Sequence record: SRR20825010_290
DNA length: 34,621 nucleotides
Reading direction: 5' to 3' (one strand)
In this document: positions 1-34,621 of the stretch, one piece after another
Layout: each line of letters begins with the position of its first letter
How positions within the stretch are numbered: position 1 is the first letter of the stretch
The notes under the pieces: generated by a model
Told to the model about the DNA's origin: nothing
Seen by the model: only the letters and a program-made list of their open reading frames with translations
The model's database searches: none
Position numbers and translations under genes: made by a program

Positions 1-45
1 GCGATTGAGTTTTGGTAGCGTTGATTCTGGGATTTTTCGCCTCAT
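1..45 (-). CDS. Probable 5' end of a gene running off the left edge (MRRKIPESTLPKLNR...)
   Basis: Minus frame is open from 309 to the edge. The ATG at 45 follows an A/T-rich leader and a TATCTTGC -7-like box (~73-80), the same variant seen upstream of gyrA. Upstream in-frame ATGs (e.g. 180, 222, 264) are alternatives. Confidence 0.35.
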   Translation of the reverse strand, partial: MRRKIPESTLPKLNR

Positions 46-123
46 GATAAATGATATTGTTTTGAAAGTTTTCGCAAGATAATATATTGAGAAATAGTTT
101 GTTCGAGCAGAAGAATCAATTGA

Positions 124-154
124 TGGGTATATAATGTTCTGCGTTATGTTACTT
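124..154 (+). other. Degenerate dif-like (XerC/XerD) site with a 9-bp spacer
   Basis: TGGGTATATAA-TGTTCTGCG-TTATGTTACTT; each arm matches 9/11 to the arms of the 4298-4325 site. Confidence 0.4.
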
Positions 155-371
155 AGCTTTGACCTGTAGGTGGGATTCATAGTTTTAGAGAAGGCCATTC
201 TTTTTACTTCTAAGCATTTCATATTATACTTAGTATTAGTAGGAGTGGAGCACTCATTTGGCATTTTTGGTATAGCAGTACAAGCGAAATTAGAAATAGG
301 CTCATAGACTTAGTCTTAAGTAATGAAAAGATTAAAATAGGCAGCATAAAATTTCATTGCTCATAACCTTA

Positions 372-716
372 TCACACCATTGCTTTATTACAATAAGTTG
401 CCTTCTCAAAATTCCTGATATTGATGGATAGGATAGGGACACTTGGAAACAAAAACTTTAATTCTTTGATTATCTTGTTGGACAAATGACTTTTTTGTTC
501 CGTTGTTCGGCCTTCCATGATATTGCCAAAAACGTGAATGAAATAACCTTGAGAATTTCCAACAGTATAATATTCAAAGGGATTAATTCTTACCTTAATA
601 TCGTCCTTTTCAAAAAGATGGGTTGATTCAGCTGCGTCATATACAACCCGAATAATTTCTTCAGGTGATTTCAATTTTATGATGTTTTCCGAGCAGTCGA
701 TTACGAAATGTGGCAT
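372..716 (-). CDS. 5-carboxymethyl-2-hydroxymuconate isomerase (CHMI/HpcD-like, tautomerase superfamily)
   Basis: N-terminal MPHFVIDCS (Pro-1 after Met removal), DIKVR, FIHV..I.EGRT.EQK pattern, 114 aa. Confidence 0.85.
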   Translation of the reverse strand: MPHFVIDCSENIIKLKSPEEIIRVVYDAAESTHLFEKDDIKVRINPFEYYTVGNSQGYFIHVFGNIMEGRTTEQKSHLSNKIIKELKFLFPSVPILSINIRNFEKATYCNKAMV

Positions 717-761
717 TTTGATTTCAGTTTAAATGATTGATACTAGCTAATATATTGCATA

Positions 762-1163
762 CTAAACAGTAGCGTTTTTCACCACTTTAAGTTGCCAGTA
801 AGTGGCAATAATTGTCACATATTCCAAACCAATAAGCCAAAAACTGATATCACTAAAGAAAGATAAGTGATCTCCGCCAAGTGGAATAATAAAAACAGGG
901 ACAGTAATAATTGCATCAAGCACTATGGCATTTAAAAACATAAAAAAGCCCAATACAAGACCATTGGTTTTATGTCCCTTCCTGTAGTAAATATGTGCTG
1001 CTAAGTAAGCAGCTGGCAACATAGCTACCATTAACGCTAAGTTGGCCTGAAGGTCAGGGTCATCTATTAGTGGTACATAAAAAGATCCGATAAAAACTGG
1101 AATCAACAGTACATAAACTATTATAGAGCTAACAATTGCATGCTTAATGTTTAAATTTTTCAT
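762..1163 (-). CDS. Four-TM membrane protein, DUF5367-like
   Basis: Four hydrophobic segments; LDAIITVPVFI..GG...FF.D..FW pattern recalled from this family. Confidence 0.65.
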   Translation of the reverse strand: MKNLNIKHAIVSSIIVYVLLIPVFIGSFYVPLIDDPDLQANLALMVAMLPAAYLAAHIYYRKGHKTNGLVLGFFMFLNAIVLDAIITVPVFIIPLGGDHLSFFSDISFWLIGLEYVTIIATYWQLKVVKNATV

Positions 1164-1245
1164 AATGTTTGAATTTGGGTTTTACCTATTTTAAAATGGG
1201 TGTAGAAAATTGTCCCTAATTGTATCTGAATTCGAGAAAACAGAT

Positions 1246-1278
1246 AAATAAAGGTTTAAAAAATGTAAACCTTTATTT
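1246..1278 (-). terminator. Perfect 13-bp inverted repeat, probable terminator or attenuator after the NmrA-like gene
   Basis: AAATAAAGGTTTA-aaaaatg-TAAACCTTTATTT. Confidence 0.55.
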
Positions 1279-1314
1279 TCAGGCATGACGATATCTTGTT
1301 AAACGGGTTCAGGT

Positions 1315-2157
1315 TTATAGTACTCCTGAGGCTACACTATTCCAAACCCCTGTACTTGCAGTTTCTTTGGCATACTGACTAAAATCCTTCGGCTTCCTGC
1401 CCAGCACTTTTTCTATGTCTCCGGTAATCATATTGTTACCCTTGGCATCTAGCACTTCGGTAAACAAATAGTTAATCAACCAGATGTAATCATCAGGCAC
1501 ATTGGCCTGCTTCAACATGTTGACATAAGCATCCATTGAAATTGACGTGAATTGAATTTCGCGGTCAGCTTGCTTGGCTATTTCTTGCACCACTTCTTCG
1601 AAAGTAAGCACCCTAGGGCCCGTCAATTCATACAACTGTCCGTTATGCTCTTCATTGGTTAAGGCCGCTACCACCACGGCTGCAATATCATCAGTATTCA
1701 CATACGGTACCTTTGCCTCAGCTTTGGGTAGCGCAACATGCCCTGCTATAATTGGGTCTAAAAAGAAGCTCTCACTAAAATTTTGCATAAACCAGCTCGC
1801 TCTCGCAATAGTGTAATCCACTCCCGAATGGATGACCACCTGCTCACATAACTCAGCTTCACGCTCGCCTTTACCAGAAAGCAATACGGCTTTTTTTACA
1901 CCACTTCTCTTTGCCAGCTTTATCAAAGCCTCAATCGAATCAAGTGCGCCAGGCACAGCCAAATCAGGTTGATAGGTGATGTACATTTTTTCTATGCCCT
2001 CCAAAGCCTTGCCCCAGGTGGTCTCATCATTCCAATCAAAAGGAATGGAGGCCCTTCTTGATCCTATGCGAACAGGATAGTTGAGCGTTTTTAATTGTTC
2101 TACTACTTTGCGGCCGGTTTTTCCCGTGCCACCGATAACTAAAATGTTGTTTTTCAT
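1315..2157 (-). CDS. NmrA-family NAD(P)H-binding protein (atypical SDR)
   Basis: ILVIGGTGKTG Rossmann motif, FDW.D, R.SWFMQNF, DIA, YELTGP. Confidence 0.9.
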   Translation of the reverse strand: MKNNILVIGGTGKTGRKVVEQLKTLNYPVRIGSRRASIPFDWNDETTWGKALEGIEKMYITYQPDLAVPGALDSIEALIKLAKRSGVKKAVLLSGKGEREAELCEQVVIHSGVDYTIARASWFMQNFSESFFLDPIIAGHVALPKAEAKVPYVNTDDIAAVVVAALTNEEHNGQLYELTGPRVLTFEEVVQEIAKQADREIQFTSISMDAYVNMLKQANVPDDYIWLINYLFTEVLDAKGNNMITGDIEKVLGRKPKDFSQYAKETASTGVWNSVASGVL

Positions 2158-2159
2158 GA

Positions 2160-2675
2160 CTATAATTGATTAAAATTTGTTTTTGTATTCATAAAAGTTG
2201 CTGCCAGCGCTAGTACAAATGAAAGTACCGAAAACACTGTTCTGATCATATGCAGCTTGTTCCATGGTGATTCGTAATTTTTTCTGATGGTTGCCAATTC
2301 CTTGAGGCTAAACTTATCCAGCTGCAACGTCTCTAAAGCATTATTTAGGGGTACATTGCCCATGCCTGTAACACCAATGGTTCCGATCAGATAAGTGACA
2401 GTCGCAGCAAGTAAAACCCAAAAGGTGCTCCCTGATTGATAGTGCTGCATAGTGCTCATAGCTAGTAAAACCGCGCTGCCCAAGAAGATGATTATGAATG
2501 CCGGATTGATGATCGCCCTGTTGATAGACTGCATGGTTTCCAGATAGGCGAAATCTGAAACTCTTCGAGTACCCGGTATTACTGATACAAACCAAGCAAA
2601 GAACAATCCTGCAGACAGACCAGTAAGTAATACCGCGACATACAGTGTGATTTGTTTTGTTGATAGTTCCATCAT
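2160..2675 (-). CDS. DUF1772 / anthrone oxygenase-like membrane protein
   Basis: GL.AGLFF, MQSINRAI.NP.F, NVPLNNAL, W...H.IRT motifs. Start moved to ATG 2675 (or 2672), which overlaps the upstream pseudogene stop (TAATG). Confidence 0.85.
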   Translation of the reverse strand: MMELSTKQITLYVAVLLTGLSAGLFFAWFVSVIPGTRRVSDFAYLETMQSINRAIINPAFIIIFLGSAVLLAMSTMQHYQSGSTFWVLLAATVTYLIGTIGVTGMGNVPLNNALETLQLDKFSLKELATIRKNYESPWNKLHMIRTVFSVLSFVLALAATFMNTKTNFNQL

Positions 2676-3008
2676 TATAATGCGTTTGTTGTTGTCAGCC
2701 ACTTTTTAAGCTTGGCCAATTCGCTTTGAGTTGATTTTATTACCCTTGGGCATTCTCCTTTTCACAAAAACCTGCCCTCGTAGATCTTTGTGCCTTAGTC
2801 AAGCATATTGCTATCGTGAATACTTTGCGCGGATTCCGTTTTTGGTGGCATGAATTACACTTGACCTGTAGCACCTTATAAGCCTCTTCTTTTAAGTGAT
2901 AGGCCTCGATAGCCCAAACTTGAGCAGCGCTGATCTCTTCCGAGTGATATTGGAAGGAAAACAGAGAAATGCTATTATGGTCTGTGCTTTAAAGTTTATT
3001 CGTCTCAT
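2675..3008 (-). pseudogene. Frameshifted small monoheme cytochrome c-like gene (missed by the ORF track)
   Basis: Pieces across frames: MRRINFKAQTIIAFLC / ...LKEEAYKVLQVKCNSCHQKRNPRKVFT / NMLD*GTKIYE / QVFVKRRMPKGNKI / ELAKLKKWLTTTNAL*. CxxCH at 2845-2859 with a distal MP motif. Confidence 0.75.
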
Positions 3009-3060
3009 GCTCTTTTTGTTTAAGATTATGAGACAAAGCTGCGGCTTATGCTACCGTTCT

Positions 3061-3097
3061 ATTTGTCTGAAAAGGAGTATGATTTGTTCGAAAAGGA
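3061..3097 (-). promoter_or_regulatory. Putative AraC-family operator: 16-bp direct repeats 21 bp apart
   Basis: ATTTGTCTGAAAAGGA (3061-3076) and ATTTGTTCGAAAAGGA (3082-3097), upstream of a CAGCTTTG -7-like box (~3035-3042, minus strand). Confidence 0.65.
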
Positions 3098-3955
3098 TTA
3101 CCACTTTATTTCGCTGGGCCGGAAGCCAAATTTCTTGGCAAAGGCATTGGAGAATGAACTTAGACTGTCATAACCGACATGCCAGGCGGCTTCCTGGATA
3201 GAGAGCTGATTATTTCTCAATAAATTGTGAGCGGTAGTGAGGCGCTCGTTTTGTAGGTATTTGAATACCGGTACACCAAACAATTCCTTAAAGTTTTTCT
3301 TTAGCTTAAAAGTATTCAAACCAATTTCCTTTGAGAGTTCGGAAAGGGAAGGCGGGTTGTCAAGGTTATCGGAAAGAATTTCTTTAGCACGCTGCAGTCG
3401 CTGCCTTTCATCGGCAGAAATAGTTTCTTCGCTTATAATAGAAAGCTGACCAAAAAAATGAGCTAAAAGCGAAGTCATTTGACTTTTGAAAAACACCATT
3501 TTAGCCTTTCCCTTATACTTGTTATTAAATATCTGATCTACGATATGCTGCATTTCAGGGGACATGAAAAAACTAGGTCCTTCTACATAGGCAGCTTTTG
3601 GATTAACCAACTGCTGCAACATTTCACCAAAAAGTTCGCCTTCTTGATGTGGCAACTTATCCAGATTTCTTATGGATGTAGCAATCACAATACACTCCAA
3701 AGGATTAAGCGCAGATACAGTATGAATGAATTCTACTTCATTACTGGCATAGAAAGCTAGTGTTAACCCTTTGGTATAGCTGTATTTTTGATGACTATCA
3801 CCATACTTTACTTTCAGGTCTACATTACCCGAACCGTAAAAAGCGACAGCTATTAGCGGCTCTTCAAAAGAGCAGGTATCAACGGTTTCTTCTTCTGAAT
3901 TACCTGTTTCTACCAAAATCGTAAAATCGTTAATGTCTATGACGTCTCTGGTCAT
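3098..3955 (-). CDS. AraC-family transcriptional regulator
   Basis: C-terminal double HTH: PPSLSELSKEIGLNTFKLKKNFKELFG ... AWHVGYDSLSSFSNAFAKKFGFRPS. Confidence 0.93.
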   Translation of the reverse strand: MTRDVIDINDFTILVETGNSEEETVDTCSFEEPLIAVAFYGSGNVDLKVKYGDSHQKYSYTKGLTLAFYASNEVEFIHTVSALNPLECIVIATSIRNLDKLPHQEGELFGEMLQQLVNPKAAYVEGPSFFMSPEMQHIVDQIFNNKYKGKAKMVFFKSQMTSLLAHFFGQLSIISEETISADERQRLQRAKEILSDNLDNPPSLSELSKEIGLNTFKLKKNFKELFGVPVFKYLQNERLTTAHNLLRNNQLSIQEAAWHVGYDSLSSFSNAFAKKFGFRPSEIKW

Positions 3956-4109
3956 AAATTGGCTGCTGTAGTTTCAATTGTTAATTACGAGATAATAATT
4001 GGGTTAATCGAGGCAGAAGTTAAAAATTAGACTTTTTCATCACGTCCGGAACAGGGCTGGGCAGCTTAATGAGAGCCAAGAGCTTCAATGAGAAACGAAA
4101 GCGTTCGGT

Positions 4110-4129
4110 TCCCGAGATTTCTCTTGGGA
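4110..4129. repeat. Short hairpin, REP-like remnant
   Basis: TCCCGAGA-TTTC-TCTTGGGA, an 8-bp stem with one G-T pair, followed by TGA. Confidence 0.35.
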
Positions 4130-4156
4130 TGAATATAATATAGAATTATAGAACAA
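4128..4156 (-). other. Degenerate inverted dif-like site
   Basis: Minus strand TTGTTCTATAA-TTCTATA-TTATATTCATC; the XerC-type arm is 10/11 to the 4298 site, the spacer is 7 bp and the XerD-type arm is decayed. Confidence 0.55.
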
Positions 4157-4175
4157 GCGGTCGGTGGTGTAGGCC

Positions 4176-4292
4176 GTGTTTTGCTTTTACATAAGATCAT
4201 TACCGTTATCGTACTGCACACTTTCGCAAAGGCTTCAGCGTACAAGTGACGATAACTGATCTTATGTAAACCACTACGTGGATGCAAAACAC
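4176..4292. repeat. Long imperfect inverted repeat containing two opposed dif-like sites (4184-4216, 4245-4272)
   Basis: Pairings 4176-4184/4284-4292 (9 bp), 4186-4199/4257-4270 (14 bp, perfect) and 4205-4212/4249-4256 (8 bp); 5-nt bulge at 4200-4204; side hairpin CCAC-TAC-GTGG at 4271-4281. Confidence 0.85.
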
Positions 4293-4297
4293 TATGT

Positions 4298-4325
4298 TTG
4301 TTATATAATTTATATTATGTTAAAT
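4298..4325 (+). other. dif: dif site (XerC/XerD recombination site), canonical 11-6-11 geometry
   Basis: TTGTTATATAA-TTTATA-TTATGTTAAAT; the right arm is identical to the E. coli XerD arm; intergenic. Confidence 0.85.
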
Positions 4326-4334
4326 AAAAGATCA

Positions 4335-4370
4335 AAGAAGAAGGGAGATTGTTAAACCTCCCTCTTTCTC
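4335..4370 (-). terminator. Intrinsic terminator of the gyrA-TPR operon
   Basis: Minus strand GAGGGAGGTT-TAAC-AATCTCCCTT followed by CTTCTTT, just after the TPR stop. Confidence 0.7.
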
Positions 4371-4376
4371 TCTATA

Positions 4377-5546
4377 TTATTCTCCGCCCTCTAAGGCTTC
4401 TATTCTTGCAAGGATTGCATCTCTTTTAGCATCCATTCCCAATTGGTCATATACAGTACTCAAAGGATTAAGTATGAACAGATCATTTGGCTTAGACTTC
4501 TCAGCTTGCTCAAAATTAGGCAATGCCAATCTGAACTTGACATAGGCCTCTTCACGTTTCTTATCGTAAGCTGCATTGTCAGTTAAATCGTTTGCTGCTT
4601 TAAGAATTTCAACACCTTCGTTAAAATAAACGCTACCTACTACGTAAGAAGCATCTGGATAATCAGGCTGAAGCTCTAAGGCTTTTCTTGCTGACTCCAA
4701 AGCAGCAGGATAATCCTGTGCGTTATACTGCAAGAAAGCGAGCGTGTAATATAGAATGGCAGTTTTATCGCCACTATCAATATTCTTTTGAATTCCTGCA
4801 ATAGCTTCATCCAATTTATCACCCTGAATCAAGATGTCAATTTCAAAGTCTCTATACACTTTTTCATCAGGAAACGCTTTCTGGGCCATTCTTGAATATT
4901 TCAAAGCATTATCGAAGTCTTTATTGGTCAAGTACATGTCGATCAGACCATTGTAAGCGAAGTTAGTATTCTCAAACTCTTCATTTGACTCTACTACCGC
5001 TACATAAAATGGAATGGCCTCCTCAAACAAGTCAGCATTATAAGCACTATAACCTGCATAGAAGTTCATAATAACATCCGCTTTGATCATTGCCGATAAG
5101 CTGAAGTAATTAAAGGCTCCTGCAAAATCATCTGCTTCAAAGTAATCGTTTCCTTTTTTGTTCAAAAGGTTTTGAAGAAAAATGTAACCCTCTCCACCAC
5201 CAATGAAATCACCATTTGAGTTCATCACCGGAGGGAAATATAGATCTTCCTTAAGATCCGCGTCTCCTTTTTCCACTGCAGTATTGAAGTAGGCAAATGA
5301 CTCTTTCGCTAAATCAAGGTTCTCCATATCAGCTTTAAACTGATATAACTTTGCTTTTCCAAGAATTACATATACCTCGGGATCATCTTTGGTCTCAGCA
5401 TTTTCTGAGGCCTGTTTGGCCAATGTAAGTGCTTCTGCGTATTCGCCTTTTTTAAGTGCCTTATCAGCACTTTTTAGCACTTTCTTTTGTCCGTATACCC
5501 CTGCTACAAAAAACAATAGCAAGGCGGTAAAAAATAGCTTTTTCAT
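4377..5546 (-). CDS. Secreted tetratricopeptide-repeat protein
   Basis: Signal peptide; several TPR-like helical repeats (e.g. YYTLAFLQYNAQDYPAALESARKALELQPDYPDA); position downstream of gyrA is usual in Bacteroidota. Confidence 0.88.
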   Translation of the reverse strand: MKKLFFTALLLFFVAGVYGQKKVLKSADKALKKGEYAEALTLAKQASENAETKDDPEVYVILGKAKLYQFKADMENLDLAKESFAYFNTAVEKGDADLKEDLYFPPVMNSNGDFIGGGEGYIFLQNLLNKKGNDYFEADDFAGAFNYFSLSAMIKADVIMNFYAGYSAYNADLFEEAIPFYVAVVESNEEFENTNFAYNGLIDMYLTNKDFDNALKYSRMAQKAFPDEKVYRDFEIDILIQGDKLDEAIAGIQKNIDSGDKTAILYYTLAFLQYNAQDYPAALESARKALELQPDYPDASYVVGSVYFNEGVEILKAANDLTDNAAYDKKREEAYVKFRLALPNFEQAEKSKPNDLFILNPLSTVYDQLGMDAKRDAILARIEALEGGE

Positions 5547-5575
5547 GTTTTCTAGTTTCTTGTTTAAATTAAAAT

Positions 5576-8122
5576 TTAGTCTTCTGTTTTACTTTCATCT
5601 TGGTCTCCGCCTTCAACTTCAGGTGTGTCAATTGTTCCTTCAATTTGCTCTACTTCCTCTGATTGAATGTCTGATTCGATATTTTGAATCTTCTCTACAG
5701 ATGAAATAGCATCACCTTCATTTAAGCGTATAAGTTTAACACCTTGAGTAGCCCTTCCCATTACTCTAAGAGAATCCACTGATATTCTAATGGTAATTCC
5801 TGATTTGTTAATGATCATAAGGTCATCGCTGTCGATTACCTCTTTAATGGCCACAAGGTTTCCTGTTTTTTCAGTAACGTTGATGGTTTTAACCCCTTTA
5901 CCTCCTCTTTTAGTAATTCGGTAATCATCTATTGGCGAGCGCTTCCCATATCCGTTTTCAGACACAACTAATAGGTTAGCCTCTTCTCTGTTTACACATA
6001 CCATGCCAATGACCCTGTCATCTTCTCCAGCGAGCCTAAAACCCCTTACTCCAGCCGCTGTTCTACCCATCGGACGAACATCGCTTTCGTGGAAGTGAAT
6101 AGCCCTGCCAGATTTAGCTCCAATAATGATGTGATTATCACCGTTCGTGAATTTGACCTCAAGTAAGCGATCTCCTTCGTTAATTGTAATGGCATTTATA
6201 CCATTGGTACGTGGACGAGAATAAGCTTCTAAAGAAGTCTTTTTAATGGTTCCGAGCTCAGTACACATGACTACATAATTATTATTAATGTAGTCTTCGT
6301 CTTTCAAATTTTGGACGTTAATGACCGCTCTGATTTTATCACCCGCTTCAATATTGATTAGGTTTTGTACCGGACGGCCTTTAGCGGTTTTACTGCCTTC
6401 TGGTAATTCCCATACTTTTTTCCAGAACACTTTACCAAACTCAGTGAAAATGAGCAAGTAATCATGCGTCATTCCAGTAAACAGGTATTCTGTAAAGTCA
6501 TCTGTTTTGGAACCAGCGCCTTTAGAGCCAACTCCTCCTCTACCTTGCGTTCTATATTCAGACAATAAGGTTCTTTTGACATAACCTAGGTGAGAAATAG
6601 TGATTAGCATTTCCTCATTAGGAATCATGTCTTCAGCACTGAAATCTTCCGCAGAATGGATAATATCCGTTCTACGCTCATCACCATATCGGTCTTTTAT
6701 TTCTATCAACTCATTCTTTATGATCTCCATTCTAAGCTCCTCTTTTTCAAGGATTTCCTTTAGTCCGGCAATCAACTCCATGATCTCATCGTATTCCTTT
6801 TGAATCTTGTCTCTTTCCAGACCCGTGAGTCTTTGGAGACGCATTTCCAAAATGGCTTTGGCTTGAATTTCAGAGAGGTCAAACTTCTCCATCAAACCAG
6901 TTTTGGCTACTTCAGGATCTCTAGAGTTTCTGATCAAGGAAATTACTTCGTCAAGATGATCTAATGCAATAAGATACCCCTGAAGGATATGGGCTCTTTT
7001 TTCTGCTTCATTCAGTTCGTACTGAGTTCTACGAACAACCACTTCGTGCCTATGTTCAACATAGTACTTGATGAGGTCCTTAGTATTCAGCGTATAAGGT
7101 CTTCCTTTTACAAGGGCTACGTTGTTTACACTGAAAGAAGATTGTAGTTGGGTATATTTGAACAAATTGTTCAAAACCACATTACCAATGGCATCTTTCT
7201 TCAATTCATAAACGATACGCATTCCATTACGATCCGACTCATCACGTAAATCTGAAATACCTTCAATTCGTTTTTCATTGATTAAAGCAGCTGTCTTTTC
7301 GATCATACTGGCCTTGTTAACCATGTATGGAATCTCTGTTACGATGATCCGCTCACGCCCAGAAGGCATGGTTTCAATTTCAGACTTTGCCCTCAACATT
7401 ACCCTACCTCTACCCGTTTCGAAAGCAGATTTCACACCAGTATAACCATAAATGGTTCCTCCGGTTGGGAAGTCAGGTGCAGTAATGTGCTGCATCAATT
7501 CTTCTAAAGAGATGTCGTTATTCTCTATATAAGCAATGGTACCGTTCACTACCTCTGTAAGGTTGTGAGGCGCCATATTAGTCGCCATACCTACCGCAAT
7601 CCCTGAACTACCATTCAACAATAAGTTGGGAAGCTTTCCAGGAAGTACCGATGGTTCCTTTAAGGAATCATCAAAGTTGAATTGAAAATCAACGGTATCT
7701 TTATTAATATCTGTTAAAAGCTCGTCTGCAATTCTTCTTAACCTGGCCTCGGTATAACGCATGGCTGCAGGAGAATCTCCATCTACAGAACCAAAGTTTC
7801 CTTGTCCGTCAACCAACGGATAGCGCAAAGACCAAGGTTGCGCCATACGCACCATGGTATCGTATACTGATGAATCACCGTGTGGGTGATACTTACCCAG
7901 CACCTCTCCTACGATTCTGGCTGATTTCTTATATGATTTGTTCCAGTTTACCCCAAGGTCCAACATACCAAAGAGTACTCTTCTATGAACGGGTTTTAGG
8001 CCGTCTCTTACATCTGGTAAAGCTCTTGAAATAATCACCGACATGGAGTAGTCGATGTAGGCTCCCTTCATTTCATCTTCAATATTGATAGGGATGATTG
8101 TTTCGTTCGTTCCTTCTGCCAT
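5576..8122 (-). CDS. gyrA: DNA gyrase subunit A
   Basis: [30 protein letters not shown] catalytic Tyr, GyrA-box QGRGGVG, C-terminal pinwheel repeats. Confidence 0.99.
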
Positions 8123-8212
8123 TTAGTCTAAAAATAGTTCGAAATATAATGTGGCAAGATACTAAATTTTGTTGGAGTAAATGGGTAAAATACAGACTAA
8201 AAATGGCGGTTT

Positions 8213-9328
8213 TTAATCGTTTCTTCCGCCATATTTAACTTTCTTCTTTTTGTTCTGGCCGAACTGACCTGCACGTGGATTTTGTGGTTGAAATATAGAC
8301 CTTCCACGATAGATTCTACCATTGAAAACATGCTCCATTTGTACTCGGTTGGCGCCATGTCTATTTCTTGGATAGGTTGGGTATTTAATAAGTGCCCCAA
8401 TATTAATGGTGAACAGACTTAACGAGTGCGCTGTGGTGATAAACTCATTGGATAGACTGTATTTTCTCATCTCGAAAGAAGGGCGCAGGTAGAGCTTAAA
8501 ATACTTCGAAACTTGCTTCTCCATAATAACCCCAACATTGAAGAAAGGATCATAAGTCACTAAGTCTTGATTGAGGTCTGACGCTTTAGTTTTCCAAAAT
8601 CCCCCACCTGCATCAATCATGAAAGAGAAATCCATAAACGTATAGGCGTTGTAAGTCAATGACGCAAAGAGTTTTGTGGTAGAAATCTTGGTTTGAGGCA
8701 CATTGAAATAGCCTAATCTATCATCTACTTCTTGATAATTAACCGCATTGGTGAATTTCAATGTTCCAGTGCTGATCCCGACTCCAACCCGAAGAAGCTC
8801 CTTGTCTGACATTTCTCGTTCACCTGTGGTTTTTAACCTCAATTTATCGACTTTATTTATGGTGAAGGAAAGCCTTAATGCTAACGGATTTATTTGCCCA
8901 CTATTTTTGTAAATAATAGCAGCAGTATCAGTCCTTACAATTTGAGAATCATCATCAATTCTATAGATGTTGGTTGGAGAAAGATCATTAAACCAATTGG
9001 AGTACGCATTATAAGGCCCAGGGGTAGACTCTTGACCGATAGGAACAATATAAAGTTGATCGCCCCGTGGGTTGCGGACTACAGATACATCTGTCAATTC
9101 ATTTTCATACAGAAAAAAACCATAGCCCTTTTCTAATTGCAGGTTGAACTTGTTGAGCATTTCTCGCACGGGACTCACCATTTTTACCTCTTCCTTTTCT
9201 CTGGCTTCACCCGGGGTAAAAGCTTGCACATTGCTTTTTTCCTTCTTTTTCCAGAATTGAGCATTTAACTCAGTAGAAGCCAAAGAAGAAAACAGTACCA
9301 GAAGAAAGAATAAGCGCCCGTGTTTCAA
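8213..9328 (-). CDS. Secreted hypothetical protein, probable outer-membrane beta-barrel
   Basis: TTG start, signal peptide, alternating aromatic beta-strands in the C-terminal half, basic tail. Confidence 0.6.
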   Translation of the reverse strand: MKHGRLFFLLVLFSSLASTELNAQFWKKKEKSNVQAFTPGEAREKEEVKMVSPVREMLNKFNLQLEKGYGFFLYENELTDVSVVRNPRGDQLYIVPIGQESTPGPYNAYSNWFNDLSPTNIYRIDDDSQIVRTDTAAIIYKNSGQINPLALRLSFTINKVDKLRLKTTGEREMSDKELLRVGVGISTGTLKFTNAVNYQEVDDRLGYFNVPQTKISTTKLFASLTYNAYTFMDFSFMIDAGGGFWKTKASDLNQDLVTYDPFFNVGVIMEKQVSKYFKLYLRPSFEMRKYSLSNEFITTAHSLSLFTINIGALIKYPTYPRNRHGANRVQMEHVFNGRIYRGRSIFQPQNPRAGQFGQNKKKKVKYGGRND

Positions 9329-9385
9329 TACTTGAATGTTTAGACTAATAAAGGAAAACTATCGGATTTATTATCAAAGACAAAT

Positions 9386-9412
9386 AAAAAAGGCCGCATC
9401 ACTGCGACCTTT
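9386..9412 (-). terminator. Intrinsic terminator
   Basis: Minus strand AAAGGTCGCA-GTGA-TGCGGCCTTT-TTT. Confidence 0.8.
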
Positions 9413-9435
9413 CTGACTTAGTATGTTAAGGTTGA

Positions 9436-9900
9436 TTAAGGTTTCTCTGTTACTAATTGCGCCATCATAGCATCAATCTTTGATTTAGTGTCTCCACCAC
9501 TTGCATATGCTTTTTTAACGGCATTGTATGCTGATGCTCCCAATGAGTACTTAGCCAAACTGTTTACTACGACTCCCGCAGCATCTGTTCTGTCTTTTAC
9601 TCTTTTCTGAACAATTCCATAAAACTGCTTTTCGAAATCTGTAGCACCTGCAGGTAATTTATTTATATCTCCTTTTGCAGCAGCATCTAGTTCAGCGTAT
9701 CTATTTCCGTCTATTCCTTCTTGCTTTTCAATCAGATCATTAACATAAGGGCTAATTTTGTCCGTGATAGCTTTTTGTGCCAACATTATAATGGCATAGT
9801 CTTTCATGTCTTGATCAGTGATTCCTTGAGCTCTTACCGCGGTTGAAGTCAAAGTTACCATCAAGCAAACCAATACGGCTTTCGTTAAATTTTTCATCAT
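9436..9900 (-). CDS. Secreted alpha-helical hypothetical protein
   Basis: Signal peptide (..AVRA|Q), own terminator, 154-aa ORF. Confidence 0.8.
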   Translation of the reverse strand: MMKNLTKAVLVCLMVTLTSTAVRAQGITDQDMKDYAIIMLAQKAITDKISPYVNDLIEKQEGIDGNRYAELDAAAKGDINKLPAGATDFEKQFYGIVQKRVKDRTDAAGVVVNSLAKYSLGASAYNAVKKAYASGGDTKSKIDAMMAQLVTEKP

Positions 9901-10155
9901 GTTTTCTCCTCTTAGTCGTTTAGTGTTAATTTTGATTCTACAAATAATAGCATTCGATCAAATAATACAAGAGAAAAATTGCCTAATGCTTCAATTGACC
10001 GATATTTTTTTTCGTACGGCTCAAGAGTTAGCACTATTCAACGATCTTTTTAGTTTAAAGATTATAAATGAGCTGTCACTGCGAAATCGAAACGGAGATG
10101 AACTGAATCTTCCGTTTTTAAAATGAAAATTTAAAAAATGAACTTAAATAGCACA

Positions 10156-10503
10156 ATGAAAAAAGTATACTACCTCTCTACTTGTTCTACCTGTAAAAGA
10201 ATTATGGATAGCTTGAACCTATCAGATTTCGAGCAGCAAGACATTAAAACAAATGCCATCACAGCCGATCAATTGGATGAAATGAAGAGAATGTCGGGTA
10301 CTTATGAATCCCTTTTCAGCAGAAAGGCTATGAAATTCAGGTCAATGGGACTGAGCGAAATGACTTTGGAAGAAAAGGATTACCGCAAATTCATTTTAGA
10401 GGAATACACTTTTTTAAAACGCCCAGTGTTTATGGTAGGCGCCCAGATCTTTATAGGAAATAGCAAGAAAGTCGTAGAAGAACTAGCAGCCTTATTAAGT
10501 TAA
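10156..10503 (+). CDS. ArsC/Spx/YffB-family protein
   Basis: YYLSTCSTCKRI (CxxC) and FLKRPV; start taken at MKKVY (10156). Confidence 0.9.
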   Translation: MKKVYYLSTCSTCKRIMDSLNLSDFEQQDIKTNAITADQLDEMKRMSGTYESLFSRKAMKFRSMGLSEMTLEEKDYRKFILEEYTFLKRPVFMVGAQIFIGNSKKVVEELAALLS

Positions 10504-10508
10504 GGCTA

Positions 10509-11165
10509 CTACCCTATTCTTTTTAATTCTTCTATGGTGGCTAATGGGTCGAGCGATTTGAATACGAAGCTGCCTGCCACCAGTACATCCGCACCAGCCT
10601 CCATTAGTAATGGCGCATTGGTAGCATTCACTCCTCCATCAATTTCAATGAGGGTTTTAGCATCGTTCTCAGCAATGATCTCCTTGAGTTGACGTACTTT
10701 CTTGTAAGTATTTTCAATGAATTTCTGTCCGCCAAAACCAGGGTTAACCGACATGATACAAACCATATCAATATCACAAATGATATCCTCAAGCAATTGA
10801 ACATTCGTATGTGGATTCAAAGCTACTCCTGCTTTACAATCCAGTGACTTAATTACCTGAAGCGTTCTGTGTAAATGATCACAAGCTTCATAATGCACCG
10901 TAATGGTAGCGGCACCAGCATTCCTAAAATCTTCGAGGTAACGATCAGGCTGTGCTATCATCAAATGAACGTCCAATGGCTTTTTTGCATGCTTATTAAT
11001 GGCTTCGCAAACTGGCAACCCAAAAGAAATATTAGGCACAAACATTCCATCCATGATGTCAATATGAATCCAGTCGGCTTGACTTTCATTCAACATTTCA
11101 ACATCGCGCTGCAAGTTGGCAAAGTCGGCAGCTAATACAGAAGGGGCAATTATCGGAGCGTTCAT
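10509..11165 (-). CDS. rpe: Ribulose-phosphate 3-epimerase
   Basis: IAPSVL, HIDIMDG.FVPN, DVHLM, MSVNPGFGGQKF, IDGG, VAGS. Confidence 0.98.
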   Translation of the reverse strand: MNAPIIAPSVLAADFANLQRDVEMLNESQADWIHIDIMDGMFVPNISFGLPVCEAINKHAKKPLDVHLMIAQPDRYLEDFRNAGAATITVHYEACDHLHRTLQVIKSLDCKAGVALNPHTNVQLLEDIICDIDMVCIMSVNPGFGGQKFIENTYKKVRQLKEIIAENDAKTLIEIDGGVNATNAPLLMEAGADVLVAGSFVFKSLDPLATIEELKRIG

Positions 11166-11169
11166 GCCC

Positions 11170-11177
11170 CAAATATA
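11170..11177 (-). promoter_or_regulatory. Bacteroidota -7 promoter box, 4 nt before the rpe ATG
   Basis: TATATTTG-GGGC-ATG. Confidence 0.7.
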
Positions 11178-11180
11178 AGG

Positions 11181-12785
11181 CTAATATTTTATGATCTTCT
11201 TCTTGAAACTGGTTCTTTGACCATCGATTTTCAGAATATAGACCCCCGCCATTCTATTGGTCATATCAATCTGTACTCTGTTATTATTCAATTGCGGTTC
11301 AACTTGAAAATGATTGAGTTGCTGTCCATTCATATCGACCAAGCTTACGCTAACGGATTCGCTTAAAAACCCATCGGGAAAAACAAGGTTGATGAAACTG
11401 TCGGAAGTGGGGTTAGGATAAATTAGCACTTGATTCTCTAACGGTTCAGGCACAAAAGCCAATTCATAGGCTTTTGAATAATTAGGAATACCATAACCTA
11501 TTTCATTATCTGGAGTATCGAATTGATGGGCACTCTTTCTGATTAAATCCAGCAATTGGAAGTTAGTTAATACTGGAAAAGCCTGCCAAAGACAAGTGGC
11601 AAAGCCCGCCACAACAGGCCCAGAAAATGAAGTGCCGTTTTGAAATGCAATGTTTCCAGTGGCCGTAATCACTGCCGTACCTTGCCCTAAAGCACTCACA
11701 TCTGGTTTTACCCGATCATCCGCGGAAGGACCAAAACTGCTAAAACTGGCTCTAGAACCAGCAGCATCTACTGCCCCTACAGACAGTACGTTTTTACTAT
11801 CTGATGGAGCGGTGATGAAATGCCAAACTTTATTCCCTTCATTTCCTGCGCTATTGATGAGCGCTATTCCCTTTGTGGCTGCAATATTCGAGGCTTTGGT
11901 TATTACTGTCGTTTCTCCATTCATATCACTATAAGTATAACTCATAGTAGTATCATCAAACTCACTGTATCCCAAGGAGGTATTGATGACATCCACGCCA
12001 GTACTATCGGCCATTTCTGCTGCGAATAACCAATTATATTCTTCCACTCGATATTCTCCTGCCGCTTCGGTAACACATAAAATATAGTTGGCTGCTGGTG
12101 CCGCCCCCACAAAAACATTCGCTTGATCAGCAGCGAGAATAGATAAAACCTTTGTGCCATGTGACTCACTATTTTCAATATTCCTGGTATTAGTCACAAA
12201 GTTCTTTTGTACCACAATTCTGTTGGACGTGACTAATGGTTGTAGTGCTCCAATTTGACTCATGTTCTGAAAGCCGCCATCAAAGACCCCAACCAGCATT
12301 CCCTGTCCTTCAAAACCTGCATCATGCATTTGATCAATGCCTAGCATGCTGTTTTGAAAGTCTGCCTCTCCTCCGTCTTCTAGCTTACCATTGGCCTCAC
12401 TCCCACCAGCGCCACCTGAAGGTATTTGACCTGGAGCCACATATTCAATCCTTTCAACAAAGATTAAAGCCTGAACAAGATTCACTGATGTGGATTGCAT
12501 TTCTACCAAAACTCCATTCATCCATTTAGTACGGTGTATCACTTTGATTCCCATGTTGTACAAAGCATCCACGTAAGACTGATTTACTGGAAGATCATTT
12601 TCAATAATCGGAATATGCTGTTTTTGTCTACGTTGAATTGATCTTTGCGAAAGAAATTCACTTGGGCTATTGATCGAGTATGAAGAGTTTAATTTGTCGC
12701 TGAAGAAAACCATGTATCGGTCTTGGGCAGAAAGCCCAAAGCCTATAAGGATGAGTATTACAATAAAGTTGGTTTTCCTATTCAT
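11181..12785 (-). CDS. S8 subtilisin-like serine peptidase with T9SS C-terminal sorting domain
   Basis: Catalytic triad motifs FDGGF, SHGT, GTSFS; oxyanion SAGN; C-terminal IYPNP...GVYILKI...KKIIK. Confidence 0.93.
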   Translation of the reverse strand: MNRKTNFIVILILIGFGLSAQDRYMVFFSDKLNSSYSINSPSEFLSQRSIQRRQKQHIPIIENDLPVNQSYVDALYNMGIKVIHRTKWMNGVLVEMQSTSVNLVQALIFVERIEYVAPGQIPSGGAGGSEANGKLEDGGEADFQNSMLGIDQMHDAGFEGQGMLVGVFDGGFQNMSQIGALQPLVTSNRIVVQKNFVTNTRNIENSESHGTKVLSILAADQANVFVGAAPAANYILCVTEAAGEYRVEEYNWLFAAEMADSTGVDVINTSLGYSEFDDTTMSYTYSDMNGETTVITKASNIAATKGIALINSAGNEGNKVWHFITAPSDSKNVLSVGAVDAAGSRASFSSFGPSADDRVKPDVSALGQGTAVITATGNIAFQNGTSFSGPVVAGFATCLWQAFPVLTNFQLLDLIRKSAHQFDTPDNEIGYGIPNYSKAYELAFVPEPLENQVLIYPNPTSDSFINLVFPDGFLSESVSVSLVDMNGQQLNHFQVEPQLNNNRVQIDMTNRMAGVYILKIDGQRTSFKKKIIKY

Positions 12786-13497
12786 TTATAAAACCATGTG
12801 CATAAATGGTTTCTCTGTAAAATCGTCCTGATTCAATACGTTCTTCACCTAAACACTCTTGCCGAGAACATATTTTCACCACATTATAAAGCTTAGAAAT
12901 TAAGCCAATGCTATCCGCATAAATCTCCCTTCTAATATCCCTGAAGGTAATTCCATCTTCATCATTTTCTTGCTCAACAGTCAAGGTAAATGTAGTCTCC
13001 AAGTCATTATTTACAGCAATGTTGGTAAGTACTCCAAAGTTCAAAATCTTAAATTGATCTACTGCTTTGGTATTAAAGATGTTCCCATCCCAAACACGCC
13101 CAGCCTGCGATGGAAAAACCATCTTAACCACAGAAGTATTGTTTTCGATAGAAACAGCCCTGTCCTTTTCAATTCTGGCAGTCCATACTGAATCTAAAAC
13201 CCAAGGCTGGGTGTCATTGGTGCGGCTTAACCTATGGATTATTCTAGACTCTTCGCCCTGGCTATTAATGAAGGACTCTCGAACCTCTTCTCTCAATTGA
13301 TAAATGAGCGTATCACTAATGTCTACGGCCGAATATCTGATTTCTCGCACATTGTACTCTCGATATTTATTCTCAGCCATAAAGAAATAGCTCTTTCCTC
13401 GGTCGGCATCTAAAGCCGGAATTGGATCTTCACCTGACTGACAAGCCGAGAAAGCCAACATAGCAACAAAAAAGAAGAGACAGGCTTTTTTCCACAT
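12778..13497 (-). CDS. Hypothetical lipoprotein
   Basis: Lipobox FSAC. Start set at ATG 13497, which follows a TATATTTG box; overlaps the S8 gene start. Confidence 0.8.
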   Translation of the reverse strand: MWKKACLFFFVAMLAFSACQSGEDPIPALDADRGKSYFFMAENKYREYNVREIRYSAVDISDTLIYQLREEVRESFINSQGEESRIIHRLSRTNDTQPWVLDSVWTARIEKDRAVSIENNTSVVKMVFPSQAGRVWDGNIFNTKAVDQFKILNFGVLTNIAVNNDLETTFTLTVEQENDEDGITFRDIRREIYADSIGLISKLYNVVKICSRQECLGEERIESGRFYRETIYAHGFINE

Positions 13498-13501
13498 AAG
13501 A

Positions 13502-13509
13502 CAAATATA
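13502..13509 (-). promoter_or_regulatory. Bacteroidota -7 promoter box, 4 nt before ATG
   Basis: TATATTTG-TCTT-ATG. Confidence 0.7.
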
Positions 13510-13547
13510 GGACTTCAATGCAAACGTATTATCACAAGGCTCAGTAT

Positions 13548-13584
13548 AAAAAAATGGTACTGCAAAAACATTGCACTACCATTT
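13548..13584 (-). terminator. Intrinsic terminator after the thioredoxin operon
   Basis: AAATGGTAcTGCAA-aaaca-TTGCAcTACCATTT with an adjacent A-run (U-tract on the minus strand). Confidence 0.75.
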
Positions 13585-13613
13585 CTCTAGTTTCCCCAAA
13601 CAAATATAAGGGT

Positions 13614-13856
13614 TTAACTTATAGATGTCCTTACTTTTTGGGTGTATTCACGCAAAGCGGTTTTGAAATTCACATCACTGTTTTGCATCTTCTCTAAGAT
13701 ATAGATGGCTGCAAATACGTGAGTAAGCTGCTCCCCCTCATCATCACCCTTAACTTCTATTTCTGGCTTAAGTTCTTCCATCAGCGCCTCTTCAGCTGCT
13801 TTTAAATCTTCTAAAGCTACTTCTTCAACCAATTTCTTTATTACAGGAATCTTCAT
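13614..13856 (-). CDS. Small conserved protein, DUF6952-like
   Basis: MKIPVIK ... V.G.DEGEQLTHV.AA ... ALREYT..VR.SIS; recalled as a thioredoxin neighbour in Bacteroidota. Confidence 0.75.
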   Translation of the reverse strand: MKIPVIKKLVEEVALEDLKAAEEALMEELKPEIEVKGDDEGEQLTHVFAAIYILEKMQNSDVNFKTALREYTQKVRTSIS

Positions 13857-13857
13857 T

Positions 13858-14175
13858 CTAATTCAATTTTGCAATCAGCTCTACCACTTGGTCTTCCTTA
13901 TTGGAAGCGATTGTTTCTACCAATTCTCCATTCTTAAAAATAGCGAAAGTAGGCAAATTAGCTACTTTACCCAGGTTACGTGCCAAGGGACTTTCTTCAG
14001 CATCAACATCCAAAAACCTAATCCCATCAAAACGTTCATCTGCCGAAAGTCGCTTGAATTTTGGAGAGAATAGCCTACAGCTACCACACCAGCCGGCAAA
14101 ATACTTTACCACCACTTTTCCGTTTTCTCGAATCTCATTTTCGAAATTCGTATCGTTCACTAATTCAACTGCCAT
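13858..14175 (-). CDS. Thioredoxin-family protein (WCGSC)
   Basis: VVVKYFAGWCGSCR, cis-Pro LPTF..FKNG; start at MAVEL (14175). Confidence 0.92.
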   Translation of the reverse strand: MAVELVNDTNFENEIRENGKVVVKYFAGWCGSCRLFSPKFKRLSADERFDGIRFLDVDAEESPLARNLGKVANLPTFAIFKNGELVETIASNKEDQVVELIAKLN

Positions 14176-14340
14176 TTTTGATCTGATTCTTTGATAAATA
14201 TGCTTAAAACTCAATTCTGAAACTGTTGCGACAAATTAATCAGAAGCTTCTGAATTGTATGCAAAACAGCATTAATTCTATTAGTTTTGCCAGCATTCCG
14301 AATTCAAACAATCAATTGATTATAGAAAAACTCAATAGGC

Positions 14341-14940
14341 ATGGCATTAAGAACTTTTGTAAAAGTAAGCGGTATAAATAACCTGAGCGATGCTCGTTAT
14401 TGTGCGGGAATGGAAGTGGATCAACTTGGATTTGAAATTGAAGAGGGAGCTTCCAACTATACTGATATCCAAAAATTCAAAGAAATTAGTGAATGGCTCT
14501 CTGGCGTAGCGTATGTTGGAGAAATCAGAACAAAGGACAATCCTATTCAAACACTTATTGAAGGCTACCAATTAGATGCCATTCAGATTGAAAACATTAG
14601 CCAAATCGCAGAAGCCTTGGAAACTGGTTTGCCAGTTAGTTTCTTGGCCCATGATATTGAATCAGTAAGATCGGCTTGGGAAGCTTCAGAAATGCAATTG
14701 ACTTACGTACTCCTCGATGCTGCTGAAGTTCAAACGAATGCTCTTAATGCCTTATCTAAAGATATTCCTATGGTATTGGCTTCTGGCTTTAATGCTGAAA
14801 CGGTGACGGAATTAACTAAAAGTGGCTTAAAAGGGATAGCTATTCAAGGGGGAAATGAAATCAGACCAGGTTATAAAGACTTTGACGAAATGGCTGATAT
14901 TTTAGAAACCCTTGAGATTGATGACCTTGCCGATGAATAG
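14341..14940 (+). CDS. Phosphoribosylanthranilate isomerase (TrpF)-like protein
   Basis: VKVSGINNLSDA...V..LGF start, LLD, LASG; TIM-barrel size; not in a trp operon. Confidence 0.7.
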   Translation: MALRTFVKVSGINNLSDARYCAGMEVDQLGFEIEEGASNYTDIQKFKEISEWLSGVAYVGEIRTKDNPIQTLIEGYQLDAIQIENISQIAEALETGLPVSFLAHDIESVRSAWEASEMQLTYVLLDAAEVQTNALNALSKDIPMVLASGFNAETVTELTKSGLKGIAIQGGNEIRPGYKDFDEMADILETLEIDDLADE

Positions 14941-14999
14941 TTTCCTTTACTAAACGCTAAAAAACTTTTTCTATATTGGCCTGAATTAATTAATAGACC

Positions 15000-15512
15000 A
15001 TGAAAAACTTTTTATTCGTAGCCTTATTCTCTTTTTGCATTTTAGGCTGCACGCCTCAACCTGCTGAAGTACTTGAAGTCCCTTCTACCACCTTTATTCT
15101 TGTGCGTCATGCCGAAAAAGGCACGGATGATCCTCGAAACCCTTCATTGAATGAAGAAGGAACATTAAGGGCTGAAAAATTACTCAGCATGCTTTCTGAC
15201 GTTGAAATTGCGGCTATTTACTCATCACCATACAAAAGAACAAGAGAAACAGTAGCACCTATAGCTGCCAAAACTGGCGTTGAAGTTCAAGAATACAACC
15301 CTAGTGAGAATAGTTTTGCAGACGAAGCTCTGAAGAATTATCATGGTAAAACATTATTGGTTTCCGGACATTCAAACACTGTCCCAGGCTTAGCTAATTA
15401 CCTTATGGGTGAAGAAAAATTCAAACAACTGGATGAAAGCGAATACAGCAAAATCTTTATTGTTACTGTTGATGAAATTGGGAAAGCCAGCGTAATGGTT
15501 TTAAATTATTAA
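15000..15512 (+). CDS. Histidine phosphatase (SixA/PGM family) lipoprotein
   Basis: Lipobox ILGC; LVRHAEK, SSPYKRT.ET, VSGHSNT. Confidence 0.9.
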   Translation: MKNFLFVALFSFCILGCTPQPAEVLEVPSTTFILVRHAEKGTDDPRNPSLNEEGTLRAEKLLSMLSDVEIAAIYSSPYKRTRETVAPIAAKTGVEVQEYNPSENSFADEALKNYHGKTLLVSGHSNTVPGLANYLMGEEKFKQLDESEYSKIFIVTVDEIGKASVMVLNY

Positions 15513-16405
15513 ATGCTTTTGCTTTTTGCCTCGACAGATTTGACCTGACGCAAGTAAATTAGCCCAATCAATGAGCTAAAGAGCGTGATTAGGAAAAATA
15601 ACGAGGCAAAAGCCATTGCTGCATTTTTATCTAAAAAAAAGAGATCGGCACCCCAAACCATTACCCCTTCTCGTACGCCAAGCCCTCCTGGCAGTGAAAT
15701 TGGGAATGCAGCAGCCACTGAGGATGCCAGGAATAGCGTGAAGTAATCCAAATAACCATCAGTAACTCCAAGGCTTTTCAGCATAAGATAAGCACATAAC
15801 ACTTGCAGGATTTGCGAGCCTAACGATTGCAGGTTGGTAATGTGATTCACCTTTTTAAACGTTGGAAAAACGAACCGGACGAGAATGTAATAACAAGGAT
15901 AAGCGATAATCAGCCCTACCCAAATCAGAAAACCATAACCTTCTAAAAGGCCATAGGCTTCTCCGCCAATAAGTGCTAAAAGGAAAGCCAGAAAACCCAG
16001 TGCCACTACTCCACTGATTCGGTCTAGTAATGTGGCGGCAATCAGACCTTTAAGCGGGGTTTTGTATTGTTTATTGAGTAAGTATACTTTATATCCGTCT
16101 CCCCCAATACCTCCGGGGAAAATCTGGTTATAAAGCATTCCTACATAGTAAAGCTTAAGATTAAACTGGGCATTTAAATCAAGCTGGATGGCCTGAAAGA
16201 AGTGATTGAGCCTGAATGCTGCCAAGAATTTGGATGCATTAAACGCGATAATGGACAAAAGCAGCCAGCCAATATCCACACCAAGAAGTCGGTTTTTATA
16301 CTCTTCTAAGTCGATTTCGCCAATTACAAAGTAAATGGCGACTATGGCTATCACAACTTGAGCTGCTAGCTTAAGCCATTTATTACGCTTCTGCTTGTCC
16401 AACAA
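15509..16405 (-). CDS. Lysylphosphatidylglycerol-synthase TM-domain / flippase-like protein
   Basis: YYVGMLYN..FPGGIGGDGYK, LLDR.SG, PGGLGVREG; multiple TM helices. Confidence 0.88.
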   Translation of the reverse strand: MLDKQKRNKWLKLAAQVVIAIVAIYFVIGEIDLEEYKNRLLGVDIGWLLLSIIAFNASKFLAAFRLNHFFQAIQLDLNAQFNLKLYYVGMLYNQIFPGGIGGDGYKVYLLNKQYKTPLKGLIAATLLDRISGVVALGFLAFLLALIGGEAYGLLEGYGFLIWVGLIIAYPCYYILVRFVFPTFKKVNHITNLQSLGSQILQVLCAYLMLKSLGVTDGYLDYFTLFLASSVAAAFPISLPGGLGVREGVMVWGADLFFLDKNAAMAFASLFFLITLFSSLIGLIYLRQVKSVEAKSKSI

Positions 16406-17327
16406 AGACTTCTTTTAAACGATAGACTTTCTTGTCTTGTGACTCATAATAAGTACGCATCATCAATTCGGCAATAATACCAACTGTAATGAACTGGATA
16501 CCTCCAAGTAGCATAATGGCTCCTAAAAGCAATAACGGCCTGCCCCAAATATCTTCCCCGTAACCAAACTTCACTATTAAAAGGTAGATATTGATGATCA
16601 TCCCTATCGTAAAAGTGAGGATCCCTAAGCCTCCGAAAAGGTGCATTGGCTTTCTAAAATACTTCTGGAAAAAGATCATCAGCATTAAATCAGCCATTAC
16701 CTTGAAGGTACGGTTGATGCCGTATTTCGATTCTCCATGAATTCGAGCGTGGTGATTTACATCCACCTCGGTCATTTTTGCACCTTGAAGCTTGGCCAAT
16801 ACGGGGATAAAGCGGTGCAATTCACCGTAAAGCCCCAGATTTTTAGCAATGTCTTTTTTATAAATTCTTAATGAGCAACCATAATCTGTAAGACGAACGT
16901 CTGTCAAATTTCGGATCATCCAGTTGGCGATTTTACTTGGAAACTTGCGCAGTACAAAGCCATCTTGACGGTTGGCGCGAACACCAGCGACTACATCAAA
17001 TTCACCTTCTTCCAACTTAGCAAGCATAGCAGGAATATCAGCAGGGTCGTTTTGAAGATCCCCATCCATGGTGACAATGTATTCACCTTGTGCCATATCA
17101 ATACCAGCAGACATGGCAGTGCTTTGACCATGATTCTTGTTAAAAATCAAAAGCTTGGTACGATTGTTCGCAAAGGATTTGACGTTTTTTACGGTATCGT
17201 CAGTAGAGCCATCGTCCACTAAAATCAACTCATAATCGATACCTTCTAAGGCCTCATATTCTTTCTGACAAAGGGGAATAACGTTGTCTTCTTCGTTGTA
17301 AACCGTAACAACTACAGATAGCTTCAT
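16383..17327 (-). CDS. GT2 polyprenol-phosphate glycosyltransferase (ArnC/GtrB-like)
   Basis: VDDGSTD, MDGDLQNDP, R..GESKY, two C-terminal TM helices; start at MKLSV. Confidence 0.92.
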   Translation of the reverse strand: MKLSVVVTVYNEEDNVIPLCQKEYEALEGIDYELILVDDGSTDDTVKNVKSFANNRTKLLIFNKNHGQSTAMSAGIDMAQGEYIVTMDGDLQNDPADIPAMLAKLEEGEFDVVAGVRANRQDGFVLRKFPSKIANWMIRNLTDVRLTDYGCSLRIYKKDIAKNLGLYGELHRFIPVLAKLQGAKMTEVDVNHHARIHGESKYGINRTFKVMADLMLMIFFQKYFRKPMHLFGGLGILTFTIGMIINIYLLIVKFGYGEDIWGRPLLLLGAIMLLGGIQFITVGIIAELMMRTYYESQDKKVYRLKEVFVGQAEA

Positions 17328-17403
17328 AGTATATTTTTCTGCTTGCAAAATAAATGCTTTCAATCTTGAATACCTAACAGGACGTTAAGAGACTGAAAAT
17401 GGT

Positions 17404-17775
17404 TCAAATCCATTCTTGATCATTGTGTGTGCGTTCATGTTCTACCTCTCCGGTATGTTGTGTTGCGGCAGGTTCAAAGAGCATTACCCAAACCTCTTCT
17501 CCGTTTTCAGTTCTCGGGTTGTGCTCTACACCTTTAGGTACAATAATCATTTCCCCTTCCCTAATTGTTTCGGTTCTGTCTCTAAATTCCATGATTAAGG
17601 TACCCTTCCATACCAAGAACATTTCGTCTTCATGTTCATGACTGTGCCAAACAAAATCATCTTTCAGCTTAGCCAGTTTAACCAATTGACCATTGAGCTC
17701 CCCTATTATTTTAGGTGCCCAGTGTGCTGAAAACTTCGAGAATTTTTCTGAAATATTAGCCTTTGTATTTTTCAT
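17404..17775 (-). CDS. Cupin-domain protein
   Basis: FVWHSHEHEDEMF and VPKGVEHNP motifs. Confidence 0.92.
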   Translation of the reverse strand: MKNTKANISEKFSKFSAHWAPKIIGELNGQLVKLAKLKDDFVWHSHEHEDEMFLVWKGTLIMEFRDRTETIREGEMIIVPKGVEHNPRTENGEEVWVMLFEPAATQHTGEVEHERTHNDQEWI

Positions 17776-17793
17776 GATTTGATCTTTTTTTGA

Positions 17794-18840
17794 TCATGCC
17801 CTTGCTATGGCATATATCTTTATCAGTTCGTTTTTGCCCCTTAGCTCCTCTTCTCCCAGTAGTTCATGTTTATAATCATTTTGATGACTGATTTTATCAT
17901 AGAAGCATTCGGACACCAGCAATGGACGATCATAATGATTGCATTTTTCTTGAATTCTAGCCGTAATATTCATCGTGTCACCATGGTAGGCAATTTCTCT
18001 TTTAATTTCGCCCACTTCGGCCGCAGTGACCGCGCCTTCATTGATACCCGCTTTAAAAACAGGAATCTGTCCATACTTGGTGATGTAGCGATTCTTACGC
18101 TTGTTCAATTGGTCTTGAAACGCCCAAAAGGCTTTTAAACAATTGCTATAATCCATACCTGGTTTAGACTTCCAACTCAACACTACCTCATCTCCCACAT
18201 ATTGATATACTTCGGCTCCATACTGCTGAACAACCTGCAAATCGAAAAAACAATCTTGTATAAACTGACTGTACCGAATATGGCCTAGCGTTTCGGCAAT
18301 TGAGGTCGAACTCTTGAGGTCAATAAACATAAACACCCTGTCCTCTACCCGTGGTGTATAGAAATCACCTCTAAGCAAACGCCATAGGTTTCCGTCTCCC
18401 AACGACAGGTTGATTTGCCTTAAAATGGCCATTAAAAAATTCACTAAGACAGAATAAAAGAAAACCAATATAGCAGACGGATTGCGTAGGAACTGCCAAA
18501 AATCAATGGGTTCATTAAAGCCAAAGGTGTATTTGATTAGAAAAAAGGCCAGGACAAACATGATAGACATAATGGCAACATTGCTGATCAAACCAAAAAG
18601 CTCCAATCTCCACAGCGGAATTCTTCTATATAAATTACGTTCGATCTTAATTTGAGCCAAGCCAAAGAGAATTCCAGCCAAAGGACCGAAAATTATTATG
18701 AACCGTAAAGCATGAACTGGCTCTGGAGTTGCGGGTGCATTTACCGTGACCCCATAACTACGCATGACTACCCAAAAAGCAATGGCAACCATCCAACCAA
18801 TGATGTAATCTCGTAATATCTTTAGGTTCCGTTTGTTCAT
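17794..18840 (-). CDS. Membrane-anchored class III adenylate/guanylate cyclase-domain protein
   Basis: Four TM helices, then FIDLKSST, YVGDE, GDTMNITARIQ, LRGK. Confidence 0.9.
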   Translation of the reverse strand: MNKRNLKILRDYIIGWMVAIAFWVVMRSYGVTVNAPATPEPVHALRFIIIFGPLAGILFGLAQIKIERNLYRRIPLWRLELFGLISNVAIMSIMFVLAFFLIKYTFGFNEPIDFWQFLRNPSAILVFFYSVLVNFLMAILRQINLSLGDGNLWRLLRGDFYTPRVEDRVFMFIDLKSSTSIAETLGHIRYSQFIQDCFFDLQVVQQYGAEVYQYVGDEVVLSWKSKPGMDYSNCLKAFWAFQDQLNKRKNRYITKYGQIPVFKAGINEGAVTAAEVGEIKREIAYHGDTMNITARIQEKCNHYDRPLLVSECFYDKISHQNDYKHELLGEEELRGKNELIKIYAIARA

Positions 18841-19018
18841 TTAGGCTATTGAGGTGGCTAAGTTAAATCAGATATATTTAAAGGCAATTTTTGAACCAAT
18901 GCAAATTGATTGCGTTGTCAAACATTTACTTTATTTGAGGGGTTAAACCATTTGTGATGCACTCACCTGATAACAGTTACCATTTTTTTAAACTATAATT
19001 ATTCAAACTAATATTTAA

Positions 19019-19026
19019 TATATTTG
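19019..19026 (+). promoter_or_regulatory. Bacteroidota -7 promoter box, 4 nt before ATG
   Basis: TATATTTG-GCCC-ATG. Confidence 0.7.
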
Positions 19027-19030
19027 GCCC

Positions 19031-19879
19031 ATGCCTCAAAGCGACACAAGGTTTAATTTGACCACTCCATTTTCCCTTGGCACTTTGTTCTGTTTTTTGA
19101 TTTTCTCCTGCTCAGAACCAGAGGTTTCTAATACTGTCACGCTAGAAGTAAAACACATTGAGTTGCAAAGTCCTGAAGATATTCTTCCTTTGAAGGATTC
19201 ACTGGTGGCTCCTATGTTATATTCCCACATCAAAGGGATCGATACCCTTGAGGTTAATGAAAAGAAGGACAAATTCATTTCCGCCATTTTACCAGCCATT
19301 TTGGTAGCTAAATACAGGATTGAACAAAATAGGAATAAGGTTAAAAAACTATTAAAGAAAGAAAATTGGACCGCTCAAGACAGCACCTTTTATAACCACC
19401 TCTGTTCTGAATACGGAACCGACAACCAAACGGTTTTATTGAACCGAATGATAGTCCACCCCAATAGTATTATTTTAGCACAAGCCATTATTGAAAGTGG
19501 TTGGGGCAGTTCAAGGGTTTTTCAAGAAGCCAATAATATGTTTGGGGTTTGGTCATATAGCCCGAATGAGCCAAGAATAGCTGCAAAATTTCAAAGAGAT
19601 GGCGAAACCATCTATCTACGCAAGTATGAAGATTTTGCGGATTCAATTGAAGATTATCTCAAGACAGTGGCGAGAGTGAATGTCTACCGTGAGTTTAGAG
19701 CTGCAAGATTGGTTACCACGGATCCATTTAAGTTAATCACCCACCTAGCCCATTACTCGGAAAGACGAGAAGAGTACGTTATAGAGCTTTCTGCCATGAT
19801 TCGATTCAATGAGCTAACACGGTTCGACAGGTATATGATCGACCCTTCGTACATTAATTTAAGTGGCATTACGCAATGA
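19031..19879 (+). CDS. Bax-like glucosaminidase-domain (GH73-like) lipoprotein
   Basis: LAQAIIESGWGSSR, ANNMFGVW, YREFR..R, YSERREEY; lipobox IFSC. Confidence 0.88.
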   Translation: MPQSDTRFNLTTPFSLGTLFCFLIFSCSEPEVSNTVTLEVKHIELQSPEDILPLKDSLVAPMLYSHIKGIDTLEVNEKKDKFISAILPAILVAKYRIEQNRNKVKKLLKKENWTAQDSTFYNHLCSEYGTDNQTVLLNRMIVHPNSIILAQAIIESGWGSSRVFQEANNMFGVWSYSPNEPRIAAKFQRDGETIYLRKYEDFADSIEDYLKTVARVNVYREFRAARLVTTDPFKLITHLAHYSERREEYVIELSAMIRFNELTRFDRYMIDPSYINLSGITQ

Positions 19880-20919
19880 AAAAGGTTTTATTCATCAGTT
19901 TGATTCTTCTTTTATCTACTAGTGCCAGTGTTTTGGCCCAAGACATTCAGCATGAAATCACTTCTCTGGTCTACCATAGGTTTGGAGATGATCGATTTCC
20001 ATCCACGAACATAGCTACCGCAATTTTTGAAGAGCACCTGAAATTTTTAAAAGCTCAAGGTTATACTTCGCTTACCATTTCGGAAACGGTAGATGAAGTT
20101 AAGGGGAGCGCTTTCACCAAAAGAAAATTAGTGGCCATTACGATTGATGATGGTTATAAAAGCTTTTATGAAAATGGGCTCCCACTGCTTAAGAAATATG
20201 GTTTTAAAGCCACATTATTTATCAACACAGCGTCCATCGGCTACACAGATTACATGTCTTGGGAAGAAATAGCTGAAGCCCAGAAAGCAGGCGTAGAAAT
20301 TGGCAACCACAGTCATAGTCACCCTTTCTTCTTGAGCGTTTCTGAACAAACTAGAGGCAGCTTTTTCAAACATGAAGTACAAGAAAGTCAAGACCTGATG
20401 AAAGCCAACCTCAACTTTAGCCCAAAGGTTTTTGCTTATCCCTATGGAGAGCATGATGTGGAAATGAAGGTTGCTTTGAAAGAAATGGGCTTTAAGGGAG
20501 CCGTTGCCCAAAACTCTGGAGTAATAACGGAGTACTCGAATGTGTATCAGTTTCCTAGGTTCCCCATGTCGGAATCCTATGGTGATTTAGGTCAGTTCAA
20601 AGAAAAAATGAAAATGAAGGGGTTGGCGGTCAATAAAGCAGAGGCTATTTCTGCGGGGAATAGCTATAGTGTGAGAAAACCCAATGTCAGTCTTGAGTTT
20701 TTCAAAAATGACTTGGTGGTAGAATCAATGCAATGTTTTATTCAAGGCAGCACCTGTGCCAAGTCCGTGGAAATTACACGAGACGGTAAAGTAGCACTTT
20801 CAATTCAGCCCGAAACCGACTTAAAAAGAAGAAGAACACTGTTCACGATTACCGTACCCGACTCAAAAGGAAACTGGCATTGGTACAGTTATTTGTGGGT
20901 GATTCCTGAAATTAAGTAG
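19876..20919 (+). CDS. Secreted polysaccharide deacetylase (CE4/NodB)
   Basis: YHRF, TIDDG, GNHSHSH, FAYPYG; ATGA overlap with the upstream gene. Confidence 0.92.
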   Translation: MKKVLFISLILLLSTSASVLAQDIQHEITSLVYHRFGDDRFPSTNIATAIFEEHLKFLKAQGYTSLTISETVDEVKGSAFTKRKLVAITIDDGYKSFYENGLPLLKKYGFKATLFINTASIGYTDYMSWEEIAEAQKAGVEIGNHSHSHPFFLSVSEQTRGSFFKHEVQESQDLMKANLNFSPKVFAYPYGEHDVEMKVALKEMGFKGAVAQNSGVITEYSNVYQFPRFPMSESYGDLGQFKEKMKMKGLAVNKAEAISAGNSYSVRKPNVSLEFFKNDLVVESMQCFIQGSTCAKSVEITRDGKVALSIQPETDLKRRRTLFTITVPDSKGNWHWYSYLWVIPEIK

Positions 20920-20988
20920 TCTTTTGGATTTTCAAACTTTTAAGCGAGGGTTTTAGTTCTTATTAATGTATTCTTAAACTGTTAATTT

Positions 20989-21339
20989 ATGCTCACTAAT
21001 GTAAGTCCCAAACTGCCAATGCGCATGAAAAGCGTGACACAAGATTTCTATGTTTCTAAACTGGGTTTTGAAGAGTTTGGAAACTATGACGGTTATTTAA
21101 TGGTGAAAAAGGATCAAATTGAAATTCACTTTTTTGAATTCAAGGAGCTTGAGCCAAGCGAAAATTATGGCCAAATCTATATCCGAACCAATGATATTGA
21201 AGGGCTTTATCAGTCTTTCTTGGACAAGAAAATAGACATTCACCCTGCTGGACATTTACAAATGAAGCCTTGGGGACAAAAAGAATTTGCTATTCTTGAC
21301 CCCGACACTAACCTGATTACTTTTGGGCAGAGTGTTTAA
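20989..21339 (+). CDS. VOC / bleomycin-resistance family protein
   Basis: FY..KLGF, KPWGQKEFAILDPD.NLITFGQ. Confidence 0.9.
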   Translation: MLTNVSPKLPMRMKSVTQDFYVSKLGFEEFGNYDGYLMVKKDQIEIHFFEFKELEPSENYGQIYIRTNDIEGLYQSFLDKKIDIHPAGHLQMKPWGQKEFAILDPDTNLITFGQSV

Positions 21340-22679
21340 TTACCCTCCAACTCCTCAAGCAATTGCGTATTCGCAGGGTGCTCATTGAATTTATCAAATT
21401 CCAAGAAATAATTCCCGGGATCGAAGCCGACAAAGCCTGAATATTTGCCTTCTTCATCGTTAGAGATAGTGTTCTCTCTCAGTTCGAAAGGCTTTCGGCC
21501 TTGTACATAGTTAAACCAACCCTCTAGGTCATTTACCATAAAACCTACATTTACGGCTTTGTCCTTTGCGTAGGAATGCATTCCCCTACTCACATCTACC
21601 AAACCTATATAACTGTCGTCCGTAGTCCTATAAATCTTTGTCCAAGTTTGGTCGGCAGCCAATTCAAAGCCCATTACATTTTCATAGAAATTCTGAAGTG
21701 GCAATAAATCTTTGTAGTACAACCAAGTAATTGAAGCATGAAAACCCAAGCCTTTCCCATTGTGAATTGCAGAGGTCAGCAGGTCATCGGTTTTAGCTAA
21801 ATATGGAATAAAGTTTTCATTCTCTTGATCTTGCTTAAACACTTCAAATTCAAGCAAGTAACCTTCTGGGTCTACAGCTACAAAACCATCATGCGGACCT
21901 CCCTCCTTTGGTTTATAAGTGTATTTAATCTCCACCTTGTTTTCCTGCAAATAGTCATACCATTCAGCCAGCTGACGGGTAAGAAAAGCAACCGCAACAG
22001 ATTTAGGTTCATCCGCTGAATGCATGCCTTTAGCGGCATCTACTAGCGTAATAAATGAAGTATTGGAGATCTTGAGGATATTAGCATTGTCGTATTCGGC
22101 TACTAAACTGAGCCCCATTATTCCAGTGAAGAAGTCGGTAGCCTTTTCTAAATCTTTATAGTAGAGAAACACATTACTCGCCTTTACACCAAAGTCAGTT
22201 AGCCTTCGGTAATTGGTATTAGCGGCAAGTTTATCATTAATTCCTTCGGCCGAATAGCCTAGCAATCGTCCGAGTCTCCTAGAAATCCCTAGCCTCTCCT
22301 GCCCCTCATACAAACCCGCTTTCTCTAATTTATCTCTGTCAGCCTTGAGCTGAACATAAGCGTCATGGCTATTGCCTTTGTATAGAATCAGTACTTCTTT
22401 TCCATCGGCAATCCCCGCATCAAACAAATCCGTTTTTATTAGTGCTGCTTCGCGTGTTAGCTTTATGTTGTACTTGTTCGCTATGCTTTCTGCGGCTGGA
22501 AGAAAGTCATCCATTTCCGATGCAGTCATCGGTTCACTGAAAGCAATTTGCTTGGCTCCACTGTCCACCATTTCAGCAAAAGCAGCTAAACTCCCTAATT
22601 CGTTGTTGAACTTTTCTGGCTGGCTACAGCCCAGAAAAAGGCTCGTAATGACTGCTATGGCTAATATTCTAGATTTCAT
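21336..22679 (-). CDS. Lipoprotein with an unknown N-terminal domain and two VOC/glyoxalase domains
   Basis: Lipobox FLGC; repeated LYYKDL...MG..L.A and DP.GY/NY.LEF units. Confidence 0.85.
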   Translation of the reverse strand: MKSRILAIAVITSLFLGCSQPEKFNNELGSLAAFAEMVDSGAKQIAFSEPMTASEMDDFLPAAESIANKYNIKLTREAALIKTDLFDAGIADGKEVLILYKGNSHDAYVQLKADRDKLEKAGLYEGQERLGISRRLGRLLGYSAEGINDKLAANTNYRRLTDFGVKASNVFLYYKDLEKATDFFTGIMGLSLVAEYDNANILKISNTSFITLVDAAKGMHSADEPKSVAVAFLTRQLAEWYDYLQENKVEIKYTYKPKEGGPHDGFVAVDPEGYLLEFEVFKQDQENENFIPYLAKTDDLLTSAIHNGKGLGFHASITWLYYKDLLPLQNFYENVMGFELAADQTWTKIYRTTDDSYIGLVDVSRGMHSYAKDKAVNVGFMVNDLEGWFNYVQGRKPFELRENTISNDEEGKYSGFVGFDPGNYFLEFDKFNEHPANTQLLEELEGN

Positions 22680-22681
22680 TC

Positions 22682-24346
22682 TTACTTATTTGTAAACAAT
22701 GGTGGATGTTTCTCATCGAAGTCTGTTACATTTTGATACGCTTTGGCCAATGCTAAAATCACACCTTCATCGTACAAATTACCAATAAGTGTTAGACTGG
22801 TAGGTCTGTTGCGTTGATCGAATCCTGTAGGAATGGCAATTACAGGATGCCCTGTTAAATTGGTAGTCAACAACTGGCTTCCGCGCGAAGTTTGAGAAAT
22901 GATGACATCATATTGCATGAACAAAGCATTCACTTCTTCAATCAACTGTCTTCTTTGGCGGTTGGCCTGCAAGTATTCAACGGCTGGAATAAAACGTGCC
23001 TGACGCAATGAATTTGCTCTTGAGCCTCTGGTTTGCTCCACCATACTGTCCGCATCACCAGAAAGCACTAGGTCATCGAAGAACGCACCTGCTTCGGCAC
23101 GAAGAATAATATCAAAAACATTGAATGGATAATTGGTCGGTAGCTCTATTGCCGTAGGCGTAATTCCCATTTCTTTGAACACGCCTAAAGCCGATCTGAT
23201 GTTATTCCCGGTAGACGAAGAATCTCGGTCGATGTCTCTTTTTAAATAGGCTACTTTTAATTCGCTTGGCTTTTTTGTAGAACGATTAAAAGGCGCAGTA
23301 TTGGTCGTTGGATCTTTTGGGTCTTTGCCATAAATGGCATCAAATATAATCTCGCAGTCTTCAGCCGAGCGACACATTGGCCCAATTTTGTCCATCGACC
23401 AGCTTAAGCTCATTACACCGTAGCGACTTACTCTTCCATAAGTAGGTCTTAAACCCGTAATTCCATTTCTGGAAGAAGGTGAAGTAATTGAACCAAGCGT
23501 TTCTGTTCCCAATGAAAAAGCAACTAAACCCGCAGAAGTGGCCGAACCTGGCCCAGCAGAAGAGCCACTTGCGCCTTGGCTTAAGTCCCAAGGATTCTTC
23601 GTTTTTCCTCCAAACCATACATCTCCCCTGGCCAATGAACCAGAAACTAATTTAGCAATGAGCACCGCTCCATGGCTTTCTAACTGTTTCACTACACTGG
23701 AAGTATAATCAATCATTTGATGCTCATAAGGAGCCGCTCCCCATGTGGTTGGATAGCCTTCCACAGCCATCAAGTCTTTTACACCATAAGGAATGCCGTG
23801 CAATAATCCTTTGTAATTACCAGCTGCAATTTCTTGGTCTGCTTTTCTAGCTTGTGCCATTCCTAGTTCTTCTGTCAGGTTGATTACACTTTGAAGTTGG
23901 CCATCATAGCGCTTGATTCGGTCTATATAAAGCTTTGTCAATTCTAACGAAGTGATTTTCCTGTTCTTCAGCAGCGAAGCCAATTGCGGAATACTGTAAA
24001 AGGCAATGTCTTCTCTATTGGCTGGCAAGGCTACATTTTCGGGAATAGTAAATGGCGCATTTACTTGTGCTTTAGGTATTTCAAAACCTGCCGGATGTGG
24101 ATCGAAAACCATGGCTGGAAAGGTTTCATTGTAGGTTTCATACTTTCTCAAGGTGTCATAGCCACGCTTATTTCTACCCAAATATTGGTACATGGTATCA
24201 ATGGCGGACTTCTCAAAATCCAAGCCCATTAGTTTTTGGCTGCTGCGAACGTCTTTTTTGCTAAAACCATATTCGTTGGTTTTACAACCCGCTAAAACCG
24301 CCAACAGGCAGCCTATAGCCATAAACATTGTGATTTGCTTTTTCAT
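22682..24346 (-). CDS. Amidase-signature family lipoprotein
   Basis: GIPYGVKDL, GASGSSAG, GTETLGSITSPS; lipobox LAGC. Confidence 0.93.
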   Translation of the reverse strand: MKKQITMFMAIGCLLAVLAGCKTNEYGFSKKDVRSSQKLMGLDFEKSAIDTMYQYLGRNKRGYDTLRKYETYNETFPAMVFDPHPAGFEIPKAQVNAPFTIPENVALPANREDIAFYSIPQLASLLKNRKITSLELTKLYIDRIKRYDGQLQSVINLTEELGMAQARKADQEIAAGNYKGLLHGIPYGVKDLMAVEGYPTTWGAAPYEHQMIDYTSSVVKQLESHGAVLIAKLVSGSLARGDVWFGGKTKNPWDLSQGASGSSAGPGSATSAGLVAFSLGTETLGSITSPSSRNGITGLRPTYGRVSRYGVMSLSWSMDKIGPMCRSAEDCEIIFDAIYGKDPKDPTTNTAPFNRSTKKPSELKVAYLKRDIDRDSSSTGNNIRSALGVFKEMGITPTAIELPTNYPFNVFDIILRAEAGAFFDDLVLSGDADSMVEQTRGSRANSLRQARFIPAVEYLQANRQRRQLIEEVNALFMQYDVIISQTSRGSQLLTTNLTGHPVIAIPTGFDQRNRPTSLTLIGNLYDEGVILALAKAYQNVTDFDEKHPPLFTNK

Positions 24347-24357
24347 GTAGAGTAGAG

Positions 24358-26571
24358 TTAAAGATTTAACCAGTAAGTCAATTTAAATACCAATGCCCTG
24401 AATTTAGACCTTCCAATATCGATAAATCCCCCCTCAGTAGCTGAATAATTGTCGGTGTACACCAAGAAGAAATCAGATACAGGGGCAAATCGCCATTGAA
24501 TTCTTGAGTTAATGTTAAGGTTATCAATTTGGCTATTGTATTGCACAAAAGTGGTCCAAAATAGCTTCTTTGTAAAGGTAAAATCAAAACGAGGCCCAAT
24601 TAAAATCAGGTTGGCGTCATTGTAAGGTTGCGGTAAGCGAATGCGGTTATAGGCGAAATTAATACTTGTGAAACCCAGCGGTTGATACCTTAGAGAAACG
24701 CTCCCTTCCAAATTCAAACGTGTTCCATTATAGTACTCCCCTGATCTGGTGCTGAGGGAATAAGAAACAGCCTTTCTTTGGTCTGATCGAAAACTGGCAA
24801 TAAAAAGGTAGGTGGTATAGTCTGTATCGCTGGGTAGCGCCAAACCGCCTGAACCGCTCGGGTCAAAACCATTGAACAGGTAAGTGTATTGTTTTCTCAG
24901 TCGGAAGCTGAGCGAAGTGGAATTCTTCCAGTTCACATCATAGAGCAAGTTGGCATCCCAATCCAGTAAGCCATATTCAGAATTACCCACCATATCGAAA
25001 TCAATACCTGGCCCATGGCGCTGAACTCCGCTATTGGCTGGAAAAAAGGAATACCGTGCCGTGCCATTAAGCTGCTTTACATTTCGTCTTCTTACAAAAC
25101 CCACTTCTGGGTTATAGTTCGCGCCTACCTTTTGAGAGAACAAGTTCGCTGAAAACTTCGGTACCCCATAGGCTAAATTAAAGCCAGTGGCATAAGCTTC
25201 ATCGGGTTGCACCTGATCTATCGATTGATGAAAGAAAGCCTTTCCCGACCATTTATTATTGGCCGAAGCCATATTGTAATCCAAGCCAGCGGTTCGGTTC
25301 CATTCCGAAAAATTGGTAGCGTCATAGTCCTCTTCATACTGAAAAGTCTGCTTGTTCACCAACAAGAATGAAACATTGGAGCGATTGAACACCTTTTGTT
25401 GTAGTGATAAGACCGAGAAATTATAAGAAGGCAGGCCAATGCTTTCATCACTTCCAGCCTGCATAGAAAGAAACCCGAGGCGCAGGTCATCATTTACTTT
25501 TCCGCTCAAACGTGTACCGACTGGAATTGGGTTCTGAACGTTTTGACCCGTGTTTTCGTCCCGTGCCACCCCAATTCTTCTAGAGAAAAATGGCCGGGTG
25601 CTACTCGTTCCATAGGCCCCAAAAAGGTCAGCGTTTTCTAGAAAAAACTGACGTCTTTCAGGAAAGAAGATCTCGAATCGATCTAAGTTTGTCACCTGCT
25701 GATCTACTTCTACCTGCGAAAAATCAGGATTTACGGTCACATCGAGGTTTAAACTGGGGGTAACCGCAAATTTCAAATCGAAGCCTGCATCGAAACTGTT
25801 TTCGGAAAGACTCTCATCGAGGTAGTTCTTCTTGGTGCCTGCTGCCAAATAAGGAATGAAGGAGATGTTCGAGCCGGGTTTCTTGGTGGGTTCATCCCAA
25901 TTCAAGGTGCGCATGGTACCCAAATTAACGATGGAAAAATTACGGTTAATGGGCGACCAAGTAGATCGCTCTGTGTATTCGCTGTCTATGCGGTAGAAAT
26001 TCACATTCCATTGGCTTTGATCTTCAGTAAAGCGTAAAGTCTTGAAAGGAATGGCCATTTCTGCCACCCAATAACCATCATATTGTTTAACAACTCCTTG
26101 CCATTTATTATCCCAGTCTAAACTAAAAGCACCATCACCTGCGCCTCCATTGGTAATTAAACCCTCCCTTCGTACGCCAAAAGGGTTGATCCCAAAAAGC
26201 ACCGCATTGGTATTGTCCTGAAATGGGTCGAAAATAACCGAGAATGAATCGTTTGCCTCTCCCCTAAAATCTCTTCTGAGCGATGGTGTAATGTAATTTC
26301 TGTCTCCATTTGGGTTTCTCATTACCCCCGAAACATAGATGAACTCATCATCATAGAGTATTCTAGCGGTAGTCTGGGCAACTGCCAAAGAAGAATCATA
26401 AGGAAAATACTGTTTGAAGTGATAAGCCGAATCAGCAAAAGCCCAAGCGGCATCATTAAGAACACCATCAAGTACGATGGGGCCAGTAGTTCTTCTAATT
26501 TCTAATTCTTGAGCGAAAGTTGAAAGCCCTATAAAAAATAGAAACAGGGCCAAACATGTTTTGAGCATCAT
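24358..26571 (-). CDS. CBM9-like + DUF5916 outer-membrane protein
   Basis: LDG.L.D.AW, AEMAIPFKTLRF, NPDFSQVEVD, FFPERRQFFLEN; C-terminal KLTYWLNL barrel signal. Confidence 0.88.
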   Translation of the reverse strand: MMLKTCLALFLFFIGLSTFAQELEIRRTTGPIVLDGVLNDAAWAFADSAYHFKQYFPYDSSLAVAQTTARILYDDEFIYVSGVMRNPNGDRNYITPSLRRDFRGEANDSFSVIFDPFQDNTNAVLFGINPFGVRREGLITNGGAGDGAFSLDWDNKWQGVVKQYDGYWVAEMAIPFKTLRFTEDQSQWNVNFYRIDSEYTERSTWSPINRNFSIVNLGTMRTLNWDEPTKKPGSNISFIPYLAAGTKKNYLDESLSENSFDAGFDLKFAVTPSLNLDVTVNPDFSQVEVDQQVTNLDRFEIFFPERRQFFLENADLFGAYGTSSTRPFFSRRIGVARDENTGQNVQNPIPVGTRLSGKVNDDLRLGFLSMQAGSDESIGLPSYNFSVLSLQQKVFNRSNVSFLLVNKQTFQYEEDYDATNFSEWNRTAGLDYNMASANNKWSGKAFFHQSIDQVQPDEAYATGFNLAYGVPKFSANLFSQKVGANYNPEVGFVRRRNVKQLNGTARYSFFPANSGVQRHGPGIDFDMVGNSEYGLLDWDANLLYDVNWKNSTSLSFRLRKQYTYLFNGFDPSGSGGLALPSDTDYTTYLFIASFRSDQRKAVSYSLSTRSGEYYNGTRLNLEGSVSLRYQPLGFTSINFAYNRIRLPQPYNDANLILIGPRFDFTFTKKLFWTTFVQYNSQIDNLNINSRIQWRFAPVSDFFLVYTDNYSATEGGFIDIGRSKFRALVFKLTYWLNL

Positions 26572-26782
26572 ACAATAACAGGAATTTGAAAATAAAGACT
26601 GACCTCAATTTACACCAATGGAAAGAACTGTTTACGCTATCATGTTTAAGCTAAAAATAGGACAGTAATCATTTTAATAATGGAAAAAATGAAAAGATGG
26701 CCTCAAAGCTAAACACCCATTACTTTATACCTTTAGCAGTAATTTATTAGATTTATACACTGACCATATATCTTCGCCATTT

Positions 26783-27583
26783 ATGCAATATGAAAGACGA
26801 ACACCTTCCTTAGCATTGCAGGATTTTATTGAGTGTTATTGGTTAATTGACAGTAAAGGAGATTCATCTATTGCCGTCCAAAAGATTATTCCAGATGGAT
26901 ATCCAGAAACGATATTGCATTATAAATCAGACTATGAGGTCAACATTGAGGGCCAATGGCACTTGCAACCTCAACTACTTTTGGCAGGCCAAATTAAGAA
27001 TCACTTTTTCTTAAGAAATACAGGGGAATCGGGAATGATTGGCATCAAATGGCAACCTGCCGCTCTATCGGTTCTTTTTGGCCTTGATATGAGCACAATC
27101 ACCAATAAAATTGTGGAACTACCCAATAATATGTCCCCCCTTTTTAAGCCATTTATAACTGAAAATGTCATCAGTATTTCTGAAAATCCATTGACCATAC
27201 TCGATAGCCATTTGGTTGATGAATTAAAAAATAGAGACTGTAACAACCTCAGCAGCAAGGCGCTTAACATCATCATTGAAAGAAGAGGACTAATTACAAT
27301 TAGCGAGTTAATTAGCTTGTTGTCTTGCAGTGAAAGACAGTTGGAAAGGTCATTTAAAAACGCTGTAGGTTTAAGTCCTAAGTTTTATTGCCGAGTCATG
27401 AGGCTGGGCAGCATCTTTGAACTGATGCAAGAGGGCAATAAGGACTGGGGAGATTTGGTCTACCACTCTGGTTTTTATGATCAGGCTCACTTTATTAAAA
27501 ACTTCAAAGAATTTACAGGGGAAGACCCTTCCTCCTATGGCTTTGATGAAAGGAATATGGCCAACTTCCATTTAAAAAAATAG
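26783..27583 (+). CDS. AraC-family regulator with DUF6597-like N-terminal domain
   Basis: FIECYW, IIPDG; SERQLERSF...VGLSPK; GFYDQAHFIKNFKEFTG. Confidence 0.92.
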   Translation: MQYERRTPSLALQDFIECYWLIDSKGDSSIAVQKIIPDGYPETILHYKSDYEVNIEGQWHLQPQLLLAGQIKNHFFLRNTGESGMIGIKWQPAALSVLFGLDMSTITNKIVELPNNMSPLFKPFITENVISISENPLTILDSHLVDELKNRDCNNLSSKALNIIIERRGLITISELISLLSCSERQLERSFKNAVGLSPKFYCRVMRLGSIFELMQEGNKDWGDLVYHSGFYDQAHFIKNFKEFTGEDPSSYGFDERNMANFHLKK

Positions 27584-27588
27584 AGGCC

Positions 27589-27633
27589 TGTCGGTTTTTT
27601 ACAATACAACGAATTTTAATGCCACTACTTTAG
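27589..27633 (+). promoter_or_regulatory. Putative AraC operator plus -7-like box for the downstream gene
   Basis: TGTCGGTTTTTTACAAT directly after the AraC stop; TACTTTAG-CCTT-ATG. Confidence 0.45.
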
Positions 27634-27637
27634 CCTT

Positions 27638-28111
27638 ATGAAAACATCAATACTATTTGTGTGCCTTTGTTTTGGATTAGGCGGCTTAAGCCAAGATCCC
27701 ATTACTAATCCTACTAAAAAGGAGTTTAAGGAGCTTTCTTGGATCCTTGGTCAATGGGAACGTACTAATGTCAAATCGGGAAGTACTGCCTTTGAGACTT
27801 GGGAAAAAGAATCTGAATATATCTATACTGGTTTGGGCGTCTCGCTGAAAGGCACTGACACCACCTTTGTGGAAAAGCTTAGAATTGAAGTAAAAGACAA
27901 TGCCATTTTCTATGTGGCCGATGTTAGAGAAAATGCCACCCCAACCTATTTTAAGATCACTAAGCTTACCAGCAATGGGTTTGTTTCTGAAAATCCGGAA
28001 CATGACTTTCCTAAAATGATTACTTATGAATTAAAGGGCAGCGATTTAACCGCTATTATTTCAGATGGAGGTGAAAAGAAAATGGGCTTCTTTTTTAAGA
28101 AAGCCCATTAA
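27638..28111 (+). CDS. Secreted DUF6265-like protein
   Basis: WILGQW, E.W, DTTFVEKL, ENPEHDFPK.I.Y. Confidence 0.8.
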   Translation: MKTSILFVCLCFGLGGLSQDPITNPTKKEFKELSWILGQWERTNVKSGSTAFETWEKESEYIYTGLGVSLKGTDTTFVEKLRIEVKDNAIFYVADVRENATPTYFKITKLTSNGFVSENPEHDFPKMITYELKGSDLTAIISDGGEKKMGFFFKKAH

Positions 28112-28134
28112 AGTATTCTCTCGTGCTTAAATCT

Positions 28135-30819
28135 TTACTCTGTCCTCAACGCCTTCACGGGGTTCGACTTGGCTGCGCGAATAGCATGGTAACTAATTAC
28201 CAGTGTGGTTAAACCAAAGGCCAAGGCTGCGCTTAAAACAAACATGTCTGCACCTATGCTAATTTGGTAGGCAAAGTCTTTGAGCCAGTTGCTCATTAAA
28301 TACCAAGTAAGCGGCACCGACAATACAATGGCGATGATCAATTGCCACGAAAAATCACTGAACAGCATAGCGAATATTTTGAGTGGTGATGCCCCCAATA
28401 TTTTACGGATTCCGATCTCTTTGATCTTCGTATTCACAATCAAGATGGTCAGGCCTAATAGCCCTATACTGGCAATCAGTATACTTAATACGGTGGCTAT
28501 GCCCACAATTTTATTTACCCTTGCTTCATCTTGATACATTAAGCGCAACTTCTCGTCCACAAAATCAAACCTTAACTCTTCATTAGGAAAAGTGGAAGCC
28601 CAAGCTTGGTCCAAGATGGATTTCACTTCCAATAGACTCCCTCCATTGTATTTAAAAACCAATTTGGGTGTTGGTGAATCGGCAATACCAATGTCGTTAA
28701 TGCCATCAAATATGGGTTGATCGTTTTGGGTAATGACCAAGGGTTTTACTTCACTATGGAGCGATTCAAAGTTAAAATCTTCAGTAACGCCAATAATGGT
28801 GTTATTACCAAAGTCCTGCCCCGGGAGCTTCTTCCCTATGGGATCGGTTAAACCGAAATAACCGACTGCGGCTTGGTTCAGAATAATGGATTCACGTTTG
28901 TCTAAATCCAATGCAGGGTCAAAGTCTCTGCCGTCCTTTATTTGAATGCCAAAACTCGAAATGTAATAAGGATCAACCACCAACAGGTTGAATTGCTTAA
29001 AGGCGTCATTATTATCATTAAAGCCCACTTGCATCCATCCATTTGAACCAAAAATATGGCTGCCCATGGCCAAGCCAGAAACATCAGGGTTTGCCTCCAG
29101 TTTGGTCTTCAATAATTGACCGTTTTTAAAGCCTGAAGTAAAGTTCTCCCCTAGCCCCCTGCTTTCAGGATCTGGATACAAAACCACCGATACCATGGCA
29201 TCACGATTGAATCCCAAATCTTCGTTCTGAATAAAATTGAGCTGCTTTTTCATAATCAAGGTGCTTGAAATCAGGAATACTGTGAGCAATAGCTGAAAGA
29301 CCAAAAGTGATTTACGCAGTACGTTCTTTCCGCCCATGCTGGATTGACCACCACGAAGTACATTGGTTAATTTTAGGCTGGAAAGCACCAATGCAGGATA
29401 AGCGCCCGTAGCCAAACCAATGGCCAATGCCATCACCAAGTACACCCAAAGCGACTCGAAATCGAAAGGCATTACCAAATCTGTATTGGCCAAATTATTG
29501 AAAACGGGCAATAACAGGTAAGCCACGGCCAATCCAATAATCATGGCAATAAAAGTGATCAGAACGCTTTCTGATAAATACTGCCAAACCAAGCCTGATT
29601 TCTGTGCGCCTACGACTTTTCTTACCCCCACTTCTTTGGCGCGTTTCATAGATTGCCCCATAGAAAGCGTGGTGTAGTTGATACAAGCAATCAAGAGCAC
29701 GAGCAAGCCAATCGCTCCGAGTACATACACATATTTAGGATTCCCAACAGGCATATTTCCCAAAGGAAAATCAGGATTCAGGTGAATGTCCGTGAGGGGT
29801 TGTAAGCCCAAAGTATACTCTCCTTCTTCCACTCTGTCGCCCAAAGCGGTTTTGACCATGGCCGGGAGTTTTTCTTCCGTAGCTGCGAGCGTAGAATTTT
29901 CTCTAATCAGCACAAAGGTTTCAGGAGAAACACTAAACCAAGCTTGAAGTGCTTCTTTTCGATAGAGGATATCATCATTCTCGTTCGAGATCATCATATC
30001 AAAGCTAAAGCCTGTATTCTTGGGCAGGTCTTGCATAATGGCCGATACATTGAATACACGGTTTTCTCCGTTGATCTGCACTGTTATCGGTTCACCCATT
30101 GGGCTTTTGTTTCCAAAATATTTCGTGGCATATCCCTCGCTGATGACAATATCTGTTCTATTTCCCAATGGCTTTTGCTGATTTCCATCTACAATAGGGA
30201 ATGAAAACATCTCAAAGAACTCTGGACTGGCTATGGCAATGGTCTCATTGATTCTTGTTCCTTCTTCCCCCACCAAAAAGCTACTTCGGTTGTATTGCAC
30301 CGCCATTTCTATGTCGGGAATATTGTCTTCAAGGGCCTTTTCTAAAGGAATTGGCGAATTGGTGTAAAAAAACTGTTGGTCGCCACCGTAATCTTCTAAA
30401 GTCCAGGTGCGGTAGATTCTATCTCCTTTTTCATGGAATTTATCAAAGCTGAGTTCGCGCTTTACATACAGTGAGATCAGTACAAAGCAGGCGATGCCAA
30501 TCGATATTCCTGTTACATTTAAGAGGGTATTTACCTTCTGCCGCCAAAGTACCCTTGCGGCAATTTTAAAGTTGTTGCGTGTCATTGTTACAATATTTGA
30601 GTTGAACCTTGTTGTTTTCTTGATATTGGACCATTTGAAAAAGCGCAGCACATTCCAGGCATAGCACCAATTTGCCCTTCGTTTTCCATGTGCTTGGCAG
30701 TTGACTTGATAGATCTCTTCTAAATCGCCACTAATTTCTTCCAGAAATTCTTCCTTGCAGAAGAAGGTCAGGAACCGAAATACCCAGCGCGGTGGCTTTA
30801 TGGATTGTTGTTCCTTCAT
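28135..30819 (-). CDS. MacB/FtsX-type ABC transporter permease with N-terminal prefix domain
   Basis: PP.W...FL..FC....LEEI.GDL.E prefix; two FtsX halves (R.KEVGVRKVVGA, KEIGIRKILGAS); C-terminal NPVKALRTE. Confidence 0.93.
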   Translation of the reverse strand: MKEQQSIKPPRWVFRFLTFFCKEEFLEEISGDLEEIYQVNCQAHGKRRANWCYAWNVLRFFKWSNIKKTTRFNSNIVTMTRNNFKIAARVLWRQKVNTLLNVTGISIGIACFVLISLYVKRELSFDKFHEKGDRIYRTWTLEDYGGDQQFFYTNSPIPLEKALEDNIPDIEMAVQYNRSSFLVGEEGTRINETIAIASPEFFEMFSFPIVDGNQQKPLGNRTDIVISEGYATKYFGNKSPMGEPITVQINGENRVFNVSAIMQDLPKNTGFSFDMMISNENDDILYRKEALQAWFSVSPETFVLIRENSTLAATEEKLPAMVKTALGDRVEEGEYTLGLQPLTDIHLNPDFPLGNMPVGNPKYVYVLGAIGLLVLLIACINYTTLSMGQSMKRAKEVGVRKVVGAQKSGLVWQYLSESVLITFIAMIIGLAVAYLLLPVFNNLANTDLVMPFDFESLWVYLVMALAIGLATGAYPALVLSSLKLTNVLRGGQSSMGGKNVLRKSLLVFQLLLTVFLISSTLIMKKQLNFIQNEDLGFNRDAMVSVVLYPDPESRGLGENFTSGFKNGQLLKTKLEANPDVSGLAMGSHIFGSNGWMQVGFNDNNDAFKQFNLLVVDPYYISSFGIQIKDGRDFDPALDLDKRESIILNQAAVGYFGLTDPIGKKLPGQDFGNNTIIGVTEDFNFESLHSEVKPLVITQNDQPIFDGINDIGIADSPTPKLVFKYNGGSLLEVKSILDQAWASTFPNEELRFDFVDEKLRLMYQDEARVNKIVGIATVLSILIASIGLLGLTILIVNTKIKEIGIRKILGASPLKIFAMLFSDFSWQLIIAIVLSVPLTWYLMSNWLKDFAYQISIGADMFVLSAALAFGLTTLVISYHAIRAAKSNPVKALRTE

Positions 30820-31148
30820 TAACTACTGAATGAGATATTGGGAATACGGTTGTATAAACTCATGCGCTGCTCTTGCACTTCGTCCAAAGCTTTTTTACCT
30901 AAAGCCGTGAGTTCGAAAATGCGTTTTCTTCGGCCTCCCCTTTCATTGGTGGGACCTCCCATTTCGGAAGTGACAAAACCCTTTTCATCCAAGCGTCTTA
31001 AGGCAGAATGGATGGCACTGATATTTACCGATCGGCCTGTCTCTTTGGCGATATCATCCATAATGCCTACCCCATAGGCTTCTGGATAAAGGGCGCCTAC
31101 GGTAAGTAGTACCAATTCTTCAAATTCTCCGAGGTATGTTCCTTTCAT
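30819..31148 (-). CDS. PadR-family transcriptional regulator
   Basis: LGEFEELVLL, AYGV.I, L.RL..KGFV.S, RGGRRKR.F.LT..G. Confidence 0.95.
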   Translation of the reverse strand: MKGTYLGEFEELVLLTVGALYPEAYGVGIMDDIAKETGRSVNISAIHSALRRLDEKGFVTSEMGGPTNERGGRRKRIFELTALGKKALDEVQEQRMSLYNRIPNISFSS

Positions 31149-31270
31149 GCGTATGGCTGTTAGGTTATTACTTACACAAATATAAAAGAAGTATATCTTT
31201 CACTTATGTACAACTAATTAACAGTCGTTAACACTGGGGAGGTATTGAATTGTGGAATGGGTGTAGTGGA

Positions 31271-31495
31271 ATGTGTTCATGTGTTGAGGTGTGGAGGTGT
31301 TGAAGTGGGAATTTGTGGTTAGTGCTCAGTGCTCAGGCTTTAGTGCTCAGTGCTCAGTGCTCAGTGTATGGAAGAGGAAAGGTTTGAAATTTGTTTTTTG
31401 GCTTTCGGTATTTGTTGTTTAGTGTTGAAGAGGAAAGGTTTGATGTTTGTTGTTTGGTTTTTGATGTTTGGTTTTTGGTATTTGTTTTTTGATGA
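31271..31495 (+). repeat. G/T-biased periodic short tandem repeats (8-mer, then two 7-mer families)
   Basis: 5 x AnGTGnnn (31271-31310); 7 x YAGTGCT-like (31320-31368); 8 x TTGnTnT-like (31440-31495); GAAGAGGAAAGGTTTGA at 31371 and 31427. Confidence 0.85.
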
Positions 31496-31560
31496 GTATT
31501 GGCGCTGTGGTTTTAGGGAGGAAGGAAAAGGGGTTAGATGGTTAAAATCAATAGAAGCGG

Positions 31561-32295
31561 CTAATTAACCATCAGTTGAACGAGCAACCCAATAAAAATA
31601 GCTAGGGTAAAGCTTAATAGTGTTCCTATTAAGATATACTCTGTCTTCTTTTGTTCTTTGCCCTTCTTTAAATCTCCAAACCTGAAAACTGATTTTGCTG
31701 CTAATAAAAAGCCTATCGGTTCCCATTGGTTGAAAATGATAAAAGTTAAGATGAGCAACCGCTCGAGTATTCCTATCCATTTTCCAGCGTCTTTCAAACT
31801 TTCGGCTTTCTTCTTTTCAGGCAAGTCTGCTTGCCATGATTTAGTGAGATAGCCGATCAATACACCCGATGGCAATGCTACCACTATATAAGCAATGATG
31901 ACCAGTAGGTATTTGGAATCCCATTTAAAGTAGGTCAGATCAAGCATTTCTGCTAGTGTATTGGGTATAAGGAGCAACCAAAGAAAAATGATACTGATAA
32001 AATGTGCCAGTTGATCTCCGATATAAACCCAGATACTATCTTTCTTAATACTGATTTTTATCCAATCAATAATACCATGCGCAATTGCCATGGCAATTGG
32101 TGCCCACCAATTCGCCCAGTCGGCTATAAAGAGATAAGTCAACACCGCTACGATGACAAGGTGCCACCTGAATTGGGAAGACCTTGGGCCTTTTTCCCTT
32201 TTGCCCTTGACCATACCGTTGGTTTGAAAGACAAAATCGGCCAAAAGGTGTGCAATAAGTAACCTAAGGAGTATGTTTATTTCTGGTGTGTCCAT
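31561..32295 (-). CDS. DUF3307-family membrane protein
   Basis: AHLLADFVFQ, H..ID..K, DQLAH, GKWIGILER, AAKSVFRF, EYILIGTLLS. Confidence 0.9.
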   Translation of the reverse strand: MDTPEINILLRLLIAHLLADFVFQTNGMVKGKREKGPRSSQFRWHLVIVAVLTYLFIADWANWWAPIAMAIAHGIIDWIKISIKKDSIWVYIGDQLAHFISIIFLWLLLIPNTLAEMLDLTYFKWDSKYLLVIIAYIVVALPSGVLIGYLTKSWQADLPEKKKAESLKDAGKWIGILERLLILTFIIFNQWEPIGFLLAAKSVFRFGDLKKGKEQKKTEYILIGTLLSFTLAIFIGLLVQLMVN

Positions 32296-32939
32296 TGTAT
32301 CTGAGTTTCAAACCGCCTTATATAAGGTATCAATGCATCTATTCTACTTATATCTAAACTCTTACTTACAGCCACTTGCGTTTTGCCTAGCCTGTCTCCT
32401 ATTTCCTTTTGCGTAATATCTTTGTAGAGAAGAAATAAGTAAACTGCACTTGCTTGAGCGGTTGTCCATTTTGTAACAATGGCTTCTACCATAGGGAGGA
32501 CTGCCATAAGCTCCTTATCCTGTTGCTCCTCACCAGTAATTATGGCAATCTCTTTATCCTTATCTTTCATACTGTCTAAACTCCTACCCGATTTGGTAAA
32601 AGGTTCTCCAGTGAGCTCACTTAGGTTATTGTATTCAGGGTAGTTTGCCAGCTTACCTATACCCATAGACATTCGGGCATCCCATTGTATTGTTTGCTTA
32701 TTCTTTTCTGTCTGCTGTCTCTTTAGCCCTGCTTTTATTAAAAGAAGCATTAATAAACCTTGCTCAGGCTTTTTGGAAATGGCTTGAAAACTATCTCCCC
32801 TATAAACATCTATTAGGAATTGTTGATCTATTTGATCTCTTATATCATTAGCAATTCGGTGTAAAACCTCTCTATAATCACCTTCTATATCTGTAGACCT
32901 AATAATATCACCTGTAATAACAGCAGTAACTATTTTCAT
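32277..32939 (-). CDS. SatD-family protein (nucleotide-cyclase-like N-domain + C-terminal HTH)
   Basis: AVITGDIIRS, YRGDSFQ, R.S.GIG, GE.F..SGR.LD, TQKEIGDRLGKTQVAVSK. Confidence 0.88.
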   Translation of the reverse strand: MKIVTAVITGDIIRSTDIEGDYREVLHRIANDIRDQIDQQFLIDVYRGDSFQAISKKPEQGLLMLLLIKAGLKRQQTEKNKQTIQWDARMSMGIGKLANYPEYNNLSELTGEPFTKSGRSLDSMKDKDKEIAIITGEEQQDKELMAVLPMVEAIVTKWTTAQASAVYLFLLYKDITQKEIGDRLGKTQVAVSKSLDISRIDALIPYIRRFETQIQWTHQK

Positions 32940-32950
32940 AGCGTTGAATT

Positions 32951-33028
32951 TATAACCTTCTTACGTTATAAACAAAGAATATAACCTTTAAAGGTTCTAA
33001 ATAAGAGATAGAACCTCTAGCGGTTCTA
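32951..33028. promoter_or_regulatory. Three 20-bp palindromic operators at exact 29-bp period
   Basis: TATAACCTTCTTACGTTATA (32951), TATAACCTTTAAAGGTTCTA (32980), TAGAACCTCTAGCGGTTCTA (33009). Confidence 0.8.
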
Positions 33029-33066
33029 TTTACTTAGTTTCTTGTAGTCCTATTACATTAGTCTGA

Positions 33067-33255
33067 CCAGTAACCGCTAAGGCAATCAAGGTTTCCACCC
33101 TAGCAGACGAATGGTTATTTGAAGCCGCTGGCATTGCCGACTTTGGGCACATCCAGCGCAATATGTCCTATTTGATTATGCGCTGCAGCATTGGTGCCCT
33201 TTTGATGATTATTGGTGGGGTGGTTTTAGCGAGGAGGAAAAGGGTTAAGGGTTAG
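33067..33255 (+). pseudogene. Possible 3' remnant of a membrane-anchored protein gene
   Basis: Stop-to-stop frame ending ...MSYLIMRCSIGALLMIIGGVVLARRKRVKG* (TM helix plus basic tail); no upstream start. Confidence 0.35.
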
Positions 33256-33614
33256 TTTAGTAGCTTGCAGTTATTGAGAGGCGTTAAAGGTGTATTTAAA
33301 TAATAATAAGCTATAAAGGCTACTTGCCACTTCTTAAGAAAAAGCACTTATACATGAGCACTGAGTATATTTGAATTAATAAGAAATAAGTACTTGCTGC
33401 CTGCAGCATTCGCTAAAATCTCACAATTGGCTGCAAAAAAAATCTTCTTCACGAAATATGAAACCTATTTGGTGAACTTGCAAGTGTCAAAGTTTGCCGA
33501 GTTGTGATTCAATTCAGTATTACATTTCCATGTCTTTTTTAAAATAACTAATTAGCTTGTAACAACACTCTTTTTGAGATATTTTTATAGATCGTATTCT
33601 GTAAGTTTGAACAA

Positions 33615-33715
33615 ATGAATCTGCACCTTTCAAAAGACCAAAAGGTCAAAATCGAAATTCGCATAATGTGTACAGCATCATGCAATAAATTTCGCTTCGA
33701 GAAAATAAGGTTCGC
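33615..33715 (+). pseudogene. RadC/JAB-domain gene 5' remnant
   Basis: MNLHLSKDQKVKI / NSHNVYSIMQ*ISLRENKVR, with one frameshift and one stop; resembles the recalled N-terminus of Bacteroidota short RadC proteins; metal motif absent. Confidence 0.6.
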
Positions 33716-33786
33716 TTTATCTCCAAGATATACATGAATTATTAATGATTATGGAATCCAGTTTAACTAGAAGCCGTCCACTATAA

Positions 33787-34620
33787 ATGATAAGATTTCA
33801 TTTCTGTAAAACCTACGAAAAGAAAGTCCGAGGACAATCTTATGGAAAGGCTATTGAATCAAAATTTCACGATCTAAGCTCTCACAATAGGCTGATAACG
33901 TCAGGGAATTTACGTGATTACAGTAACGGGCTGTATGTGCTCAAAACTCATGTTCCACTATCAAGAATCATAATTCAAAAGAAGGAGTTAGAAGATTACA
34001 CTGTCCACTTCATTAGGGATATTATTACAAATAAGGACCTTGAATACTACTTCGGGAATTTTATTCATCCAGCACTGAAGTCAGGCACTTGGTTAAAGGA
34101 TCATCCATTATTAGATGTTGACATTAATGATTTTTTGGGTGAACAGTCATCAAAAATGAATAAGGTTCCTCATACTGAACCTATCTTCCCACCTGCTGAA
34201 TTATCAAATTGGCTCTCCGATTACAAGCTAGATATTCGATATGATGTTTTTGAAGCCCAAGACTGGGTTCAATACGCTTTAAGTGAATCTCAAACGGAAG
34301 GTATGAGGGATAAAGATGTAAAATCTTTTGCATCTTTATTATTAAAAATAATCAATAACAAGTCGGAGTTAGATATCAAAACTGTTCCCACGAAAGGCAC
34401 CATCCAAGTCCAACAGGCAATAGATGGTAATTTCGGCATATTATTCAGTCAAGTAACTGTAGAAGAATCTGAAAGGCTTATTCTCCACAATGCGGCTCAC
34501 ATAGAATCTCAGAATAACCATTGGACGAGTGCTATCAAAAAACTTACTGATAGTGAAATCTCATTCGAACTTACTGTCAATGAACTGTCTCGCTTTGCTT
34601 ATAGAGCGTATCCTAATTGG
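33787..34620 (+). CDS. Large hypothetical protein, truncated by the window edge (possibly the N-terminus of a UvrD-like helicase)
   Basis: 278 open codons from ATG 33787 (MIRFHFCKTYEKK...SRFAYRAYPNW); absent from the ORF track because it has no stop. Function is inference only. Confidence 0.8.
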   Translation, partial: MIRFHFCKTYEKKVRGQSYGKAIESKFHDLSSHNRLITSGNLRDYSNGLYVLKTHVPLSRIIIQKKELEDYTVHFIRDIITNKDLEYYFGNFIHPALKSGTWLKDHPLLDVDINDFLGEQSSKMNKVPHTEPIFPPAELSNWLSDYKLDIRYDVFEAQDWVQYALSESQTEGMRDKDVKSFASLLLKIINNKSELDIKTVPTKGTIQVQQAIDGNFGILFSQVTVEESERLILHNAAHIESQNNHWTSAIKKLTDSEISFELTVNELSRFAYRAYPNW

Positions 34621-34621
34621 A

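Follow-up and report, generated by a model that had tools for sequence, protein, structure and literature searches.

A fold-back beside the chromosomal dif site of Roseivirga is very probably the conserved end of a cargo-only cassette

Background

In the 34,621-nt stretch of Roseivirga DNA analysed here (sequence record SRR20825010_290; hereafter the window), four dif-like sites lie close together in a segment that folds back on itself, which raises the question of which of them serves the chromosome and to what the other three belong. Elements that exploit the XerC and XerD recombinases (XerCD) are known chiefly as phages and a few islands of Proteobacteria, and the trick of presenting a folded attP comes from the CTX filamentous phages.

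Results

Four dif-like sites share one fold

The following features were assigned around the four sites (strand in brackets).

4040-4110 (+): degenerate remnant of module A and conserved right-end sequence, kept in the Roseivirga loci L001, L002 and L005
4111-4128 (+): short stem-loop before module B (CCCGAGA / TCTTGGG)
4128-4156 (-): module B, the outer-left inverted dif-like site, spoiled (D' arm 4128-4138, 7-nt centre 4139-4145, C' arm 4146-4156)
4176-4292 (+): hairpin C, with a 9-bp closing stem (4176-4184 / 4284-4292) enclosing both inner sites
4184-4216 (-): inner-left inverted site, forming the lower strand of hairpin C; 5-nt bulge at 4200-4204 (TTACC)
4245-4272 (+): inner-right direct site, upper strand of hairpin C (11-6-11, canonical 6-nt centre)
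4298-4325 (+): dif (C arm 4298-4308, centre 4309-4314, D arm 4315-4325)
4298-4308 (+): XerC arm of dif, TTGTTATATAA; its last base, 4308, is the last base of the cassette described below, and the arm is read as cassette-delivered
4309-4325 (+): remainder of dif, with centre TTTATA and XerD arm TTATGTTAAAT, chromosomal and unchanged in the Roseivirga loci
4336-4369 (-): hairpin terminating the TPR gene, XerD side of dif, a core feature outside the element (inverted repeat I7, kept in 6/6 aligned sequences)

All four sites are present at the positions given in the original prediction, and the segment between the terminator of the TPR gene, which lies downstream of gyrA, and an AraC-family gene is non-coding, as had been stated. 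The mirror pairings and the 9-bp stem are also real. The outer arms are complementary at 92% across 13 nt, and in computed folds module B pairs with dif as its fold-back partner; within hairpin C, a perfect 14-bp repeat pairs 4186-4199 with 4257-4270 and an 8-bp repeat pairs 4205-4212 with 4249-4256. That the whole segment can adopt a single long fold was confirmed by folding 4105-4330 as single-stranded DNA, which gave -45.8 kcal/mol for the + strand compared with -18.7 ± 3.2 for shuffled sequences (n = 200, none as good; z = -8.4) and -41.6 kcal/mol for the - strand (z = -7.4). When 4040-4375 was folded with RNA parameters, z reached -6.6 and -6.7 on the two strands.

The sites are not the four equivalent dif copies that had been envisaged: one is the chromosomal dif, one is a spoiled inverted partner with a 7-nt centre and 5 mismatches in the 22 arm positions, and two form hairpin C. 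The inner-right site fits the pattern ATAA-N6-TTATGTWAA with 0 mismatches, and the left half of the inner-left site is common to L005. In the stem at 4111-4128 the letters have changed while the pairing was kept, both in L005 (CCACG/CGTGG) and in other genera (CCAGC/GCTGG). The sequence at 4040-4110 resembles the GC-rich left part of module A of other genera, and the inverted dif-like site of that module is unrecognisable within 4040-4110 of the window. A dispersed repeat or miniature transposon was considered and rejected, as 4040-4297 matches only the dif locus of genomes G001, G002 and G005 and is absent from G003 and G004. No tRNA was detected in window positions 1-5000.

The chromosomal dif almost certainly lies at 4298-4325

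The layout of 4298-4325 corresponds to the 28-bp dif criterion, with an 11-nt XerC arm, a 6-nt centre, an 11-nt XerD arm and palindromic inner arms; its XerD arm is the same as in E. coli dif. Within the window the exact 28-mer is unique (0 expected), each of five Roseivirga genomes has it once, and it is unchanged and at the same position in 5/5 Roseivirga loci. Its 23-nt core, searched with up to 2 mismatches, was found in 48 of 61 family genomes, as a single copy in nearly all of them, compared with a single match for the reversed-pattern control. An XerD equivalog scoring above the curated cut-off and an XerC-like paralog are encoded in all five Roseivirga genomes.

Because dnaA does not reliably mark the side opposite dif in four complete chromosomes (it fails to do so in G022 and G023), GC skew was taken as the terminus marker. 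In the complete chromosome G062, the sole relative tested, the skew switches at dif: on one side it was positive in 11/11 sampled bins, on the other negative in 5/9 with 2 more below +0.02, and the strand bias of ORFs flips there as well. Among the four dif-like sites only 4298-4325 is the chromosomal dif, and it is the sole one invariant among relatives; it is almost certainly the Roseivirga chromosome's own XerC/XerD dimer-resolution site. The tables of predicted Bacteroidetes dif sites by Kono et al. may include this sequence.

A probable 4,174-bp cassette occupies the slot between greA and dif

At the other end of the accessory segment, the following features were assigned.

1-45 (-): start of greA (codons 1-15), a conserved core gene that borders the locus on the XerC side
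46-123 (no strand): core flank upstream of greA, which marks the far end of the array in relatives
124-134 (+): left-junction XerC-type arm TGGGTATATAA, directly after the greA flank, read as the original chromosomal XerC arm
135-143 (+): left-junction central region, 9 nt, TGTTCTGCG; 135 is the first base of the cassette
144-154 (+): left-junction XerD-type arm TTATGTTACTT, matching the dif XerD arm at 9/11 bases
155-200 (+): family-conserved left end of the cassette, TTAGCTTTGACC...GGGATTCATAGTTT, aligning at 76-82% to cassette left ends of other genera
372-3955 (-): five cargo genes, by Pfam matches
372-716 (-): cargo, CHMI-like isomerase (Pfam)
762-1163 (-): cargo, DUF5367 (Pfam)
1315-2157 (-): cargo, NmrA-like (Pfam)
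2160-2702 (-): cargo, anthrone-oxygenase-like (Pfam)
3098-3955 (-): cargo, AraC-family regulator (Pfam)

The start of greA is identical in 15/15 residues to that of an ORF in L001 that has both GreA/GreB Pfam domains, and the core flank upstream of it aligns with L001, L002, L004 and L005. Window positions 1-138 were matched at 84-93% identity in many family genomes, 2 to 46 kb from dif on its XerC side. In the adjoining arm at 124-134, the inner 8 bases agree with the dif XerC arm, and the outer ones depart from the arm at 4298-4308. Because of a mismatch in the XerD-type arm at 144-154, the strict left-junction pattern missed the Roseivirga junctions (0/5 genomes), and the junction of the window was found by similarity only. 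The window has a pair of junctions, a rebuilt dif at 4298-4325 versus a hybrid site at 124-154, and the same arrangement was seen in other genera.

The occupant of this slot varies among Roseivirga species: L002 shares the window's insert length of 4.17 kb, L001 and L004 have 2.0 kb each, and L005 has about 2.5 kb; the cargo block of the window is present in L002, and the same slot in L001, L004 and L005 is without it. Hence a 4,174-bp cargo-only cassette (135-4308) sits inserted between greA and dif, the insertion being deduced from the differing occupants of one slot and not from a pair of occupied and empty sites. An empty slot, in which the greA flank would be followed directly by dif, occurred in 0/151 genomes according to an exact-motif pattern, which as a strict pattern provides weak evidence. 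None of the window's five cargo genes had a Pfam match to recombinase, replication or phage families. Without the dif at 4298-4325, the fold-back is very probably the conserved right end of this cassette with its five genes, and the miniature element of about 200 bp that had been proposed was given up.

Related cassettes form rows at dif throughout the family

When 36 loci were scanned up to 600 bp from dif, 18 inverted dif-like sites were found on the XerC side compared with about 0.4 expected; the same scan gave 1 direct site on the XerC side and 2 + 1 sites on the XerD side (shuffles 0.4-0.7 each). The junction motif had 43 matches in 30 of 151 genomes (29 of 150 when the unpublished genome G116 is left out), compared with 12 for the reversed-pattern control. 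Over 16 junctions of the loci examined, the central region has the consensus TGTCCTGCG and a length of 9-11 nt. A covariance model of the hairpin (R1), to which hairpin C of the window scores 80.4 bits, detected copies in 33/151 family genomes, several per genome in the same direction. These cassettes stand in rows of up to five, all in the same direction and on the XerC side of dif, as in G006 with five junctions plus dif, and across the arrays examined the order and orientation of the modules never vary.

Twelve complete cassettes of 1.0-11.6 kb have only their ends in common, i.e. the left 120-200 nt (79-86% identity) and the right 500-700 nt, with 72-86% identity overall. The dif XerC arm lies 4-5 nt after hairpin C in 6/7 sequences measured, and in other genera the same XerC arm follows hairpin C at internal array junctions. 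Defence-like or metabolic genes make up the cargo. Among 20 cargo ORFs of three other cassettes, no replication, recombinase or phage family was found, none of 32 tyrosine recombinase matches (PF00589) fell inside the arrays of G006, G061, G138, G028 and G054, and the XerC side of dif in several genomes carried no ssDNA-phage genes, only accessory and defence-like ones. In Roseivirga itself the copies show partial decay and a mosaic make-up: fragments are all that L003 and L004 retain, and L005 retains half of hairpin C.

With conserved ends around unrelated cargo, family-wide recurrence and same-direction rows, the locus is a cassette-row locus. The results therefore bear out two suggestions of the original prediction, that of a cassette-capture platform, given the rows of up to five cassettes at this locus in relatives, and that of a Xer-exploiting element free of its own recombinase, given the 0/32 matches in five arrays. 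The opposite outcome envisaged at the time, in which the other arms and pairings would be neither conserved nor repeated, did not occur; they are repeated elsewhere and covary.

In a phylum-wide sample the junction motif was present in just 3 of 301 genomes, two of which are family members already counted, so with this junction sequence the cassette system looks limited to the family. The cassette end matched none of 72,556 plasmid records and 50,697 phage records. A search of viral contigs with the module C pattern gave 13 matches, all without flanking similarity, which were taken as chance.

Pairing in hairpin C is maintained by compensatory changes

Among 43 distinct sequences of hairpin C, in an alignment that was fitted to the structure of the model, 92.4% of the cells pair compared with 79.6% after shuffling (0/500 shuffles as high), and sliding the partner strand lowered the pairing to 35-42%. 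Changes on both sides were seen at 13/21 pairs, amounting to 87 cells versus 21.5 in shuffled alignments; these 87 are double Watson-Crick changes, and about 14 of 903 cells hold a G-U wobble. The 9-bp closing stem and the stem on the XerC side, neither of which is an Xer arm, have compensatory changes as well. Gene conversion from arm to arm could maintain the pairing of a palindrome without selection on folding.

The two ends of each cassette were also joined in silico. In 8 of 12 cassettes the XerC arm of the resulting attachment site pairs with module A or B over 10-11 of 11 nt; compared with shuffled left ends, the joined-end folds gave z values from -5.1 to +1.6, which makes this a weak test. 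The joined ends of the window's own cassette gained -3.9 kcal/mol (z = 0.2), no better than with a shuffled left end. This copy, whose module A is degenerate, may be old and immobile.

Discussion

Proposed mechanism

On balance we favour the reading that the segment is the end of a cassette at dif that carries cargo only and was captured there by XerCD, possibly as folded single-stranded DNA. The crossover would take place where the XerC arm meets the central region. It would join the XerC arm of the cassette to the chromosomal centre and XerD arm, rebuilding a working dif at 4298-4325, and the XerD-type arm and 9-nt central region that the cassette brought along would end up at the distant left junction (135-154), where the site with its long centre should be inert. 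As the rebuilt dif could take the next cassette, rows would grow with the newest member nearest dif. The host XerCD would act as recombinase, and to judge from the arms and the insertion point it is likely that XerCD performs the insertion. The inverted spoiled sites (module B here, A and B elsewhere) together with hairpin C suggest a folded single strand as substrate, in which, as in CTX, base pairing between the attachment site and its inverted partner would leave the centre as an unpaired bubble; a single strand would be exchanged by XerC, after which replication would complete the insertion. For this part of the model the chances appear close to even, though rather below than above. We infer that the cassettes of the family are still mobile.

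Alternative explanations

With the same cassette and the same recombinases, the substrate could instead be double-stranded DNA, as for phages VGJ and TLC, or a cruciform extruded from it; in that case the role of hairpin C and the inverted spoiled sites would be architectural or accessory, loading extra XerCD and setting the direction against FtsK-driven reversal. This alternative we consider rather unlikely, yet several observations speak for it. A gene that would make single-stranded DNA, for rolling-circle replication or transfer, is absent from every cassette examined (that of the window and three others). Three viral contigs with adjoining terminase genes (L072, L073 and L267, two of them near-identical) have a compact inverted-pair site of the same design, and because tailed phages, which are dsDNA viruses, share this design, a double-stranded or cruciform mechanism may apply. 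Moreover, most of the 113 viral contigs with the dif core that were examined have no inverted partner within 500 bp, so double-stranded integration at this dif is probably common. Against extrusion stand the loops of 28-140 nt, since hairpin loops of this length disfavour cruciforms, and a purely duplex model does not predict the compensatory changes seen outside the Xer arms. The centre of 9-11 nt also lies beyond the range that the CTX literature gives for a usable Xer duplex (PMC4246890).

The modules might also be dead scars of earlier integrations of phages or Xer elements, with a functionless fold-back and with ordinary variable terminus genes in place of cassettes. The abundance of Xer-exploiting phages (this dif core is present in at least 113 viral contigs), the decayed and mosaic copies in L003, L004 and L005 and the poor fold of the window's joined ends would suit such an origin, as would the lack of any empty site or circle; neither a free circle nor an inversion or excision joint was seen in the assembled contigs of three runs with the locus, and contigs cannot show rare forms. 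In run X1 a 9.7-kb contig of higher depth could be a free element with this dif. Scars would hardly be expected to keep their ends at 72-86% across genera around unrelated cargo, to hold order and orientation constant and to maintain hairpin pairing by compensatory changes, and phage gene remnants are absent from the three annotated cassettes and from that of the window; we therefore regard this origin as improbable. Still less probable is that a dedicated tyrosine recombinase encoded elsewhere moves the cassettes and XerCD is not involved. A candidate exists in three of the five Roseivirga genomes, a third Xer-like gene that in G001 and G002 encodes 353-355 aa and reaches 185-188 bits with the XerD model, and that is present as a partial copy in G003, but G004 and G005 have no copy of comparable score and yet hold a cassette in the slot; the sites moreover carry exact dif arms, and the insertion point is dif. 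Least credible of all is a gene for a structured non-coding RNA. Although the very stable fold on both strands also under RNA parameters and the covariation would fit, Rfam gave no match at gathering threshold over the whole window and only chance-level matches at E ≤10 over 3900-4450, the fold-back lies beyond a terminator, wobble pairs are few relative to double Watson-Crick changes, the conserved motifs are dif arms, and copies occur at cassette junctions only.

Significance

Beyond capture of single cassettes by XerCD, a family of marine and soil Bacteroidota could run an integrase-free, integron-like capture system, in which XerCD would serve as recombinase and dif as docking site, and cassettes of 1-12 kb would be excised and re-inserted as folded single strands, with the newest next to dif. 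This wider reading is tentative. Equally tentatively, its hairpin ends would be those bearing dif arms, its cargo the defence and metabolic genes, its rows would reach at least five units, and the fold-back of the window would be an attC-like end. The same attachment design is met here in another phylum, on cargo-only units arranged in rows at the chromosomal dif. If the cassettes are mobile, integron-like capture would have a second route, one that relies on a housekeeping recombinase of nearly all bacteria, and they would give a reason why the region adjacent to dif is a hot spot for defence and niche genes; they would also offer an integrase-free docking site for engineering Bacteroidota, hosts that are hard to manipulate.

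Comparison with known systems

In the cholera phage CTX, the central region measures 12 bp in attP1 and 5-7 bp in attP2; the two sites lie 90 bp from each other in inverted orientation, each is useless as a duplex, and the phage integrates irreversibly (PMC4246890). The cassettes resemble CTX and its satellite RS1 in having two inverted dif-like sites about 100 nt apart, one with an over-long and one with a 5-7-nt centre: junction sites here have centres of 9-11 nt and inverted partners of 5 or 7 nt, in the window 9 nt (135-143) and 7 nt (4139-4145). They also share the insertion at the XerC-arm border of dif with a working dif rebuilt on one side and an inert site on the other, as well as the tandem build-up at dif and the absence of an own recombinase. 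By analogy, the cassette would work like CTX at its attachment site. Unlike CTX/RS1, it is hosted by a Bacteroidota family and not by Vibrio, carries no replication or virion genes and no shared gene, so that only non-coding ends are conserved, and has the extra hairpin C, whose centre has the canonical 6 nt, and in many cases a pair of inverted partners (A and B); its single-stranded form is a prediction. Because no replication or phage family was found among the genes of the window's or three other cassettes, the cassette was not filed as a phage or satellite of the CTX family.

Closer in taxonomy are proviruses of Bacteroidetes, i.e. the Alpavirinae microviruses BMV1-7 (PMC3091885) and the PhiCjT23-like proviruses of Flavobacterium (PMC9719478), which belong to the same phylum and likewise need no integrase to insert at dif-like sites. 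Close to one of their ends, BMV4-6 bear a further dif-like sequence, which the authors liken to CTX-type phages, with the dif-like pair inverted (PMC3091885). The original prediction had called the architecture undescribed in Bacteroidota; this holds for cargo-only cassette arrays with this end structure, of which the literature searched gave no description, and does not hold for Xer-dependent phages at dif, which are in print (PMC9719478, PMC3091885). Those proviruses are viruses of 4.5-8.4 kb with replication-initiator and capsid genes and direct dif repeats, in contrast to the units described here, which are without viral genes and have a far larger structured end.

Acinetobacter pdif/dif modules are similar in being recombinase-free gene modules with XerC/XerD-type boundaries, adaptive cargo and presumed shuffling by host XerCD. 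Theirs are mostly located on Rep_3 plasmids, whereas the cassettes form chromosomal rows at a true dif, have 9-11-nt centres and long, structured, conserved ends, and match none of the 72,556 plasmid records with their end. The 28-bp sites that bound Acinetobacter modules have 6-nt centres and alternate in orientation, whereas the sites here all face the same way.

With integron arrays the rows share a single capture site, same-direction units with promiscuous cargo and, as proposed here, the newest unit adjoining the site; each unit ends in an imperfect hairpin whose structure is better conserved than its sequence, and hairpin C keeps its structure and orientation at variable sequence but bears dif arms. 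Also in common would be a single-strand exchange resolved by replication, which for the cassettes is a proposal. The differences from integrons are that intI is absent (0/32 tyrosine recombinase matches in the arrays and none in the window's five genes), that the capture site is dif and the hairpins bear dif arms, and that the units are of 1-11.6 kb, multigenic and equipped with their own regulators.

Nested dif-like sites at the end of a cassette

Reading of the sequence located four dif-like sites where the original prediction had placed them, in a non-coding segment between the terminator of the TPR gene, which follows gyrA, and an AraC-family gene. The sites resemble dif, the chromosomal XerC/XerD dimer-resolution site, which consists of XerC arm, central region and XerD arm.

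Dif-like sites of the fold-back
4128-4156, outer-left site, inverted
within 4184-4216, inner-left site, inverted
4245-4272, inner-right site, direct
4298-4325, rightmost site, direct

A repeat search recovered the proposed 9-bp joining stem (4176-4184 with 4284-4292), together with a 14-bp perfect inverted repeat (4186-4199 with 4257-4270) and an 8-bp repeat (4205-4212 with 4249-4256). The anticipated folding was seen on both strands of 4105-4330: as DNA, the + strand reached -45.8 kcal/mol compared with -18.7 +/- 3.2 kcal/mol in 200 shuffles (z -8.4), and the - strand -41.6 kcal/mol (z -7.4). With RNA parameters, z was near -6.6 for each strand of the fold-back. The observation of nested dif-like sites is confirmed. 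The proposed miniature element of 200 bp was not supported; the fold-back makes up one end of a 4,174-bp cassette that has no recombinase and is docked at dif. The cassette is an instance of a family-wide array system, and the finding thereby goes beyond the local fold-back noticed originally.

The rightmost site as chromosomal dif

The TPR protein of the window is 94% identical to those of R. echinicomitans and a Roseivirga MAG, and the window was therefore assigned to Roseivirga. When five Roseivirga genomes were aligned, the sole invariant block 3' of the TPR gene was exactly 4298-4325, and the XerC side past it was variable throughout. The 23-nt dif core, with up to two mismatches, was present in 48 of 61 sampled family genomes, almost always singly, and the reversed control pattern gave one match. 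In the complete chromosome of genome G062, GC skew was sampled in twenty 20-kb pieces around dif; it was positive in all 11 pieces on one side and negative in five of nine on the other, where two more were under +0.02. Long ORFs likewise changed their preferred strand at dif. All five Roseivirga genomes encode an XerC-like paralog, along with an XerD equivalog that passes the curated cut-off. The proteobacteria-like XerD arm at 4298-4325 agrees with the work of Kono et al., who predicted dif in 19 of 19 Bacteroidetes, 14 of these with a proteobacterial profile (PMC3025954). Altogether, 4298-4325 is very probably the chromosomal dif.

Several observations concern the dif locus in general. Among genomes G022, G023, G056 and G062, dnaA lay just 9-15% of the chromosome from dif in G022 and G023; therefore, dnaA is a poor origin marker in these bacteria, or the chromosomes are rearranged. 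In many draft assemblies the distance from dif to the nearest contig end was no more than a few kb, and in G024 the contigs C95 and C165 overlap and break exactly at dif, a sign that assembly may be disturbed here by repeats or mixed populations. In run X1, which contains the window sequence, contigs end at dif (window 4293-4326). A separate 9.7-kb contig of this run (depth 7.7 vs 3.7-4.6) carries dif with three differences and another left flank, and could be either a free element or a second one using dif. A second conserved sequence, ATAAG[AC]CTCTTTATGTTAAAT, contains a perfect XerD arm and lies away from dif in three Roseivirga genomes (G003:C50:247088, G004:C48:322354, G005:C3:230578). 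At locus L078 (G063:C1003:72-153), two head-to-head dif sites, separated by only 21 nt and both with a perfect XerD arm, occupy the extreme start of a 12.4-kb contig.

Extent of the window's cassette

In a similarity search with window 1-4040, positions 1-138 were 84-93% conserved across many genera, where they lie at a distance of 2 to 46 kb from dif, and 128-271 resembled the left ends of cassettes.

Left junction
1-45, - strand, start of greA, 15 of 15 residues identical to the gene at locus L001
46-123, conserved greA flank
124-134, XerC-type arm
135-143, 9-nt central region TGTTCTGCG
144-154, XerD-type arm with two mismatches
155-200, conserved cassette left end

With the left junction read at 124-154, the cassette is therefore 135-4308 (4,174 bp). 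It contains five cargo genes, and its right end runs from a degenerate module A through module B and hairpin C to the XerC arm of dif; there is good evidence for this anatomy. Among the other Roseivirga species, the unit that follows the greA flank varies.

Occupants of the greA flank
L002, same 4.17-kb unit as the window
L001, 2.0-kb unit with a DUF285 protein
L005, unit of about 2.5 kb
L004, 2.0-kb unit

The outer bases of the greA-side XerC arm are unlike those of the arm at dif, which equals the arm following hairpin C at internal junctions elsewhere. This pattern at both junctions is the one predicted for a crossover at the XerC-arm border.

Conserved modules at the XerC side of dif

Window 4040-4297 occurs in one copy per genome where present, and a dispersed repeat was therefore rejected. 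Among 36 loci compared on the XerC side of dif, the same pieces were recognisable in many other genera, with constant order and orientation.

Modules of the cassette right end
module A, inverted dif-like site, 7-nt centre
module B, the window's outer-left site, inverted, centre of 5 or 7 nt, small stem-loop ahead of the site
hairpin C, the window's two inner sites enclosed by the 9-bp stem

Within 600 bp of dif, and allowing up to five mismatches over 22 arm positions, 18 inverted and one direct dif-like sites were counted on the XerC side and two inverted and one direct on the XerD side, compared with 0.4-0.7 per class in shuffles.

Seven sequences were used to build a covariance model of hairpin C, and this model yielded the further copies envisaged by the original prediction: it matched 33 of 151 family genomes, often with several copies in the same direction. 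Covariation was found as well. Across 43 distinct copies, in an alignment fitted to the model and hence biased towards structure, 92.4% of the cells pair vs 79.6% when shuffled; none of 500 shuffles reached the observed value, and with the partner slid 35-42% of the cells pair. Changes on both sides were seen in 13 of 21 pairs (87 cells vs 21.5), and wobble pairs made up about 14 of 903 cells. That these changes are of Watson-Crick type speaks for pairing as DNA and not as RNA.

In its folded form, hairpin C is an almost perfect 11-6-11 site bearing a bulge of 5 nt. In the Roseivirga species, the left half of the hairpin assorts independently of the right half: window and L002 have common flanks and different hairpins, L005 has the left half of the window's hairpin only, and L004 has a right half of L001 type. 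This assortment hints that hairpin C may itself be a recombination point, by analogy with integron attC. At locus L249 (G128:C5), three tandem hairpin C copies adjoin dif within about 500 bp and are separated by hardly any sequence, as though these units were empty. R. echinicomitans has a degenerate second copy of the module B end (L024:1501-1529, G001:C50:163603-163631), 6.4 kb from dif and past greA.

Cassette arrays in related genomes

Hairpin C copies distant from dif are followed after 5 nt by the usual XerC arm, a central region of 9-11 nt (consensus TGTCCTGCG), an XerD arm and the conserved stretch TATAGCTTYGG...GGGATTAATAGTTT. This junction motif was present in 30 of 151 family genomes (29 of 150 without the unpublished genome G116), with 43 matches vs 12 for the reversed control. 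The pattern scan gave up to four matches per genome, and a fifth, variant junction was seen separately in genome G006. Junctions have a single orientation within any one genome and lie on the XerC side wherever dif was located on the same contig. In G006, five junctions and dif bound units of 1.0, 1.0, 3.5, 11.6 and 7.0 kb, and such dif-side rows support the capture platform proposed originally.

All-vs-all comparison of 12 complete units revealed that only the ends are common, with 79-86% identity over the first 120-200 nt and 72-83% over the last 500-700 nt; the cargo between them is unrelated.

Cargo of three annotated units
Eco57I-like methylase, HNH nuclease and GHKL ATPase
AraC regulator, hydrolases and reductases
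beta-lactamase-family hydrolases, cyclase and regulator

Replication, phage and recombinase families were not found in the cargo of these three units, and none of 32 tyrosine-recombinase matches in five array-bearing genomes lay inside an array, in support of the idea that Xer is exploited without a recombinase of the element's own. Units adjacent to dif often carry defence-like genes; those at L076:2673-5714 (G036), L206:2516-4338 (G062) and L246:3941-9409 (G138) include a TOTE-type kinase-helicase, split HerA-like ATPase pieces, and an Eco57I-like methylase with HNH nuclease and GHKL ATPase. In a phylum-wide sample the junction motif occurred in three of 301 genomes, two of them of the same family; judged by this motif, the system seems restricted to that family.

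Proposed mechanism of insertion

Insertion at dif by XerCD fits the anatomy; XerCD as the enzyme, a single-stranded step and present-day mobility are what we infer. XerCD would insert the cassette at dif, the cassette's own central region and XerD arm would end up at the far junction, and a functional dif would be restored beside the core genes, so that new units would enter next to dif. A folded single strand like that of phage CTX is, by analogy, the favoured substrate, with at most an even chance of being correct. The lower strand of module A reads as complementary to the upper strand of the left end past the XerD arm. In in-script folds of joined ends, the XerC arm pairs with module A or B over 10-11 of 11 nt in eight of 12 units, with an energy gain of 3-14 kcal/mol and z against shuffled left ends of only -5.1 to +1.6. 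The chance is set no higher because none of the units examined carries genes for making single strands, and because joining the window's own ends gave no better fold than expected by chance. Moreover, viral contigs with terminase (L072/L073 and L267) bear compact versions of the same inverted pair, and tailed phages are double-stranded DNA viruses. A further reason is that neither an empty greA-dif slot (151 genomes, strict exact-motif pattern) nor a free circle (assembled contigs of three runs, where rare forms cannot show) was seen.

Besides XerD and XerC-like genes, a third Xer-like tyrosine recombinase of 353-355 aa is encoded in G001 (C2:1918-2697) and G002 (C4:262367-263137) and partially in G003 (C45:710549-711148); none of comparable score was found in G004 or G005.

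Comparison with known Xer-exploiting systems

According to PMC4246890, CTX attP1 and attP2 are inverted and 90 bp apart, have central regions of 12 bp and 5-7 bp, respectively, and cannot be used as duplex. Integration takes the folded single strand as its substrate: XerC catalyses the exchange of one strand, the product is resolved by replication, and the outcome is irreversible. The cassettes resemble this type in how the attachment site works and in their central regions (9-11 nt vs 5 or 7 nt in the inverted partners). Membership in the CTX phage family was rejected, as replication and phage genes were looked for in the cassettes and not found. Xer-dependent phages of Bacteroidetes are already in print (PMC3091885, PMC9719478), among them BMV4-6, whose additional dif-like sequence was compared to the inverted pair found in phages of CTX type (PMC3091885). 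The exact dif core TATAATTTAYATTATGTTAA was present in at least 113 viral contigs (IMG/VR loci L082-L194), with a few recurrent outer XerC arms, e.g. GAGTCTTATAA, ACTACCTATAA and GTGTAGTATAA; many of these contigs are of microvirus size (4-6 kb), and XerCD-borrowing phages look common for hosts with this core.

Like the cassettes, Acinetobacter dif modules have no recombinase, but they differ in site orientation, spacer length, location and structured ends; the cassette end had no match among 72,556 plasmid records. The arrays are similar in logic to those of integrons, whereas an integrase is missing from them (0 of 32 tyrosine-recombinase matches). No description of such cassette rows was found in the literature searched. 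The cassettes are classed with Xer-exploiting elements.

Follow-up and report, generated by a model that had tools for sequence, protein, structure and literature searches.

A foldable sequence directly beside a chromosomal dif raises the question of whether it is itself a site of strand exchange by the host XerC and XerD recombinases, or whether it serves an element that recombines elsewhere. The locus lies in a 34,621-nt stretch of DNA from sequence record SRR20825010_290, hereafter the window, to which all positions refer. A preliminary description had read the hairpin at 4176–4292 as a mimic of CTX-phi's single-stranded attP, hence as the recombining site. Our analysis points to another role. 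On balance, the hairpin is probably a conserved foldable end-module of an integrase-less cassette inserted in dif, acting as an accessory Xer-binding module and not as the crossover site.

The bulged hairpin and the adjacent dif

The features from the hairpin to the flanking chromosome are as follows.

4176–4184, plus strand: 5′ arm of the outer stem, GTGTTTTGC (fold; helix 1 of the covariation analysis, with compensatory changes in all 9 pairs)
4186–4212, plus strand: 5′ strand of the inner hairpin, consisting of an inverted XerD-like arm TTTACATAA, GATCA, the bulge TTACC (4200–4204) and GTTATCGT
4213–4248, plus strand: apical loop, 36 nt, variable in length and sequence among copies, with a conserved ACTG at its start
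4249–4270, plus strand: 3′ strand of the inner hairpin, dif-like and in direct orientation to dif (ACGATAA, CTGATC, TTATGTAAA)
4271–4283, plus strand: small side hairpin CCAC-TAC-GTGG (fold), differing among copies
4284–4292, plus strand: 3′ arm of the outer stem, GCAAAACAC (fold; covariation)
4293–4297, plus strand: linker TATGT, 5 nt
4298–4325, plus strand: dif, 28 bp of 11-6-11 design, with XerC arm TTGTTATATAA, central region TTTATA and XerD arm TTATGTTAAAT
4336–4369, minus strand: terminator-like hairpin of a TPR gene (4377–5546), part of the core chromosome outside the element (inverted-repeat pair, alignment)

The folding pairs and the 5-nt TTACC bulge claimed in the preliminary description are present. 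An inverted-repeat search found TTTACATAAGATCA (4186–4199) to be 100% complementary to TGATCTTATGTAAA (4257–4270), and GTTATCGT (4205–4212) equally so to ACGATAAC (4249–4256), and the whole structure is closed by the outer stem. The claimed asymmetry of the inner spacers, 6 nt on one strand and 11 nt on the other, can be read directly off the sequence. Folded as single-stranded DNA, 4176–4292 reaches a minimum free energy (MFE) of −29.9 kcal/mol, compared with −9.9 ± 2.5 kcal/mol for 200 dinucleotide-preserving shuffles, none of which folds as well (z −8.2). For the extrahelical G4248 the picture is mixed: the extension of the stem by A4213–T4247, C4214–G4246 and T4215–A4245 is readable, but the predicted MFE fold pairs the loop otherwise. 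Both XerD-like arms of the window copy are one base short of the family consensus (TTATGT-AAA vs TTATGTTAAAT), so this particular copy may bind poorly.

The site at 4298–4325 is a genuine chromosomal dif. Its arms are partly palindromic, and its XerD arm is identical to that of E. coli dif. The 28-mer is unchanged in all six Roseivirga sequences aligned and has a single match in each of five Roseivirga genomes, with no control matches; it was also found in 46 of 61 family genomes, as one copy in 43 and two copies in 3, against one control match. Uniqueness and GC skew were assessed in relatives only. On the complete related chromosome G138, dif lies at 2452687–2452714 and the maximum of the cumulative GC skew (over 400 kb) at 2452811, so that the two fall within about 100 bp of each other, at the position of the replication terminus. 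XerD (TIGR02225) scored above the NCBIfam cut-off, and was accompanied by a second paralogue, in all four relatives tested. The intact dif noted earlier is thus real, but the 25 bp given as its distance is not correct: 27 nt separate it from the inner stem and only 5 nt from the outer one.

An integrase-less cassette at dif

The hairpin stands near the right end of a 4.2-kb cassette that extends from about 135 to 4308 and is carried by a Roseivirga-like bacterium (Bacteroidota, Cytophagales). Its remaining parts are listed here.

124–154, plus strand: left junction, with the old chromosomal XerC arm TGGGTATATAA (124–134), a 9-nt central region TGTTCTGCG (135–143) and an XerD-like arm TTATGTTACTT (144–154)
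135–330, plus strand: conserved non-coding left-end module, AGCTTTGACCTGTAGGTGGGATTCATAGTTT ... GGAGCACTCATTTGGCA (MAFFT alignment of 14 cassette left ends)
372–3955, minus strand: five cargo genes (ORFs, Pfam)
372–716, minus strand: CHMI-like (Pfam)
762–1163, minus strand: DUF5367 (Pfam)
1315–2157, minus strand: NmrA-like (Pfam)
2160–2702, minus strand: anthrone-oxygenase-like (Pfam)
3098–3955, minus strand: AraC-type regulator (Pfam)
4030–4175, plus strand: conserved non-coding stretch of the right end, upstream of the main hairpin, with a small hairpin CCCGAGA..TCTTGGG
4132–4156, plus strand: inverted dif-like site "a" (reverse complement TTGTTCTATAA TTCTATA TTATATT), which pairs with dif as single-stranded DNA (inverted repeats, fold)

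The boundaries of the cassette were placed by comparison with five Roseivirga genomes. The left flank (1 to about 134) is conserved in all five, homology stops at 110–138, at the XerC arm, and dif lies 2.0 to 9.2 kb from this flank, the genes in between differing from genome to genome. A loose dif scan gave three matches in the window, compared with 1.4 in shuffles; they include the long-spacer site at the left junction and dif. In other genomes, this long-spacer site is found again behind the distal hairpins. At the left end, the non-coding module is common to about 11–12 of the 14 cassette ends aligned (counted by eye), and at the right end the segment 4030–4175 is matched once, at the same locus, in each of G001, G002 and G005, whereas G003 and G004 have no match. 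From the inverted dif-like site, the right end continues through the nested hairpin and the 5-nt linker to an XerC arm joined to the dif core. Related genomes carrying quite different cargo show the same layout, singly or in arrays of one to three or more cassettes, with one hairpin repeat per cassette, and with restriction-modification, defence, metabolic and regulatory genes as cargo.

In these respects the cassette has the broad properties shown by integrative mobile elements that exploit Xer (IMEXs): it lacks a recombinase of its own, has dif-like flanks at the host dif, and varies in presence between strains. No recombinase, Rep or phage gene was found among the ORFs of the window cassette by Pfam, and no such domain among the scanned ORFs of eight cassettes from other genomes, a partial scan in which several ORFs had no Pfam match; a tyrosine-recombinase domain was absent from all cassette proteins scanned. 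The cassettes appear to borrow the host Xer recombinases. Judged from the junction sequences, the crossover is at the border between XerC arm and central region, outside the hairpin, on a separate XerC arm 5 nt downstream of it. Entry would then proceed by XerC-catalysed strand exchange at this border, as in CTX-phi-type IMEXs, and the XerC arm of the present dif would have been brought in by the cassette. The assembled contigs of public runs, the only material of this kind, contained no circle or empty-site joint and are uninformative either way, as are the parts of the stretch that lack cover in run X11.

A larger fold includes this attachment site. As single-stranded DNA, 4126–4328 forms a rod (z −8.1) in which 4132–4158 pairs with 4296–4321, and the nested hairpin is the apical loop of the pairing between the inverted site (4132–4156) and the site at 4298–4325. 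The central regions of this outer pair measure 7 nt vs 6 nt in the integrated form, and 7 nt vs 9 nt in the inferred free form. Beside the XerC cleavage point, the outer long-spacer site carries TGT, a partial match to the TTT of dif, while the inner site carries CTG, which does not match. By analogy, this outer pairing is the better counterpart of the CTX-phi attP(+). We propose that the roughly 200-nt right end would fold in single-stranded DNA as one rod, with the inverted site paired to the attachment site and the hairpin at the apex. There, the hairpin would offer a second, bulged dif-like duplex, with its conserved XerD-arm core and a central region starting from CTG, which may bind XerD and XerC or stabilise the fold, helping to assemble or bias the recombination complex. 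A simple CTX-type model does not account for one feature, namely that the right boundary of the cargo is a lone XerD arm without an XerC arm.

Conservation and exchange of the hairpin

A covariance model of the nested hairpin, R1, had matches in 31 of the 151 genomes sampled from the family and in 10 of 151 from the order. In the window it gave one match of 97 bits, the next best (18 bits) being the reverse strand of the same sequence. R1 was built from an alignment (A4) that includes 7 nt of the XerC arm because the hairpin alone (alignment A3) gave no clean alignment. In an alignment of 43 distinct copies that had been fitted to the model, 92.5% of cells are paired, compared with 75.9% after shuffling (0/500 shuffles reach the observed value) and 32–44% in slid controls, and compensatory changes occur in 20 of the 27 pairs. 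This maintenance of pairing by covariation fits a function in the folded state. The core TT.ACATAA / TTAT is conserved at 90% or above, with the XerD-arm core kept in both arms, and the inner central region keeps its CTG start where dif has TTT.

An XerC arm follows the hairpin directly in 39 of the 43 copies, a count somewhat inflated by the 7 nt of that arm in R1; the model has no influence on the remainder of the XerC arm, on the spacer or on the XerD arm. What lies downstream is a canonical dif in 27 copies, a site with an 8–11-nt spacer in 12 and neither in 4. The hairpin invariably lies on the XerC-arm side, immediately adjacent, and is conserved across genera; its distance to the arm is fixed at 5–6 nt whatever the neighbouring gene or orientation. 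Such constancy bears on the reading that the hairpin encodes a structured RNA, be it a small RNA, a transcription terminator or insulator, or the AraC gene's leader, and neighbours dif by coincidence. That reading would accommodate the strong fold, the covariation and the placement in 420 nt of intergenic DNA, upstream of the minus-strand AraC gene, but not the fixed distance to the XerC arm, nor the fact that the conserved bases are those of an XerD arm. Wobble cells (22 G·T vs 35 A·C) indicate no preferred folding strand, and there is no T-tract at the hairpin. Rfam returned no match at gathering score in the window or in four related loci, the best E-value overlapping the hairpin in a permissive search of 3940–4400 was 1.8, and no tRNA or tmRNA was found in the window. 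We regard an RNA function as very improbable.

Given its invariable position beside the XerC arm, the hairpin could also be a host-owned accessory sequence of dif, comparable to those beside the XerC arm of plasmid cer and psi, and not mobile at all. Its distribution makes this a most improbable explanation: the hairpin occurs in only 31 of 151 genomes as against 46 of 61 for dif, arrays contain one repeat of it per cassette, two Roseivirga species (G003 and G004) have dif loci without it, and it is swapped between strains that have the same flanks. The swap is seen in a 55.8-kb contig of run X1, which matches the window at 1–4161 and 4299–6000 and has 121 other letters in place of 4162–4298. 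Likewise, G002 carries the same cassette with a different hairpin, and in G005 a run of 40 nt of the hairpin is identical but accompanies other cargo. Some cassette ends (L050, L057, L058, L060, L041 and L049) lack the hairpin, which shows that it is not required for insertion. From these sequence comparisons we infer that cassettes can do without the hairpin and can exchange it. An origin by nested integration, of a mini-IMEX into a hairpin-less end, was rejected because the hybrid site that it predicts upstream of the hairpin is absent. A dispersed repeat or MITE was also rejected, since the five Roseivirga genomes hold no further hairpin copy except a half at the same locus in G005; the single R1 match in the window disfavours it as well.

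The same observations set limits to the claim that the inner hairpin is the recombination substrate. The covarying pairing agrees with it, but behind the intact copies stands a separate XerC arm, at which the junctions fall, and the crossover lies outside. Against the inner hairpin as an attP in the sense of CTX-phi stand the hairpin-less cassette ends, CTG in place of TTT, and the lack of ssDNA-phage or Rep genes. That it is itself the recombining site is accordingly unproven and partly contradicted. The rival reading, in line with the preliminary description, is that the inner hairpin is itself a working single-stranded core site, like attP or attC, within which XerCD would cleave, with another hairpin or a CTG-start site as partner; this would drive cassette excision or hairpin exchange, not insertion at dif. 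Its dif-like duplex with spacers of 6 and 11 nt resembles attP1 and attP2 of CTX-phi (12 bp vs 5–7 bp; PMC4246890), the ATAA, CTG and TTAT beside the would-be cleavage points are conserved, and the hairpin module is swapped between near-identical cassettes. Chimeric or half hairpins also exist (L004, L005, G128 copies 2–3, and truncated 5′ halves upstream of distal copies), and a few broken copies end near the border of the inner central region and XerD arm (L004, G128 copy 3), so the inner site is perhaps sometimes cut, which would favour this alternative. However, intact copies make up 39 of the 43, a search for a partner whose central region starts with CTG has no candidate to show, the breakpoints are few and not all at cleavage positions, and hairpin-less ends are still at dif. 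We consider a core site possible but doubtful.

It is improbable, in our view, that the hairpin is a functionless, decaying scar, for instance what remains of the attP of an ancestral ssDNA phage or IMEX, or a palindrome preserved by template switching. The deletion in the XerD-like arms of the window copy and the truncated and tandem copies in G128 and G025 would be expected of a scar, and Bacteroidetes microvirus proviruses with dif-like flanks and an extra inverted site are known (PMC3091885). Against a scar, the hairpin is conserved over 43 distinct copies from many genomes, its core bases are invariant and 20 of its 27 pairs are compensated, and the cassettes examined hold no phage genes. 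The homologues anticipated by the preliminary description were found, with the nested hairpin kept in the 31 family genomes, but not in viral or plasmid DNA: a degenerate hairpin pattern had no match in viral contigs, and BLAST of 4120–4330 retrieved from plasmids no more than a 27-nt piece of dif, on a Pseudoalteromonas chromid, and from phages no more than a 35-nt chance-level match to an archaeal virus, short stretches at or beside dif with nothing inside the hairpin.

Relation to known Xer-dependent elements and integrons

In CTX-phi, the attP(+) consists of attP1, with a central region of 12 bp, and attP2, with one of 5–7 bp, 90 bp apart (PMC4246890). Two inverted dif-like sites folding around an unequal bubble are found here in both the inner and the outer pair, and strand exchange at the folded site would take place at the outer site and not at the inner hairpin. 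In common with the CTX-phi-type IMEXs of Vibrio cholerae, as presented in that source, the cassette has no recombinase of its own, inserts at the host dif, and has its junctions at the border of XerC arm and central region. It further shares with CTX-phi a central region of excessive length, 9 nt in the cassette and 12 bp in attP1, opposite an inverted partner with a shorter one (7 nt and, in attP2, 5–7 bp), and about 150–200 nt of folded DNA (PMC4246890). In both cases one end regains a functional dif, which allows arrays to grow. The resemblance to CTX-phi therefore applies to the locus, as a recombinase-less dif cassette with an XerC-side crossover, but not to the inner hairpin as recombining site. 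The cassettes differ in content: the ORFs scanned include no filamentous-phage or Rep genes, which speaks against a filamentous ssDNA phage with rolling-circle replication as carrier, and the cargo is of restriction-modification, defence, regulatory and metabolic type. Their inverted sites are about 140 nt apart and enclose the conserved bulged hairpin as loop, whereas for the 90 bp of CTX-phi no such role is described in the part of PMC4246890 available. CTX-phi has a Vibrio host; the present cassettes belong to Bacteroidota.

Closer in host range are the Alpavirinae microvirus proviruses of Bacteroidales, which measure 4.6–6.3 kb and carry capsid and Rep genes (Krupovic and Forterre 2011, PMC3091885). 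Like the cassettes, they occur in Bacteroidetes, lack an integrase and are flanked by dif-like direct repeats, and some have an additional dif-like site near one end, likened by the authors to CTX-phi (PMC3091885). The cassettes differ from them in having no viral genes, a Cytophagales host and conserved non-coding ends. Within the full-text literature outside subscription journals and supplements, we found no description of such Bacteroidota cassettes beyond these microvirus proviruses.

A parallel can also be drawn with integrons. The hairpins recall attC sites in being bulged and imperfect, in a pairing that seems more conserved than the sequence, although core bases are conserved too, and in standing one per cassette end, and in both systems promoter-less or small cargo units are stacked beside one primary site, with single-stranded folding proposed. 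Here the recombinase would be the housekeeping XerCD and not a dedicated IntI, the primary site is dif, and the crossover lies beside the hairpin and not within it. The arms of attC carry R and L boxes, in place of which the hairpin arms have Xer-arm motifs. A bolder interpretation takes dif and the housekeeping XerCD of Bacteroidota chromosomes as an integron-like capture platform without a dedicated integrase, to which every cassette would contribute a bulged, folded hairpin resembling attC, and on which the inner hairpin is a true single-stranded recombination site: hairpin-to-hairpin reactions on the lagging-strand template would excise or reshuffle cassettes and swap hairpin modules, and insertion at dif would fall to the neighbouring XerC arm. 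We advance this tentatively and think it unlikely. Modules of the pdif type reside on plasmids and are bounded by sites in inverted orientation; the bounding sites here, 124–154 and 4298–4325, are direct repeats on the chromosome. The cassettes share with the Acinetobacter pdif modules (PMC7399989 and PMC5790767) a small size, the lack of a recombinase, bounding sites of XerC/XerD type and shuffled cargo, but they are at the chromosome terminus and have the hairpin.

If the preferred reading of the hairpin as an accessory end-module is correct, the replication terminus of many marine Bacteroidota would be a landing pad for accessory genes, where restriction-modification, anti-phage and niche genes are stacked as small units that bear only structured DNA ends and borrow the host enzymes of chromosome-dimer resolution. 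Xer-exploiting elements, so far a few phages of Proteobacteria and the microviruses of Bacteroidales, would then extend to Cytophagales and widen to gene cassettes encoding neither replication proteins nor a recombinase, a step towards a natural parallel of the integron built on XerCD. At about 117 nt, the hairpin is a short, defined object open to direct tests of XerC and XerD binding and cleavage. Together, the dif 28-mer, the long-spacer junction and the hairpin model mark out variable islands in draft genomes. The long-spacer junction motif was found at 28 places in 17 of 151 genomes, with no control matches, and in genomes with several such junctions all of them share a contig and a strand close to dif, with the exceptions of G024 and of one of the three in G025.

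The hairpin and its neighbouring dif site

The hairpin placed at 4176-4292 in the preliminary description is present as claimed, with both inverted repeats and the bulge:

4176-4184 with 4284-4292, outer closing stem
4186-4199 with 4257-4270, perfect inverted repeat of 14 nt
4200-4204, 5-nt bulge TTACC
4205-4212 with 4249-4256, perfect inverted repeat of 8 nt

Folded as single-stranded DNA, this segment reaches a minimum free energy of -29.9 kcal/mol, compared with a mean of -9.9 for 200 dinucleotide-preserving shuffles, none of which folds as well (z -8.2). Both of its XerD-like arms are one base short relative to the family consensus. Between the dif-like site at 4298-4325 and the outer stem there are 5 nt, and between it and the inner stem 27 nt, instead of the 25 bp first described.

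The site at 4298-4325 is a genuine dif. Every gene in the first 9 kb of the window lies on the minus strand:

left of 3098, minus, small redox and unknown-function genes
3098-3955, minus, AraC-type regulator
4377-5546, minus, TPR protein gene
5576-8122, minus, gyrA

The TPR protein is 94% identical to those of R. echinicomitans and a Roseivirga MAG, relatives that assign the window to Roseivirga or a close neighbour (Cytophagales, Bacteroidota), and genome-wide tests were run on relatives. The dif 28-mer is invariant in six of six Roseivirga sequences, the DNA past its XerC arm diverging immediately, and when up to three mismatches are allowed, each of five Roseivirga genomes has exactly one copy and the control gives none. 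Among 61 sampled genomes of the family, 46 carry dif (43 with one copy, three with two); a reversed control pattern gave one hit. On the complete chromosome G138, dif (2452687-2452714) accompanies the cumulative GC-skew maximum (over 400 kb) at 2452811. XerD scoring above the NCBIfam cut-off, plus a paralogue, was found in all four genomes tested, and dif was predicted in 19/19 Bacteroidetes genomes according to a passage of PMC3025954.

In Roseivirga, dif lies immediately downstream of the conserved TPR gene and gyrA (window 4377-8122), and the terminator hairpin of the TPR gene (4336-4369) ends 11 nt past the XerD arm of dif. A 27-nt stretch of NZ_CP022523.1 (279955-279981), a 1.24-Mb Pseudoalteromonas replicon catalogued among plasmids, is identical to the Bacteroidota dif (window 4304-4330), an instance of the dif core being conserved across phyla. 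In the public sequencing run X9, contigs break within dif (window 4298-4315) and one attaches different sequence at 4293, which suggests that the run also contains a second variant left of dif, belonging to another strain or arrangement.

A hairpin family carried by cassettes at dif

When the 170 nt upstream of dif were folded in other genomes, the same nested design recurred with different sequences, and a first alignment of seven hairpin copies had 12 of 33 predicted pairs compensated. The preliminary description had proposed a homologue search; a covariance model, R1, spanning the hairpin and 7 nt of the XerC arm, recovered the same nested hairpin in 31 of 151 family genomes, and also matches 10 of 151 sampled genomes of the order. 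Across 43 distinct copies, in an alignment fitted to R1 and thereby somewhat favouring the structure, standard pairs fill 92.5% of pair cells against 75.9% in shuffles (0/500 reach it), both sides have changed in 20 of 27 pairs, and slid controls are 32-44% paired. Pairs kept by covariation are hard to square with a functionless scar. The 5' arm keeps TT.ACATAA, the 3' arm TTAT and the upper stem GTTAT/ATAAC, and the inner spacer opens with CTG, all of these conserved in at least 90% of copies; the conserved bases of the arms are the XerD arm core. Wobble cells in the hairpin copies gave no strand preference (22 G.T against 35 A.C). A structured RNA is unlikely given this absence of strand bias, the lack of an Rfam match, the fixed link to the XerC arm and the conservation of Xer-arm bases. 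In the window R1 has a single match (97 bits), the second-best (18 bits) being its own reverse strand; with copy searches of five Roseivirga genomes, this single match excluded a dispersed repeat.

A 5-6-nt linker and then a canonical dif with a 6-nt spacer follow 27 of the 43 copies, and 12 are followed by an XerC arm, an 8-11-nt spacer (typically TGTCCTGCG) and an XerD-like arm, hereafter the long-spacer site; the other four, incomplete or tandem, are followed by neither. In genomes with at least two hairpins, the copies share a contig and a strand and are spaced 2-12 kb; the one closest to the core chromosome abuts the true dif, and distal copies abut the long-spacer site. The window contains one such site:

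124-154, long-spacer site, TGGGTATATAA TGTTCTGCG TTATGTTACTT

The 134 nt to the left of the cassette are conserved in all five Roseivirga genomes (81-93% identity), and homology breaks off at the XerC arm (query ends 110-138) except in G002, which shares the whole cassette. The interval from this flank to dif measures 2.0, 4.2, 9.2, 2.0 and 2.5 kb in the five genomes, with different genes. From the conserved flank and the variable content we therefore delimit the cassette at ~135-4308. On comparative sequence grounds, the hairpin is part of the cassette. The long-spacer junction motif, which is independent of the hairpin, turned up at 28 places in 17 of 151 family genomes, against zero for the control. 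Multiple junctions in a genome share one contig and strand near dif, ~2-18 kb apart, the exceptions being G024 and one of three junctions in G025.

At locus L096 (G128:C5:261300-261792) three hairpin copies stand in tandem beside dif without intervening cargo; both distal copies are interrupted, either after the inner XerD-like arm or inside it. In L093, L097 and L095 (genomes G061, G054 and G120), several distal hairpins have, ~40 nt upstream, a partial copy that covers the initial ~20 nt of the hairpin (GTGATTTGCTTTAACAT...) and breaks off within the inverted XerD-like arm.

Exchange point, folding and the role of the hairpin

Starting from the observed junction positions, we infer that exchange would occur where the XerC arm meets the central region, described in PMC4246890 as the XerC cleavage point and recombination point of CTX-phi-type elements. 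The XerC arm of the left junction (TGGGTATATAA) differs from that of the present dif (TTGTTATATAA), as would be expected had the cassette brought in the present arm. The 9-nt spacer of the window's long-spacer site is longer than a normal duplex Xer site allows. CTX-phi attP1 (12 bp), as a passage of PMC4246890 has it, works only when folded against the inverted attP2 (5-7-bp spacer, 90 bp off). The window has an inverted site:

4132-4156, inverted dif-like site, reverse complement TTGTTCTATAA TTCTATA TTATATT

The segment 4126-4328 folds as a single rod that has the hairpin as its tip and this site paired to 4296-4321 (-40.8 kcal/mol, z -8.1); the predicted fold of the minus strand is nearly as good. 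Across 34 loci, inverted dif-like sites (up to five mismatches, within 250 nt of dif) lie on the XerC side in 12 and on the XerD side in two. GC-skew analysis of G138 suggests that the strand carrying the sites in XerC-to-XerD polarity would be the lagging-strand template on the cassette side, so that folding during replication is conceivable.

The copies indicate that the crossover behind the observed junctions did not take place in the inner hairpin: in 39 of 43 the hairpin is whole and has a separate XerC arm after it. Its spacer starts with CTG, that of dif with TTT, a mismatch already pointed out in the preliminary description. Six dif loci (L041, L049, L050, L057, L058 and L060) have an inverted site 22-70 nt from dif and no hairpin. 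Comparison between strains further indicates that the hairpin is exchangeable. In one metagenomic contig of 55.8 kb, which matches window 1-4161 and 4299-6000, 121 other letters replace 4162-4298; G002 combines the window's cassette with the R. echinicomitans hairpin type; and in G005, 40 nt are identical to the window hairpin, while the cargo and the 3' half differ. A host-owned accessory sequence of dif does not fit a hairpin that is patchy (31/151 genomes), repeated once per cassette and swapped between strains. From the intact hairpins with a separate XerC arm, the hairpin-less dif loci and this exchangeability, we therefore read the hairpin as an optional accessory module offering a second, bulged dif-like duplex, which is predicted most likely to act as an Xer-binding or fold-stabilising element.

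In the interpretation given by the preliminary description, the Xer/IMEX context is right and well supported by comparison; its reading of the hairpin as the recombining single-stranded site stays unproven and is partly contradicted. A minority reading makes the inner hairpin a true single-strand core site for hairpin-to-hairpin reactions. Hints of this come from a few broken copies with breakpoints near the border of inner spacer and XerD arm (L004 and copy 3 of G128), chimeric hairpins (L004, L005) and partial 5' halves upstream of distal copies.

By analogy, the locus would work like a CTX-phi-type IMEX array, and it resembles integron cassette arrays; unlike these, it has neither phage genes nor a dedicated integrase and resides in Cytophagales. 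Bacteroidetes microvirus proviruses bounded by dif-like sites were described in 2011, and in some of them the authors compared an extra dif-like site to the CTX-phi inverted pair (PMC3091885). The full-text literature searched held no account of Bacteroidota gene cassettes at dif that lack a recombinase and have structured ends. The finding exposes a family of putatively Xer-dependent cassettes and offers a short, directly testable DNA structure.

Cargo and other conserved parts of the cassettes

Cargo between hairpins includes an Eco57I-type methylase accompanied by an HNH protein and a GHKL ATPase; a C5 methylase together with a BglII-like endonuclease and an HTH protein, a set homologous between two genomes (81% DNA identity); a methylase/GHKL/Z1/DUF4420/AIPR cluster; AraC-linked hydrolase and reductase genes; and a carboxylesterase. 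The subset of cassette ORFs scanned, several without a Pfam match, contained no recombinase, Rep or phage domains. The G054 cassette (L097:1246-10427) carries a five-gene defence-type cluster of C5 DNA methylase, GHKL ATPase, Z1-domain protein, DUF4420 (PD-(D/E)XK) and AIPR. Other cassettes hold a BglII-like or Eco57I-like restriction-modification system, and one has two beta-lactamase-family proteins with an AraC/TPR regulator, a cyclase and an NmrA-like protein.

Directly after the long-spacer site, cassettes share a conserved, non-coding left-end module of ~180-200 nt (window 135-330 and 14 aligned left ends), with the motif TAGCTTnGG..GGGATTAATAGTTT..GAGCACTCTTTTGCCA..TGGCAAATGTGTGCGG and an inverted repeat. 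Many cassettes, the window's not among them, have a right-end module of ~550 nt, likewise conserved and non-coding, upstream of the hairpin or of dif:

L092:930-1476, minus, 550-nt module
L050:803-1359; L065:769-1376; L073:1618-2178; L076:788-1345, 550-nt module
L093:6857-7406; L087:728-1391; L108:1600-2185; L066:346-1015, 550-nt module

It starts exactly with ATA and a lone XerD arm (TTATGTTAAGT), no XerC arm preceding, and ends in an inverted dif-like site with a 7-nt spacer. The module has no convincing ORF and no Rfam match. RNAalifold found compensatory changes in 14 of its 101 pairs, the first XerD arm pairing with the terminal inverted site.
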